From NCBI GenBank assembly GCA_951406725.2, contig OX597816.1, forward strand, positions 168,206,001-168,270,000: a stretch of DNA of 64,000 nt. The letters are read 5' to 3'. The notes under the pieces were generated by a model that saw only the letters and a list, made by a program, of their open reading frames with translations, did no database searches and was not told where the DNA came from. The position numbers and the translations under genes were made by a program. Positions 1 through 64,000 of this stretch are shown here, piece by piece (the stretch's first letter is position 1; every line of letters starts with the position of its first letter). The stretch comes from Octopus vulgaris (taxonomy: Eukaryota).

Positions 1-1051
1 TGCAGGTAAGCCTTCCCGTTAATCGGAAAGGAATCAAGTGTTCATTCATTAGTAATTGTTCAATCGGTGTATCGTAGATATTAGTCCTCCCGTCAATCGG
101 GGGCAGTAAACAAATATTCATTCTCTAGTATGTTCCCATGAGTTGGAAAAAATCAGTACATTAAGGTAGAAGTCCTTCTGTCGATGAGTGCTAATTTCTG
201 ATCAAAGTCCTGTCTGGCTGAAGCTCATCTAACCTGCTTGCCACCCAGTCTACTCGACTACTGGCCTTTCTATTTTAAAACTCGCACTTCACTGCCCGGG
301 CCGCGTGTATCCTTCCGCGACCAGCAGTGATTGGTTAGTTTAAGCAAAACGACTAAATTAAGCTACCATCGCAAGTTAGTACTAATATGACTTGCTACAA
401 GTTAAAAAATATTATTAAACAATCTGGCCGTCAAGCTGAATAGATCTGCACAGGACACCACAGAACGTAAACAACATGCTGTAATTCTTTTTATCTCCAC
501 TAACACCCCCCCTTGGTTTTTTTCTCTCTCATCCTTTCTCTGATTCTTTTCCTCTCCCTTCGCCGTTCTCTGTCTGTCCCACTCTCTCCCTCACTCTTCC
601 GCCTTTGCTCTCCCTTTGTTCGCAAGTCATCATCGGCCATCTTTCTTTTCCTAATTTGAATTTCTTTCTTTCTCTCCGATCAGCCACAGGGACAAGACGC
701 ATTTTTTATTGTCTCCTGTCAGAGCTTGTTCCTCCGCGTTCACCAACTCAACTCGTTCAGACTTAGCAGCCCTTCCTGTTTGTTTTCACTGTCCTGTTTT
801 TGTTACTTCCGCAAAATCCCAAATTTTATTTAATTTGCTTTGCGGGAGCAATTGTTTTGTCGAAAACGTATCTTGTCATTAATTGCTCGAAATACGAAGT
901 AGAAAAACAGCCGACAACTGATGAAGGGTTATTTTTTTATGTTGCTTGTCTTGTTTTCTATTTGTTTCCTTTGTTGTTCGGAAAAAAGTTCGTATTCCAT
1001 GGTTTCGTATTTCATGTTGTTTACATTCTGTGGTGTCTTGTGCCCATATAT

Positions 1052-1052
<1 letters not shown>

Positions 1053-1144
<92 letters not shown>
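1053..1144. repeat. (CA)n(TA)n compound microsatellite
   Basis: Directly visible; source of the HTHT/YIYI pseudo-ORFs at 800-1309. Confidence 0.95.
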
Positions 1145-1150
<6 letters not shown>

Positions 1151-2429
1151 TATGTATGTATATATATATTCATATATTATTTATGTTATTTTATGACTGA
1201 ACGCCAAGCATCCATTTCCAAGTATATATATATATACTTGTGTGTGTCTGTGTGTTTGCTAGTGTGTTTTTTTTTTAGTTTTTGTTTACTTATACACATC
1301 AGCGAATGAGCAAAAGAAGTACTCTCTGTATAGTTGTTCAATTTGCTAGAAATAACAGCCAAATCCCCCTCTTGTTAGTATTAAGGAAAGGGAAAATATT
1401 TACTCCTCTTCATTATTACGATTAAAATTAATACTTTTGATTTTGTTTGGCTCTATGAATTTAATTTTTTTAATGCTTTTGTCCGTTGCTTGATACAAGA
1501 AATTGGAAAATCTTGACCGAAACAGAGAAATTCTAACATACCAAAAAATATAGAAAGAGACAGAGAAAGTTCTGTTTCCCAAAGTCAAAAGATATGTTTT
1601 TAGCTGGGTGTAATTTTATAATTAAAAAAATTTTTTAATTTAAATTTCAGAACATAAGACTTACCACATTATCTGGTGTATAGCCGCTGTTCAAATGGCT
1701 ACAAAACCTAAAATAAATGTGTGTGTGTATGTGTGTGGTTAGCTCTTTAATAGCCAGGGGTCAATTTAAGTTCAATCGCAGAAAGGAATTCAAAAAGACA
1801 ACATACGCAATTATAAACATACAAACATACTCATACGTACACGCACATACACAAATACATACCTATCAGCCGCTCCCAAACGCCAGTTTGATCCAAAATT
1901 CTGACCACCATTCTTTATATACAAACACACACACATTCAGCTTTTCACTTTTATTTATTACTTTTTTTAATCGTCTATTGCTACTCATCTGCTTTTAGTT
2001 TTGTTTTAGTTTTGGGGATTTTCACTTGGTGCTAGGAATTTGCTTCGTGTCATCAAAATGGAAAAATTGTTTTTGAAAATTTGAAACAAAAAGGCATGGT
2101 TTTTTTTGACTTCTCAGAGATGGTTACTACTCGTTAATTTCAAATTAAACTTACCAAAGATGAGGGTCTTCCAGCGCTCCCCCCAAGTCTCTTAAAACCC
2201 CCTTTCTAGTGTCCCTTTGCTCCAAAACGACCCCTTCGAGCTCCAAATTCCCCCACCCCATCCTGTCTAGAGCTACAAAAAAATCATCTAATTATTTTTG
2301 TGGGAAAAACTGCTACTGGTGATATGAAATTAAAGGCCCTCCTTGAGTATCTTGAGAATCCAAAAAGCAGTAATTTACAGACCTTTTCTGTTTGGCTTTC
2401 ACTTTTCAATTCCTTTTATTTCGTTTAAA

Positions 2430-2940
2430 TTCATTTTAAATTTGGTGTATTAATATATGCTAATTATGGAACAAAAATTCAATTTTTTGTCCTAAATTAA
2501 TAAATAAAATGTTAATAGCTTTTAAAGTTTGCAAATTTTGGATAATTTTAACGAATCATAAGCCAGACACATTGGTGCCTGTTTCCACAGTAACAAGCCA
2601 AGCTGTTGCCTGCTTAAAGCTACTGTACTTATATTCTGAACTTTTGTTGTTGAGTTCTCGCTACAAAAATGTATTAACTTTTTTTCTAAATTTGGTATAT
2701 TGATGTAATTTTTCACGCTGAATCTGATTTTGTTATTCGAATGTTCCAGAAAATTTTTAGTAAAATGCCAGTTTCCAAATGTTGTTTTCTGATTGGGTAA
2801 AAGTAATCAAACTTTACACCTCTCTAACACTTTTCTAAAATGTTTCTGGAGCAAGTGAATAACAACACCAGATTCAGCGTAAAAAATAACATTAATATAC
2901 CAAATTTGAAAATCTTCACCTAATTTTAAACTTTCAAAAT
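2430..2940. mobile_element. Non-autonomous DNA-transposon-like repeat with an internal ~80-bp inverted repeat
   Basis: 2688-2767 is an imperfect reverse complement of 2828-2907. The 2430-2600 segment recurs diverged at ~30900-31400 and inverted at ~40470-40610. Confidence 0.6.
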
Positions 2941-3059
2941 GTAGAAAAGATCCTAATAGTATAGCCAAGTAGAAAAGTTCCGAATTTACTTATTTGCTCT
3001 CGTCATCCAAATTTAATTGCTGTACACATATGAAATTTATATGGCTTCAACCTAAGATT

Positions 3060-3373
3060 TTTAGACACTTGTTGACACAATCTCCTGCTTATGGGAGACT
3101 GCTGCACTAGTTTACGTGTTGACTTCTTTTGACTTCGAATAACCCTTTGATGAATGTTCTGAATAACTTCCGATATTTGAATTGTAGGGCGTCTTTATTT
3201 TGAAGCATTGTGCACTGGCGCCATAGTGCACCACTTCTTAATCAACATTTGTATCGTTCTGGTAAACCTTTACTCAGAAACTTGACTTCAAAAATTTCCT
3301 GTGTTTGCTTAACAGTACCTGTTCTGAAATACGTTTCCACGATCTCCACTCCTTCCACTGTGGAGTTCGTCAT
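3060..3373 (-). pseudogene. Tc1/mariner-superfamily transposase N-terminal HTH remnant (DUF4817-like)
   Basis: Minus-strand translation MTNSTVEGVEIVETYFRTGTVKQTQEIFEVKF... followed by stops. Confidence 0.55.
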
Positions 3374-3573
3374 CTTGCAGAAAAACTAGAGATGTTCACT
3401 CAATGCAGTCATTCAATCAACTAATGTGGTGAGAATAAAGTTGCAAATAGTCGACTAGTGTCAAAATAACACAATGACACTTGAAAACGAAAGGCTGGGT
3501 GCGTGTAAATTTATTTCTACATTTACATTATGCTACAGAAACCAGACAACTTTTTCGTGGGCTACTCTATATA

Positions 3574-3790
3574 TATTTCTTTATTGCTCACAAGGGGCTA
3601 AACATAGAGGGGACAAACAAGGGATTAAGTCGATTACATCGACCCCAGTGCGAAACTGGTACTTAATTTATCGACCCCAAAAGGATGAAAGGCTAAGTCG
3701 ACCTCGACGGAATTTGAACCCAGAGCGTAACGACAGACGAAATACCGCTAAGCATTTTGCCCGGCGTGCTAACGACTCTGCCCGCTCGCC
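3574..3790 (-). mobile_element. tRNA-derived SINE, family A
   Basis: Reverse complement of the copy at 61885-62117, with tRNA-like head and central GCCTTTCATCCTTT-GGGGTCGATAAA domain. Confidence 0.9.
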
Positions 3791-4564
3791 AAATATTCTT
3801 CCTTCGTGGTAACAGGTGGAATTGAGATAAAATTTGACAATAATGTTTATTTATTTATTTATTTGTTTTATATCAGCTGCCATCATTTAAAAACTCAGTT
3901 CAACCAGAGATGCGATGTAAATCTGAATGGAAAAGCAATTTTCAGAGTCGTTATGGCTCATAACGCTAATTGTTGAACGCCTTTTCTCACTTAAGAATGT
4001 TCAGTAGACAATGAAATGAGTTGAATGTGACTATAATAGCGGTTATGTTACAATGTAAATGAAATCTAAGAAAAAAAAAGCCAAGCCATTGGTGGAACTT
4101 AACTGAAAGTAAGCTATTTAAATACTCGTATTTTACTTATTAATTTATTTTTTTGCAAGTAATTTTGTGAAATCAGTCAATACTAATCCAAACTTGTTTT
4201 GGTATATACATATAAATTAAAGTTCATGTGAATTCAAGTGTCAAGACATACTGTATTTGTGTTTACAAATCATGGCAATCCTAAATACTAATAGAGTAAT
4301 TATAGAAAAGTTCCTATTTATGGAACAGCTGAAAATTAAAACAATTCATATAGTTGAGTACATTTTTTAGTAATGAAAATGTACTTCTTATAAAGGATTT
4401 TTACTTGTACAACTAATGGAAACCTACAACGATTGGGCACTATCAAGGATAGAAGTAATGCTAGACATTATAATTCACAGCATCATTTGCTGGTGGTACT
4501 TAACTGCAAGACGGTTCAGTGGTAGACTAAATAAAGTTTTGCAGAATGTTATTAAATCAGTAAA

Positions 4565-4953
4565 TATAGGGTTTCCTGACCAACTTTAGATTTGTACTGA
4601 CCAATATTACTGATTTTTACCGACCAATATTTGAGTTGTACTGATCAATTTTAGATTTTTACCAACCAATTTTAGAAAATTTACTGATCAACTTCAGAAT
4701 TATTATTTTGATAGATATTTCTAAATACAATATCTTGAACCCAAATATATATTTTTAATATGTACACTTATAATCAAGAATTTTACCACTATATTACCAT
4801 TATATCAATTGAAGATTTTTTGAACGAAATTGCTTATATATATATATATTTTATTGACAATATATATAGATGGATAGATAATAAAAACGATGCAAAACAA
4901 TAAAATATTTCTATTTGAGAAGTTCTATAAAATCCAAATAAAGTTTATTCAAA

Positions 4954-5003
<50 letters not shown>

Positions 5004-5380
5004 ATATATAAACGGCAGTTTGTCTGTGCGTGTTTCTGTGTGTCTGTTTTCTCGTACCCTCACCCTGACCACGGCTTTCAACCGATTCTGATGAAACTTG
5101 ACACACGCATAGCCCAATGTCATAATTCAAAACTAACGCAGCGAAAATTTTGAAAAGTTCCCCCAGTTCTGAAAAAAATCGATAAATTCGACATGGGGTC
5201 GAGAATAAAAAAAAACAAACCACAGACTGTCTAGGGGACGCAACTCAACCTTTTTTACTCTCAAAAAAAATTTACCATCATTTTTTTTTCCATTTTTTTG
5301 CTATTTTTTGGCTATAACTCTCTAAAGATGCTTTATAGTTATTTCCCTTACAAACCTGAGCAACGCCGGGCGATACTGCT

Positions 5381-5457
<77 letters not shown>

Positions 5458-5789
5458 CTTTATTCATTAATGATCTACTTCTCTGAAGAACAAATATAGC
5501 CTAACATTTTTCTATAAAATGAATTGCAATGTTTTTTAGTAATTTTGTTGAATTTGTTTGATATTAAATCCTTTAATTTATTTTCATTTCATGCATTAGA
5601 ACGCAAGACCAGTGGTAAAATTCCTGATTATAAGAGTACATATTAAAAATATTTGGGTTCAAGATACTTTATTTAGAAATATATATCAAAAACATTATTC
5701 TGAAGTTGATTTTTTTTTTTGTCTAAAATTGTTCGGTACAAATCTAAAATTGATTAGTACAAATCTAAAATTGGCTAGGAAACCCTATA
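4565..5789. mobile_element. MITE/foldback element with ~180-225-bp TIRs
   Basis: Ends TATAGGGTTTCCT and AGGAAACCCTATA. 4565-4790 is inverted relative to 5611-5789. The TIRs contain ~21-22-bp tandem subrepeats (ccaattttagatttgtactga). Confidence 0.8.
4999..5382 (+). mobile_element. Non-autonomous Helitron-like element nested in (TA)n inside the MITE
   Basis: 5' TC(TC)TATATATAAA start, 3' imperfect GC hairpin cctgagcaacgccggg, then CTAG at 5379-5382. No TSD. Confidence 0.75.
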
Positions 5790-6199
5790 AAATGAAAGCT
5801 TATATGTTGAATAGTCACATTTTTCAGAGTCTCATGTCTATGTGCACTGTACAGATGTTCAATGGTCAATTTTATCATGTAATCTTGACTGTTCTCTTCG
5901 GGAATTTATTTAAGATCACGTGATGAGGAAATGTTAAGTGTACTTGAAAATCAATGGGTTGACATAACTTTTGAGCATTTTGAGATGAACATCAAATTGT
6001 TGGCAAACAATATGAACTTTGATAAAAGCAAAGGGATACCCATAAATTCTTTAATCAGAAAAATCACATTTTGCAAAAATAACATTTCCACACAGGAATT
6101 TCTTAGACCTTTTGAGTATACAACTAATAAAAGAACATAATGAGAGTGATTTGATATTAGATTTACATCTAGAAAGTTATTTTTGCCATCTTCAGGCAC

Positions 6200-7130
6200 T
6201 GAAAGATAATGTGATGACTAGATTTTGAATTCCATAAGGAATTCCATGAAGAATTTGCAAATATTAAATTCAGTTTCAAAACAATTGCCCTCCACAAATC
6301 AATGATCTACAAGCCTTCAAAATGACCTCTTCAATATGATAAAAAGGTAAAGTGTTAAGAACATTCTTAAGCTTTCAAGACACTTTGCTTAAAGGGCTGA
6401 TGGATTTCTGTAACTCTACATATTATGTATTCTATCTGATAAAACAAAAAACTTGTTGATAAATACATGTAACATACGACCTGTCTCCAGCAATATTAGA
6501 AAAAAATATAGGAAAGTTCATTAATATGTGATAAGATAGAATGCTTAGCTGTCTGTCTGCATCTCATTTCTTTAAAAGACCATAAACTTAATTTCTTAAC
6601 TGAACCTAAAATGCTAACTTATTAATCCTGCTAAGAACAAACTAGGTAAGGATAGCAAGTATAAACTAGATTCAACCAATAATAGCATTTGTGTACTTCT
6701 AACCTGCTACCTCTGGAATAATAGTTATCCAGTGATTAATTGGTCCTATCACATACATGTCATTAAATTAATGTAATTTGACATAGTACAATTTTGCCTC
6801 TCTATTATCAGCCAATATCTCTGCATGAAAGTATTACATTTCAACTATATATACACACCAATTTACTGACTTAGATATTAATATTATAATGCATACCAGA
6901 AAATTTTCTTTTCCTTTGGTGACTTGTTCTGGGTTAAAAGGAATTGTGCAGAACATTTCTTTGCTGTTTTGATGCAGATGAGGCTTGTAACTTAATCAGG
7001 CTATTTGGTTTAAAAGAGCATTCTGCCTACATTTAATTTAGCCTACAGAGTAGGCTGTTTAATTAAAGTAAAAAATGGTTACCAATTACAGAAACTTAGG
7101 AAAAGCTGAGCTATATGTACAGGTGATCAT
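6200..7130 (+). pseudogene. Penelope-like element reverse transcriptase remnant
   Basis: Broken frames give LKDHKLNFLTEPK/C*LINPAKNKLGK (~6572-6650), LWNNSYPVINW (~6711) and FDIVQFCLSI (~6777), matching PLE RT motifs. Confidence 0.7.
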
Positions 7131-8095
7131 GGTATTTTTATTGTGTTTTTATGGTAGGCATCAATGATTATGGAAATGATGTTGTAACTGATAAAATTCA
7201 TCATTGCTGGGTTTTAAATTTGATCAACTGTTATGTTCATCGACCAGTAACTGTTCCTAAAATATTATTGTATTAGTCTATTAATTTTTCATTTGTATTT
7301 TGTTAATAATAATATTTCCTTAGCTAATCTCTTACTTTTTGTGTGTATGGAATTTTATCTATGGTGGTAGAATTGTCTTTCTAACTAGTTTTTGTTTCAT
7401 GTTAAATAGTAAGTTTTCCTATTACAGTTTTTTTTTTTGGTGATAGTCTTATGATAGTTCATGATTAAGTTTAACACATGGTGTATTTTGTTTTAGAAGT
7501 TTTTTTAATAACATACATACTATATGTATTTAGTTCATGTAGCATACGTTATGGTTTTGCTGTTTTTTCTATAGGCAATTGCATATGGGTTTCTATGGTT
7601 TACAAGGCAGAGAAATTGGTGTGGCCTCGAATTTCACATGCATAAAAACATAAATGTTTATAATGGGAGAAGGAGATACTCCATAGTTATCATAAACCTT
7701 CCATTCCATTATAAAATCCAATTTGTAACATCCGTGTGAAGCGAGGTGATGAGAATGGCTCATTAGTACATCAGACAGTCGATACATATCAACCAAATTT
7801 TTTTTTATTTCTATCCACTAATGATACAGACCAGAAATAACACAATAAAATAAGACAAGAAATTTTTTATTGTGACAGTATAAATTTTTTTTGTTGACAT
7901 TTTGTTCACTATCTAGAATTGCTATACTGCTTAATCACATTGGACTCATTGTATTCTTCAGTTATGTTTTCATTTATCTTAGGTCACTGAAGAAGTGTTT
8001 TGCAAATAATATAGCAGTAAAATCAGAAATTGTGCAGAAAAAGCAATTCAGTTGAAGACTGGAAATAATCTATGAAGATTGTAAGCTCAGGCAAT

Positions 8096-8983
8096 GGATC
8101 TTTTCAATTCTGAAGCCAGGACCACAGATCTTTCTACTTAACTAAATATTCTGAAACTTCGTATGCTGATAGAGTCTAGCAAAACAAGACACAGGTTGGA
8201 ACTAGTTTATTTGAAAAATCTATTTTATGACTTTAATCGTAGATTAAAACTGCGAATTTTAACATCAATCAGATTGTTTGTTTTCATGTGTAAAACTTGA
8301 CTGCATTCTATTAGTGTGACGTAGAAAGCGCTTTTGTGACGTACTAACGTTCGGAAAACTGTAAACAAACACAGAACGTAACGGCAGACGAAATACGGCT
8401 ACGCATTTCGCCCGGCGTGCTAACGTTTCTGCCAGCTCTTTGCTTTTTTAATATTAAATTTCTTGCCTTTTGCACAAATAAATACAATAAGTGAAATGAA
8501 ACGCATTAGCTTAGAAACGAAATCTTGTTAGAAGCGTCGTCACTGAGATGCCACTTCTTAATAGCAAACGAAAGCAAGTACTAACAGAATGGAAACATTT
8601 TCAATTTAATACATGTGGCTTATTAACTAGTTTTAAATATTGTTATTAGAAGGTGGCTGACTATAGGATCCTGGAAACATGAGTACGTTAAATAATTAGA
8701 AGGAGATTTCACGGAGACATGCGGCTTGTTTACATTTAAGATGTTTAATACGTCACCAAATTGGTGGTCGAGACGGAGTAAATAAAATAAAGCCGAATGA
8801 CGGAATATCATTGGTTAAAATTCTAATTATTAAACAACGTTAAACTTAGAAGTTACAATTCCGTTTTCATTCTGGTTTACAATTAAGTTTACTTTTGACA
8901 CATTCTACCAGTATACGAAGTTTCAAATTGTTTGGTTCAGTAGGAAAAATTTGAAAAAACTGGCTTCAGAATTGAAAAGATCC
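8096..8983 (+). mobile_element. MITE with TIR GGATCTTTTCAATTCTGAAGCCAG, carrying a SINE-A head fragment
   Basis: 24-bp perfect TIR at 8096-8119 and 8960-8983, extending imperfectly to ~80 bp. 8370-8437 is the reverse complement of the SINE A 5' end. Confidence 0.85.
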
Positions 8984-9282
8984 CACAAAAGCGCTTTCTA
9001 CGTCACACTAATAGAATGCAGTCAAGTTTTACACATGAAAACAAACAATCTGATTGGTTAAAATTCGCAGTTTTAATCTACGATTAAAGTCATAAAATAG
9101 ATTTTTCTCAAATAAACTAGTTCCAACCTGTGTCTTGTTTTGCTAGACTCTATCAGCATACGAAGTTTCAGAATATTTAGTTAAGTAGAAAGATCTGTGG
9201 TCCTGGCTTCAGAATTGAAAAGATCCCTTTTGTGACGTACTAACGTTCGGAAAACTGTAAACAAACACAGAACGTAACGGCA
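8984..9282. repeat. Rearranged second copy of the same MITE (inverted left end plus direct continuation)
   Basis: 8984-9226 is the reverse complement of 8096-8338. 9227-9282 repeats 8331-8386. Confidence 0.9.
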
Positions 9283-11716
9283 ATTATTTAGTTTTGTACC
9301 TAAACTTCCAATTCTAAAAAAAATCATTTTCAAAAGTGAAGTTAACAGTACACTGACAAGATAAGAGAAGGAGAGAGAGAAAAAAAACAAGGAATATAAT
9401 GAAGTAGGAAGACATCTTGATCTCGTCTGTCAAAGATCAGAAAGCAAATTTATACAGTAAAAGAAAGCAAATTTATACACCAGTAACATTTTACATCCTG
9501 TGATAAAGCTGTGAAAGAATAGAAAAATTGATCATGAGAGTAGGAAAAGATGTTTTCCTTGCAAGGTCAGCCTTGACATTCATGCTTCTGGGGTCGATGA
9601 AATAGTTCAAATAAAGTACTGATGTCAATTGTACATATACCCCTTCACACAAATTGTACCCCCCCCCCCATATACACAGACCCCAAAACACATAAATTAC
9701 ACACCACACGCTAACATAACCCCACCCCCGACTTCTTCCTTTACAGAAAGAAAACAGACCAATGAACACAGCTGTATATACCTGCGCCCCCCCCCCCCCC
9801 CGAAAAGATTATACATATGACACTGCTATACATACCACACATCCTATCCCCACAGGAGCACACATTAATAATACACACTTTCCCCACTTCAAGATAACTC
9901 CTGTCAGTTTCACTGCATACCCAACCAAAGGACATAACTCCTAAACTAATCCCCTGGCCCCTTTTCATTCCACCTCGCTTTTCACAGCAACAACTGACCA
10001 TTTGTGTTAATCCACCTCAGACTAAAGAGAGGAGGTACCATCTTTACCAGCTGGCTATTGACACATGATCTGTGTCCGTAGATCATATGTCAGTAGCCAG
10101 CTGGAAAAGATGTTTTCCTGAGGTTCCCATGTAGGACTGCCAGGTTGCATTGGCAAATAGACTTTACTGTACAGTACTGTTACGACATATTTCTCACTCA
10201 GAGATTTAAAACTTGTCGTTTTTCTCTTTACGAGATCAGCGACTGTGTGTCTCTTTAAAATGATATACTGTCAGCAAGAGCGAATGGCCATTATCTCTAG
10301 CCAGTGGTTGTTCTGTACAGAGGAAGGGAAATTAGTCAGAAAACGTAGGTCTACAGGTATCGCTACAGCTAGAAAGGGAGCAGTAGACTCCCATGCTCAC
10401 AGTATACGGACCCGGATCATGTGTTGGTAGCCAGCTGGAAAAGATGTTTTCCTGGGGCTAGAAAGTAATAACATCATCCTACATAGAACTGCCACATTCC
10501 GTTGGCAAATAAACTTTATATACGTGTGTGTGTGTGTGTGTCTAAAAGTTGTTTTATTTAAATAAAGATTTGACTCCAACGTAACCATACATATATATAT
10601 GAAATAAGTAAATTTATATAAGATTATTAGAAAATATACAGTAAATAGTAGTTATTTTAATTTATAGAATTTTGAGTATAATTTATCGTTGTTAATTCTG
10701 AATTTTAGGTTTATAGTGAAAGATATTATAGTGTATAGTGATTCTATTCTCTATTAGTGACTATGTTCTCTTTATCTATTAAAGCTAAAATATATTTGTA
10801 GTTTTCATTGATAAATGCATATTTCCATCTGTTTGTTCTATTTCTGTTAATAACGTAATTCCACGAGTTTTCTTATAAACGTTTTCCGTTTTGAAATTTT
10901 AGTTAATGACAAGCTGTTCGAGAAATAAGTAAACATTTTTATTTAAGAAATATTATTGTATTCTATATAACTATTGATTGTTAAATTTGAATTTATAATT
11001 ATTTTAGTTGTTAATGATAATTTAGATATGTACATTTATTTAATTATTATTAGCGCATAATTATTATAACTGAACGTAAATTTTAAGATATTAGTCACTT
11101 TGTGATATAGATCGTAAAATTGTTTTAGAAAATAGTGTTGATTATAGTAATAACAAGTATTTTATAAGATAGGTTATACATTTTTAATTTGAATTTTTCA
11201 ATTCTTAAATTGTATTTCATAAATATATTCTATAGATATCTATAATATTTTGTAAGTAATAATGGGCTAATTTATTTTTGGTTATATGTTTATACATTTA
11301 TTGATAGAGAAAATTTTAGATTTTTAATTACTATATTTGTTGATTATAATTTAGATACTTATATCTATGTATTTATCATTTTATAATTACTATATGTGAA
11401 CTTAAATCTAAAAATATTAATAGTGATTATTTTGTTAAATAATTTGGTAATTAAATATTGGAGTATAACTGAGTTAAAGATATTCGATAGTTTATTAATT
11501 TTTTTTAAGTCAAATTATATCTTCACAGATAAATACATATTCCTTTTTTTTATATACCTTAAATATTAAATATTTAACATAATAAATGTGTTGTAGGAAA
11601 TAATCCTAATGTTTTAAGTTTCAAATTTAGTTAATAGAGATTTTTGTAAAAGAAAAATTATTAATTTTATTTATTTTTTAAATAAATATTGTTTAACTCT
11701 ATTTGCTTATATATTT

Positions 11717-11816
11717 AACCTGAAGATTGACTATAATTTTAAATCGAATTTATTTCAATTGAATTTAAACTTAATTGTAATTCGAATTTAATTGTAGCCA
11801 TGAAACGTACGTAGTT
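11717..11816 (+). ncRNA. Type I hammerhead ribozyme motif (minimal stems I and III, long stem II)
   Basis: AAC-CTGAAGA-[TTGACTATAATT...AATTGTAGCCAT]-GAAA-CGTACG-TA^GTT; predicted cleavage after A11813. Confidence 0.65.
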
Positions 11817-11864
11817 TTTTTCTTATATATTAATCATTCATTTCTATACTTTTTGAGATCTACT

Positions 11865-13442
<1,578 letters not shown>

Positions 13443-15088
13443 CGGCCAGAATGTTCAGAACGGCATTGTTTTCGTCTGAAAAGTAGGTATAAGTTTTTAT
13501 CAAAGTTGTTTTATATTCTATAATTTTCACAGACAATTAATACGATATTATTTGTTATTGTCTGAGATTTTGGTATAATTTGAGAAGATAATACAAAAGT
13601 TATGGATGATTTAGTGATTTACTGCAAAACCCATGGCGGTTAAAATGATCAGAACGGTTGCTTTTACTCCATGTTTTAGTATATTTAACCGTCGAACTCT
13701 AATGTTTTGAATTTGTATACGTGATAGTTCGTTTACTAAACATTAGTAAGAATATCTGCAGTGTACTTTGTTAATATAATGCCACTTACTCCGTTACCAA
13801 TTCGTCAGCAGATTATTAAGCTTCGAAAGAAGGATAATTTAAGTATTGGGTCTATTGCAAAGATTGTTAACAAGTCAAAAAGTGTTGTTCACGGTATTCT
13901 TAAGGTCTACGATGATTGTGGTTCGTGTGAAGCAAGAAAGTCTACAGGTAGGCCAAGAAAAATGACCAAGAGAGAAGATCGTGCTATGGTAAAGTTGGTT
14001 AAAAGTGTTAGATTTAAAACTGCTGCTGCTGTTTCTCGGGAAATGAGCATTGTACTGAAGAAAACTTTATCTCGAAAAACTGTGTCTCGTCGTTTAGTTG
14101 AACATGACCTACAAGCAAGAGCACCTGCAGTGAAGCCACTGATCAGCTCCAAGAATAAAAAATGTCATCTTACCTTTGCAACCGAACATGTGTTGTGGTC
14201 TCAAGAAAAATGGCAAACGGTGCATTTCAGTGATGAATCTAAGTCTATGTTATTTGGCTCAGATGGGAAAAGGTACTTTTATCGAAAAGCAGGTGAAAAA
14301 TTGTCGCCTAAATGCCTTAAGACTAGTGTTAAATTCGGTGGAGGAAGTGTCATGGTTTAGGGGATGATATCTGGAGATGGTGTGGGCCCTTTGCTGCGAT
14401 TACATGAAAAGGTAAATGCAGGAGTTTATAAACAACTTGTAAAAGATCATGTCTTGCCTGTGCTGAGAAATTCAACTAAGCGAATCACCCATATTCATGC
14501 AGGACAATGCCCCATGTCACAAGGCTAAGGCGGTCATGAACTTCCTCGAGGCTGAAAAGGTTATTGTTATGGATTGGCCTGCTCAAAGCCCAGATCTCAA
14601 TCCTATTGAAAACATGTGCTGGAGTCGGAAAGACAACATCCAGGTCTTCTGGAGAACGTTCGAAAGCCAGAAATCCTAAAACACCCGAGCAATTATGGAA
14701 TGCCCTTCAGGAAGAATGGAATAAGATCACCCAGCAAGAAATTGAAAATTTAATTTCCTCATGCAGTCAAAGATGTCAAAGTTTGATTGAAGCTAAAGGG
14801 CTTCACACTAAATATGAAATAATTCCGGCATTCTCTGTCATTTTTGATTATTTTGTTATTTTTTCAACCGTTCTGATCATTTTGGCCACCATGGGCTTTA
14901 CAGTAAATCACTAAATCATGCATAACTTTTGTATTATCCACTCAAATTACACCAAAATCTCAGACAATACCAATTAATATTGTATTTATTGTCTGTGAAA
15001 ATTATAGAATATAAAACAACTTTGATAAAAACTTATATCTACTTTTCTGACGAAAACAATGCCGTTCTGAACATTTTGGCCGCAACTG
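13443..15088 (+). mobile_element. Tc1-family DNA transposon, IR/DR-type ~220-bp TIRs, defective
   Basis: TIRs at 13443-13660 and 14863-15088, each with outer and inner GG(CC/TT)AAAATG(T/A)TCAGAACGG direct repeats. The right end CAACTG is followed by TA. The outermost ~6 bp of the left TIR are lost. Confidence 0.95.
13779..14818 (+). pseudogene. DD34E Tc1 transposase pseudogene
   Basis: MPLTPLPIRQQII...GRPRK...HFSDESK...GGGSVMV*G (TGG to TAG at 14358), frameshift, QDNAPCH...SPDLNPIE (34 residues between D and E), second frameshift, ...GLHTKY. Confidence 0.93.
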
Positions 15089-15093
15089 TATAT

Positions 15094-15137
<44 letters not shown>

Positions 15138-15142
15138 GTATA

Positions 15143-15177
<35 letters not shown>

Positions 15178-15277
15178 TTGAAAAGATTTGTAGAGATAAC
15201 GCACGAGTAAATAGATATTTATGAAAAACAAGAACGAAAATGCTACTTTCTTAAAATTGGGTACATTTTAATTTTTC

Positions 15278-15315
15278 TTTTACATGTTTCGGTTTTTGAA
15301 AAACCTTATCAAAAA
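15278..15315 (-). ncRNA. Minimal hammerhead-like motif with U3/A8 core variant (duplicated at 17653-17690)
   Basis: Minus strand TTT-TTGATAA-GGTTTT tca AAAACC-GAAA-CATG-TA^AAA. Confidence 0.4.
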
Positions 15316-15644
15316 TATATACTAAAATAGAATGTGTAAAGAGAAAAGAACTATTTAAAAAATTAAAATTAAGATTAACATTCACAGTTTACTTTCCTTT
15401 CTCCTGCAAGAACACGTTATAATATCCTTTGGTTCTGGTAGCAGGACAAGTTCAACTGGCTGTGACCGCAAATTACTACTAACCATCTTTGTAAATTGAA
15501 TAGTGTATTAATATAAGGATAAAATCTATAAAAGATTTTATGAAGTAGCCAATGTGTAAAGCCAATTAAGGTAAAAAATCGATACGAAGTATATAATTTT
15601 TAAAAATACATTATTGTATTAAGGGCTGTTACTATAGGTAAAGT

Positions 15645-15831
15645 CACACGTTGGAAAGGGACACTAAAGTGAAACTACTTCATCAAATATACACACGTGC
15701 TGAAATCGATGGAATGATTCGATATGCAATTGAACATTTTTAAAGGATTTTTCTTTGTTCATTCCTTTGACTTCAGCACGTGTGTATATTTGAAAAAGTA
15801 GTTTCACTTTAGCGTCCCCTTCCAGTGTGTG
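15645..15831. repeat. Palindromic MITE-like element (~75-bp arms), duplicated at ~18020-18206
   Basis: cacacgttggaaagggacactaaagtgaaactact...cacacgtgctgaa is paired with ttcagcacgtgtg...agtagtttcactttagcgtccccttccagtgtgtg. Confidence 0.75.
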
Positions 15832-16029
15832 GCTTTACAAATAATATATATATATATATATGTACTCACATATATACATACATATGTACACATACATATA
15901 CATATACGCATAGATATATACACACAGATATAGATACACATATAAACAAGTACATACTTGTACATACACACATGCACACACACACACGTAGATATACATA
16001 TATGTATGTGTAAATGCAGTGTACATAAG

Positions 16030-16549
16030 AGGTATCTATCATAGGGTACCTTGCACGCTAGAGGGAATAGCCAAAATCCAAACCACTATTATGGATAAAT
16101 TTCAAAGGGAATGAAAAATAAAAACATTTACCATCTATCTCCTGGACCATGGTTTCTGACTTTATATTAGCAAATAAAATAATTTGCTAGGCGAAGTCTT
16201 CATCAACAGGTACGGCTAGATTAAACATATAAATACGAGGCAATCCAGCATGTTCCTTGTGCTTATATATTATAAATTTTCAAATCCACCAAGCAAGCGT
16301 ATTTTTTTTTTTTTTTTTTGTCGGCAGCAAATAAAATAATGCCGACGTTACGACGAAAATTTGACCAAAAGAATTATCAATAAATAATATCAGGATAAGA
16401 AAAATTTTAGAAATTTTTTCTACCAGTGTCCTAGCGTGTAGAAAAATTAGTCAATAGACTATGTATTATTCATATAAATAAAGTGTACATTTAAACACAT
16501 AAGGCGTACCTGTTGATGAAGACTTCGCCTAGCAAATTATTTTCTTTGC
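16030..16549 (-). mobile_element. Hammerhead-bearing non-coding element (retrozyme/mini-PLE family), duplicated at ~18403-18922
   Basis: Shares ordered motifs with 27820-28450 (see findings). An inverted partial HHR copy lies at 16506-16545. Confidence 0.7.
16141..16210 (-). ncRNA. Type I hammerhead ribozyme motif (U3 variant)
   Basis: Minus strand CCTG-TTGATGA-aGACTT..TAGCAAAT/ATTTGCTA..AAGTCa-GAAA-CCATGG-TC^CAGG. Confidence 0.7.
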
Positions 16550-16803
16550 AATACGAGCATTCCAATGTGTTTGGGACAGTGCAGAGGATTCATAAAGAGT
16601 TGGATGAGTCTAATGAATATTAAGAAGGTTCGGTAGCTCGGAAAATTCCCTCTGATTGTTCTGACAAGAAAAGAACTGAATTTGTTGATGAAATCCAAGC
16701 CATGATCGACAACGATCCCTTCAAGTGAATCAGGTCCATCGCCAGGGCATGGGAGTGTCTGAGTTTCTTATCGGGCAAGTAGCGCATGAAGACACTGTAT
16801 TCC

Positions 16804-17460
16804 TATAAACAACTTGTAAAAGATCATGTCTTGCCTGTGCTGAGAAATTCAACTAAGCGAATCACCCATATTCATGCAGGACAATGCCCCATGTCACAAG
16901 GCTAAGGCGGTCATGAACTTCCTCGAGGCTGAAAAGGTTATTGTTATGGATTGGCCTGCTCAAAGCCCAGATCTCAATCCTATTGAAAACATGTGCTGGA
17001 GTCGGAAAGACAACATCCAGGTCTTCTGGAGAACGTTCGAAAGCCAGAAATCCTAAAACACCCGAGCAATTATGGAATGCCCTTCAGGAAGAATGGAATA
17101 AGATCACCCAGCAAGAAATTGAAAATTTAATTTCCTCATGCAGTCAAAGATGTCAAAGTTTGATTGAAGCTAAAGGGCTTCACACTAAATATGAAATAAT
17201 TCCGGCATTCTCTGTCATTTTTGATTATTTTGTTATTTTTTCAACCGTTCTGATCATTTTGGCCACCATGGGCTTTACAGTAAATCACTAAATCATGCAT
17301 AACTTTTGTATTATCCACTCAAATTACACCAAAATCTCAGACAATACCAATTAATATTGTATTTATTGTCTGTGAAAATTATAGAATATAAAACAACTTT
17401 GATAAAAACTTATATCTACTTTTCTGACGAAAACAATGCCGTTCTGAACATTTTGGCCGC

Positions 17461-17465
<5 letters not shown>
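16804..17465 (+). mobile_element. Duplicated 3' half of the Tc1 element with right TIR
   Basis: Identical ORF fragments at 16874-17056 and 16941-17291; TIR ends CAACTG at 17465. Confidence 0.93.
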
Positions 17466-17513
<48 letters not shown>

Positions 17514-17517
17514 TATA

Positions 17518-17552
<35 letters not shown>

Positions 17553-18513
17553 TTGAAAAGATTTGTAGAGATAACGCACGAGTAAATAGATATTTATGAA
17601 AAACAAGAACGAAAATGCTACTTTCTTAAAATTGGGTACATTTTAATTTTTCTTTTACATGTTTCGGTTTTTGAAAAACCTTATCAAAAATATATACTAA
17701 AATAGAATGTGTAAAGAGAAAAGAACTATTTAAAAAATTAAAATTAAGATTAACATTCACAGTTTACTTTCCTTTCTCCTGCAAGAACACGTTATAATAT
17801 CCTTTGGTTCTGGTAGCAGGACAAGTTCAACTGGCTGTGACCGCAAATTACTACTAACCATCTTTGTAAATTGAATAGTGTATTAATATAAGGATAAAAT
17901 CTATAAAAGATTTTATGAAGTAGCCAATGTGTAAAGCCAATTAAGGTAAAAAATCGATACGAAGTATATAATTTTTAAAAATACATTATTGTATTAAGGG
18001 CTGTTACTATAGGTAAAGTCACACGTTGGAAAGGGACACTAAAGTGAAACTACTTCATCAAATATACACACGTGCTGAAATCGATGGAATGATTCGATAT
18101 GCAATTGAACATTTTTAAAGGATTTTTCTTTGTTCATTCCTTTGACTTCAGCACGTGTGTATATTTGAAAAAGTAGTTTCACTTTAGCGTCCCCTTCCAG
18201 TGTGTGGCTTTACAAATAATATATATATATATATGTACTCACATATATACATACATATGTACACATACATATACATATACGCATAGATATATACACACAG
18301 ATATAGATACACATATAAACAAGTACATACTTGTACATACACACATGCACACACACACACGTAGATATACATATATGTATGTGTAAATGCAGTGTACATA
18401 AGAGGTATCTATCATAGGGTACCTTGCACGCTAGAGGGAATAGCCAAAATCCAAACCACTATTATGGATAAATTTCAAAGGGAATGAAAAATAAAAACAT
18501 TTACCATCTATCT

Positions 18514-18583
18514 CCTGGACCATGGTTTCTGACTTTATATTAGCAAATAAAATAATTTGCTAGGCGAAGTCTTCATCAACAGG
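18514..18583 (-). ncRNA. Duplicate of the 16141-16210 hammerhead motif
   Basis: Same sequence inside the tandem duplication. Confidence 0.7.
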
Positions 18584-18924
18584 TACGGCTAGATTAAACA
18601 TATAAATACGAGGCAATCCAGCATGTTCCTTGTGCTTATATATTATAAATTTTCAAATCCACCAGGCAAGCGTATTTTTTTTTTTTTTTTTTGTCGGCAG
18701 CAAATAAAATAATGCCGACGTTACGACGAAAATTTGACCAAAAGAATTATCAATAAATAATATCAGGATAAGAAAAATTTTAGAAATTTTTTCTACCAGT
18801 GTCCTAGCGTGTAGAAAAATTAGTCAATAGACTATGTATTATTCATATAAATAAAGTGTACATTTAAACACATAAGGCGTACCTGTTGATGAAGACTTCG
18901 CCTAGCAAATTATTTTCTTTGCAA

Positions 18925-19435
18925 TACGAGCATTCCAATGTGTTTGGGACAGTGCAGAGGATTCATAAAGAGTTGGATGAGTCTAATGAATATTAAGAAG
19001 GTTCGGCAGCTCGGAAAATTCCCTCTGATTGTTCTGACAAGAAAAGAACTGAATTTGTTGATGAAATCCAAGCCATGATCGACAACGATCCCTTCAAGTG
19101 AATCAGGTCCATCGCCAGGGCATGGGAGTGCCTGAGTTTCTTATCGGGCAAGTAGCGCATGAAGACATTCTGTATTCCTCATACAAGATGGGAAATTTTT
19201 ATACGAAGCCATCAAGGACAAGTGGAAAGATCACGCTACGAAGTTTTTGAAAAAACTTACACATCCCTTCCAACCGAATATGCTTTGGTTTTTGTCAGAC
19301 GAGAAAAATTTCTGCCATGATCAGATGGTGAACATACTGAACAAACCGTTGGCTTGGCTTGCTATGTCCCCAAAACATGTACCGAGAATGATAAAAATCA
19401 AACATCCAGTCAACATCATGGTGTTTAGAGTGTAC
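18925..19435 (+). pseudogene. Mariner-like (probably maT/DD37D-type) transposase remnant; 5' part also at 16553-16803
   Basis: TVQRIHKELDE...EIQAMIDNDP...MGVPEFLIGQVAHEDI...WFLSDEKNF...KHPVNIMVFRV; truncated before the second catalytic D. Confidence 0.75.
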
Positions 19436-19483
19436 TGAGGTCGATCTAATCGACTGGCCCCTTCCCCCCAAATTTCGGACCTT

Positions 19484-21870
19484 GTGCCTAGAGTAGAAAA
19501 GAATGATAAAATTGCTGTGTACATCCCAGAAGAACTCATGCCCCAGGTCCTGCTGTCATATTCAAATTTTGTGTGTAAGACTCAAATTGTACACATAATC
19601 CAACTTAATATTGTCATATGTACTATATATCGTCCACCGGATGCTCCAAATCATACAGGTAAGTTTGAAGACTGTCTAGCAAAAAAAAGGAGTTCTCACC
19701 AAACTGGAACAACACTTCAATGTATTCCTTTTGAGTGACTTTAATTTCCCTAGTGTGAGATGGCCTGGAGGTCAGATGCTCTCAGGAATGACACACCACC
19801 AGCAAACACATGTGGAGTCCATGTGCTTCTTTCATAGGGCAAATTGTGATGAAACCAACCAGGGCTCATACTATAATATACTGGATCTCTGCTTCACAAA
19901 TAATATGGACATTATCCATAATGTTAAAGTGATACCGACGCTGGTCTCGGATCACAACATAATAGAACTGTCTATGTAAGGGCTAAAATCTCCTGCGGAC
20001 GTAGCTTATACGAAAGCACCTGAAATCTCTCCAAACTGAATTTTCATAAGGCAAAATGGAAGTTGATTGAGAAAGAGATCCTCAAACAGGATTGACCTAT
20101 ATGTCTTTCCTCACCAGACATGAAACATAAGCATTTCATGTCCATAATGCAAGCTATATGTGACAAATCTGTCCCAGAGTGCATCCACAAAGACAGGATC
20201 CCTAGGGAAATGAAGATTCTTTTGAGACGACGGACAAATATTGTAAACCACCTGAGTAAGCACCCCAAAAATGGTCAGAAACCTCACCTGGTGAGAGCGC
20301 TGAGGGAGATTGAGAAAAGTCTGCATCAATTTCATGAAAAAGAGAGAGCAGATAAGGAAGCGTAATAGAAAATTTTAAGTCGAATCCTGAAGCTTTCTTT
20401 ACTTTTGCCACAGAACGTCACAAGATAGGATTCCTCTTCCAAAAAGATGGCTCCCTCTCAGGAGACCCAATGAGGATAAGTGAAATACTGAACGAGCAGT
20501 TCCAAAGTGTGTTCACTATACCTCTAGGACAAAATCAAGTGAACAAACCAGCAGAATTTACTTGTAATCAAAGAAGCAAAAATTGATTACATCAACATTA
20601 ACGAAGATGTAACACTGGCCATAGATGAGGCTGACACAAACTCAACAGCTGGGTCTGATGAATTCCCGGTGGTCCTTCTCAAATCATGCAAACGAACACT
20701 TGCAAAACCACTGCAGCTCCTTTTCAGAGCTTTCTTGCAAGTGGCAAGCTCTCAGACAAACTGAAAGAAGGGATAATATACCCTATCCATAAGGAAGGAG
20801 GCAGAGCAGATGCTAAAAATTATAGGCTTATCTCTCTGCCCTCATACACGCAATCATGGAACAAATATTCCGCAAGAAACTAATACCGTTCCTTGAAGAA
20901 AATTACTTGTTGACTGACACCCAGTATGGATTTCAACCAGGTAGAAGCTGCTTGACACGGCTACTACAACATTATGACTGGGTGTTAAAACAGCTGCTAA
21001 ATGACCCAAGTGTGGATGTGATATATCTCGACTTTGCAAAAGCTTTTGATAAAGTTAACGATGGTGAAAACTTGGAAAATGGTTGCATGACCGGGCACTA
21101 TCTCAGGGCCACTGCTATATGTAGTTGCCCTCTCAGACATGCCTCAGCTGCTCAAATAGCTACCCTTGCCAACTATGCAGATGACACAAAAGTCTCTCAG
21201 ACAATACAAAATCTTGGCAATATTGTGTATCTGCAGCGGGAGTTGGACGCGATGTACAGGATTGTTGCGGTTCACAACATGCAGTTTAAAGCAGGAAAAT
21301 TCCAAGCCCTGTGCTACCAGCACACAAATCTGAATGACATGCAGACAGGATTCACTAGCCCAAGAATCAAAATCAGAGCATGACCTGGGAACTGACACGA
21401 GTAATGATGCATCTTTCCAGGGACATATTACTAACTTGGTAATAAAATGCAGACGACTAGTTGGACGGATCCTCGAAACTTTCAAAACAAGAGTAAAGGA
21501 AACTGTGATGGCCCTTTGGCAGGCACACCCCCACACCCATTTGGATGACTACTCCCAACTATGGTCACGAGACAGTATAAAATTAATGGCAGAACTCGAA
21601 GCAATCCAATGAAGCTACACAAAGAAAATTGTCTCAATGCAACATATCAGTTACAGGGAAAGGCTGAAAGATTTAAAATTCTTCTCCCAAGAATTAAGGC
21701 GGGAAATATATGCAGTGATATATATCTGGAAAGTCCTGGAAAGCCTTGTGCCAAACTTTAGAATTGAAAAATACGCAAACACTAGAACGGAGTACCACTG
21801 CATAGTACCAAAGATCTCAGCATCACCATCAAAATACAAGATTAGATACTGCAGCAGTTTGGGTAACTAA
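19484..21870 (+). mobile_element. CR1/L2-group non-LTR retrotransposon ORF2 remnant (APE plus RT)
   Basis: ICTIYRPPD, DFNFPSVRW, ILDLCFTN, SDHNIIE (APE); NYRLISL, QYGF, YLDFAKAFDKV, YADDTK (RT); many frameshifts. Confidence 0.9.
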
Positions 21871-22179
21871 TACATGGTGTCAATGGTGTCCATGTGCTGT
21901 CTAATAGGAACATAGCAACGGAGTAATTCGCTTTTCTTCCTTGCTGGGGACTATGGTTCTGGGAAAACATTTTAATGTCACTGCGATAATGTTGTTTGGA
22001 GAGGTCTCCTTCGGCAACTTCCCAAGCTCGCACAAGCAATTGCAGTTCTTTTGTTGGCCAGTGTGTGTATATGGATCTATATGTGAACAAGCATGTATAT
22101 GTATGTATAGGCCGATTCGTAAAGGTCAGCTAAAGACAATCACATATAAAACCAGCCATGAAAAACAAACCAACAGTAC

Positions 22180-22345
22180 AAAAAAATTAAATGCTAACCC
22201 CTTTAAAACGGCAACCACTTTAACAGTAGCAAAATTACCATCCCACTATCAATTCAGGGACTATGCAGCCCGTAGCCAGTGCATTAGTGGAATCATACTT
22301 TATCACAAAATATAAACCCCTTTTGAATGCGTCCACCATAAATGG
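22180..22345 (+). pseudogene. PLE GIY-YIG endonuclease C-terminal remnant
   Basis: ALVESYFITKYKPLLN fits the E-x-x-x-I-x-x-x-x-P-x-L-N terminal motif. Confidence 0.5.
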
Positions 22346-22923
22346 CACTATTACAAGGGCCTTAGAATAATACCCACGCAAATATTAAAAACGATGTATT
22401 CAGAACAGTCACTACCCATGAATTTATTCAGAACAATTCCAGTCACTACTATTACAACCACAACAGGTCACTTCTAGGTCACTTGACCATTTAAGAGGAT
22501 TCCACCAACATCCTACTACTGTCATACTGCTCCCGCATTCTTCTTCTTCTTCGTCTTCATTTCTTAACTACTACTGCAGCATAAACAATCAAAGACAAGA
22601 AATCATACCAAATACTAGGACTACTACTACCTGCTGCCCACTACTGAGAACTCACATGGGTAAAAAAGAGAGACAGAGACAGACAGGAAAAAGGAAAATG
22701 TCCCTTACATTTGAAAACTATGGAAATATTCTTTAAAATATTTCATTTAATTTTTCCACAATTTAATAGTTTTTCATGCTTTACTCTAAATTGAAAAAGC
22801 TGCAAAGAGTGAAACCGGTACTAAAATGTTCTTCCTGATAAAATTATTTTAGCATCTACCTTATCTTATTTTCCTTATACATATCAACTCATATGTTCCT
22901 TTTCAACCTTCTACATATATATA

Positions 22924-23270
22924 CTAGCTGAGGCACCCAGTAATATCCGGGAGCATGGATATTCCCTGTACCTATTACAATACCTAATTTCTCTCAGATG
23001 AAAAATGAAATCAAGACATAGGACAGATAATAGAAGGTGTAAGCAAATTTATTCATGAAACAATAATACAAATAAATATGTGTGGAATCGGGAAATGACA
23101 ATTGTTTGGTCAGATGAGTGGAAAGCTGCAAATATATAATCAATGGAAGCATCAAGAAGAGAATTGTAAAGAGTGCTATGAAAAAAAAGAACATAAAAGT
23201 TTGAAAATTGAACAAAAAATTATTTAGAGAAAAGAGATTTAATATAGCTGGAGTGCAGACGCAACAAGAT
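22924..23270 (-). mobile_element. Helitron-like 3' end (extent uncertain)
   Basis: Minus strand hairpin cccgg-atatta-ctggg followed 7 nt later by CTAG|T at 22927-22923. Confidence 0.5.
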
Positions 23271-23577
23271 GGAGGCACATGGCCTAGTGGTTAGAGCAGT
23301 GGACTCGCGGTCGAGGGATTGCGGGTTCGAATCTCAGACCAGGAGATGTGTGCGTTTATGAGCAAAAACACCTAAGCTCCACGCAGCTCTGGCAGAAGGT
23401 AATGGCAAACTTCTGCTGATTCTTTCGCCACAACTTTCTCTCACTCTTTCCTCCTGCATCTTGCAGCTCACCTGCGATGGACCGGCGTCCCGTCCAGGTG
23501 GGAAACCTATATGCCAAGGAAACCGGGAAACCGGCCCTTATGAGCCAGGCATGGCTCGAGAAGGAACAAACAACAAC
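23271..23577 (+). mobile_element. tRNA-derived SINE, family B (V-domain-like centre)
   Basis: A box TGGCCTAGTGG, B box GGTTCGAATC, CCTGCGATGGAC-GGCGTCCCGTCCAGG domain, (AAC)n tail. Three copies in the window. Confidence 0.9.
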
Positions 23578-24149
23578 AGAGGCAACAACGTGGTAGTCAT
23601 AAGAGCCATAAAATGCTATGAGGAGGGAAAAAACATATAAAAATGACAATTTTCATCATTTTTGGGCAAATTCTCTTGCAACCCAAGAGAAAATTTTAAG
23701 TGTACATGCACTTAATTTGATGACTATGTTTCATGGGTATAGTTCCACTGATAGTGAGAATCAAATATAAATTGCAACAGAACCGACAATTTTATGTGCA
23801 GTTGTTAAGAAAATGCATTTTACATGTTTTAGCACACAACCCAATGATGCTGCTACACCAGTCACTGAGTATGACTCCTTCATGTATCACCTGAGTGACT
23901 ATACAGGTGACCAGACTATAGCCTACACCACCAGATAGTTTAGGCATCTCAGAGGTGATTTCTGATGGGCCAAGAATCTCCTGTCTTCATACCCTTAATT
24001 GCTTTATCTACCAAGGTACTGTCAATTCAGATAGCTGGTTACCCCTGTTGGGTCGACATTTGGCAGACTCTCTTCCTCCCATTCATTCTCTTCATTTAGC
24101 AACCTTTCATAGTAGCATCATCCCCAAGTCTCTCTCTTTGCAGCCTCAC

Positions 24150-25408
24150 TAAATGAAAGTGAGCCATCATCCATGCAGACACATTTCTCTCTTATGACAG
24201 CATGATTCTTTCTCACACACTGTCTTGCAACACAAAACACTTCAAGTCTTTGGTCCTCATGACGCAGAAGATTGGCAAATTTTTTTTATCTGCTTCCCCT
24301 CCGGCTAAGTAAACCTGTCTCCTAGCTTCCCTTCTGGCAATCTGATACAGTTCCCTGCTACCACTGTTCTTCCAGTCCTTCCATGCCTGTTTCTTTTCCC
24401 TAATGGCCCTGTCAATTACATTGTTCCACCACGTTACCTTAGGTCAAGAGGGGACTTTGCGCCATCCACAGATCTGGTCAGTTGCCCTCAACAGGTTTTT
24501 CTGTAGGAACCTCCAGTTGTCTTCCAAATTGTGATGCTATATCCCCTCTTTTTCATCAAAAGGTTTGAGTAATACGTCTCTAAATCTCCATTCACAGGAT
24601 CCTTAAGCTTCAGACCCTTCTTTTCCATGTTGGTCATCTTCTGGGCATCCATTTAGCCCTGATCCTGAAGTCACTAACTACTAACCTATGTTGTGGGGTA
24701 CATTCTTCACCTGAGAAGGTTTTGGCATTTATTAGTAGCCATCTTTCCTGTTCCCTGGCAAGAATTTAGTCAATGTGACAACTGTCCACCAGACAGGTAG
24801 GTGAACAGGTGATTGGCAGGTTTCCTGAAGTTAGTATTACATACCATAAGATCATTTGCATCACAAAACTCCAGCATTGAAGGAACTAAATCCATAACCA
24901 CCATGTACACCATGGAAGCTCCCTGCATGTTGTCCAACATGCCCAATGAAGTTGCCAGCCACAAAGAGAAGGTCCCTGTCATTCGTCGTCGAGGTAGTCT
25001 GCAAGAAGGTGTCACAAAATTGGTCTTTCTGTTCATCAGGTAGCCCTAGCTGAGGGGCATAAGCCAAGATAATGGTCATTAATCTATGTTGCAGCACTAA
25101 TCTAAGCTTAAGTATTCTGGCACAGACTCTGAATATCTCAATTACCTTATCAACCCATTTCCCTGCAAGAAGTATACCCATGCCTCCAACTCCAACAGTG
25201 TTCCTTACCCAGAAAATTTTATATCTGTGTTCTTTGCCTTTGAGGAACCATGCAGACTTTCCTCTCCACCTTACTTCTTGGATGCAGCACAAATCTACAT
25301 GTCTCCATTCAAGCATCTCAACAATTTCACCAGACCTACCTTTCAATGTGCCAACCCTGACGGTGTGGAAGGTGTAGGTCCATGAGTCCCTGGGATGGGG
25401 GACAGCAG

Positions 25409-25410
<2 letters not shown>
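24150..25410 (-). mobile_element. RTE-clade LINE, 5' endonuclease region, degraded
   Basis: [15 protein letters not shown]...[12 protein letters not shown]...AYAPQLG...GNFIGHVG; [18 protein letters not shown]. Confidence 0.9.
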
Positions 25411-25454
<44 letters not shown>

Positions 25455-25465
25455 ATATATAAATG

Positions 25466-25542
<77 letters not shown>

Positions 25543-25587
25543 GTATATATATATATGTATATATATATATGTATATATATATATATG

Positions 25588-25638
<51 letters not shown>

Positions 25639-26164
25639 GAACAGGAATGTGAAACTCTGCATAGCAGTTTTTGTGATACTTTTCTGATGTTTTGGCAGCT
25701 TTAATAATAAAGCCATGTTACTCTACCTCTGGTATTCGAGTACTTTTTTTATCCACCTTGTTTCACGTTTATGTGCTTACTCTGGTGTGTGTGCATGTGC
25801 GTGTGTGTGTGTGTGTGTCTGTGTGTGTGTGTCTGTGTGTGTGTGCATGTGTGCATACATACATACATACATTCACAGCTAATAGTGAGGGATTATCAAT
25901 CCAGGCAAAGTTCTTTGTAAACTCTCTTTTGGCATTAGTCAAGAACCCCAAGTATTCTTTTGGCAGGGTCCAATACTGTGGCTCATCACAATTCTATATT
26001 GTCAATCCATGTTTGGGCTCCAGACAAACCTGTTTATACACAGAGTGATATGTAAGACAAGGTATAAATAATGGTCACTACAATTTTTTTCTTTTATTAG
26101 AACAATTTTGTGTTACTGCTGTTTCCAGTAGTCAAAGGTATGTTGCTGATAGGTTTACTGCTCT

Positions 26165-26395
26165 ACTCTTTCACCACAACTTTCTCTCACTCTTTCTTCC
26201 TGTTTCTGTTGTACCTGTATTTCAAGGGGCCGGCCTTGTCACTCTCTGTGTCACGCTGAATATCTCCAAGAACTACGTTAAGGGTGCACGTGTCTGTGGA
26301 ATGCTCAACCACTTACACGTTAATTTCACGAGCAGGCTGTTCCGTTGATTCGGATCAACCGGAACCCTCGTCGTCGTAAACGACGGAGTGCTTTC
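26165..26395 (+). mobile_element. 5'-truncated SINE (body like family B, tail like family F)
   Basis: ctctttcaccacaactttctctcactc is shared with B; gaactacgttaagggtgcacgtgtctg is shared with 50883-51536. Confidence 0.7.
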
Positions 26396-27632
26396 AAAAA
26401 AAAAAACTGATAAGTTTACTTACTTTGTCAGGAAAAGTTGTCCTGCTTTTGCAATTTTACAACTCTATAAAAATGCTGCTGTGAGTTCTTTTTCAAAGTG
26501 GAAGAGTGGAGTAGTCCTTCATGGGCATGCAGCCCAAATTAATTTAAGTTCTATTTTGTTTGTTTTCTGATTTTATCTGGTTGTCTTTCAGAATCTTTAT
26601 AAATCTGTTATTTTCAGTGAGTAGATTGTTAATTTTCGTAGTTTTTGTCTTTACCATAATTAAAAATATATTACACTTGTCACATTTTCATGTTTCATTA
26701 TCATATTTTAATGTTGTACGTAATTTATTGAGGCTTCATATTAAGTAAGTTTTTATTGTTGTTTACGTACCACTACAAGCCTAGTCTTAAAGTTTATATT
26801 GCTTTTATCTTTGAGGTTTTATGGATTCATAGAATAGTTTGATTTCAACTTTTCTCTGGTTTTAATTAGATTTCAGTTGCAAATGGAAGTTAGTGTCAAG
26901 GTCATGAAGTGTAATTTGATTTTGCCTAAGCATGTTGGTGTGTAAGAGAATAAGGGATTTATCATCCACCTGGTTAAAGTGATTTTCTTTTTCCCTTGCA
27001 AAGATTGCTCAGCAATTTTGTTGTGAAATTCATTTATGGATATGTATTGTGTGGGGAGAAGAGAAACTTAATGTCCCAAGACTAACTCCGTCCGAGAGAT
27101 AATTAAAGTTTCAATGGAGGAGTTTGGGTGGCACAGAGCAAATATAAAACAGGAAGTGAGATGAGAGTGGGTAAACATGAAATGGGTGTGTTTTTTTTTT
27201 AAATAGAAGTAATCTCAAATTGTTAATTTTTTTTTTTTGTATTGCTGGGTAACTAGAACTCAATGGGTATGGGTAACAAAATTCAGAGTGGAAATAGGGA
27301 AAATAATTGTATGGTTAGTAAAAGTCAGGGAACAGTGCTAAATAAAGTTCAGTGACTGTTGTAATGACATTATAGAAAGGAAGAAGGGCAAGAAAGAGAA
27401 AGAAAGTGGATCACTAGCTGGAATGATATAAGCAGAAGTGAAAACAAATTTTAGAGTGTTTTGTTCCTAATTTGTTATGAAAGAGGAGGTGTGCAGCTAT
27501 TATTTAATAAATATTTCTTACTAATTAATGTATATATTTCTATAAATGTAAAAGTTTTCTTAGTATCTCTCTTGCTCCCTTTGTGTCCATGCTTGTGTAA
27601 TGTGCATATATGTATGTGTGTATATGTGTGTG

Positions 27633-27677
<45 letters not shown>

Positions 27678-27682
<5 letters not shown>

Positions 27683-28448
27683 ATTAATCAATATTAGGGT
27701 AGCAAAAAATTCAATAGAAATTATTTTGCCACCAGCGGTCTAGTGAGAAAAAGGAAATAGTCAGAGACTATTAATAAATTCAACAACAAATTGAGGAACG
27801 GCTATAATAGGCCGTTCGACAATGCATTGTCTAAAGAAGAACAGGGTAAATGTTTTTTAAATTTTTCCTCTGATTCCGGAATTACTACTATTTGCAGTTA
27901 GCCCTGGTTGCTATTTCTAGTGGGTCGAACGGCCTATTATAGCCGTTCCTCAATTTGTTGTTGAATTTATTAATAGTCTCTGAGTATTTCCTTTTTCTCA
28001 CTAGACCGCTGGTGGCAAAATAATTTCTATTGAATTTTTTGCTACCCTAATATTGATTAATTGATAATTTTCTGATTAATTCCGAAATTGAATCGGCAGT
28101 TTATATTTGCTGCCGATAAGTTGGCGCGAGTACGACGATTTTGAAAATTTTAGGTCATATATTGCCGAGGCATGAAGGTAGCTGCCTCGTGTAATTTCTG
28201 TCCCTTTCTGGCTCCTTTACTGATGAACGCGTTGGCCTTTGGAAGATTGACTTGATTGAGTTTAATTTAATTTAATCAGGCTGGTTTACCATTAAAAAAC
28301 GCTGAAACAATGCATTGTCTAAAGAAGAACAGGGTAAATGTTTTTTTAATTTTTCCTCTGATTCCGGAATTACTACTATTTGCGGTTAGCCCTGGTTGCT
28401 ATTTCTAGTGGGTCGAACAGCCTATTATAGCCGTTCCTCAATTTGTTG

Positions 28449-28450
<2 letters not shown>
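27678..28450 (+). mobile_element. Hammerhead-bearing 488-bp-period non-coding element with inverted 5' arm, inserted in (TA)n
   Basis: 27820-27962 repeats at 28308-28450. 27678-27820 is the reverse complement of 27924-28066. (TA)n on both sides. Confidence 0.85.
28212..28327 (+). ncRNA. Type I hammerhead ribozyme motif, canonical core
   Basis: CTTTA-CTGATGA-A(c)GCGTT...AACGCT-GAAA-CAATGCATTG-TC^TAAAG; predicted cleavage after C28319. Confidence 0.8.
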
Positions 28451-28507
<57 letters not shown>

Positions 28508-28510
<3 letters not shown>

Positions 28511-28710
28511 CTCTTTTACTCTTTTACTTGTTTCAGTCATTTGACTGTGGCCATGCTGGAGCACCGCCTTTAGTCGAGCAAATCGACCCCAGGACTTATT
28601 CCTTGTAAGCCTAGTACTTATTCTATCGGTCTCTTTTGCCGAACCGCTAAGTTACAGGGTCATAAACAAAACACACCACCATCGGTTATCAAGCAATGTT
28701 GGGGGGACAA

Positions 28711-28799
<89 letters not shown>

Positions 28800-28966
28800 C
28801 ATATATACGATGGGCTTCTTTCAGTTTCTGTCTACCAAATCCACTCACAAGGCTTTGGTCGGCCCGAGGCTATAGTAGAAGACACTTGCCCAAGTGCCAC
28901 GCAGTTGGACTGAACCCGGAACCATGTGGTTGGTAAGAAAGCTACTTACCACACAGCCACTCCTAC
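28508..28966 (-). mobile_element. tRNA-derived CORE-type SINE, family C
   Basis: Head TGGCTGTGTGG / GGTTCAGTCC, CORE-like CTTGGGCAAGT, internal TA/TG microsatellite, (GTAAAAGA)n tail. Confidence 0.9.
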
Positions 28967-29502
28967 TAACTTGACCTCATCCCATTTCAACCTAACATCT
29001 CTCAATCTATCAGTATATATATCCAAGCTAAGAAGAGCATCCTAGACCTCTACCCTACAAGATGACTACTAATAATATTCCTTCATTTTCTATTATAACT
29101 CCCTTACTATGCTTGATAGCAACAACCACCAAATATTAGTCTCAGACTTACCATGAGTATAAAAAGCCCATATCAAAATTTCCACACACTAGTTGGAGAA
29201 TATCCAACCTTTATACAATGCTAATGTGTTGACCTGACTATAAACACTAATGTGTTATGACTGTCCCTTTTTCAGATTTTGGCAATACCATGCCCCTGCT
29301 TCTACTAAGAGACTTTTATACTATCTTCTTTCTTCTCTTCACCCCTTTGTAACCTGTCTTCGCTTTTCTCACAAAAATTCATCATCTGAAAGCTTTCATC
29401 TTTTGCTTTCTCTTGTTTTGCATGTATACATATTTTGTTTTTGATGTATTTAATATGTTTAATATATTTGATGTGTCTAGTTTGTTTATCAATATAATTG
29501 CC

Positions 29503-29537
<35 letters not shown>

Positions 29538-29603
29538 GTGGTGCTATTAAGTTAGACATGGCCTGGACCAATCTTTGGTCGAAACATATCTAAGTTTATC
29601 TAG

Positions 29604-29672
<69 letters not shown>

Positions 29673-30233
29673 ATAATTATTATTTGAGGGAATAAAATCC
29701 AAACTTACAAGGAAAAAGAATTCAATTTAGAAATACTAAATCAAATTCCACACAATATAGTATACATAAAATATCAGAAAAAACCACCTTTTATGAATTC
29801 AAAATGAATAATTAAATTACACCATCTAGAAAATTACATATAATAGAAAAGTTAAAATTAATATAACAATTAAAAAGTAAAGATTAAGTAAATTACAAGA
29901 ATAATGTCATGTATATAGATTAATTTGTCCATGTAAATCTGACCTTGGTAAATTGAGTAAACTTATTTTAGATAAATATATTAATAAATTAGATAAATTA
30001 ATTACTTAAAATTATGGTTTAGTAATAATAATACTTTAAATTGGTTTAATAATATTAAAGGAAAAAAATCGATACAAATTTATTCAAATAGATATAGATA
30101 ATTACTATTCTTCTATTAATGAAATTGTTTTTAATAAGGCCCTTATTTTTGCAATGAATAAATATATATATATATATATGTATATATATGTATATATATA
30201 AATACATATATATATATATATGTATATATATAA

Positions 30234-30326
<93 letters not shown>

Positions 30327-31036
30327 TGTGTATAAATACTTGTGCGTATGTACAACAGAAAAATCTATAGTCCAATCCACTAATCTTTCAATACGCTTGT
30401 AGTAGAGCTCAGCACATCCCCAATTTCTGTTTGCCTTATCACTGCTTTCCCAACTTTAGAAACTAGGAAAATTGTTTCCTTTTCTGTCATTTGACCTCTT
30501 TTAACCATTAGGGCAGGACAACAGTTTGTAGTATCATATGTTTCTCAACATCTAATTGTAACTGAATCCTCTATTGGTGTCACTGACTGATTAAAATGTT
30601 TCTATGAATAAGTATTGGCAATATCAGGTGTGTTCATCACACTATAAAGCCTAAGTTGTATGCTGTTGGGCTTAAATAGTATTCTTTAGCTTCAGCCTGC
30701 TGAAGCCTCTCAGGTTTTTAAACAGAAAAGTCAGTAATTTCACTAAGGTGGTTAAATTTGAACCACATTGGCTGTTTGTCAATGCTGATATTACCTAAAG
30801 ATTGTTATAAAACATGAAAGTACTTGTAACATTATTATATGGGTCTTTTCTATTTGGCTGCCACTTTTCAATTTCTTCAATGTCGTTCCAGTTGATTTCA
30901 AATTTGGTGTAGTTTTGTATGCTCATTAATGACATGAAATTTACTTTTGCCATAAATTAGTAAATAAACAGTACATAGCTTTTAAAGTTTGCAAATTTTG
31001 GGTAATTTTAGTCAACTGAAAGCCACAGACAAATAG

Positions 31037-31352
31037 TGGAGGCACATGGCCTAGTGGTTAGAGCAGCGGACTCGTGGTCGAGGGATTGCAAGTTCAAATC
31101 TCAGACCATGCGATGTGTGTGTTTATGAGCGAAAACACCTAAGCTCCACGCGACTCCGGCAGAAGGTCATGGCGAACTTCTGTTGATTCTTTCGCCACAA
31201 CTTTCTCTCACTCTTTCCTCCTGCATCTTGCAGCTCACCTGTGATGGACTGGCGTCCCGTCCAGGTGGGGAACCTATACGCCAAGAAACCGGGACACTGG
31301 CCCTTATGAGCCAGGCATGGCTCGAGAAGGAACAAACAAACAAACAAACAAT
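31037..31352 (+). mobile_element. SINE family B with 12-bp TSD
   Basis: TSD acagacaaatag (31025-31036) / acagacatatag (31353-31364). Confidence 0.9.
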
Positions 31353-31574
31353 ACAGACATATAGGTGCCTGTTTCTATAGTAACAAGCCAAGTGTTAGAA
31401 AAGCATTTACGAATAATCATGTGTTTACAAACTGATATATTACACTGTGTTTTCCTGATTAAAATTTCAAGAAGTGCAGCTAAACAGAAAAGATCCTTAT
31501 TATATGTGATATTGTAAGATTGCAAAAACACAACAGTAAAATGAGAAAAAAAGGACAATGCTGGAATTTGATTC

Positions 31575-31915
31575 CTCATCATCATCATTTAGCATCATCA
31601 TCATTTAGCATCTGTTGTCCATGCTGACATAGGCAGGACAGTTTGACCAGGGCTGGTAAACTGGAAGGCTGAACCAGGCTCCAGTCTCATTTGGCATAGT
31701 TTTCTATGACTGGATACCCTTCCTAATGCAAACCACTCTGAGAGTGTAATGGGTGTTTTTACGTGCCACTGGCATGGGTACCATTTGCGTGGCACCGGTA
31801 TCTGCCATGACTGTGATTTTATGCAACCTGATGTGTCTTCTTCTCAAGCACGATATAATGCCAAAGGTCTCAGTCACTGCCTCTGTGAGGCCCAACACTC
31901 ACAAAGAACTCAGCC
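31575..31915 (-). mobile_element. RTE LINE 3' end fragment
   Basis: Same 3' UTR and (ATG)n tail as 33246-34115. Confidence 0.8.
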
Positions 31916-31996
31916 ACTTTACCTCCTGATTGACTAATGTACTTATCTATGCACAATTTTACAAACCCTGAACTATATATACACACGTACACATAT

Positions 31997-32234
31997 TACT
32001 CTTTCTCTCTTTTACTCTTTTACTTGTTTCAGTCATTTGACTGCGGCCATGCTGGAGCACCGCCTTTAGTTGAGCAAATTGACCCCGGGACTTATTCTTT
32101 GTAAGTCCAGTACTTATTCTATCGGTCTCTTTTGCCGAACCGCTAAGTGACGGGGATATAAACACACCAGCATCAGTTGTCAAGCAATGCTAGGGGGACA
32201 AACACAGATGCACAAACATATATACACACACACG

Positions 32235-32290
<56 letters not shown>

Positions 32291-32456
32291 TACGACAGGC
32301 TGCTTTCAGTTTCCGTCTACCAAATCCACTCACAAGGCATTGGTCGGCCCGGGGCTATAGCAGAAGACACTTGCCCAAGATGCCACGCAGTGGGACTGAA
32401 CCCGGAACCATGTGGTTGGTAAGCAAGCTACTTACCACACACCCATTTCTGCGCCT
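31997..32456 (-). mobile_element. SINE family C
   Basis: Full-length match to the other family C copies. Confidence 0.9.
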
Positions 32457-32476
32457 ATTATATTATATATATATAT

Positions 32477-32758
32477 GTGTCCGTTGCCAGCCTCGCCTGG
32501 CCCTCGTGCCGGTGGCACATAAAAAGCACCATCCGTTCGTGGCTGTTTGCCAGCTCTGTCTGGCACCAGTGCGGGTGGCACGTAAAAAGCACCCACTACA
32601 CTCACGGAGTGGTTGGCGTTAGGAAGAGCATCCAGCCGTAGAAACACTGCCAGATTTGACTGGGCCTGATGAAGCCTTCTGGCTTCACAGACCCCAGTAG
32701 AACCGTCCAACCCATGCTAGCATGGAAAATGGACGCTAAATGATGATGATGATGATGA
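32477..32758 (+). mobile_element. RTE LINE 3' UTR fragment with (ATG)n tail
   Basis: Near-exact reverse complement of 33246-33533. Confidence 0.85.
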
Positions 32759-33178
32759 TTATATATATATATATATTATAACTGAAAGGCCTCAATTTCC
32801 AGTACTCAAGTAGCTTCTTTCTGATCATTAGTTGCTGGTAAAGTGAGCCTGGTTTTCTTTTGAATATCCACAGTCTGAATTTTTTTATTCTATTTATTTA
32901 TCTATTTATTTTAATTATGAAATGGAAATTTAAAGGTAAAGCTTATCTTTATATTCTTTTGTTTAAAAACATTTATGAACGACTTTTGATTACATTTCTG
33001 GTTCTTGTGGTCGTATTGTTATAAACGTCATAAACTTCACACGATCGAAGTCAAGAAACCACATTGCTGTTTAAATATTATAAAATAATACTTTTAAGTA
33101 ATACCTATAATTGTTTTGTTTAAGAAACAGTGAATGTGCATGCAGGTGTTAATTTTGCATGTGCCTGTGCAGATGCAC

Positions 33179-33245
<67 letters not shown>

Positions 33246-33247
<2 letters not shown>

Positions 33248-34115
33248 ATCATCATCATCATCATCATCGTTTAGCGTCCGTTTTCCATGCTAGCATGGGT
33301 TGGACGGTTCTACTGGGGTCTGTGAAGCCAGAAGGCTTCATCAGGCCCAGTCAAATCTGGCAGTGTTTCTACGGCTGGATGCCCTTCCTAACGCCAACCA
33401 CTCCGTGAGTGTAGTGGGTGCTTTTTACGTGCCACCCGCACAGGTGCCAGACAGAGCTGGCAAACAGCCACGAACAGATGGTGCTTTTTATGTGCCACCG
33501 GCACAAGGGCCAGGCGAGGCTGGCAACGGACACGAAATGGGGCGGTGCTGGCAACGGTCACGAAACGGAAGGTTCTCTTACATGCCACCGGCACTGGTAA
33601 CACATCTGCAATTTCCATTGATCGATTTCCATTCTGATCCTCACTTGCCTCAACGGGTCTTCACAAGTAGAGTTTCGACATGCCACCGGCACTGGTAACA
33701 CATCTGCAATTTCCATTGATCGATTTCGATTCTGATCCTCACTTGCCTCAACAGGTCTTCACAAGTAGAGTTGATCCTCACTTGCCTCAACAGGTCTTCA
33801 CAAGTAGAGTTTTGTGTCCCAAGAAGGGAAGGTATGCATACGTAGGCTGGCTCCATCCCAAGCAGAAGGCCACGGGTTATGGACTCACTTGTCCTGCCGG
33901 GTCTTCTCGCGCACAGCACACTTCCAGAGGACTCGGTCTCTAGTCATTTCCTCAGTGAGACCTAAAGTTCGAAGGTCGTGCTTCACCACCTCGTCCCAGG
34001 TTTTCCTGGGTCTGCCTCTTCCACAGGTTCCCTCAACTGCTAGGGTGTGGCACTTTTTCACACAACTATCTTCATCCATTCTCGCCACATGACCATACCA
34101 GCGCAATCGTCTCTC
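33246..34115 (-). mobile_element. RTE LINE 3' end (ORF C-terminus plus 3' UTR)
   Basis: RWYGHVARMDEDSCVKKC...GRGRPRKTWDEVVKHDL; internal 98-bp and 39-bp tandem duplications at 33581-33811; (ATG)n tail. Confidence 0.9.
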
Positions 34116-34140
34116 TTATATATATATATATATATATATA

Positions 34141-34610
34141 TCATTACAGACATAGGGTGAAAGATAATTAATTTAATAAAATCAACAAATTTCACCTAGT
34201 AGTATTTCGGTATGGAAAAAGATCATATTTGGTAAAAAACTTATATGATTATAACAATAAGGGTTTTGCATCAAGTTGCTTGACCACATACCGAAAATTT
34301 TAGAAATAGCAGCCAAAGCACTACTATTTCCTTTTCTACAAAAATATGTCTCTACAGACAACAATATTTGTAACTCACATAAGGCAAAAAAAAAAGAAGA
34401 AAGATAATGAAATCAAACAGTCTTCGGTTAATTATGGACGTACGTTTCTGGGTTAGAATCATAAGACTCATTTCCTTCATCGACATAATATTGTTGTCTG
34501 TGGAGACATATTTTTGTAGAAAAAGGAAATAGTAGTCTTTTGGCTGCTATTTCTAAAATTTTCGGGATGTGGTCAAGCAACTTGTTGCAAAACCTTTATT
34601 GTTATAATTA
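34141..34610 (-). mobile_element. Hammerhead-bearing non-coding element with ~120-bp inverted arm, in (TA)n
   Basis: 34248-34367 is inverted relative to 34488-34609, with the HHR motif between the arms. Confidence 0.7.
34431..34489 (-). ncRNA. Degenerate type I hammerhead motif
   Basis: Minus strand ATTATG-TCGATGA-aGG..GAGTC ttat GATTC..CCa-GAAA-CGTACG-TC^CATAAT. Perfect 6-bp stem I; core CT is changed to TC. Confidence 0.55.
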
Positions 34611-34790
34611 TATATATATATAATTACATATATACATATGCACAAACTTAGGTACATATTTACACAGAATGATATATATTCATGCATACATATACATGTA
34701 TACATATATATATACATATACTCACATATAGACATGCACACACACACACATTTAAACATATATTAGCATTTCAAAAACGAACTAGACAGT

Positions 34791-35171
34791 AACTGCCTGG
34801 CAAAGTCATTTGTATACAGTGCAAAGGTTGAATCACATAGCTGTGATCAACCTAAAACATATATTGGGGTAACAGAGCTTTCAATCAAACACCGTTCTTA
34901 CAAGCATAACTTACATTTGTCAACCTCAACAGAAAATATGCTACCACTTTGTCAAAGTTTATATGGTTCTTGAGTGAGACAAGTCCTCATGAATTCAAAA
35001 TTATCTAATGTAGATAATGCACAACCTTTCAGGAATAGGGGCTTCAAATCAAAGATGTGGTGTGACCTTTGTTTGAGCAAAGATCTGAGAATTTTTAATG
35101 AAGCCACCAATATTTTGAACAAAAGAAATGAACTCTTAACACCTTGTATGCATGCAGCTAAGTATCATTAA
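34791..35171 (+). pseudogene. PLE GIY-YIG endonuclease remnant
   Basis: NCLAKSFVYSAKV...KTYIGVTELSIKHRSYKHN and CDLCLSKDLRIF...ILNKRNELLTPCMH. Confidence 0.8.
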
Positions 35172-35357
35172 TGCAAAAATAAGTTCCCTTGAATTTTGTC
35201 CAGGTTCAGAAAAAACCCTGGTTTTTGAAATGGTTAATTAATGAGTTTCATTAATATGTATGTTTTAATGTGTGAGTAATGAAAATTGAAGCCTTTCAAT
35301 TAAAATGAATTAATACTCTGCATTTATATTAAGTCCTGTAGTTTATTGTTTCTGGTG

Positions 35358-35359
<2 letters not shown>

Positions 35360-35392
<33 letters not shown>

Positions 35393-35640
35393 CCATCATC
35401 ATTATTTAACATCTCCTTTCCATGCTAGCATAGGTCAGCCACTTTGACTGGAACTGGTGAGCCGGAGGGCTGCACCAGACTCCAGTTTGATTTGGCATGA
35501 TTTTCACAGCTAGATGCCCTTCCTAATGCCAACTACTCTGAGAATGTAATCAGTGCTTTTTATGCACCCCTGGCACGGGCGCCATTTACATGACACCAGC
35601 AATTTCATTTGGCTTGACAAGTCCTATCAAGCACAGCAAC
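35360..35640 (-). mobile_element. RTE 3' UTR fragment
   Basis: (CAT)n followed by the ttccatgctagca...gatgcccttcctaatgcc motifs. Confidence 0.75.
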
Positions 35641-35899
35641 AGTATACCTTGCATTTTCTGTGATACATTTCTATGGAACATTTAACTTGACCAACATATT
35701 GCTGGATATTCCAAATATATAACAAATTGTTTTTTTGCTCTAAAATAGAACAATCTCAACATAAAATGTCAATCAGGTTAGCTTTCTCAACATTTGTTTG
35801 CAAATCAAATCTTTTATTGATTTTCTTGGATTGATTAATTGTTCTCCCAGGTGTGGAAGCAAGACCTAGAATCAAAGGGCCAAAGACTTAATCTAGCAA

Positions 35900-36982
35900 A
35901 AACCAAAGTCTTAGTATGTAGGAAAGCAGAAAATCACAAATCCCTTTAGGGTGACAACCCTGCTCAATTTGTAGAAAGGGCATAGGTAGAAACTCCACAA
36001 AATGTACCCAGTGTAAGCTATAGACACATAAGAGGTGCAGCAATACCAGAGGAAGATTGATAGGGAAATTAGCTTTTGTGTGTGAAAGGTGAACAGAAAG
36101 AATTAACATTAAAAACTTAGAGAAAACAAACTCTATCAAATACTAGGGAGGAAAGCTAGTAGTAATTGATAGCTTCTGTTACCTAGGTGACCAAGCCAAT
36201 AGTGAAGGTAGGTGCTCCAAAAGCATAGCTGCTAGAATAAGAGTAGGCTGGGCAAAGTTCAGAGAGCTCCTAGCTCAGCTGGTAACAAAGGACTTCTCCC
36301 TCGGAGTGAAAGGCAGAATGTATGATGCCTGCGTGCAAACAGCCATGCTACATGGCAGTAAAACAGGGGCTGTGATTGCTGAGGACATACATAGGCTTAA
36401 AAGAAATGAAGTTAGTATGCTTCGTTGGGTGTGCAATGTCATAGTGCATGTAAAACAGAGCATAAAAGTCTTGAGAGACAAGTTGGGCATAAGAGGCATC
36501 AGATGTGGTGTGTAAGAAAGACAACTGCACTGGTGTGGTCATGTGAAGCGTGTGGATGTGAACAGCTGTGTGAAGAAGTGCAGATTTCTAACAGTGGAGT
36601 ATGTTGTGGAAAAGGTAAACCCAGGTAGACATGGGACAATGAGGTGAAGCATGATTTTCAAACGTTGGGCCTCACGGAAGCAAGGATTAGTGACTGAGAC
36701 CTTTGGTAATATGCCATGTTTGAAAAGACCCATCAAGCCAAGGGAAATCATAGCTGTGGCCATTGTCGGTGTAACATAACTGGCACTCATGCCAGTGGCA
36801 CATAAAAGCACCCATTACACTCTCAGAGTGGTTGGCATTAGGAAGGACATCAAGCCATAGAGACCATGCCAACCAGACTGAAGTCTGGCGCAGTCCCTCA
36901 GCTTACCAGCCCTGGTCAAACCATCCAACCCATGCCAACATGGACAACAGACGTTAAATGATGATGATGATGATGATGATGC
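35900..36982 (+). mobile_element. RTE LINE 3' portion, degraded
   Basis: SFCYLGD, ARIRVGWAKFRE, KGRMYDACVQTAMLHGSKT, 3' UTR and (ATG)n tail. Confidence 0.85.
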
Positions 36983-38228
36983 TATAAATAATTTCATCAT
37001 GCTTTTATTGTATCAAAGCCTTGAAACCTGTTATACCTCTTTCTTTAATTCTCTGTGGCAGGCCATTCTTTTTCAGCATTCAGTTTTAGTATATAATTGG
37101 AATTCATTTTATAGAATGTCAACTAATTTGTTAAAGTGTTAATAATAGATTGTTTGTATTACGTTTGTAATGAAAGCGTTTATAACTTGTTGGCTCAATC
37201 TGCCTAGCTGTAAATAACAAGCAATACTAAACGATTTTCTCACCATTTCAGAAATTGACCTGTTAGACAGGTCAATTTGTTTCTCTTTCTTTTTTTTTCT
37301 GTTGTTTTTACATTTGGTATATGTATATTCGTTTTTGACAACATTTATAATCCTGATACATAAACATGTGTGTGTATGTGTGTGTGGTGTTTAGATAAAG
37401 ATAGTTATGGCCAGTCTGTGGGGTTACCCAGGGTTTCACATTCAGAAAGCACTTAGCTTTACCACATCTTGTCAGACTTTAATGGTCAGTGACCTATAAC
37501 TTTTCTTCAAAGTGGAGGGAGAAAAGACTTTGTTGCTAGGTGTTGCACACACAGACAAAGGTGAAAGGTCAGACACAAGGGACTGCCTCCCTTAAACCGC
37601 TATCCAGAATCCACCCAGTCAGCTTGCGGGTCCTAAGATTTTAGCAGGAATTGCCTGAAGTATGAGCAAGGTCTGAAGACTTCCATCCTGGAATTTAAGA
37701 TGTTCTCTTTTTAATTTCATATATGTTTCACAAGGCTTTTGTACTAAAACAGACAAGAAGGTTCTCAAAGAATCCTTTTGGAGATTAGCTTGTACCTTAA
37801 TTTTCAGGTTACAATTAAAGTTAGAATCGGCATAAACATCTTTAAAACGTTATGAAGTTCTTCTTGGGACTTTTCAGGTTTTGTGGTCAAAATTTCATAG
37901 GACTGATAAACTATCATTTTATGCAAAGACAATATATTCAGTGAACTGCTTTTATTCATAATATTCCTTTCTAAAGTAATCATCATTACAAAATTATTTA
38001 TCTTTCATAGGACGCCTGTTCATGATATTCCCCTATCACATTTCAAGTGAAAGACAAGAATGTTTGAAGAACGTGATCATACTTAAAATGACAATCATTT
38101 CTTTTTCTCTTTTTCTCTTTTTTGACTACCCCAGATATTACACAATTGTACTGTATGTCAAATATCAACTCCTCTTTTACTACCACTTACACTGTCTCTT
38201 CATACTATCCCCCAAATTCTTCATTCTG

Positions 38229-38267
<39 letters not shown>

Positions 38268-38302
38268 CGTGTGTATATATATATATATTTTTATATATGT
38301 GT

Positions 38303-38374
<72 letters not shown>

Positions 38375-38612
38375 TATATATATACATATATATGCATATA
38401 CATACATATATATATGTGTGTGTGTGTGAGTGTGTGTGTGTGTATGTGTGTGTGTGCACAATAGTGTGACAAATATTTTCCAGTGCTATATCTGAAGAAT
38501 CTGAAAGAAGAAATGGCAATAAGAAAAGTTCACGAATCTATTTAACTTTGTTACATCTATACATAAATACATATACTCATGCATGCATATGTGAATGTAT
38601 ACACACACTTTT

Positions 38613-38649
<37 letters not shown>

Positions 38650-39047
38650 GTGGGGAGAATCTAGTAAGCACATAAATGCAAGGCAAAGTAGAAAAAATAA
38701 AGAAGTGTTCGAATATTCTCTAGCCTTTTTAAAGGCAACCTTTTCAATCCAAAGGATTTTTAACCCTCAGCGTTATTTGTAATTAGAACAGATGGATACA
38801 TTAGTATACAGACTCAAGTCTGTAACAATGTATATCTATTTGAAAACTTAGTAACTTCTATGCTGGAGTGAGACAGCATGTTCTTTCTCTATCTCCTTAA
38901 CTTCTTGGAGATTTTAGGTATAATTATACTAATGTGTCCATCTGTTCTAATTTAATTAAATTCTATGTCTTTGTGCAGCTGAAGATTGCTCTGCATTTTA
39001 AATTGATGTAATGATTGCATTGTTCAATTAAATGGAGTTGCATGAAA

Positions 39048-39765
39048 TTAGGCAACCAAGTTAGTAACAGAGGTGATTGCTCCAAGAGCGTAGCTGTGAG
39101 AATAAGAGTAGGCTGGGCAAAGTTCAGAGAGCTCCTACTTCTGTTGTCAACAAAGGCCTGTGTAAACAGCTATGCTATGCAGCAGTAAAATATGGGCTGT
39201 GACCACTGAGGACGTGTATGCTTGAAAGAAATGATGCTAGTATACTTTACTGAATGGGCAATGTCAGTGTGCATATACGACAGTGTGTAAGCATCTTGAG
39301 AGAAAAGTTAGGCCTTATATTCATCAGGTGTGGTGTCCAAGAGAGATGACTGCAATGGTATGGTCACGTGATGTGTATGGACGAGGACAGATGCATAATG
39401 AAGTGCCAATCTCTAACTGTGGAGGGAACATGTAGTAGAGGTAGATCCAGGACGACATGGGTTGAGGTGGAGATGCATGAACTTCGGATATTGGCCCTTA
39501 CTGAGATAATGACTAGTGACTGAGACCTTCGGCATGCCATGCTGATCCTGACATCATGTAAAAGTTACTATTTGAGCAGTGGGCCTCACAGAGGTAATGT
39601 GACTGATACCAGTGTCACGTAACATGCACCTATGCAAGTGGCATGTAAAAATCACCATTCGTGTGGTAGGCCTCACGGAGTCAATGCAACTGATGCTGGT
39701 GTCTCATAACTGGCACTCATGCTGGTAGCGTGTAAAAGCACCTATTACACTTTCAGAATGTTTGG
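39048..39765 (+). mobile_element. RTE LINE 3' portion, degraded
   Basis: Colinear with 36183-36840. Confidence 0.8.
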
Positions 39766-40083
39766 CAAATTAAATATTTAAAAGCTACGAACAAACCAAC
39801 AGGAGTTGCTAGAAATAACAGTCAAAACATTAAAATATACAAGAGCAAAGTTAACAGTGAAAACAGTGATAAAAATTAAAACATTCGTGAGCAAATTAAA
39901 TATTTAAAAGTAACAAGTAAACCAATAGGAGTTGCTAGAAATAACAGTCAAAACATTAAAATATACACGAGCAAAGTTAACAGTGAAAACAGTGGTAAAT
40001 ATTAAAACATTCGTGAGCAAATTAAATATTTAAAAGCGACAAGTAAGCCAACAGGAGTTGCTAGAAATAACAGTCAAAACATT
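39766..40083. repeat. ~125-bp tandem repeat, about 2.5 units
   Basis: Units start gcaaattaaatatttaaaag at ~39766, ~39891 and ~40017. Confidence 0.9.
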
Positions 40084-40116
40084 GCTTAAAATAAAACGTT
40101 TATAAGTTTTAAAAAT

Positions 40117-40302
40117 TCAAGAATGTAGGTTTGCAATACATTCTAGGATTTTATAAAATAAATAATCTTACTTATATCTCCTTCTCCCCATAAATTCACC
40201 AAGATAAGAGTCAACCATGGAATAGTGTGTCCCACACTGACGTTTGTTTCCAAGATTTAAAGATGTCCAGATATTTTCAGTTTGTTGAGTATAAGTCCCA
40301 TC
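40117..40302 (-). pseudogene. Merlin/IS1016-like (ISXO2-type) DDE transposase C-terminal remnant
   Basis: DGTYTQQTENIWTSLNLGNKRQCGTHYSMVDSYLGEFMGRRRYK*DYLFYKILECIANLHS* resembles the HTQxIExxW...YLxEFxWR signature. Confidence 0.7.
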
Positions 40303-40867
40303 TACTATGATGGCAAACAATTATAGAACGTGTGGTGGTTACACTCCTTGTCCACATGTGTTGCATCTTTGGTTCTTCACAATCAGCTATAGAATATGTG
40401 GTGCTTCTTTGCTTTGGTTACTATGGATACAGAGTTCTTCGGCATGGTGATGTGTAAAATATTCTTTTCTGATTGGCTAAAATACCCAAATATAGCAAAT
40501 TTTAAAAGCCAATAACTTTTTGATTATGGATTTTTAGGAAAAATGAATTTTATTTTCATAATTAGTATACAAAATTTAATCTATATACCAAATTTGAAAA
40601 CAATTGGAACAAAATTATAGTGATGAAAACCACAAAGATCCCAACACAATCCTTATCAAGCCCTCCAATCATGCCAGCATAAAAGATAGACATTAAATGA
40701 TGATATATGTAAATACATGTATTAACACAAACATACATACATACATATAGGTAGGTAGGTGAATATTTACATACACTCATACATATTTGTACAAACAGAT
40801 GTCTTGCAAACAACTTGCACATGCAAGTGCTACCAGTCAAAAACTCTGCATACCAGAAGCCAGTTAT

Positions 40868-41200
40868 GGGGTCATCAGGAAAGAATACGTGCCGTTTCGG
40901 GGTCTACCTCTCGACGGCATCAATGCGCACCGGCCCCACTCACTGATATGAGATCCCGCTTACTAGATCAGCTGGTTATCAAATAAAGCTCAATATTTTT
41001 TTAGCCATCGCTCATCGTCTCTTTAATCAAATCCAGTGGCTAGCCTTCTCTACTGTAGATTGGATATCAGTCATGGTGGTATTGACTTTACGATGAGTTA
41101 GGCCTAATGATAACAACAGTCGTCTCACACTGTGTCCAACGAACCCTCTACATCCAGCTTCGATTGGAAAATGTTCCGCTTTCCATCCTGCGTCTTCACA
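40868..41200 (-). mobile_element. HERO/R2-group (restriction-like endonuclease) LINE 3' end
   Basis: CEDAGWKAEHFPIEAGCRGFVGHSVRRLLLSLG...VEKASHWI*LKR, then a short 3' UTR. Confidence 0.75.
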
Positions 41201-41427
41201 TTCCTCAAGGAATGTACATGGCTGTGTGTAATTGCAGGCATGACTTTGTGGTTGAGAAGTTTACTTTACAATCACATGTTTCAGGCTTAATCTCGTTCAG
41301 TCTGCCTTGGACGTCATCTGCTATAGTCTTGGGTTAGCCTTGTGAGCAAATCTGAACTAGTTTTGATTTCTATGCTACCCTTTTTATAATGAGCACTTTA
41401 TACTAATAGAGTTTTCCTCCAGAGTTA

Positions 41428-41608
41428 TGAAGGGTGTTCATTAAAGATTTCCCCTGACCCACTTCCCAAAGACTGGGATAAATGGAACTTGGCATAATCA
41501 TTAATCCTTCTCTACATGGCCACCACCAATGGGGACATACTTCTCCAATTGCTTCATGCAGCTATGTAGACCTCGTCTGCAGAAGTCAGTGGGTTGCGTC
41601 TGGAGCCA
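41428..41608 (-). mobile_element. mariner 3' end fragment (transposase C-terminus plus probable TIR)
   Basis: WLQTQPTDFCRRGLHSCMKQLEKYVPIGGGHVEKD*; end TA|tgaagggtgttc. Confidence 0.65.
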
Positions 41609-41875
41609 AGACTTTACCTTGGAAATAAGTTCATCACACACAAACAACATACATACATATGATCATACACATACCAACATAAACATACATACGCATTCAT
41701 TCACACAAATATAAAGACCTCAACCAAGCCAAAGCACTATGAAAAATAACTGAACTTTTAACCTTTGATTCAGAAATTCCTGTAGCACTGAATTCTTTTA
41801 CACACACACATTTAGCCTTTTGCTTTTATCATTTTTGTTTTATTTTTTGCTTTCTTTAATACATACATACATACA

Positions 41876-42283
41876 TACTCTTTACTCTTTTACTCTTTTA
41901 CTTGCTTCAGTCATTTGACTGCGGCCATGCTGGAGCACCGCCTTTAGTCGAGCAAATCGACCCCGGGACTTATTCTTTGTAAGCCTAGTACTTATTCTAT
42001 CGGTCTCTTTTGCCGAACCGCTAAGTGACGGGGACGTAAACGCACCAGCATTGGTTGTCAAGCAATGCTAGGGGGACAAACACAGACACACACACACATA
42101 TATATATATACATATATATGACAGGCTTCTTTCAGTTTCCGTCTACCAAATCCACTCACAAGGCATTGGTCGGCCCGAGGCTATAGCAGAAGACACTTGC
42201 CCAAGATGCCACGCAGTGGGGCTGAACCCGGAACCATGTGGTTGATTAGCAAGCTACTTACCACACAGCCACTCCTGCGCCTA
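41876..42283 (-). mobile_element. SINE family C
   Basis: Full-length copy. Confidence 0.9.
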
Positions 42284-42576
42284 TAAGTAAACAAAAACTA
42301 AAGAAAGTGGATCTTCATCTGTTTCTAGGATGATCACTCAATTGAACTGATTACACATTCAGCTGGTACTTATTTTATCAACCCTCCTAGGATGAAAGGC
42401 AAAGTCAACCTAGGTGGAATTTGAACTCAGAATGTAAAGTATTTTGCCCAGTGTGCTAATGATTCTGACAGCTTGTAGTCTTATGGTTACACATTATATT
42501 GACATATAACTGGCTGAGTATACCGCAGCACACATGTACCCACAACATAATCCATAAGTAGAATCAGTAGAATCAT

Positions 42577-42989
42577 AGGGGCAGGAGTGGCTGTGTAGTA
42601 AGTAGCTTGCTAACCAACCACATGGTTCCGGGTTCAGTCCCACTGCATGGCATCTTGGGCAAGTGTCTTCTGCTATAGCCCCGGGCCGACCAATGCCTTG
42701 TGAGTGGATTTGGTAGACAGAAACTGAAAGAAGCCTGTCGTATATATGTATATATATATATGTATGTGTTTGTGTGTCTGTGTTTGTCTCCCTAGCATTG
42801 CTTGACAACCGATGCTGGTGTGTTTACATTCCCGTCACTTAGCGGTTCGGCAAAAGAGACCGATAGAATAAGTACTGGGATTACAAAGAATAAGTCCCGG
42901 GGTCGATTTGCTCGACTAAAGGCGGTGCTCCAGCATGGCCGCAGTCAAATGACTGAAACAAGTAAAAGAGTAAAAAGAGTAAAAGAGTA
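42577..42989 (+). mobile_element. SINE family C
   Basis: Full-length copy, inverted relative to 41876-42283. Confidence 0.9.
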
Positions 42990-43542
42990 GTACAACCCAG
43001 TGTAACATGACTAGGCCTTTTAATTACAGGTCCAGGATCTAATTATAGTGTAATTTGGCTGAGTATTTCATAGATATATGTGGCCTTAATGTAATTCTGG
43101 GACAGACTCAGTGTAACACTTGGTGGACATAGCCAGTGTTTCAACTGAATATTTCTCAACTATTAAGAAAAATACACCATTCACTGAATAAATTGTGGAA
43201 AATCGCAACAAAATTAAACTAAATATCAGATGAATAATTCTATTGACAGGGAGCTGTGGGTCGCTGTGGGTCAAAGGTTTCTTGATTCCTCTTCATTGGT
43301 AACATATTTTGTGTAATACTAGGCTGGCTCTTTAAATTAGTTGTACTTCATTTGGCAGGGTTCTACACTATTTAACCAATTTTACTCCCAATGCTTTGGC
43401 CACCTGACAGATTATCTATTAAGTCACTCACAGACGTGCTCCATCCTCTGATGCCCCCCTCCCTACTCATTTCTTTCCCACAGATGTTGGTTTATGACGG
43501 TTCACAAGGAATATGAATGGCATTAATCATTAACCGCACTCA

Positions 43543-43843
43543 TTACTCTTTTACTTGTTTCAGTCATTTGACTGCGGCCATGCTGGGGCACCGCCTTTAG
43601 TCGAGTAAATCGACCCCAGGACTTATTCTTTGTAAGCCCAGTACTTATTCTATCGGTCTCTTTTGCCGAACCGCTAAGTGACGGGGACGTAAACACACCA
43701 GCATCGGTTGTCAAGCAATGCTAGGGGGACAAACACAGACACACAAACATACACACAAATACATATATATACATATATACGACAGGCTTCTTTTAGTTTC
43801 CGTCTACCAAATCCACTCACAAGGCATTGGTCGGCCCGAGGCT
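43543..43843 (-). mobile_element. SINE family C, 5'-truncated
   Basis: Matches the 3' two-thirds of family C. Confidence 0.85.
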
Positions 43844-44639
43844 AGATGGTCCGTGAAGGGCATAGGCACTGTCCCTTCTTTCAGACCCAACATGAGTAGA
43901 AGATAAAACAAAAAAAAAAAAAAACAAAAAAAGAAAACTCAAACCAAAACTAGGCTAAAAGATTCTTGCTCAAGGTGTGATGGAGTTGGATTGAACTCAA
44001 CACTAACATGTCAGGATAATGATGTGAACAAATTAATCACCTGGTCATGTGCCACCCCATCCGCCTGAGATGTAGAGGTAAAACTGTACATGTGGTGGGC
44101 AAGTCATGTAATTGGTAGGTTTGGGTCCAGCTAAGGTAGAAATAATAAACCCTGTGGAACTGAAGCTGGCAGAATGAATCAGAATAGATATTTCCTAAAT
44201 GATACAGAAGGGAAAAAAAGGGTATTGAAGTGAGGGGTGGGATGTGAAAGACACAACTTTTGAGGAAATTTTCTATTTTATGAAACAAAAAAGGATTTAA
44301 AACAAGATGAAGGAAACCTGCCCACCTCACTTTTCCTTTTCTGTGATGTATGGAACTTTGAGGGACTGTTGTTCCAAAAATTCTGCCCAAATTGCAATGT
44401 TAGACTAAATGCATTGTTCCACTTAATTATGTTCCTCTGCATTCTGAGTTCAAATCCCATGAAAGTCAGTTTTACCTTTAATCCAACAGGTATCAATAAA
44501 ATAAATTACACTTGAATAGTTTGCCAATAACAACACATTTCTCCATTCTTTTTGATTATCTTTATTCTTATATTGGATAAGGGGATTATCACATACACTC
44601 TTCTTCCCTTTGTTTTGGTACAATTTGCATTGTAGATGC

Positions 44640-45110
44640 ATCTTTGAACTGTTCAATTGCATAGCTTACTCACAAGTTGTCTGCTACCATGCTTGTACAC
44701 CTCTGTGGGAATATTGTCTTGTCCAAGAGCTTTATTATTGGAAAGTTTTTTGATAGCAGTTCCTACCTCTTTCAAGGAAGGACATTCCACTAGTTCTTCA
44801 ATTATAGATCACTGGGGATTTTGCTGATTACATCAGCATCATAGTGGATTCTTGATTTGATACAGATTTTAAGTGTTCAGCCCATCTTTTCAGAATTTCA
44901 TCTTTCCTGCTTGAGGGTTTTGTTCTATCATTAGAGAGAATAAATTCTGTACTACCTTTTGGGGGGCCAAACACATTTTTCAGAATGTTATACAGTGTTC
45001 TCGAGTTGTGGATGGTAGCAGCCTGTTCCAATTCTTGGGCTTTTTTTGTTCACCAAATTTTTCATCTCATGCAGTTTTCTGCATAGTTTTTCTGGAGATG
45101 TATAGGAATC
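44640..45110 (-). mobile_element. RTE-like LINE internal remnant
   Basis: EILKRWAEHLKSVSNQES; PSLKEVGTAIKKLSNNKALGQDNIPTEVYKHG. Confidence 0.7.
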
Positions 45111-45558
45111 TGGACGTTGGCAAGTTTTTGTCTGAGATCCATGTCTTGTGATTCTTTTCCAAAGTTACCATATGGTTTTGTTAAACCATATTGAAAGAGG
45201 CCACTGAAATCCAATTTACATCTGAGAATAAATGTTACTTCTTTAAAAAATCCAGAAATTATAACAAATTTTGAAATACATTTAAATTCAAAGCTTGCAG
45301 AAAGCTGAAGTGTTGTGGCACAATATTCATGACAGCATCAAATCATCTACTAAAGTAGTTCTAGAGTTTGTGAAACGCAAACACCATCAAGAATGAGTCT
45401 CAAATTCAACCTCTCCTAGAAACTTTGCACAGAGACACACCAACACACATAAATTTGTCTCCAGTTTATTTCTCCAAAGGGAATTAAGATGGCATTGTTT
45501 CCAGTACTGACCAGTTCTATAGAACATATGAGCACACGCGCACGCACACACACACACA

Positions 45559-45596
<38 letters not shown>

Positions 45597-45739
45597 CGCA
45601 CACACATGTGCATTTGTAATTACTCACATGTTTTCATATACCACTAAATCAAAGGAAATGATTTATTGCCTCTTTAGCGACCTCAGATCTTATGAAGATA
45701 ATGAAAGCAAACTGTTGTCTTAAAGTGTCTAAAATTTGA

Positions 45740-45890
45740 TAAAAGTGTCCATAGAAAGGTCATGAATATTTTTTTCTTCTTTGTTAAAAGTATTGTTTTC
45801 AGCTGTCTATGAACAATACAGGCTGAGGTGTTTTGTATACACTGCAATTCTTCCAAGAGTGAATAACACAAATTCTCAAACTGGAGGAGC
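45740..45890 (-). mobile_element. Possible L2-clade LINE remnant
   Basis: CYSLL..LQCIQNTSACIV resembles the LQxIQNxAARxV motif. Confidence 0.4.
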
Positions 45891-46312
45891 TGAAATTCTA
45901 ACTGGGGAGGTGAGGCTAAGCATACCATAGCCCTGCTGTGACTACGTACCTGACATACACATATGCATTCATACAACTGAACCTTACACTAAAAATATAA
46001 GGCTGACCTAAGCAATTTTGGATGAATGTATTTATCTTTTGGTATCTTGTGTTGCTAAAGTGTAGAAAGTTTTTTTTTTAAGAGCATTTTTATATAGATT
46101 TTTTAAAACTTAACCTTCGTGAAATGTCGTAATATAGGATGTGGCCTCCTTGAGTACAGGGCCTTCTTGGGCATGGGGCCTGATTGGGATCAATCAGTCC
46201 AGTTGGTTTAAAGCTGGTCTTGCATAGAACTAACCAAAGAGAAATAGAATTATAAAATAATGTATAACTTCTATAAATTTTGAAATTTTAAATACAAAGG
46301 CAAGATGAACTA

Positions 46313-47059
46313 CCATATGTACTTGGCTACAAGTCACACTTTTTTCCCCTGGTATTTTCACTTAAAGTTGGGGATGTGACTTATAAGCAGGTCCTATAAA
46401 AAAAAATCTTCAGATAATTTCTAGGTACAAGCCATGTCTGAAGTTCCAACACTTGGAATAACTGAAAAAAACCCAAATTCCAAAGCCAAGGAGTACATGG
46501 AAGATGATCTTTAGATATTTCTTTATATATTTCTTTACTTTTGTTGGTATGAAATAAACAATTAATATTTAAAAAGTGGGTTTAATGTTTGTTTGTTTTT
46601 GTACTGTACCTGTCTTTCTTTAATTTGGTGCCATGTTATTTGTTAACAAGAAAAAATAGAGGAATTCGTATGATATTAATTTCAAGCTGAATGTTACTGA
46701 ATATGCAAAGTCACATTTGAATCAAACTGCAGAAAGAGAGTTTGGGGCTCAGAAAAAATGGTCAGAGATTGGCGCTTGAAAGAGGAGAAAATGAAATCCA
46801 TTGATATCATATCATTAAAGAAAATTAGGATAGGAATGAGTCCCAATGAGGAGATGGAGACTATTTTGAGAGACTGGGTGACTAAACTATGAACAAATGG
46901 ATTTGCTGTCACAAGAAACATCATCAGATTGCAGGCTCTCCAGCATCAAAAAAGTCACCACAACTTATAGTTAGGTCAATGATAAAATTCTCAATTTGAA
47001 CCTTGTAAGTCAGGGGTGCGTCTTATAGGCAAGGGTGTTTTAAAGTTGGGTATATACAG
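46313..47059 (+). mobile_element. Internally deleted pogo/Tigger-like DNA transposon
   Basis: TA|CCATA...TACAG|TA ends and subterminal GTGxGxCTTATA motifs. 46660-46945 encodes RNSYDINFKLNVTEYAK...AEREFGGSEKMVRDW (Brinker-like DBD) and ILRDWVTKL*TNGFAVTRNIIRLQA (CENP-B HTH). Confidence 0.8.
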
Positions 47060-47964
47060 TAATATATAAATAGTAACTCGTCATAAGCATAAGTGTCATG
47101 TCTGTCAACTTCAACATTAAACTACATTCATATACACAACAGCCTTCAGCGATATCTAGTTAACAAAGAACTTTCTGTATATGTGTACATTGCATATGGA
47201 TACTGTTGAAGGTATGTAAAATATTAAATATGGTGCAGACAATCACATGACATAATTACACTATTAACAGTTCTTTCTGGTTTGGTGATGGTAGCAGCTT
47301 GGGTGATAGTGGAAGTGGTTGTCGTCATCGTTGTTGTCATAGTTGTTGTCATTTTCATAACGGTATTGTGGTGGTGGTGGTGGTGAGAAAGAAGAGGAAA
47401 GTGTATGAATGAAAGGCTGTTGTTATACTTATGTTGTTTTAAGAATTCATATTCCAGAAAAATGTGACTATTTATATTGAATACTTTAGACCCTCTCACA
47501 CATATTACTATTATATTCATATATTACTATTATATTAAGCTTTTTCTGTGTGTTCCTATTTTAATATCATAGACAAAATATGCTTTTATGAGATTAAAAT
47601 ATATTTTGACTTATACATACTGCATAATCTAGTTTTTGCAGTATTTCAAAACTACTAGCGAAATGTATAGAAAAAAGAATATTTGTGATATAGTATCAGA
47701 AAGAAGAAACCCCAAAATATGTACCATATCCCATTTTGCTATGCCATTTCTATGATAAAAAAAATTCTAATAACTATGTTCAGACATGGCTTTATGGTTA
47801 ATAACTATATTCAGACATGTGGTTTCAGGTTCAGTCCCACTATATGCCACTCTGTACAAGTGTTTTCTATTCTAGCCTTGAACCTACCAAGTGAATTTAG
47901 TATGCAGAAACTGAAAAGAAGACTATTATGAGTGTGTGTGTGTGTGTGTATATATATATCATGG

Positions 47965-48236
47965 GATCACGTGACCGACCAGACCATCAGATGTTGTTAC
48001 ACATCGCTGGTGACAATGCATTCGCACTGTATTTTAGCCCCGCTGGCTAAGCGAGCAGGCCAACAGAAGAAAGAGTGGTGAAAGAGTACAGCAGGGATCA
48101 CCACCCCCTGCCGGAGCTTCGTGGTGCTTCTAGGTGTTTTCGCTCAATAAACACTCACAACGCCCGGTCTGGGAATTGAAACCGCGATCCTACGACCGCG
48201 AGTCCACTGCCCTAACCACTGGGCCATTGCACCTCC
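47965..48236 (-). mobile_element. tRNA-derived SINE, family D (B-like head, different tail)
   Basis: Head ggaggtgcaatggcccagtggttagggcagtggactcgcggtcg. Confidence 0.8.
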
Positions 48237-48915
48237 ATGTATATATATATATATATATACACACATACACATACACAACCACACATACACACACATATGT
48301 ATTTGTATATGTATGTATTGAAAAGTTGCTTATTCAAATGAGATAGCATAACAGTTAACCTTTGCTTACATCCATATACATCCTACTTTCAATCAGATTT
48401 TAAATATCGTTTGTTCTCTGGTTTTTGTTCAGTATTATATGCATTTGAATAGACATGCATTTCCAAAATCAGAATAAAACGGAAGATTCAGTTGTATCTA
48501 AACTTCTTTATTATTACATCATAAATTACTTAAACTTTACTCATGTTTCACAAGTGTGATAAAAGAATCTTTGTTACAACCAAGTCTCCAGTTTTGTTCT
48601 GATCTTGTATGTATGTATGTGTGTGTGTCTGTGTATGATTACATATTTTTTATGTGTGCACGCATATTTATGTATTCTCATGGGTGTGTATATGTGACCT
48701 GTCTCTGCGGTTTGACATTGTGTTATAATTGTCAGTAAACATCACCACTATACATGTGGTATTGTTTGTTTGCAATCTCCTGAGAAAACATGTCCAAACT
48801 AGGGGGGATATGTTAGCTTACTTGAAAACAGGTGAGAATTGGAGACAAGAACATCCAGTTATAGAAATCTGTCTCAATGAAATCTTGTCTGACCATGCAA
48901 GCATGGATTTACTCT

Positions 48916-49324
48916 ATTACTCTTTTACTTGTTTCAGTCCATTGACTGCGGCCATGCTGGAGCACCGCCTTTTAATCGAGCAACTCGACCCCGGAACTTA
49001 TTCTTTTGTAAGCCCAGTACTTATTCTATCGGTCTCTTTTGCCGAACCGCTAAGTGACGGGGGACGTCAACACACCAGCATTGGTTGTCAAGCAATGCTA
49101 GGGGGACAAACACAGACACACAAACACACACACATACACGTACACATATACATATATACATATATACGACGGGCTTCTTTCAGTTTCCGTCTGCCAAATC
49201 CACTCACAAGGCTTTGGTCGGCCTGAGGCTATAGTAGAAGACACTTGCCCAAGGTGCCACGCAGTGGGACTGAACCCGGAACCATGTGGTTGGTAAACAA
49301 GCTACTTACCACACAGCCGCTCCT
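48916..49324 (-). mobile_element. SINE family C
   Basis: Full-length copy. Confidence 0.9.
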
Positions 49325-49652
49325 GGATATGTAGATATTAAAATGATGACGATGTAAGAAAACAATGTCAACAAAATATAATTCTGAAACAAACTTCTTG
49401 AAACAGAACACTTTAGTTATAATGATTATGGTGGAATGGTAAGGTTACTACTAATACCTATTTTATTATAACAGCTTCCACTGCTTAAACCTGTAAAAAA
49501 AATTTAAATCAGAATTACCAATTCAATCGTTACCTTCACCACCACCACCACCACCACCACCACCATTGCCATTGACACTACTGCCACAGTTATTAGTGTT
49601 TTTATAGCCATTGGTCTAAAACTGGTATATGTCTAAACTTATTTTGTCAAGC

Positions 49653-50038
49653 CACATACACATACACAACCACACATACACACACATATGTATTTGTATA
49701 TGTATGTATTGAAAAGTTGCTTATTCAAATGAGATAGCATAACAGTTAACCTTTGCTTACATCCATATACATCCTACTTTCAATCAGGTTTAAATATCGT
49801 TTGTTCTCTGGTTTTTGTTCAGTATTATATGCATTTGAATAGACATGCATTTCCAAAATCAGAATAAAACAGAAGATTCAGTTGTATCTAAACTTCTTTA
49901 TTATTACATCATAAATTACTTAAACTTTACTCATGTTTCACAAGTGTGATAAAAGAATCTTTGTTACAACCAAGTCTCCAGTTTTGTTCTGATCTTGTAT
50001 GTATGTATGTGTGTGTGTCTGTGTATGAATACATATTT
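49653..50038 (+). repeat. Local direct duplicate of 48262-48648
   Basis: ~386 bp nearly identical. Confidence 0.92.
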
Positions 50039-50279
50039 CATAATTTCATAATTTCATAAACTAAAGTGCCTCAAGTTTGCTTTAGTCAAATTTTGTTTCA
50101 GCTACAATAAACTTCAAATGTTTTAATATTTAAACACTATATCCATAAAGAGCACAGTCTCAAATTTGCTGTAATTTTCAAATGGTGTAATAATATGTAG
50201 TAGGTATGGAGTAATTTTAATTATTAATATTTTGACAACCTTCTATTAATAATAAAATTCACTAGCCTTTTATTTTAAT

Positions 50280-50847
50280 CGCCTTACTGGCACTTATGCC
50301 TGTGCTAGTAGGGTACCAAGAACACCATCTGAGCGTGATCGTTGTGATCGTTGCCAGAGTACACGTGTCTGCAGAGTGCTCAGCCACTTGCACATTAATT
50401 TCATGCACAGGCTATTAAACTGCAACAATTGGTGTCATAACTGACAGAGTGCCAGTCAGTTAAGTATACTCTGAATTATACTTAACTTATACTTAACTTA
50501 TACTTGGCTTCCGTACCCATGGCACGTAAAAGGGCACCATTCGAGCGTGATCGTTACCAGCGTTGCTTCACTGGCACCTGTGCTGGTGGCACGTGTAAAA
50601 AGATTCGAGCGAGGTCATTGCCAGTACCGCCTGACTGGCCCCCATGCAGGTGGCATGTAAAAAGCACCCGCTACACATTCGGAGTGGTTGGTGTTAGGAA
50701 GGGCATCCAGCTGTAGAAACTCTGCCAGATCAAGATCGGAGCCTGGTGCAGCCATCTGGTTGCCAGTCCTCAGTCAAAACCGTCCAACCCATGCTAGCAT
50801 GGAAAACGGACGTTAATTGATGATGATGATGATGATGATGATGATGA
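50280..50847 (+). mobile_element. RTE 3' UTR fragment interrupted by an inverted templated insert
   Basis: gtggcac/gtaaaaagcacc subrepeats and (ATG)n tail; insert at 50358-50505. Confidence 0.8.
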
Positions 50848-50882
50848 CATTATATGGAATAATTCAGAGTATACTTAACTGA

Positions 50883-51536
50883 CTGGCACTCTGTCAGTTA
50901 TGACACCAATTGTTGCAGTTTAATAGCCTGCGCATGAAATTAATGTGCAAGTGGCTGAGCACTCTGCAGACACATGCACTCAACCCTTTCATTACCGTAT
51001 TTATTTTGATATGCTCTCTGTTTCTTTCATATGCTCTCTCTGTTCATATGTTCTCTCTGTTTCTTTTGATATGCTCTCTGTTTCTTTCATATGCTCTCTC
51101 TGTTCATATGTTCTCTCTGTTTCTTTTGATATGCTCTCTGTTTCTTTCAATTACTTTAAATATCACAAAGTATTTAGTAAAATAACTTAGTTATCATTAA
51201 GCTAGTGATAGGGACATAATTTGTGACTGAGGTTTAATAGAAGATTTTAATTCAAAACTTATGAAAACAAGACATTTTGTACTCAAAGCCAAAGCCGGTT
51301 TCAGCCGGGTTGGTATCAAAAGGGTTAATGTAGTTCTTAGGGAGGTTCAGCATGATACAGAATGTGACAAGGCTGGCACTTTGAAGTACAGCTACTACTC
51401 ATTTTTGCCAGCTGAGTGAACTGGAGCAATATGAAATAATGTGACTTACTCAAGAACACAATGCACTGCCAGGAATCGAACTCACGGCCTTGCAATTGTG
51501 AGCTGAATGCCCTAACCACTAAGCCATGCGTCTTCA
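50883..51536 (-). mobile_element. tRNA-derived SINE, family F, split by a MITE
   Basis: Head TGGCTTAGTGG / GTTCGATTCC; tail as in 26270-26395. Confidence 0.75.
50984..51324. mobile_element. piggyBac-like MITE
   Basis: TIRs CCCTTTCATTACC / GGTATCAAAAGGG; flanks TCAA and TTAA at the SINE's TTAA site; internal 60-bp tandem repeat at 51004-51149. Confidence 0.75.
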
Positions 51537-51587
51537 CTCAGAGTATACTATACACTAAGAGTAGGTGAATATTCTAGTTAAACTAAT

Positions 51588-51986
51588 GGCGTAGGAGTGG
51601 TTGTGTGGTAAGTAGCTTGCTTACCAACCACATGGTTCCAGGTTCAGTCCCACTGCATGGCACCTTGGGCAAGTGTCTTCTTCTATAGCCTCAGGCTGAC
51701 CAAAACCTTGTGAGTGGATTTGGTAGATGGAAACTGAAAGAAGCCCATTGTATATATGTATATGTGTGTATATACGTTTGTGTGTCTGTGTTTGTACCCC
51801 CAACATCACTTGACAACCGATGCTGGTGTGTTTACGTCCCCATAACTTAGCGGTTCGGCAAAAGCGACCGATAGAATAAGCACTAGGCTTACAAAGAATA
51901 AGTTCTGGGTCGATTTGCTTGACTAAAGGCAGTGCTCCAGCATAGCCACGGTCAAATGACTGAAACAAGTAAAAGAGTAAAAGAGT
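51588..51986 (+). mobile_element. SINE family C
   Basis: Full-length copy. Confidence 0.9.
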
Positions 51987-52240
51987 AATGGAACTTAAAG
52001 AATGAGATTGATCACTAGGTAACTAAGTAAAAGATGGAGTAAGTCAATGCAAGATTAGATGCAATTGGCTATGAGCATCACTCCTGACTCCTGTATTCAC
52101 ATGGAGTGAAGAGGGGAGAGAGTAAAGCTGTGTTTTTATTTTGCTATTCATTGTTATCATAGGAAGATATCATTTCCCAAGTTTTATGAACAATTTGTGT
52201 TATTACATATTCAGTTACAAAATTTACCACAGTAAGCTAG

Positions 52241-52549
52241 GTGGAGGCACATGGCCTAGTGGTTAGAGCAGCGGACTTGCGGTTGAGGGATCACGGGTTC
52301 AAATCTCAGAGCGGGCGATGTGTGTGTTTATGAGCGAAACACCTAAGCTCCATGCAGCTCTGGCAGAAAGTAATGGCGAAACTTCTGCTGACTCTTTCGC
52401 CACAACTTTCTCTCTCTCTTTCCTCCAGCATCTTGCAGCTCACCTGTGACGGACCAGCGTCCCATCCAAGTGGAAAACCTATGCGCCAAGAAACCAGGAA
52501 ACCGGCCCTTATGAGTTAGGCATGGCTTGAGAAGGAACAAACAACAAAA
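52241..52549 (+). mobile_element. SINE family B with perfect 12-bp TSD
   Basis: acagtaagctag at 52229-52240 and 52550-52561. Confidence 0.92.
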
Positions 52550-52927
52550 ACAGTAAGCTAGACACATATTGAATTGTTGAGCAATGCAGAAAAAGCATGA
52601 AATATTAAAGAACTACTGGATACTTGCATCAGTATCAGTACTTGGCAGAGAGAGAGGGCGGGGAGCTGATGAAGATAGAGGATAAGTCAGAAAGTTGGAC
52701 TTATTTGCTTTTTTTGCAATAGAATGAGATAATGTACGTTTTTGTTGTAAACAGAAGAAAATGAAGATAATTAGTTTCAGTGGGTTGTCAGTTAGAAAGA
52801 AGATTAGGTGTGTATTATTTAGTTATTTTGAACTGGTGAAGCATATTTAATGCCTTGCACTGAACTGGGGGAGATGTGATTTGAGCAAGAAATTGAATGA
52901 AGATGTGCTTTCTTTTATTGTTTATAC

Positions 52928-53241
52928 ATGTTTCAGTCATTTGATTGCAGCCATGCTGGAGCACCGCCTTTTAGTCAAAGAAATTGACCCCTGGACTTAT
53001 TCTTTGCCAAATCGCTAAGTTACAGGAATGTAAACACACCAACTTCAGTTGTCAAGTGAAGGTGAGAGGGACAAACACAGACACAAACACAAACATAAAT
53101 ATATACATATATATGACAGGCTTCTTTCATTCACAAAGCTTTGGTCAGCCCAAGGCTATAGTGAAAGACACTTGCCCAAGATGCCACAGAGTGGGATTGA
53201 ACCCGGAACCATGTGGTTGGGAAGCAAGCTTCTTACCACAC
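52928..53241 (-). mobile_element. SINE family C, diverged with deletions
   Basis: Colinear with family C. Confidence 0.8.
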
Positions 53242-53805
53242 CCTTTCTGTGTAATATGAGATATAATGAGGTGGAAATGATTGAAAGGTTTTATAGATAT
53301 ACAATACCATGCCTCTATAGTTGGTTATAGTAGGATTAATATTAGAAGTAAATCTCTGACTAAAAAAGAACGCTATCAATAGTTTGAGGAGTTCAATTTT
53401 AATTTCTATAATTAAAACTGAAGATGTGTAAGAAGTAGAAAGTGGTGATTGCATTTTTACCTGCTTGATATTGTGATATTGGTCTCTATTTCAAGTACTT
53501 TATTATATTCTTATTTCTTGATTAAACTAAAATGATGTGAAAGTTGACAAGGCACAGATGTGAAAATGAAGTTTAAGGTACTGCAACATTGGAGTATTTT
53601 ACTGTATTACAAACTAAGAAACCTATATGAGTTAAAAGTGACCTAAATAAAGAGAGAGTAAGGGGTGAAGATGCTGAGGAATTGAGTTTTTATTTTAGAG
53701 AACTCTTTAAACTTTAAAATCATCATCATCATCATCATCATTTAGCGTCCGTTTTCTATGCTAGCATGGGTTGGACGGTTCAGTAAGAGAAACATATATA
53801 TATCT

Positions 53806-54203
53806 CTTTTACTCTTTTATCTCTTATTTGTTTCAGTCATTTTACTGTGGCCATGCTGGAGCACCACCTTTAGTCGAGCAAATCAACCACAAGACTTATT
53901 CTTTGGAAGTCTAGTACTTATTCTATCGGTCTCTTTTTGCCAAACCGCTAAGTTACAAGGACGTAAACACACCAGCATCGGTTGTCAAGCGAAGGTGGGT
54001 GGACAAACACACACACACACACATTTATATATATACATATATACAACGGGCTTCTTTCAGTTTCTGTCTAACAAATCCACTCACAAGGCTTTGGTCAGCC
54101 CAAGGCTATAGTAGAAGATACTTGCCCAAGGTGCCACACAGTGGGACTGAACCCGGAACCATGTGGTTGGTAAGCAAGCTACTTACCACACAGCCACTCC
54201 TGC
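53806..54203 (-). mobile_element. SINE family C
   Basis: Full-length copy. Confidence 0.88.
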
Positions 54204-54701
54204 ACTTATATAATAGCTTTTGGAAAAGCTATGTAGTCTCAAGGTTATATTGCAGATGTTAATTCTACTGTCTTTTGACAAGATTCAAGATTTAACATGC
54301 AAAGATGTTTTGCTAGTAAAATAATAACTTGGAAAATAATTAGAAAATCTACAATACCCACCTCAGTAATGGAATTAAATTGTTTGCATTTGAAGACGTG
54401 TACAGTTTAATTGTCACCACCTTTAAGTCATCTGGAGAAGAATAAAGGTCAAGAACTGTTATACAGGATTATTATTCTTGTAAAGTTACACATTTATTTA
54501 AGAGCTTTGAAACTATTTGTAAGTAAAAGGAAAAACAAAATACAGTTCTGGATATATTGGTTCTCTCTGTAGTAGCCCTCAAGTTTAAAGTTTTTAGACA
54601 TGTATACACTTGCACAAATTAAATCACCCAGTAAATTTTACCTTGGTGTTCAGCTTAAATTCTGATTGGCTCCAGGTTGACGAACTAACTCTAATAAACC
54701 T

Positions 54702-54860
54702 GCAGGTGTGGCTGTGTGGTAAGTAGCTTGTTTACCAACCACATGGTTCCGGGTTCAGTCCCACTGCGTGGCACCTTGGGCAAGTGTCTTCTCCTATAGC
54801 CTCGGGCCGACCAAAGCCTTGTGAGTGGATTTGGTAGACGGAAACTGAAAAAAGCCCATC

Positions 54861-54907
<47 letters not shown>

Positions 54908-55136
54908 CGTGTCTATGTTTGTGTGTCTGTGTTTGTCCCTCTAGCATTGCTTCACAGCTGATGCTGGTGTGTTTATGTCCCCGTTACTTAGCGGTTCGGC
55001 AAAAGAGACCGATAGAATAAGTACTGGGCTTACAAAAGAATAAGTCCTCGATTAAGTTGCTCGATTAAAGGCAGTGCTCCAGCATGGTCGCAGTCAAATG
55101 ACTGAAACAAGTAAAAGAGTAAAAGAGTAAAAGAGA
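54702..55136 (+). mobile_element. SINE family C
   Basis: Full-length copy. Confidence 0.9.
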
Positions 55137-56359
55137 ATGAGTATCGCAAAAAACATTCACAAGACTCATGCACAATCACAATACCTTTCCTAAATTAAGA
55201 TATAATTCACTTAAAAAAAAGACACTCCTAAAGTTTTTGATGAAATTATAAATTATATAAACTGCCAATATACTCAATTATATCATTTCATTTCCAAACT
55301 AGTACTATGTATTCCTACTCATCCATTGAACTATGTAATATCTACAGCAGCACGAAGCCTTGTCAGTGAACAGGTCACGATCTCAAAGTGACAAAAATAT
55401 TTTAACAAATTAAATTTAAATGTTGAAGCAAATCTAACGGTTTTGTGTGTTTCTTAAATAGCTTATAAAAACCTTCCATGCTGCAATTGTTTTCATTCCA
55501 GCACACGATCTCAGATCAAGTCACTCGCTATGCAAGTACATCTCTGTATGTAACATCTGTTTTCTTAATACTTATTTATCATTTATGTTGTATTTCTAAA
55601 TTTATATACTTATTGGCTAAGCTGAATCATCTGAGAGTTGGACAAAATACCTTTTGATGTTTGTTCTAACCCAAGGTCGTCATTGTATCCTACCTTCTGG
55701 GTTCAATAAAAGTACCAGTAAAGTAAACAAATCAATTTATTCAGTTACATCTCTCTCACCAAATTTCTGGCTTTGTACTTGTCTTAGAAACAATCATCTT
55801 ATTGTTTCAGTTATAACTCAAGGAGTCCTTGAAAATATGCTGCTAATGTTGGCCTTATCATGGGCCTTCAACTATAAATGTTTCATTCCCTGCTTAATCT
55901 GTTTATACAATGCAATCTACTGCAATTTTATAGTTGAAATAAACTACCTAAATTTTTGAAAATATATAGTTCACAAAGGGATCCAAACATAATTATGTTA
56001 GTATACATGCCCTAAGTACATGAACTAACAAGGGAGCTTCTACATGGTCACCCACTCTACTAAAAATAGTAGCAAAATCTTCCTCAGCTCACAGTTTATT
56101 ATCTTAGAAACCATGGTTCTGTGTTCACCATGTCATGAATAAAACCTGATGTGTCTTTAGTAATCAGGCTGACAGGACACCTCTTTCAACATCACAAGCA
56201 CAACCACCACCCACATTAAGGGTACCAGCTAACAAAGATCCTCCATGCCAGGGTAATTTTTTCCCCTACAAGTGAAATTTTTTCCACAATCAAATACGAA
56301 ATCCCTAACTCAGCAAAAAATTCAAGTTTTATGTCCAAAAAAATTAAACTAAAATTGCA

Positions 56360-56752
56360 TAGGTGTAGGAGTGGCTGTGTGGTAAGTAGCTTGCTTACCA
56401 ACCACATGGTTCCGGGTTCAGTCCCACTGCGTGGCTCCTTGGGCTAGTGTCTTCTACTATAGCCTCCGGCCGACCAAAGCCTTCTGAGTGGATTTGGTAG
56501 ACAGAAACTGAAAGAAGCCCGTCATATATATGTGTGTGTATGTGTGTGTGTATGTTTGCATGTCTGTGCTTGTCCTCCCAACATCGCTGGTGTGTTCACG
56601 TCCCCGTAACTTAGAGGTTCAGCAAGACAGACTGATGGAATAAGTACTAAGATTACAAAGAATAAGTCCTGGGGTTCGATTTGCTTGACTAAAGGTGGTG
56701 CTCCAGCATGGCCACAGTCAAATGACTGAAACAAGTAAAAGAGTAAAAGAGT
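56360..56752 (+). mobile_element. SINE family C
   Basis: Full-length copy. Confidence 0.9.
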
Positions 56753-57292
56753 ACCTATGAAGTTATAAAATTAAAAATTCATTTTTTTAACAGGTAAGCA
56801 CTTTCAATTCGCGTTGCTACTGAAATGGTCCCCTAACACTAATCTATGTGATCACTCAACCCTTCAGAAATAGAAGCTAAATCTTCCTAAAATCAAACCC
56901 TACCCTCTATAAAACAGGAATAATGTAATCTTGATATACAATATGGTGAGAGAGTCATGTTTTTAAATATCACCTGTTGTAATGAAAGAACAGATACCCA
57001 TTTAATGATGCAAAAATTTTAGTTCCATGTATGACACAGCTTGCAGTAAGAGTTAGCTCTTACTGAACTCTGACTTCAGAATAAATATGGTCCCAGCAAA
57101 TTTTCTTGCTTTCCTCAATGGACAGGTAAACACTTTTTTTGTCATTCTTGCTTTCCTTTGAAGCAATTACTCATGTAAATTATACTGTGACATTGTTTGA
57201 GATACTATTATTCTCTGTGGTATGATTCATTTAAGAAGGTGAAAATATTTAATAGTTAAAATATCTAATCTGAGGAAACTTTAATTTTTTTA

Positions 57293-57331
57293 CTCTCTGC
57301 CTCTCTGTCTCTGTTTCTGTCTGTCTCTGTC

Positions 57332-57406
<75 letters not shown>
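57293..57406. repeat. (CT)n microsatellite
   Basis: Directly visible; source of the ERER ORFs. Confidence 0.95.
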
Positions 57407-57410
<4 letters not shown>

Positions 57411-58104
57411 ATATATAAAACATTGATTTATTTGAAGCAGTGAAAAAGTAAGACATTTGTTCTCTTTTCTAATACTGATAAAGAAAACAAAGAATTTTAT
57501 GTGCAACATTATATGTATCCAATAAAGTTGGCTGTCTAGATGTAATTAATGAAGCAGCGGATCATAGTTCACTAGCTTAATACAAGTTCTTGCGTGTGTG
57601 AGTATGTATTTATGTCAGTGTGTGTGTATACGAAAACATTTCACAGCGCTCACCTCTTCCTTCAGCCTATACTTTATTTTCTCACTCCCACTTTTGACTC
57701 AGTATATTATATCCTTCTATTGTTAAACATGATAAAACCAACAAACAAAAACTGACAAGGCCTTTTGTAGACAAAGCTTATTACAAAGCTGCACATTTAA
57801 GAGAACAGAAAATGGTTTTGTGTGACATTCTCAAAAGAGTTACTGGCATATAGCTGCGACTAAAAGTCAGTGTCTCCTCAAAGGTAGTTTCTTGGTGTAA
57901 AGGAGGACTGTCCACCAGGTTTAACTTCTGTAGATGGACATGGGATTACATAGGCCAATGCAAGATTCACAAGTGCAATCACAAATCAGGCTTTTCTTGC
58001 TTCATAGAAGTGTTGGTTATTTCATATTGCTTTCTGCTCTCCCATTTATTGGTAAGATTCAGGACATGCTGTGTGAATATATTGGGTTGTATTATAGTGG
58101 ATCT

Positions 58105-58444
58105 CAGGGACCCTCTTCGGTCACGACACTGACCATGGGATTGCAACTAGAAAGTTACCCTCCTAGTCACAAGTCTGGGCAAGGTGGTTTATGGAAGACC
58201 AGCAGTCGCCCATGCATACTGGCCTCCCCTCTCCATGTCACTGATGTTGTCCAGGGGAAAGGCAAAGGGGCCGATACAGCTTGGCACCTGTGACATCGCA
58301 ACTCATTTCTACAGCTGAGCGAGCTGGAGCAACGTGAAATAAAGTGTCTTGCTCAAGAACACAATGCACAGCCCGGTCCGAGATTCGAGCTCACAACCTC
58401 ACGATCGTAAGCTCGACGCTCTAACCATTGAGCCATGTGCCTTC
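58105..58444 (-). mobile_element. tRNA-derived SINE, family E, with 11-bp TSD
   Basis: TSD atagtggatct at 58094-58104 and 58445-58455; A box TGGCTCAATGG. Confidence 0.85.
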
Positions 58445-60099
58445 ATAGTGGATCTATCTCTAGTTAAATTGGTTATTTATCAATGATCCCCACTTGTACA
58501 CAGTGAATCCAAACTTTTTCATATTTCCTTTAAGCATGTTTGACTTGCTTCTATTGTCCTCTCAGTGTACACTTGTCTTTCATTCAGCTGGGAACAAAAC
58601 AATAGTCTGGGAAATCAGTAGACTGCCATTTGTATGACATAGCCAGCCTGTTGAAGCTGATGTCATGTAATCATAGTTTTAGGGAAGGAGGTTTGATGCA
58701 TCTATCACCATCTGCAATCACCATCTTTGAAGTTGTACGATTCACTTCTGCCTATTTAAATGGAGTTTGAATTTCCCTGTACCTCTAGCATGGGAAACAC
58801 AAAAGATTGTTAGTACTTTCCAGAGTACTGCTTTGAGTAACTAGGTGGAGGTCAGGGAAGGAGGGATTTAATGTCTTTTTCACAAGCTGATTCTGAGGAA
58901 TGTCATATACCCATTCAATCAGTGTCAAGACCTGCCATGGCTAATGCCTTCTCCACAGGGCTCTTTAGATTGTCACTAAGTACGCTTTTGTATCTCACTT
59001 AGCAGTTCAGCTTTCATCCAACAATTTTGCTTTACATCCACCAATACATTAAGAAACTAGCAAACGCACCTGTCCTTTGGGCGGTTTAAGTTGCTTTCGT
59101 GGTATTTTTTTCACCAAATAATTGAACTACTGAGGTTTATGAGTAGCATGGCAATCTGTTTCCAATTAACCTAGGAACAGAAAATCAAATTGAAGGCTGG
59201 TTATAGTGGAGATTGTTGCACTTTGATTATCATAGAACATATAAGTTTGCAAGCAATGCAAAGTAGAGCTATTGAAGTGTTTTGGGAGTAGATTACAGAT
59301 AATGACTACAAAATATAGTTGTTTTACATGAAAGTGAAATTTCTCGTCAGAAACAGCCTCATAAATGGTGTAAGGAAATTGAAGGAAGATGTTGAAACTT
59401 CCCCTCTGCGAGTTTATTTTTTTAACAGCAAAAGGAACTATTTTTTTCGAAGAGAAAAGCTAACAAAAGCCCCTTAATTCTATCTTCCCACATAGCGTGC
59501 TCATAAACTAACAGTGAATGCTGGGTAAAGTTAAATTGGTATGGAGTTTCCTGAAAGATATGAATAGCTTTCGCTAGTGGAAGCAAAACTCTTATTTAAA
59601 GGTTGATTCTTTGGGACAAATCAAATGTGAGCATTTTAAAAAGGCTAGAATGACAATGCTAAAACCTATTTGAAACAATGGACAGCAGTCGAAATATCAT
59701 AATGGCTGGGTAAAGAAACATCCTTAAAGTGAAACAACGGTATCAAAGGTAAAAAAAAAGGTATCAGTAATCAGAAGAGAGGGAAGGGAACATCACATCT
59801 CAAGTAACTCAGAATAGGTAAAGGTAAGCTTGCCAAAGTTTAATGCAGTTTCAATATGTAGAATAAGATAGTTTGGTATTGGATATTCATCATGTATAGT
59901 TTTCCTAGTCAACTGAATCACTGTCGTAAGTGGACAGCAGAAATAAATATATGAAATCCTTTCACTTTTATAAAAACGTTAAAAAGAAAATGAGAGCAAA
60001 AAGCACTCATTTTTTCACAATGAAAAATCGTTTCCAAGTAGCCAGAATTTCATGACAAAATGTATGTTTATTAAGCACAACAGCCTGCAGTGCATGCCA

Positions 60100-60354
60100 C
60101 TAGGCATTAAAAGCCAATTGCACAAACCTAGAGGGGCTCTGGGCCCCCTTGAATCGATACAAAATCACTCTTTTTGTCATAGTAACCACATCTTTATAGC
60201 TTGCGAATTTTAACCATCGTGGGTCTCATCCTCACCACGCATTTAGTATCCCTGCCAATTTTCAGCTCAATCCTAGCCTCGGTTTGGCTGCCATTAACCG
60301 TCAAAGCAAAATGTGCATACAGTTTTCGTCCAAGGACTGTTTTATAGATATAGA
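60100..60354 (-). mobile_element. Probable non-autonomous Helitron-like element
   Basis: Minus strand starts TCTATATCTATAAAA, has a GGGGC-ccaga-GCCCC hairpin and CTAG|T at the 3' side. Confidence 0.45.
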
Positions 60355-61263
60355 CAACAAAATTTCTTTCAAACAATTGTAAGGTAATCAAGGTAATTTA
60401 CCTTTTCAAAAAAAAAATGTTATGAAAGACCCTTCCTCCAGTAATATAAATTAACTAAAGAGTTAAAAATGAAATGACAGAAAATAACACCTATAACATC
60501 TGACTCTGAATCCTAAATGCAATTAAATGAATAATTAGAACACTGTAACAAAAAAAAAATGCAACTCCTTGTTTTATTGATATGAGTTACCATAATGCTA
60601 CTATTGTAAAAAAGACAAAAGGTCCCAAGAAAAAGAGGATAAACAGTACAAAACAAGTGCACTTTGAAAGGTAATGATCAGAGGATACCACCCAGACATT
60701 TTTAAGTATATACGAAATATGTGATATATAAACATAAAAAATTATATATCCCATCACCATCACATCCCCAAAATAAAGATTAAAAAAAACCAGACTATTT
60801 ACTTAGTGGAGACAAAGTCACTTGCACTTCGGTGAAATAGGATAGTTTTCATTTAACCTGAACATAAATGTGCTACAGGTTTATATTCTCCTCCATCATT
60901 CAACTTGAGACGGTTGACATTTCTTTTCTCACTGGTGGAAATTTTAGTAGGAAGTGTTAGATTTCTCTTCTGTTTTTTTGGTATGGAAAGTATTTCATAG
61001 TTTGAATTATTTCAATTAATTTGTACCAAAGGTAAACAATACTGATTTTCTTAGCTTCTGGTGTTTTTCTACAGAAAAAGGTAATGAGGGTTTCATTGGA
61101 GAGGAGAATATGAATGCTTAACCCTTTTGGTCATATCTATATTTACTATAACTTTTAACCTAGCTACCTAATCATCTCTAAGTATTTTGCAAAATAAAGA
61201 AAGCAGATGTTCTAAGTATTCCTAGGTACAAAACACTGCAACCAAGTGGTTGTACTCTGTTAA

Positions 61264-61632
61264 ATCATCATCATCATCATCATTGTTTAACGTCCGTTTT
61301 CCATGCTAGCATGGGTTGGACGGTTCGACTGGGATCTGTGAAGCCAGAAGGCTGCACCAGGCTCCAGGTTGATCTGGCAGTGTTTCTACAGCTGGATGCC
61401 CTTCCTAACGCCAACCAATCCGTGAGTGTAGTGGGTGCCATTTACGTGCCACCAGCACAGGTGCCAGGCAAGGCTGGCAATGGCCAGGATCAGATTGGTG
61501 CTTTTTTCGTGCCACCAGCATGGAAGCCAGTCAAGGCGGTGCTGGCATCAGCCACATTTGGATGGTGCTTTTTACGTGCCACCGGCACAGAAGCCAGTCG
61601 AGGCGGCACTGGCATCGGCCACGTACGGATGG
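61264..61632 (-). mobile_element. RTE 3' UTR fragment
   Basis: (CAT)n plus gtccgttttccatgctagcatgggttggacgg. Confidence 0.85.
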
Positions 61633-61884
61633 TTAAATGATATAGTTATTTAATACACCATTATCTCTTTAAAGTGTTACAGCCTTTCAACTCTTTTGAG
61701 GTCGACTTTGCTGTCTGATATCAATATTCAGTATAGTTAAATGCTTTTTACTTATATGTATTGATTAGAGCAGGGCTTCTCAGAAAAGTCCATATGGACA
61801 TAGACTCCTAGTACTAAGGTGACACTCACTCACCTGCTGCACTCTTTCTACAATAATTAGTAAGCAAAACATCCTCTTTAGTAC

Positions 61885-62117
61885 AAAGGCGGCGAGCTGG
61901 CAGAAACGTTAGCACGCCGGGCGAAATGCGTAGCCGTATTTCGTCTGCCGTTACGTTCTGAGTTCGAATTCTGCCGAGGTCGACTTTGCCTTTCATCCTT
62001 TCGGGGTCGATAAATTAAGTACTAGTTACGCACTAGGGTCGATGTAATCGACTTAATACCTTTGTCTGTCCTTGTTTGTCCCCTCTGTGTTTAGCCCCTT
62101 GTGGGTAGTAATGAAAT
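61885..62117 (+). mobile_element. tRNA-derived SINE, family A, with 14-bp TSD
   Basis: TSD atcctctttagtac (61871-61884) / atcctctttaatac (62118-62131); B box GAGTTCGAATTC. Confidence 0.92.
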
Positions 62118-62693
62118 ATCCTCTTTAATACTGTTGCTATGAAAAATACACCAAGTACACACTGTAAAGTGGTTGACAAATGAGAAGAGAAAGCATAGGG
62201 TTGCGAGGACCCTTTAGTCCTGTCTTGCCAAGGACTTTTTTTCAATCTCTCTAGTCTTTGGGCCACAAGAAATTTCACCCAGTATAACCTGTAATTTACC
62301 TGAAATTTACCCTATTTCAGATATCATTGTTTTAAAATTGAAACTTATCAAATTACGAAATTAATTTGGAATCCAATAGAGAAAGAACATTGATTGCTAA
62401 ACACCAAAAATTATCCAGATATACTCTTATGAAATACATCTACCAACATTATAAAGTTACCAAGCCTACAGAAACAGCTATTAGACATTTAACACTATAG
62501 CTTCTCCCTTATATTTTGTATCTTGATACTCTGTGAAAGTTCGCTCTGTTAATATAGAAATATCTAAATATTTATACATGACTGTTCATCATCTGAAAAT
62601 TTTCAGTCTTTGCTTTCTCTCTATTTACATATATACATGTATGTAAATTTTGTATATCTAACCCAAGTAGTTTTATTTGTATATTTGAATAAG

Positions 62694-62858
62694 AAGGGGC
62701 TGAGGACTGATCCTTGGTGGAGGTGGACCCCTACCCCTACTCGTCACCAGCCCTCACCTTACTGACAGCATCCCTGTACATGGCTTGTACAGCTCTCACT
62801 AACCATTTATTTATCCCTAGTTTCTTCATTGACCACCAGATAAGGGATTGGGGGACCC
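62694..62858 (-). mobile_element. RTE RT fragment
   Basis: WWSMKKLGINKWLVRAVQAMYRDAVSKVR...HQGSVLSP. Confidence 0.8.
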
Positions 62859-63199
62859 ATGTGTGTGTGTGTGTGTGCGTGTACATACATGTATATATGT
62901 ATGTATACATATATACATATGAGTCTAGGTAAGTGGCGCTGTGAGCTGATCTAGGTGTATACACACTATTTGTCAACAAGTGAGATAAATTCTCTATGAC
63001 AAAACACAGTGAGTAGCTTGTTCCCCAATTCAAATGTGCATCAAGCATATTCAGACTGATAGTAACATTACAATATATCTATTTATATATGTATATTTAT
63101 TTATATATGTATATGTATTTATTTACCCATGTATGTATATTGGATATATATATATGTGTGTGTGTATAAATATGCTTGCTTTCTTTTGTATGTATATAT

Positions 63200-63247
<48 letters not shown>

Positions 63248-64000
63248 TTGCTTGCTCTTGCTTCAATGGGGCTGGGTGTCATTTCAAGTTACTGGTCACT
63301 GAGGTATCATTGTGCATAAAGCCAACCAGGTCCACCGGTGCTCTTCATTGGTGGAGGTCCCATGCCAGCCCCTCTGCATCCTCCAAGATGACTCTGAGCT
63401 TCTGGAGATCTTTCTCAATCATGAACACCCATATGGCATAGAACCTGCTCTGGGGCCTCTTCCAGCCTGAAGTTGCTGTGTCAAATGAGATTAAGGTCCT
63501 AGTAGGATGATTTGGTCAGAGGCAAAGGATATGCCAATACCAGCACATGCAGTGGATAGCTACAAGGTGAGCGGCTGTCAGTTGGAAATGTGAGGATACC
63601 ATCTGAACCTCTTAACGGTTCCTAGGGCTTTGCAATCAAAGCTGTAGATCCTCATTTTCTTCTGTTTTGTTTTTTAATATTTCTTTTATTTTTTATTGCA
63701 AATCTTTTAAGTTCAAATTTCTTTGTATTAAGCTAAAACATTCTGTTTTGTTTTTGTATTATACTGACAGTGATACCTGCCGTTGATTGGGTAATTACTT
63801 TTACTGTTTCTTGGGAGCCACATTCAAAGTATTATATGTATATAATTTGCTCCTCCTGTATATGTGTATTTTTATAAGAGAAAAATATGTAATAATTGAA
63901 GTAGAAAAAAGTCCAATTTCATACATGAACTTGTGTTTGTTTATTATATGACAATAATAAGTTTTATGTGTTATTTTATTTATCAATACAGTAATGGTAA

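What the first reader, a model, noticed from the sequence alone, without database searches (positions are those of the whole stretch)
16030..16549. Diverged second family member with fully covarying hammerhead stems
Seen: on the minus strand this element has the same ordered motifs as the 28-kb element: CTAG..CTGGT..AATTTCTA..ATTGATAATT, then the TCGGCA..TGCCGA hairpin, then GCCTCGT, then the HHR, then GGTAAATGTTTTT, then the TGGYT-N6-TCTAG box. Yet every HHR helix differs in sequence while keeping pairing (stem I CCTG/CAGG vs CTTTA/TAAAG; stem II GACTT/AAGTC vs GCGTT/AACGC; stem III CCATGG vs CAATGCATTG). It also ends in an inverted partial copy of its own ribozyme (16506-16545). Inference: RNA structure was selected across an old, diversified family.
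Basis: partly seen in the sequence, partly recalled or inferred. Interest (0 to 1): 0.85.

Follow-up and report, generated by a model that had tools for sequence, protein, structure and literature searches.

The report
Penelope-mobilised hammerhead retrozyme, variant core
This is an old copy of a short, non-coding jumping repeat with a hammerhead self-cutting RNA motif whose stems covary across about 20 subfamilies; it is likely copied by Penelope-type enzymes, a known kind of element, but this lineage has an odd ribozyme core and a predicted pseudoknot, and cutting is untested.

Summary
Element A (16011-16553, minus strand) is related to the 28-kb element B (local alignment z about 12; 0 of 500 shuffles reach it). 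Both belong to a clade with at least 4,477 motif hits against 4 control hits, in about 20 subfamilies with 444-507-nt units. Hammerhead stems I and II covary (p<=5e-5) and stem III is a varying palindrome. Those ends and inversions are the Penelope insertion footprint. Lineage A carries U3.G8 (89 of 100 listed hits have U3) and often an A.A mismatch next to the core, so it may cut poorly. The window copy is decayed (90% to consensus) and duplicated locally at +2373. Covarying Penelope-type hammerhead families and retrozymes are published, and this scan has already reported the 490-495-nt sister family. No autonomous partner was found; splicing and cleavage are not shown. Verdict: new member of a known kind.

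The parts
16011..16503 (-). Element A main arm: about 1.05 units of a 464-nt non-coding repeat; 3' end at the first fixed site, followed by TA/TG microsatellite
   Evidence: 446 of 480 aligned bases match the family consensus
16502..16553 (+). Inverted 5' arm (positions -11 to about +40 relative to core position 3); keeps the G that the main arm lost at 16215; unlike most arms it does not start at a fixed 3' site
   Evidence: (94% over 53 nt)
16422..16438 (-). CACGCTAG..CACTGGT ('CTAG..CTGGT'): 3' strands of two covarying helices that pair with the 'TGGYT..CTAG' box across the unit junction
16321..16345 (-). TCGGCA..TGCCGA hairpin
16235..16260 (-). Hairpin ending in GCCTCGT; its 5' arm is decayed in this copy (16258, 16257, 16254 differ from consensus)
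16213..16218 (-). 5' strand of the predicted pseudoknot; private G>C change at 16215 breaks it in this copy
   Evidence: other copies and laid contigs carry G
16141..16210 (-). Type I hammerhead: stem I 16210-16207/16144-16141; core box TTGATGA 16206-16200 (U3.G8); A16199.A16157 mismatch; stem II 16198-16194/16162-16158; GAAA 16156-16153; palindromic stem III 16153-16146; predicted cut between 16145 and 16144
16168..16193 (-). Internal loop of stem II holding the 3' pseudoknot strand (CGCCTA, 16193-16188) and an extension hairpin
16058..16131 (-). 74-nt GT..AG stretch resembling the Penelope 5'UTR intron; both ends also take part in predicted helices; splicing not shown
18384..18926 (-). Second copy of element A made by a local 2.38-kb tandem duplication (or an assembly duplication), not by a separate insertion
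27818..28450 (+). Element B main arm: 1.3 units of a 489-nt sister subfamily; canonical CTGATGA core at 28220; predicted cut after 28319; ends at the first fixed site before (TA)n
27678..27819 (-). Element B inverted arm, starting at the second fixed site next to (TA)n

Best explanation
Element A is a decayed copy of a non-coding 464-nt repeat with a type I hammerhead motif, and it is likely a non-autonomous Penelope-type retroelement (retrozyme) copied by a borrowed reverse transcriptase-endonuclease. SHOWN: head-to-tail units without an ORF; covarying ribozyme and whole-unit fold; two fixed 3' ends next to (TA)n; variable 5' ends; inverted arms in about half of the copies. INFERRED steps: (1) A more-than-unit copy is transcribed. 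(2) The RNA folds into a branched structure; the multi-helix domain closed by the two CTAG boxes is the likely protein-binding site, because both fixed ends lie in or just behind it. (3) A Penelope-type protein nicks (TA)n DNA and starts reverse transcription inside the RNA at one of the two sites, on one or both strands, giving 1-1.6 units plus an optional inverted arm. (4) The hammerhead, propped by a pseudoknot between the 5' tail of stem I and the stem II loop and helped by pairing of palindromic stem III between two copies, would cut multimers to unit length, and these may circularise. In lineage A the U3.G8 and A.A changes would slow this step; copying does not seem to need it.
For: Clade size 4,477 vs 4 control hits. 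Tandem period 444-507 nt in 11 clusters; arrays of up to 10 units in a sister subfamily. Covariation. 3' ends: B 25 of 30 at 132-140 nt and 5 of 30 at 229-236 nt after the cut site; A 20 of 30 at 104-166 and 10 of 30 at 216-242. (TA)4 at the 3' flank in 30 of 30 B and 21 of 30 A loci against 7-10% background. Inversions in 14 of 30 A and 15 of 30 B loci; 14 of the 15 B arms start at one of the two sites. These features match PLE insertions (PMC8557442, passages) and the two internal RT start sites of the anole Poseidon element, whose insertion in vitro does not need ribozyme cleavage (PMC11167929, parts 1-2 of 4). GIY-YIG-bearing Penelope-like ORFs with open 781-aa frames exist in this genome.
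Against: No autonomous element sharing these termini among the 50 GIY-YIG loci examined, of 148 listed and 6,136 first-look candidates. Cleavage, circles and protein binding are untested. The two sites are about 85-90 nt apart, longer than the 30-40-nt tail in the papers. The window's inverted arm does not start at either fixed site. The A and B samples are best BLAST hits, so they are biased to long copies, and they include 2 duplicate pairs (L001/L002, L041/L049). The window copy's ribozyme region folds only slightly better than shuffles (z -1.4), and circular monomers of the A clade range from z -0.9 to -3.6.
Confidence: 0.85

Rival explanations
1. Within the same frame: lineage A's ribozyme is catalytically dead or nearly so, and the fold is kept only as a recognition signal for the copying enzyme.
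For: U3 in 89 of 100 listed hits, 83 of them with G8; 20 of 21 rows of the main A cluster are U3/G8 and 15 of 21 have A.A beside the core. C3-G8 is a required pair and single changes abolish activity in PAc (PMC11167929). None of the 30 A loci examined reaches two units.
Against: B has a canonical core and also stays under two units in 30 of 30 loci. GAAA, the UH site, the palindrome and the pseudoknot are kept in A, and stem II shows a compensatory change within the U3 lineage (L005, L010). A natural U3..G8 variant is mentioned in PMC7151607 (one passage). A.A also occurs in subfamilies with tandem copies (L112/L113).
Confidence: 0.4
2. The elements are 5'-truncated terminal stubs (pseudo-LTRs) of an autonomous Penelope-like element, not a self-propagating short unit.
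For: Most minimal hammerheads in animal genomes are single motifs from truncated PLEs (PMC4209133). The ATG|GTAAAT..AG stretch looks like a PLE 5' intron.
Against: Copies that extend past one unit repeat the same short unit at a fixed period with no ORF. Neighbouring PLE ORFs at L035, L094 and L133 have their own, unrelated 3' ends.
Confidence: 0.07
3. The covarying 'pseudoknot' helix is an inhibitory hairpin that keeps the ribozyme unfolded in the monomer or circle, not a tertiary prop of the active fold.
For: In the minimum-energy circular fold of the A consensus the same two strands close a plain hairpin over the core box.
Against: Its position (5' tail of stem I with the loop of stem II) fits the known stem I/II pseudoknots that speed cleavage (PMC3088659, passages). 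Spacing to the core stays within 3 nt in 19 of 20 subfamilies.
Confidence: 0.25
4. Satellite-type DNA spread by recombination, with no RNA step.
For: Some subfamilies form arrays, and the window copy itself was duplicated at DNA level.
Against: Dispersed copies on many chromosomes, fixed 3' ends, 5' truncation, inversions, and compensatory changes that only make sense for a folded single strand.
Confidence: 0.03

Closest known systems
Metazoan non-LTR retrozymes (Cervera and de la Pena 2020, PMC7229834, parts 2-3 of 6 and passages read; Li, Clavereau and Pollet 2026, bioRxiv 10.64898/2026.07.22.740005, parts 1-3 of 5 read; supplements not seen)
   Same: Non-coding, AT-rich tandem units with one type I hammerhead each; predicted highly paired circle; proposed to be non-autonomous PLE derivatives.
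   Different: Units here are 444-507 nt (170-400 nt in the 2020 paper; 51-972 in the preprint). Lineages A and B are mostly 1-1.6 units with inverted arms. In the parts read I saw no cephalopod, no pseudoknot and no fixed internal 3' ends. Circular RNA is not shown here.
Minimal hammerheads in PLE pseudo-LTRs (Cervera and De la Pena 2014, PMC4209133, parts 1-2 of 4 read; Lunse et al. 2017, not held, seen only through the review PMC6765202, passages)
   Same: Palindromic helix III, short helix I, unpaired base after A9, many covarying families per genome, copies close by on opposite strands, core variants (U3-A8).
   Different: U3 here is opposite G8, not A8. There is an extra A before G12, a long stem II extension and a covarying pseudoknot. 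Lunse et al. may already describe some of these; I could not check.
EN+ Penelope-like elements (Craig et al. 2021, PMC8557442, passages; Frangieh et al. 2024, PMC11167929, parts 1-2 of 4)
   Same: Partial tandems, inverted 5'-truncated arm, optional 3' tail from two RT start sites, (TA)n targets, no discernible target-site duplication, 75-nt intron in D. virilis Penelope.
   Different: No RT or GIY-YIG ORF; tail about 85-90 nt instead of 30-40; no matching autonomous family found.
Pseudoknotted hammerheads (Perreault et al. 2011, PMC3088659, passages and section 8)
   Same: [quoted passage not shown]
   Different: Here the partner is an internal loop followed by a long hairpin, in a repetitive type I element; repetitive type I ribozymes were excluded from part of that paper's analysis.

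Membership tests
Type I hammerhead ribozyme | Core C3 U4 G5 A6 N7 G8 A9 with a C3-G8 pair | tested here: not met
   Element A reads TTGATGA (U3.G8), family-wide. Element B and most sister subfamilies have C3-G8.
Type I hammerhead ribozyme | G12 A13 A14 A15, U16.1 and an NUH cut site | tested here: met
   GAAA..GTC in A and B.
Type I hammerhead ribozyme | Three helices in type I order, with covariation | tested here: met
   stems I and II p<=5e-5; stem III fully palindromic in 17 of 20 subfamilies. The order is canonical, not rewired.
Type I hammerhead ribozyme | G10.1-C11.1 pair adjoining the core | tested here: not met
   A.A in the window copy and in 15 of 21 rows of its cluster, A-U in 6; B alternates G-C (15) and A-U (13) of 29.
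Type I hammerhead ribozyme | Match to an Rfam hammerhead model | tested here: inconclusive
   No hit at E<=1 for A or B; the long stem II insert may hide it.
Type I hammerhead ribozyme | Self-cleavage | not testable with these tools
   Needs a bench assay.
Metazoan non-LTR retrozyme | Short non-coding unit repeated head to tail, one hammerhead per unit | tested here: met
   Period 460-466 for A, 487-490 for B; no ORF of 150 aa or more over either element. The window copy has one whole ribozyme, a 'monomer' in the terms of Li et al.
Metazoan non-LTR retrozyme | Expressed as linear and circular unit-length RNA | tested here: inconclusive
   Contigs of runs only guessed to be RNA cover the sister unit and its head-to-tail joint in 4 of 4 runs; tandem DNA gives the same joint.
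EN+ Penelope-like element | RT plus GIY-YIG ORF | tested here: not met
   None in the unit: non-autonomous.
EN+ Penelope-like element | Partial tandem, inverted 5' arm, optional tail | tested here: met
EN+ Penelope-like element | Microsatellite target | tested here: met
   (TA)4 at 30 of 30 B and 21 of 30 A 3' flanks vs 7-10% background.
EN+ Penelope-like element | Retained spliceosomal intron in the terminal repeat | tested here: inconclusive
   74-nt GT..AG present, but AG is replaced by GG in subfamilies that keep the helix (clusters 5 and 7), and no spliced joint was listed in contigs.
EN+ Penelope-like element | Termini homologous to an autonomous family in the same genome | tested here: inconclusive
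   Not found in 50 GIY-YIG loci; the sample is small and dominated by a few families.

The most novel reading that the evidence does not exclude
This clade is a structured-RNA parasite of Penelope enzymes whose entire 450-500-nt circle is under base-pairing selection, with a pseudoknot-propped dimeric hammerhead and a separate RT-landing domain that sets two internal priming sites. Lineage A spread after losing two canonical core pairs, a natural experiment showing that the fold, not self-cleavage, is what Penelope-type retrotransposition needs.
Probability: 0.3. Interest if true: 0.65.

Novelty: new member of a known kind. Interest (0 to 1): 0.4.

Why it matters
The function of hammerheads in Penelope-like elements, and the enzyme that copies animal retrozymes, are open questions. 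This clade offers matched natural variants (C3 vs U3 core, array-forming vs single-unit subfamilies) and a covariation-defined RNA domain at the two priming sites, so both can be tested directly. The class and most features are already published or were reported earlier in this scan, so the gain is in detail, not in kind.

Tried and rejected
Rfam: no hammerhead match. Autonomous partner: a Pfam GIY-YIG search gave other PLE families with unrelated termini; ORFs beside L035, L094 and L133 are separate insertions. Expression: no RNA holder listed. Contigs of 7 different runs guessed to be RNA were laid on A and on a sister unit; no GT..AG skip of the intron-like stretch was listed, but contigs drop rare forms, so this is no proof of absence, and contig ends cannot show a cut site. 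Intron as the sole reason for the conserved CTAG: rejected, since it lies in a covarying helix. 5' ends at the cut site: 17 of 67 A rows have a boundary in the 45 nt shown, about 6 within 5 nt after the cut (by eye), inconclusive. 5' ends just upstream of the ribozyme: 10 boundaries at -1 to -25 vs 7 at -26 to -70 in 128 rows (28 of B, first 100 of 1,968 of a sister family, by eye, no test run), a weak hint of a start site or RT stall. An ungapped MAFFT alignment of the pseudoknot region did not keep the register and was not used for pair counts. In the tree two rows labelled CT are parsing errors (they are C-G). Two extra pattern searches selected copies mutated at the first stem I base, which lowers the stem I score.

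Full report
Observation. A pattern scan of the window found three complete hammerhead-like motifs with a palindromic stem III: element B at 28220, element A at 16206, and a copy of A at 18579 (two further hits were weak AT-rich matches). The second A lies in a 2.38-kb tandem duplication with 6 substitutions, so it is not an independent insertion. A and B align far better than shuffles (z 11.5 and 12.3; 0 of 500 reach the score). Rfam gave no ribozyme match.

Family. The window lies on contig C3 of G000, a 2.8-Gb animal genome. Its repeats look cephalopod-like to me; that is recalled and also stated in earlier notes, not tested. DNA searches returned copies of A at about 80-87% and of B at 86-98% on many contigs (only 40 candidates were scored each). 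A pattern for the 3' half of the ribozyme plus the downstream box gave 4,477 hits against 4 for the reversed control, a lower bound. From the fetched loci, 99 ribozyme rows fell into 23 clusters. Unit length is 444-507 nt in the 11 clusters where it could be measured, and some subfamilies form arrays of up to 10 units. No ORF of 150 aa or more overlaps either element.

Covariation. I used 20 of the 23 clusters; 3 were dropped because a 5' junction fell in the upstream segment. Native partners paired better than swapped ones: stem I -3.7 vs -1.5 kcal/mol, stem II -3.4 vs -0.7 (both p<=5e-5, 20,000 permutations); a control pairing gave p=0.83. Stem III is fully palindromic in 17 of 20, with different sequences. 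A further helix joins the segment 7-12 nt upstream of the core with the internal loop of stem II (-7.2 vs -5.7, p=3e-4). I first saw it by eye and then tested it, and its GG/CC anchors were chosen to maximise pairing. Its third pair is C-G in 14, T-A in 4, T-G in 1 and mismatched in 1; on a tree built without these strands the T-A state needs at least 3 changes (34 rows). The permutation test ignores relatedness. Over 11 circular monomers (mean identity 54%) RNAalifold predicted 110 pairs, 41 with a double change; some of these may reflect alignment error. Single monomers folded at z -0.9 to -5.4 against 20 shuffles each.

Core variant. U3.G8 is not a private change: of the first 100 of 142 exact lineage hits, 89 have U3 (83 with G8, 5 with A8, 1 with U8), 9 have C3 and 2 have A3. 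The pattern was drawn from lineage A, so it describes that lineage only; sister subfamilies have C3. The window copy also has A.A where G10.1-C11.1 is usual, as do several other subfamilies. It has decayed since insertion: 90% identity to consensus and a G>C change at 16215 that breaks the pseudoknot, while its inverted arm keeps the G. This copy is unlikely to be active.

Insertion footprint. In 30 A and 30 B loci (best BLAST hits, biased to long copies, with two duplicate pairs), 3' ends fall at two sites: B 25 at 132-140 nt and 5 at 229-236 nt after the cut site; A 20 at 104-166 and 10 at 216-242. (TA)4 follows in 30 of 30 and 21 of 30 loci against 7-10% background. Inverted arms occur in 14 and 15 of 30, and 14 of the 15 B arms begin at one of the same two sites. 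A's arm in the window is an exception. Partial tandems, inverted arms, an optional tail and (TA)n targets are PLE hallmarks (PMC8557442, passages). Two internal RT start sites explain the tail in the anole element, whose ribozyme is protein-assisted and dispensable for insertion in vitro (PMC11167929, parts 1-2 of 4).

What was not found. No autonomous family with these termini among 50 GIY-YIG loci. The 74-nt GT..AG stretch matches the size of the Penelope intron, but the donor was my search anchor (so its conservation is circular), the AG is replaced by GG in two subfamilies that keep the helix, and no spliced joint was listed in contigs (RNA status is a guess). It may be a relic. No snRNA-type promoter was evident.

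Mechanism. Most likely (0.85): transcription of a more-than-unit copy, folding, binding of a borrowed Penelope-type protein, nicking of (TA)n, and internal priming at one of two sites on one or both strands. The ribozyme would trim multimers as a dimer, propped by the pseudoknot. The structure and the footprint are shown; transcription, cutting, circles and the enzyme are inferred. Whether lineage A still cuts is open (0.4 that it is nearly dead).

Comparison and novelty. It works like a metazoan non-LTR retrozyme moved by a PLE (PMC7229834; bioRxiv 10.64898/2026.07.22.740005). Covarying, palindromic PLE hammerhead families are described in PMC4209133 and stem I/II pseudoknots in PMC3088659. 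Lineage A fails two strict core criteria, so it is a hammerhead variant of unproven activity. Five literature searches showed no title or abstract describing this clade or a pseudoknot in PLE hammerheads, but I read few of the hits, Lunse et al. 2017 was not held, and no supplements were seen. Earlier notes of this scan already describe the 490-495-nt sister family with two-armed insertions; those are unchecked AI notes, not independent support. Verdict: real, well supported, new member of a known kind; interest 0.4.

Noticed in passing
window 14427-19179: 2.38-kb tandem duplication (99.5% identical) holding part of a Tc1-like transposon, element A and a mariner-like fragment; real duplication or assembly artefact.
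   Followed up: partly
window 13740-14820 and 16554-16804/18927-19430: Broken Tc1-like transposase gene and a mariner-like fragment abutting the 5' end of element A; named by eye from the translation, the Pfam check did not run.
   Followed up: no
L067, L072 and many rows: Young Penelope-like family with an open 781-aa ORF and a pLTR of repeated CCAAT/TGACGT-like boxes, a TATA-like box and a donor-like site; no canonical hammerhead was found by my scan.
   Followed up: partly
L140 (G000:C1:31730000-31739000), L101-L109: Sister subfamily of 492 nt with a GUA cut site and canonical core, at least 1,968 core hits with close relatives, in long two-armed arrays; the best candidate for bench tests.
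   Followed up: partly
L096, L132: Subfamilies with a CCGAUGA (U4C) core.
   Followed up: no
L008, L016, L026, L033, L036, L037, L069, L188-L193, L197: Several unrelated hammerhead-bearing repeat families with palindromic stem III beside these loci; one sits behind GIY-YIG ORFs.
   Followed up: no
L035:1373-1984 (minus strand): A B-type unit joined without a TA spacer to the 3' end of another PLE family; possible template switch or nested insertion.
   Followed up: partly
window 16125-16134 with 16168-16175: The donor-like TGGTAAAT can pair with the 3' strand of the stem II extension in several subfamilies, a possible strand-swap switch; not kept in all.
   Followed up: partly
window 12000-13500: About 1.5 kb of almost pure (TA)n.
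   Followed up: no

Follow-up and report, generated by a model that had tools for sequence, protein, structure and literature searches.

Animal non-LTR retrozymes are described as non-coding, AT-rich units of about 170-400 nt, repeated head to tail in arrays of up to 62-mers, each with one type I hammerhead and a stable predicted fold; expression and circles have been demonstrated for them, and the Penelope-like elements (PLEs) with which they coexist were named a strong candidate for their mobilisation (Cervera & de la Pena 2020, PMC7229834). PLE machinery is likewise the proposed mover of vertebrate retrozymes, whose units range over 51-972 bp (Li, Clavereau & Pollet 2026, 10.64898/2026.07.22.740005); there the argument is drawn from co-occurrence and pLTR homology in 35 genomes, none from a mollusc as the survey is described, and the main text holds no analysis of ends, tails, inversions or targets. 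Insertions of EN+ PLEs themselves are reported with a partial tandem, an adjacent inverted copy, a tail of 30-40 nt at one end, an AT-rich or (TA)n target and a hammerhead upstream of the end sites (PMC3846280, PMC8557442, PMC11167929), the one-end tail being qualified as 'often' or 'optionally' present (PMC3846280, PMC8557442). In vitro, the protein of a lizard PLE cleaves AT-rich DNA on both strands, extends each of them, and begins synthesis at two internal sites of the RNA, which define the tail; a dimer is predicted, and in bulk the starts show no strand preference, while the main text does not address how starts pair on a single molecule (Frangieh 2024, PMC11167929). Finally, Chlamys elements such as MRC1 are short, bear pLTRs, occur in head-to-tail copies and depend on PLEs as non-autonomous passengers; they are reported to share 3' sequence with an autonomous partner and to belong to a clade without canonical hammerheads (Craig 2021, PMC8557442).

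Here we analyse an insertion within a 64,000-nt stretch of Octopus vulgaris DNA (the window). Considering its period of 488 nt, one type I hammerhead per unit, the lack of a coding frame and its multi-copy, mobile character, the element is by the features tested a non-LTR retrozyme with predicted self-cleavage. This kind of element has already been described (Cervera & de la Pena 2020; Li et al. 2026); new are the family and the insertion-level evidence for PLEs. With the animal retrozymes it shares the non-coding head-to-tail unit, the single type I hammerhead, the AT-richness, the stable predicted fold and the coexistence with PLEs. It differs from them in its longer unit, in an insertion of ~65 nt in stem II and in being dispersed as copies of 0.1-2.2 units, half of them two-armed, rather than as long arrays; moreover, the octopus family is known here from genomic sequence, whereas expression and circles were demonstrated there (PMC7229834). 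The unit lies within the size range of the vertebrate retrozymes, but the evidence here is insertion anatomy, and the pLTR homology found there is absent; the pipeline of that study also requires two complete hammerheads in tandem, so that the window copy would be missed (10.64898/2026.07.22.740005). The insertion features listed above for EN+ PLEs all recur, yet the octopus element has no ORF, its tail is ~100 nt long, and this tail is found at exactly one end in 67/67 classifiable copies. Like the Chlamys elements, it would be a short, non-autonomous PLE passenger with head-to-tail copies. We found no literature description of this family from an octopus or another mollusc; Repbase and Dfam entries, supplements and subscription papers may hold one.

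Results

Anatomy of the insertion

The insert occupies 27678-28450 and comprises a 143-bp inverted arm and a 631-bp direct arm (1.3 units of the 488-nt unit) inside a (TA)n tract. Counting the unit as q1-488 from 27820, the order is (TA)n, inverted arm q247 to q105, direct arm q1-488 plus q1-143, and (TA)n again, with the following features.

27634..27680, no strand: left (TA)n tract, the insertion target
27678..27820, minus strand: inverted arm (q247 to q105), bounded on the outside by the long (L) 3' end with its ~100-nt tail; 1 mismatch against the direct arm in 143 nt
27819..27820, no strand: head-to-head arm junction with 2-nt microhomology (AC); incidental 5' truncation point
27820..28307, plus strand: one full 488-nt unit, q1-488, non-coding
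27820..27836, plus strand: upstream hammerhead, 3' half only (stem III, GTC, 3' strand of stem I), catalytic half absent; compared with 28304-28324
27915..28045, plus strand: conserved structured module around both end sites, with a putative RT-binding role
27915-23/27996-28004, plus strand: long-range helix of the module
27927-48, plus strand: module hairpin just before site S (~27962)
28011-45, plus strand: module hairpin just before site L (~28061)
28215..28324, plus strand: complete type I hammerhead motif with a branched stem II of ~65 nt; predicted cut after C28319
28308..28450, plus strand: incomplete second unit (q1-143) up to the short (S) 3' end; 3 mismatches against the first unit
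28450..28508, no strand: right (TA)n tract

A first-pass annotation of the stretch had reported the hammerhead, a direct repeat of period 488, an inverted arm and (TA)n flanks, and all of these are present at the coordinates it claimed. The direct repeat (27819-27975/28307-28463, spacing 488) is 95% identical, and the inverted arms (27678-27820/27924-28066) are 99% identical over 143 nt. The element is also non-coding, as had been proposed, the longest internal stop-to-stop frame being 52 aa, and the predicted fold of the unit is stable in both circular (z -3.4) and linear (z -3.6) form. One element of the original description has however to be given up, namely that the meeting of repeat and inverted arm at stem III is meaningful. 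The 5' truncation points of 219 arms of the family are scattered along the entire unit and not enriched at q1-18, and the junction at stem III is thus incidental, with 2 nt of microhomology in the window copy. Directly right of the TA tract, 28509-28966 holds a very abundant interspersed repeat of ~450 nt, presumably a SINE, of which the window has about ten copies.

Copy number and relatives

The genome (2.8 Gb in 227 contigs) was searched with exact motifs. A 21-nt motif spanning stem III and stem I gave 217 matches, its reversed control 0, and a second motif 692 (control 0), confirming a dispersed multi-copy family. Since the second motif recovers 129 of 168 known segments and its first 100 matches correspond to 67 insertions, the counts suggest a family of roughly 600 insertions. 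We inspected 145 distinct insertions (loci fetched twice removed; L262 and L263, likely a segmental duplicate, counted as two), which are 77-99% identical to the window copy and among which no array exceeds about 2.2 units. The period stays within 460-490 nt in two sister families and at least six subfamilies.

Sister family 2 has a period of 465 and is homologous to family 1 along the whole unit. Its two copies in the window have a short palindromic stem III, a core with U3 and G8, and S and L regions as in family 1; a first look at the genome returned 3550 candidates for this family. In a third, more distant relative, stem III is palindromic with six bases, the site reads GTT, and an L-type end lies in TA.

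Window 16000-16510 and 18373-18883, minus strand: two copies of sister family 2, inside a 2.4-kb tandem duplication (14427-16804/16804-19179)
L104 430-1020, minus strand: third relative, period about 455, canonical core

The hammerhead motif

A strict hammerhead scan of both strands of the 64 kb returned 28215-28324 as the sole match, with stem I formed by CTTTA (28215-19) and TAAAG (28320-24), the core CTGATGA at 28220-26, GAAA at 28304-07 and stem III at 28308-17. The type I motif proposed in the first-pass annotation thus stands; its assignment to the minimal, dimer-cleaving PLE type (stem III of 1-2 pairs with a palindromic tetraloop, short stem II) does not, for stem III of family 1 has three pairs plus A15.1-U16.1 and a tetraloop, and stem II is long. 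A short stem III is present in sister family 2. The suggested comparison with Rfam was negative, no hammerhead model matching at E<=10 over 25000-31000, probably due to the ~65-nt stem II insertion. The hammerhead fold of 28215-28324 lies 3.8 kcal/mol above the minimum-energy fold (-20.4 vs -24.2). As the upstream repeat begins inside GAAA and so retains the 3' half only, the window copy has one complete hammerhead and not the two consecutive ones by which Li et al. define an 'active' copy; two complete hammerheads are found in other copies, e.g. L003, L004 and L006.

Conservation of the motif was assessed over 92 distinct family-1 motifs, most of them from loci selected because their stem III motif is intact. 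The count of Watson-Crick cells at the four stem pairs that vary is 322 of 368, while 2000 shuffles reach 259 at most; it is inflated by relatedness and reflects a handful of subfamily splits rather than independent events. Compensated changes across subfamilies are seen in stem I (A-U/G-C and U-A/A-U), in the closing pair of stem II (A-U/G-C) and in stem III (A-U/G-U/U-A). GAAA is kept in 91 of the 92, and the cut site is GTC in 73 or GTA in 19. The core is however not uniform: U4C occurs in 30/92, variants being fixed in whole lineages, and of 22 family-2 hammerheads 21 combine U3 with G8 and 15 have an A-A closing pair in stem II. U4C lowers activity in vitro, yet is reported to suffice in a viroid (PMC3088659), and among frog retrozyme dimers cleavage was described in only 1/9 (Li et al. 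2026, 10.64898/2026.07.22.740005). Such lineage-fixed variants (U4C, U3 with G8, the A-A closing pair) count against full activity of a cleavage that is predicted from the motif.

Separately, four loci (L108, L109, L139 and L143) carry further, unrelated type I hammerhead-like motifs with a stem II of 40-60 nt, found in random flanks and in one case as a pair within a palindromic insert; such elements seem to be plentiful in the genome.

Two 3' ends and their pairing

Sense 3' ends of the family fall at two sites ~100 nt apart, S near q143 and L near q242. TA-tract targeting, postulated from the window copy, holds across the family, with 203 of 219 3' ends abutting (TA)n, compared to 149 of 1596 positions drawn at random nearby. 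The same is true for the PLE-type geometry of tandem plus inverted copies: 74 of the 145 insertions are two-armed, of which 67 combine one L with one S end (LS), while SS and LL are both absent and the 7 others, with one arm that ends elsewhere, are unclassifiable. Independent choice of ends would yield LS at a rate of 41%. Hence the tail sits at exactly one end in every classifiable two-armed copy. The remaining 71 insertions are one-armed (50 S, 20 L, 1 other). Within 66 LS copies the longer arm is L in 35 and S in 31, and the arm junctions of the 74 two-armed copies show short overlaps or fillers (overlaps and gaps of -57 to +46 nt). A target-site duplication is unreadable inside a TA tract.

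Both sites lie 10-18 nt behind hairpins of the structured module. Across 20 sequences from both families, 96.5% of the cells of the module helices are paired, compared to 31-52% when the helices are slid, and 12 of 33 pairs show two-sided change, mostly from a single family split. Family 2 keeps both end sites with looser pairing, its 14 two-armed copies being 6 LS, 2 SS and 6 unclassifiable. The S and L ends and their strict LS pairing, absent from the first-pass annotation, are the actual evidence for PLE mobilisation. We found no published rule of one S paired with one L; repeat databases (Repbase/Dfam), supplements and subscription papers may hold one.

Resident Penelope-like elements

A GIY-YIG search of the genome gave 6136 candidates, of which the best 150 were scored and 50 fetched; the fetched loci form about nine groups. 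One of these, PLE-A, possesses an intact 781-aa frame with RT, CxxxxCxxC linker and GIY-YIG in many 98%-identical copies, and is of Neptune/Nematis type because this linker marks Neptune or Nematis (Craig 2021, PMC8557442). PLE-A (L131-L146) appears as a young autonomous family with a 4.8-kb unit, in which a frame of up to 479 codons lies upstream of the RT-EN frame; its pLTR carries a minimal hammerhead-like motif with a U3-A8 core, as read by eye. PLE-C is a second resident family of Neptune/Nematis type. Two-armed copies are LS in 2/2 cases for PLE-A and in 4/4 for PLE-C, and one-armed copies number 20 S to 7 L and 12 S to 4 L (3 unclassified), respectively, one-armed counts in which short loci may conceal second arms. 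The end sites of both are about 40 nt apart, giving tails of ~40 nt, and all lie in TA or CT/TA tracts. The retrozyme thus matches PLE-A and PLE-C in target, geometry and S:L ratio. In a further PLE family (L148 1521-2286 and 3918-4683), a two-armed insertion has 100% identical arms and, by eye, a ~30-nt tail at one end and none at the other.

No sequence common to the retrozyme unit and an autonomous PLE was detected by blastn (word 7) or an nhmmer profile of families 1 and 2 over the 50 GIY-YIG and 28 further loci, the matches at GIY-YIG loci being neighbouring retrozyme copies only. PLE protein fragments lie near 6 of the 145 retrozyme loci, one alone being fused to the element. A chimera (L015/L181; composite insertion at L181 2038-4925) joins a PLE-C S end to a retrozyme arm by 5 nt of microhomology, its other arm being PLE-C with an L end. 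It could reflect a template switch but is set aside as evidence, since a later insertion into the same TA tract fits equally; at L253, a related PLE end is found 49 nt from a retrozyme with TA between.

Discussion

We favor, at a probability of roughly 80%, that the window element is a two-armed non-LTR retrozyme insertion, likely copied into TA tracts by the RT/GIY-YIG protein of a resident Neptune/Nematis-type PLE. The PLE protein would bind the structured module (q96-226) and nick both strands of the (TA)n tract, one nick priming at S and the opposite-strand nick at L. Each cDNA would then extend 5'-ward until drop-off, and the two truncated cDNAs would be joined head-to-head by microhomology or filler; failure of one arm would leave a one-armed copy. 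At least in a master lineage, the template may be a hammerhead-cut monomer religated to a circle, from which the partial tandem would be regenerated, for which we see about even odds. Counting against PLE mobilisation are the ~100-nt tail as opposed to 30-43 nt in PLEs, the lack of sequence shared with a PLE at the loci compared and the looser family 2.

Several other origins have to be weighed. The copies could derive from an autonomous PLE, as its 5'-truncated ends (pLTRs) or as a rare product of deletion, and not be self-propagating, which the PLE-like geometry of the ends and the pLTR homology of frog retrozymes (10.64898/2026.07.22.740005) would fit. Upstream of the ribozyme, however, the arms continue into the same 488-nt unit and never into a coding frame, 160/219 crossing one cut site and 25/219 two; no coding 5' flank is common to the 71 one-armed copies, no RT plus GIY-YIG frame lies between pLTRs in the element, and the subfamilies and sister families keep their period. 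In line with the first-pass annotation, the unit is therefore not just the terminal repeat of an autonomous PLE, and the stump origin, largely refuted already, is exceedingly unlikely. A LINE of APE or REL type, with inversions made by L1-style twin priming, is highly improbable as the mover: microhomologies at the junction and 5' truncation are expected of target-primed reverse transcription in general, and no PLE homology was found at the loci compared, but the copies lack a poly(A) or LINE-like 3' repeat, and the unit continues past its end sites. Twin priming yields arms without overlap, its second primer annealing at internal positions that vary, whereas here that primer has a fixed site and the L arm runs past the S site in 57 of 66 LS copies. 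Improbable, too, as the origin of the inverted arm is DNA fold-back or self-priming of one cDNA, which has been suggested for Penelope (Arkhipova 2013, PMC3846280), in place of priming from both target strands. One arm is indeed contained in the other in 45 of 66 LS copies, and the inner ends are <=20 nt apart in 16; in the other 21, neither arm contains the other, so that both arms were templated separately and simple fold-back is excluded for these, the median inner-end offset is 94 nt, and fold-back gives no account of a second arm stopping exactly at the other fixed site.

What RNA is copied under PLE-driven insertion is more evenly poised. We used a set of copies chosen by a motif away from the ribozyme, leaving out the set from the 217-match motif, which is biased to long copies and an intact cut site. 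Of the 103 arms in this set, 61 run through the cut site and 4 end <=5 nt from the first site, which rejects cleaved linear monomers as the main template; since reverse transcription usually crossed the cleavage site, the templates were uncleaved or religated. Somewhat short of an even chance, in our estimate, is that linear, uncleaved read-through transcripts of partial-tandem copies serve as templates, with the hammerhead trimming RNA ends or tuning their level and with re-priming or template jumps regenerating tandem length. A cluster of 16 5' ends at q385-397, at the 5' edge of the hammerhead, is what a linear RNA start would give (~4-fold excess in an interval picked post hoc, on both first and second pass), and together with a drop-off of 8.9 per kb on the second turn compared to 4.0 on the first (p=0.009) it speaks against a plain circle. 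The weakened core variants of whole subfamilies point the same way, as does the report that hammerhead cleavage is dispensable for PLE insertion in vitro (PMC11167929). On the other hand, linear copying alone can only shorten a lineage, and divergence between the direct repeats within an arm is no greater than that between the two arms (2.6% each, 211/8065 and 380/14605, p=0.97), while outside homopolymers no difference between upstream and downstream copies recurs. Despite a longest arm of 1051 nt (2.15 units) and the 25 double crossings, arrays stay within about 2.2 units at all 145 loci, and higher second-turn drop-off would also be expected on a circle if the RT displaces its own cDNA. For the circle, which we hold at about even, count the stable circular fold and the need to regenerate length.

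Among sequence records holding the unit, none is recorded as RNA. Contigs from four of eight runs guessed to be RNA cover 21-29 of 29 bins of the unit, a kind of contig that cannot show ends or circles, and a 477-nt contig from a guessed-RNA run wraps round the unit, which tandem DNA would equally give. In three runs from different studies, again guessed RNA (X16, X17 and X18, on 28092-28387), the longest contig of each is a similar diverged variant, with about 30 differences in 281-296 nt and with U4C in X16 and X18; it is possibly an expressed master subfamily.

Returning to copying by a resident PLE, the question of which enzyme moves animal retrozymes becomes testable, with a PLE footprint in the insertions themselves where earlier arguments relied on co-occurrence and homology, and intact PLE frames are available in the genome for testing on retrozyme RNA. 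For the inverted arms and tails of PLEs, the retrozyme offers a convenient substrate: a short non-coding RNA whose fold is conserved, whose two start sites have been mapped 100 nt from each other, and whose natural products number in the hundreds. More tentatively, and with odds we place nearer one in three, PLE insertion may be an obligatorily asymmetric two-primer reaction, in which one RNP (probably an RT dimer) uses two fixed start sites, one per nicked strand, here on a ribozyme-made circle with 100-nt spacing. If so, the retrozyme superfamily would be the clearest natural record of such an asymmetric reaction, and would prove, for the first time at the level of insertions, that animal retrozymes are moved by PLE enzymes.
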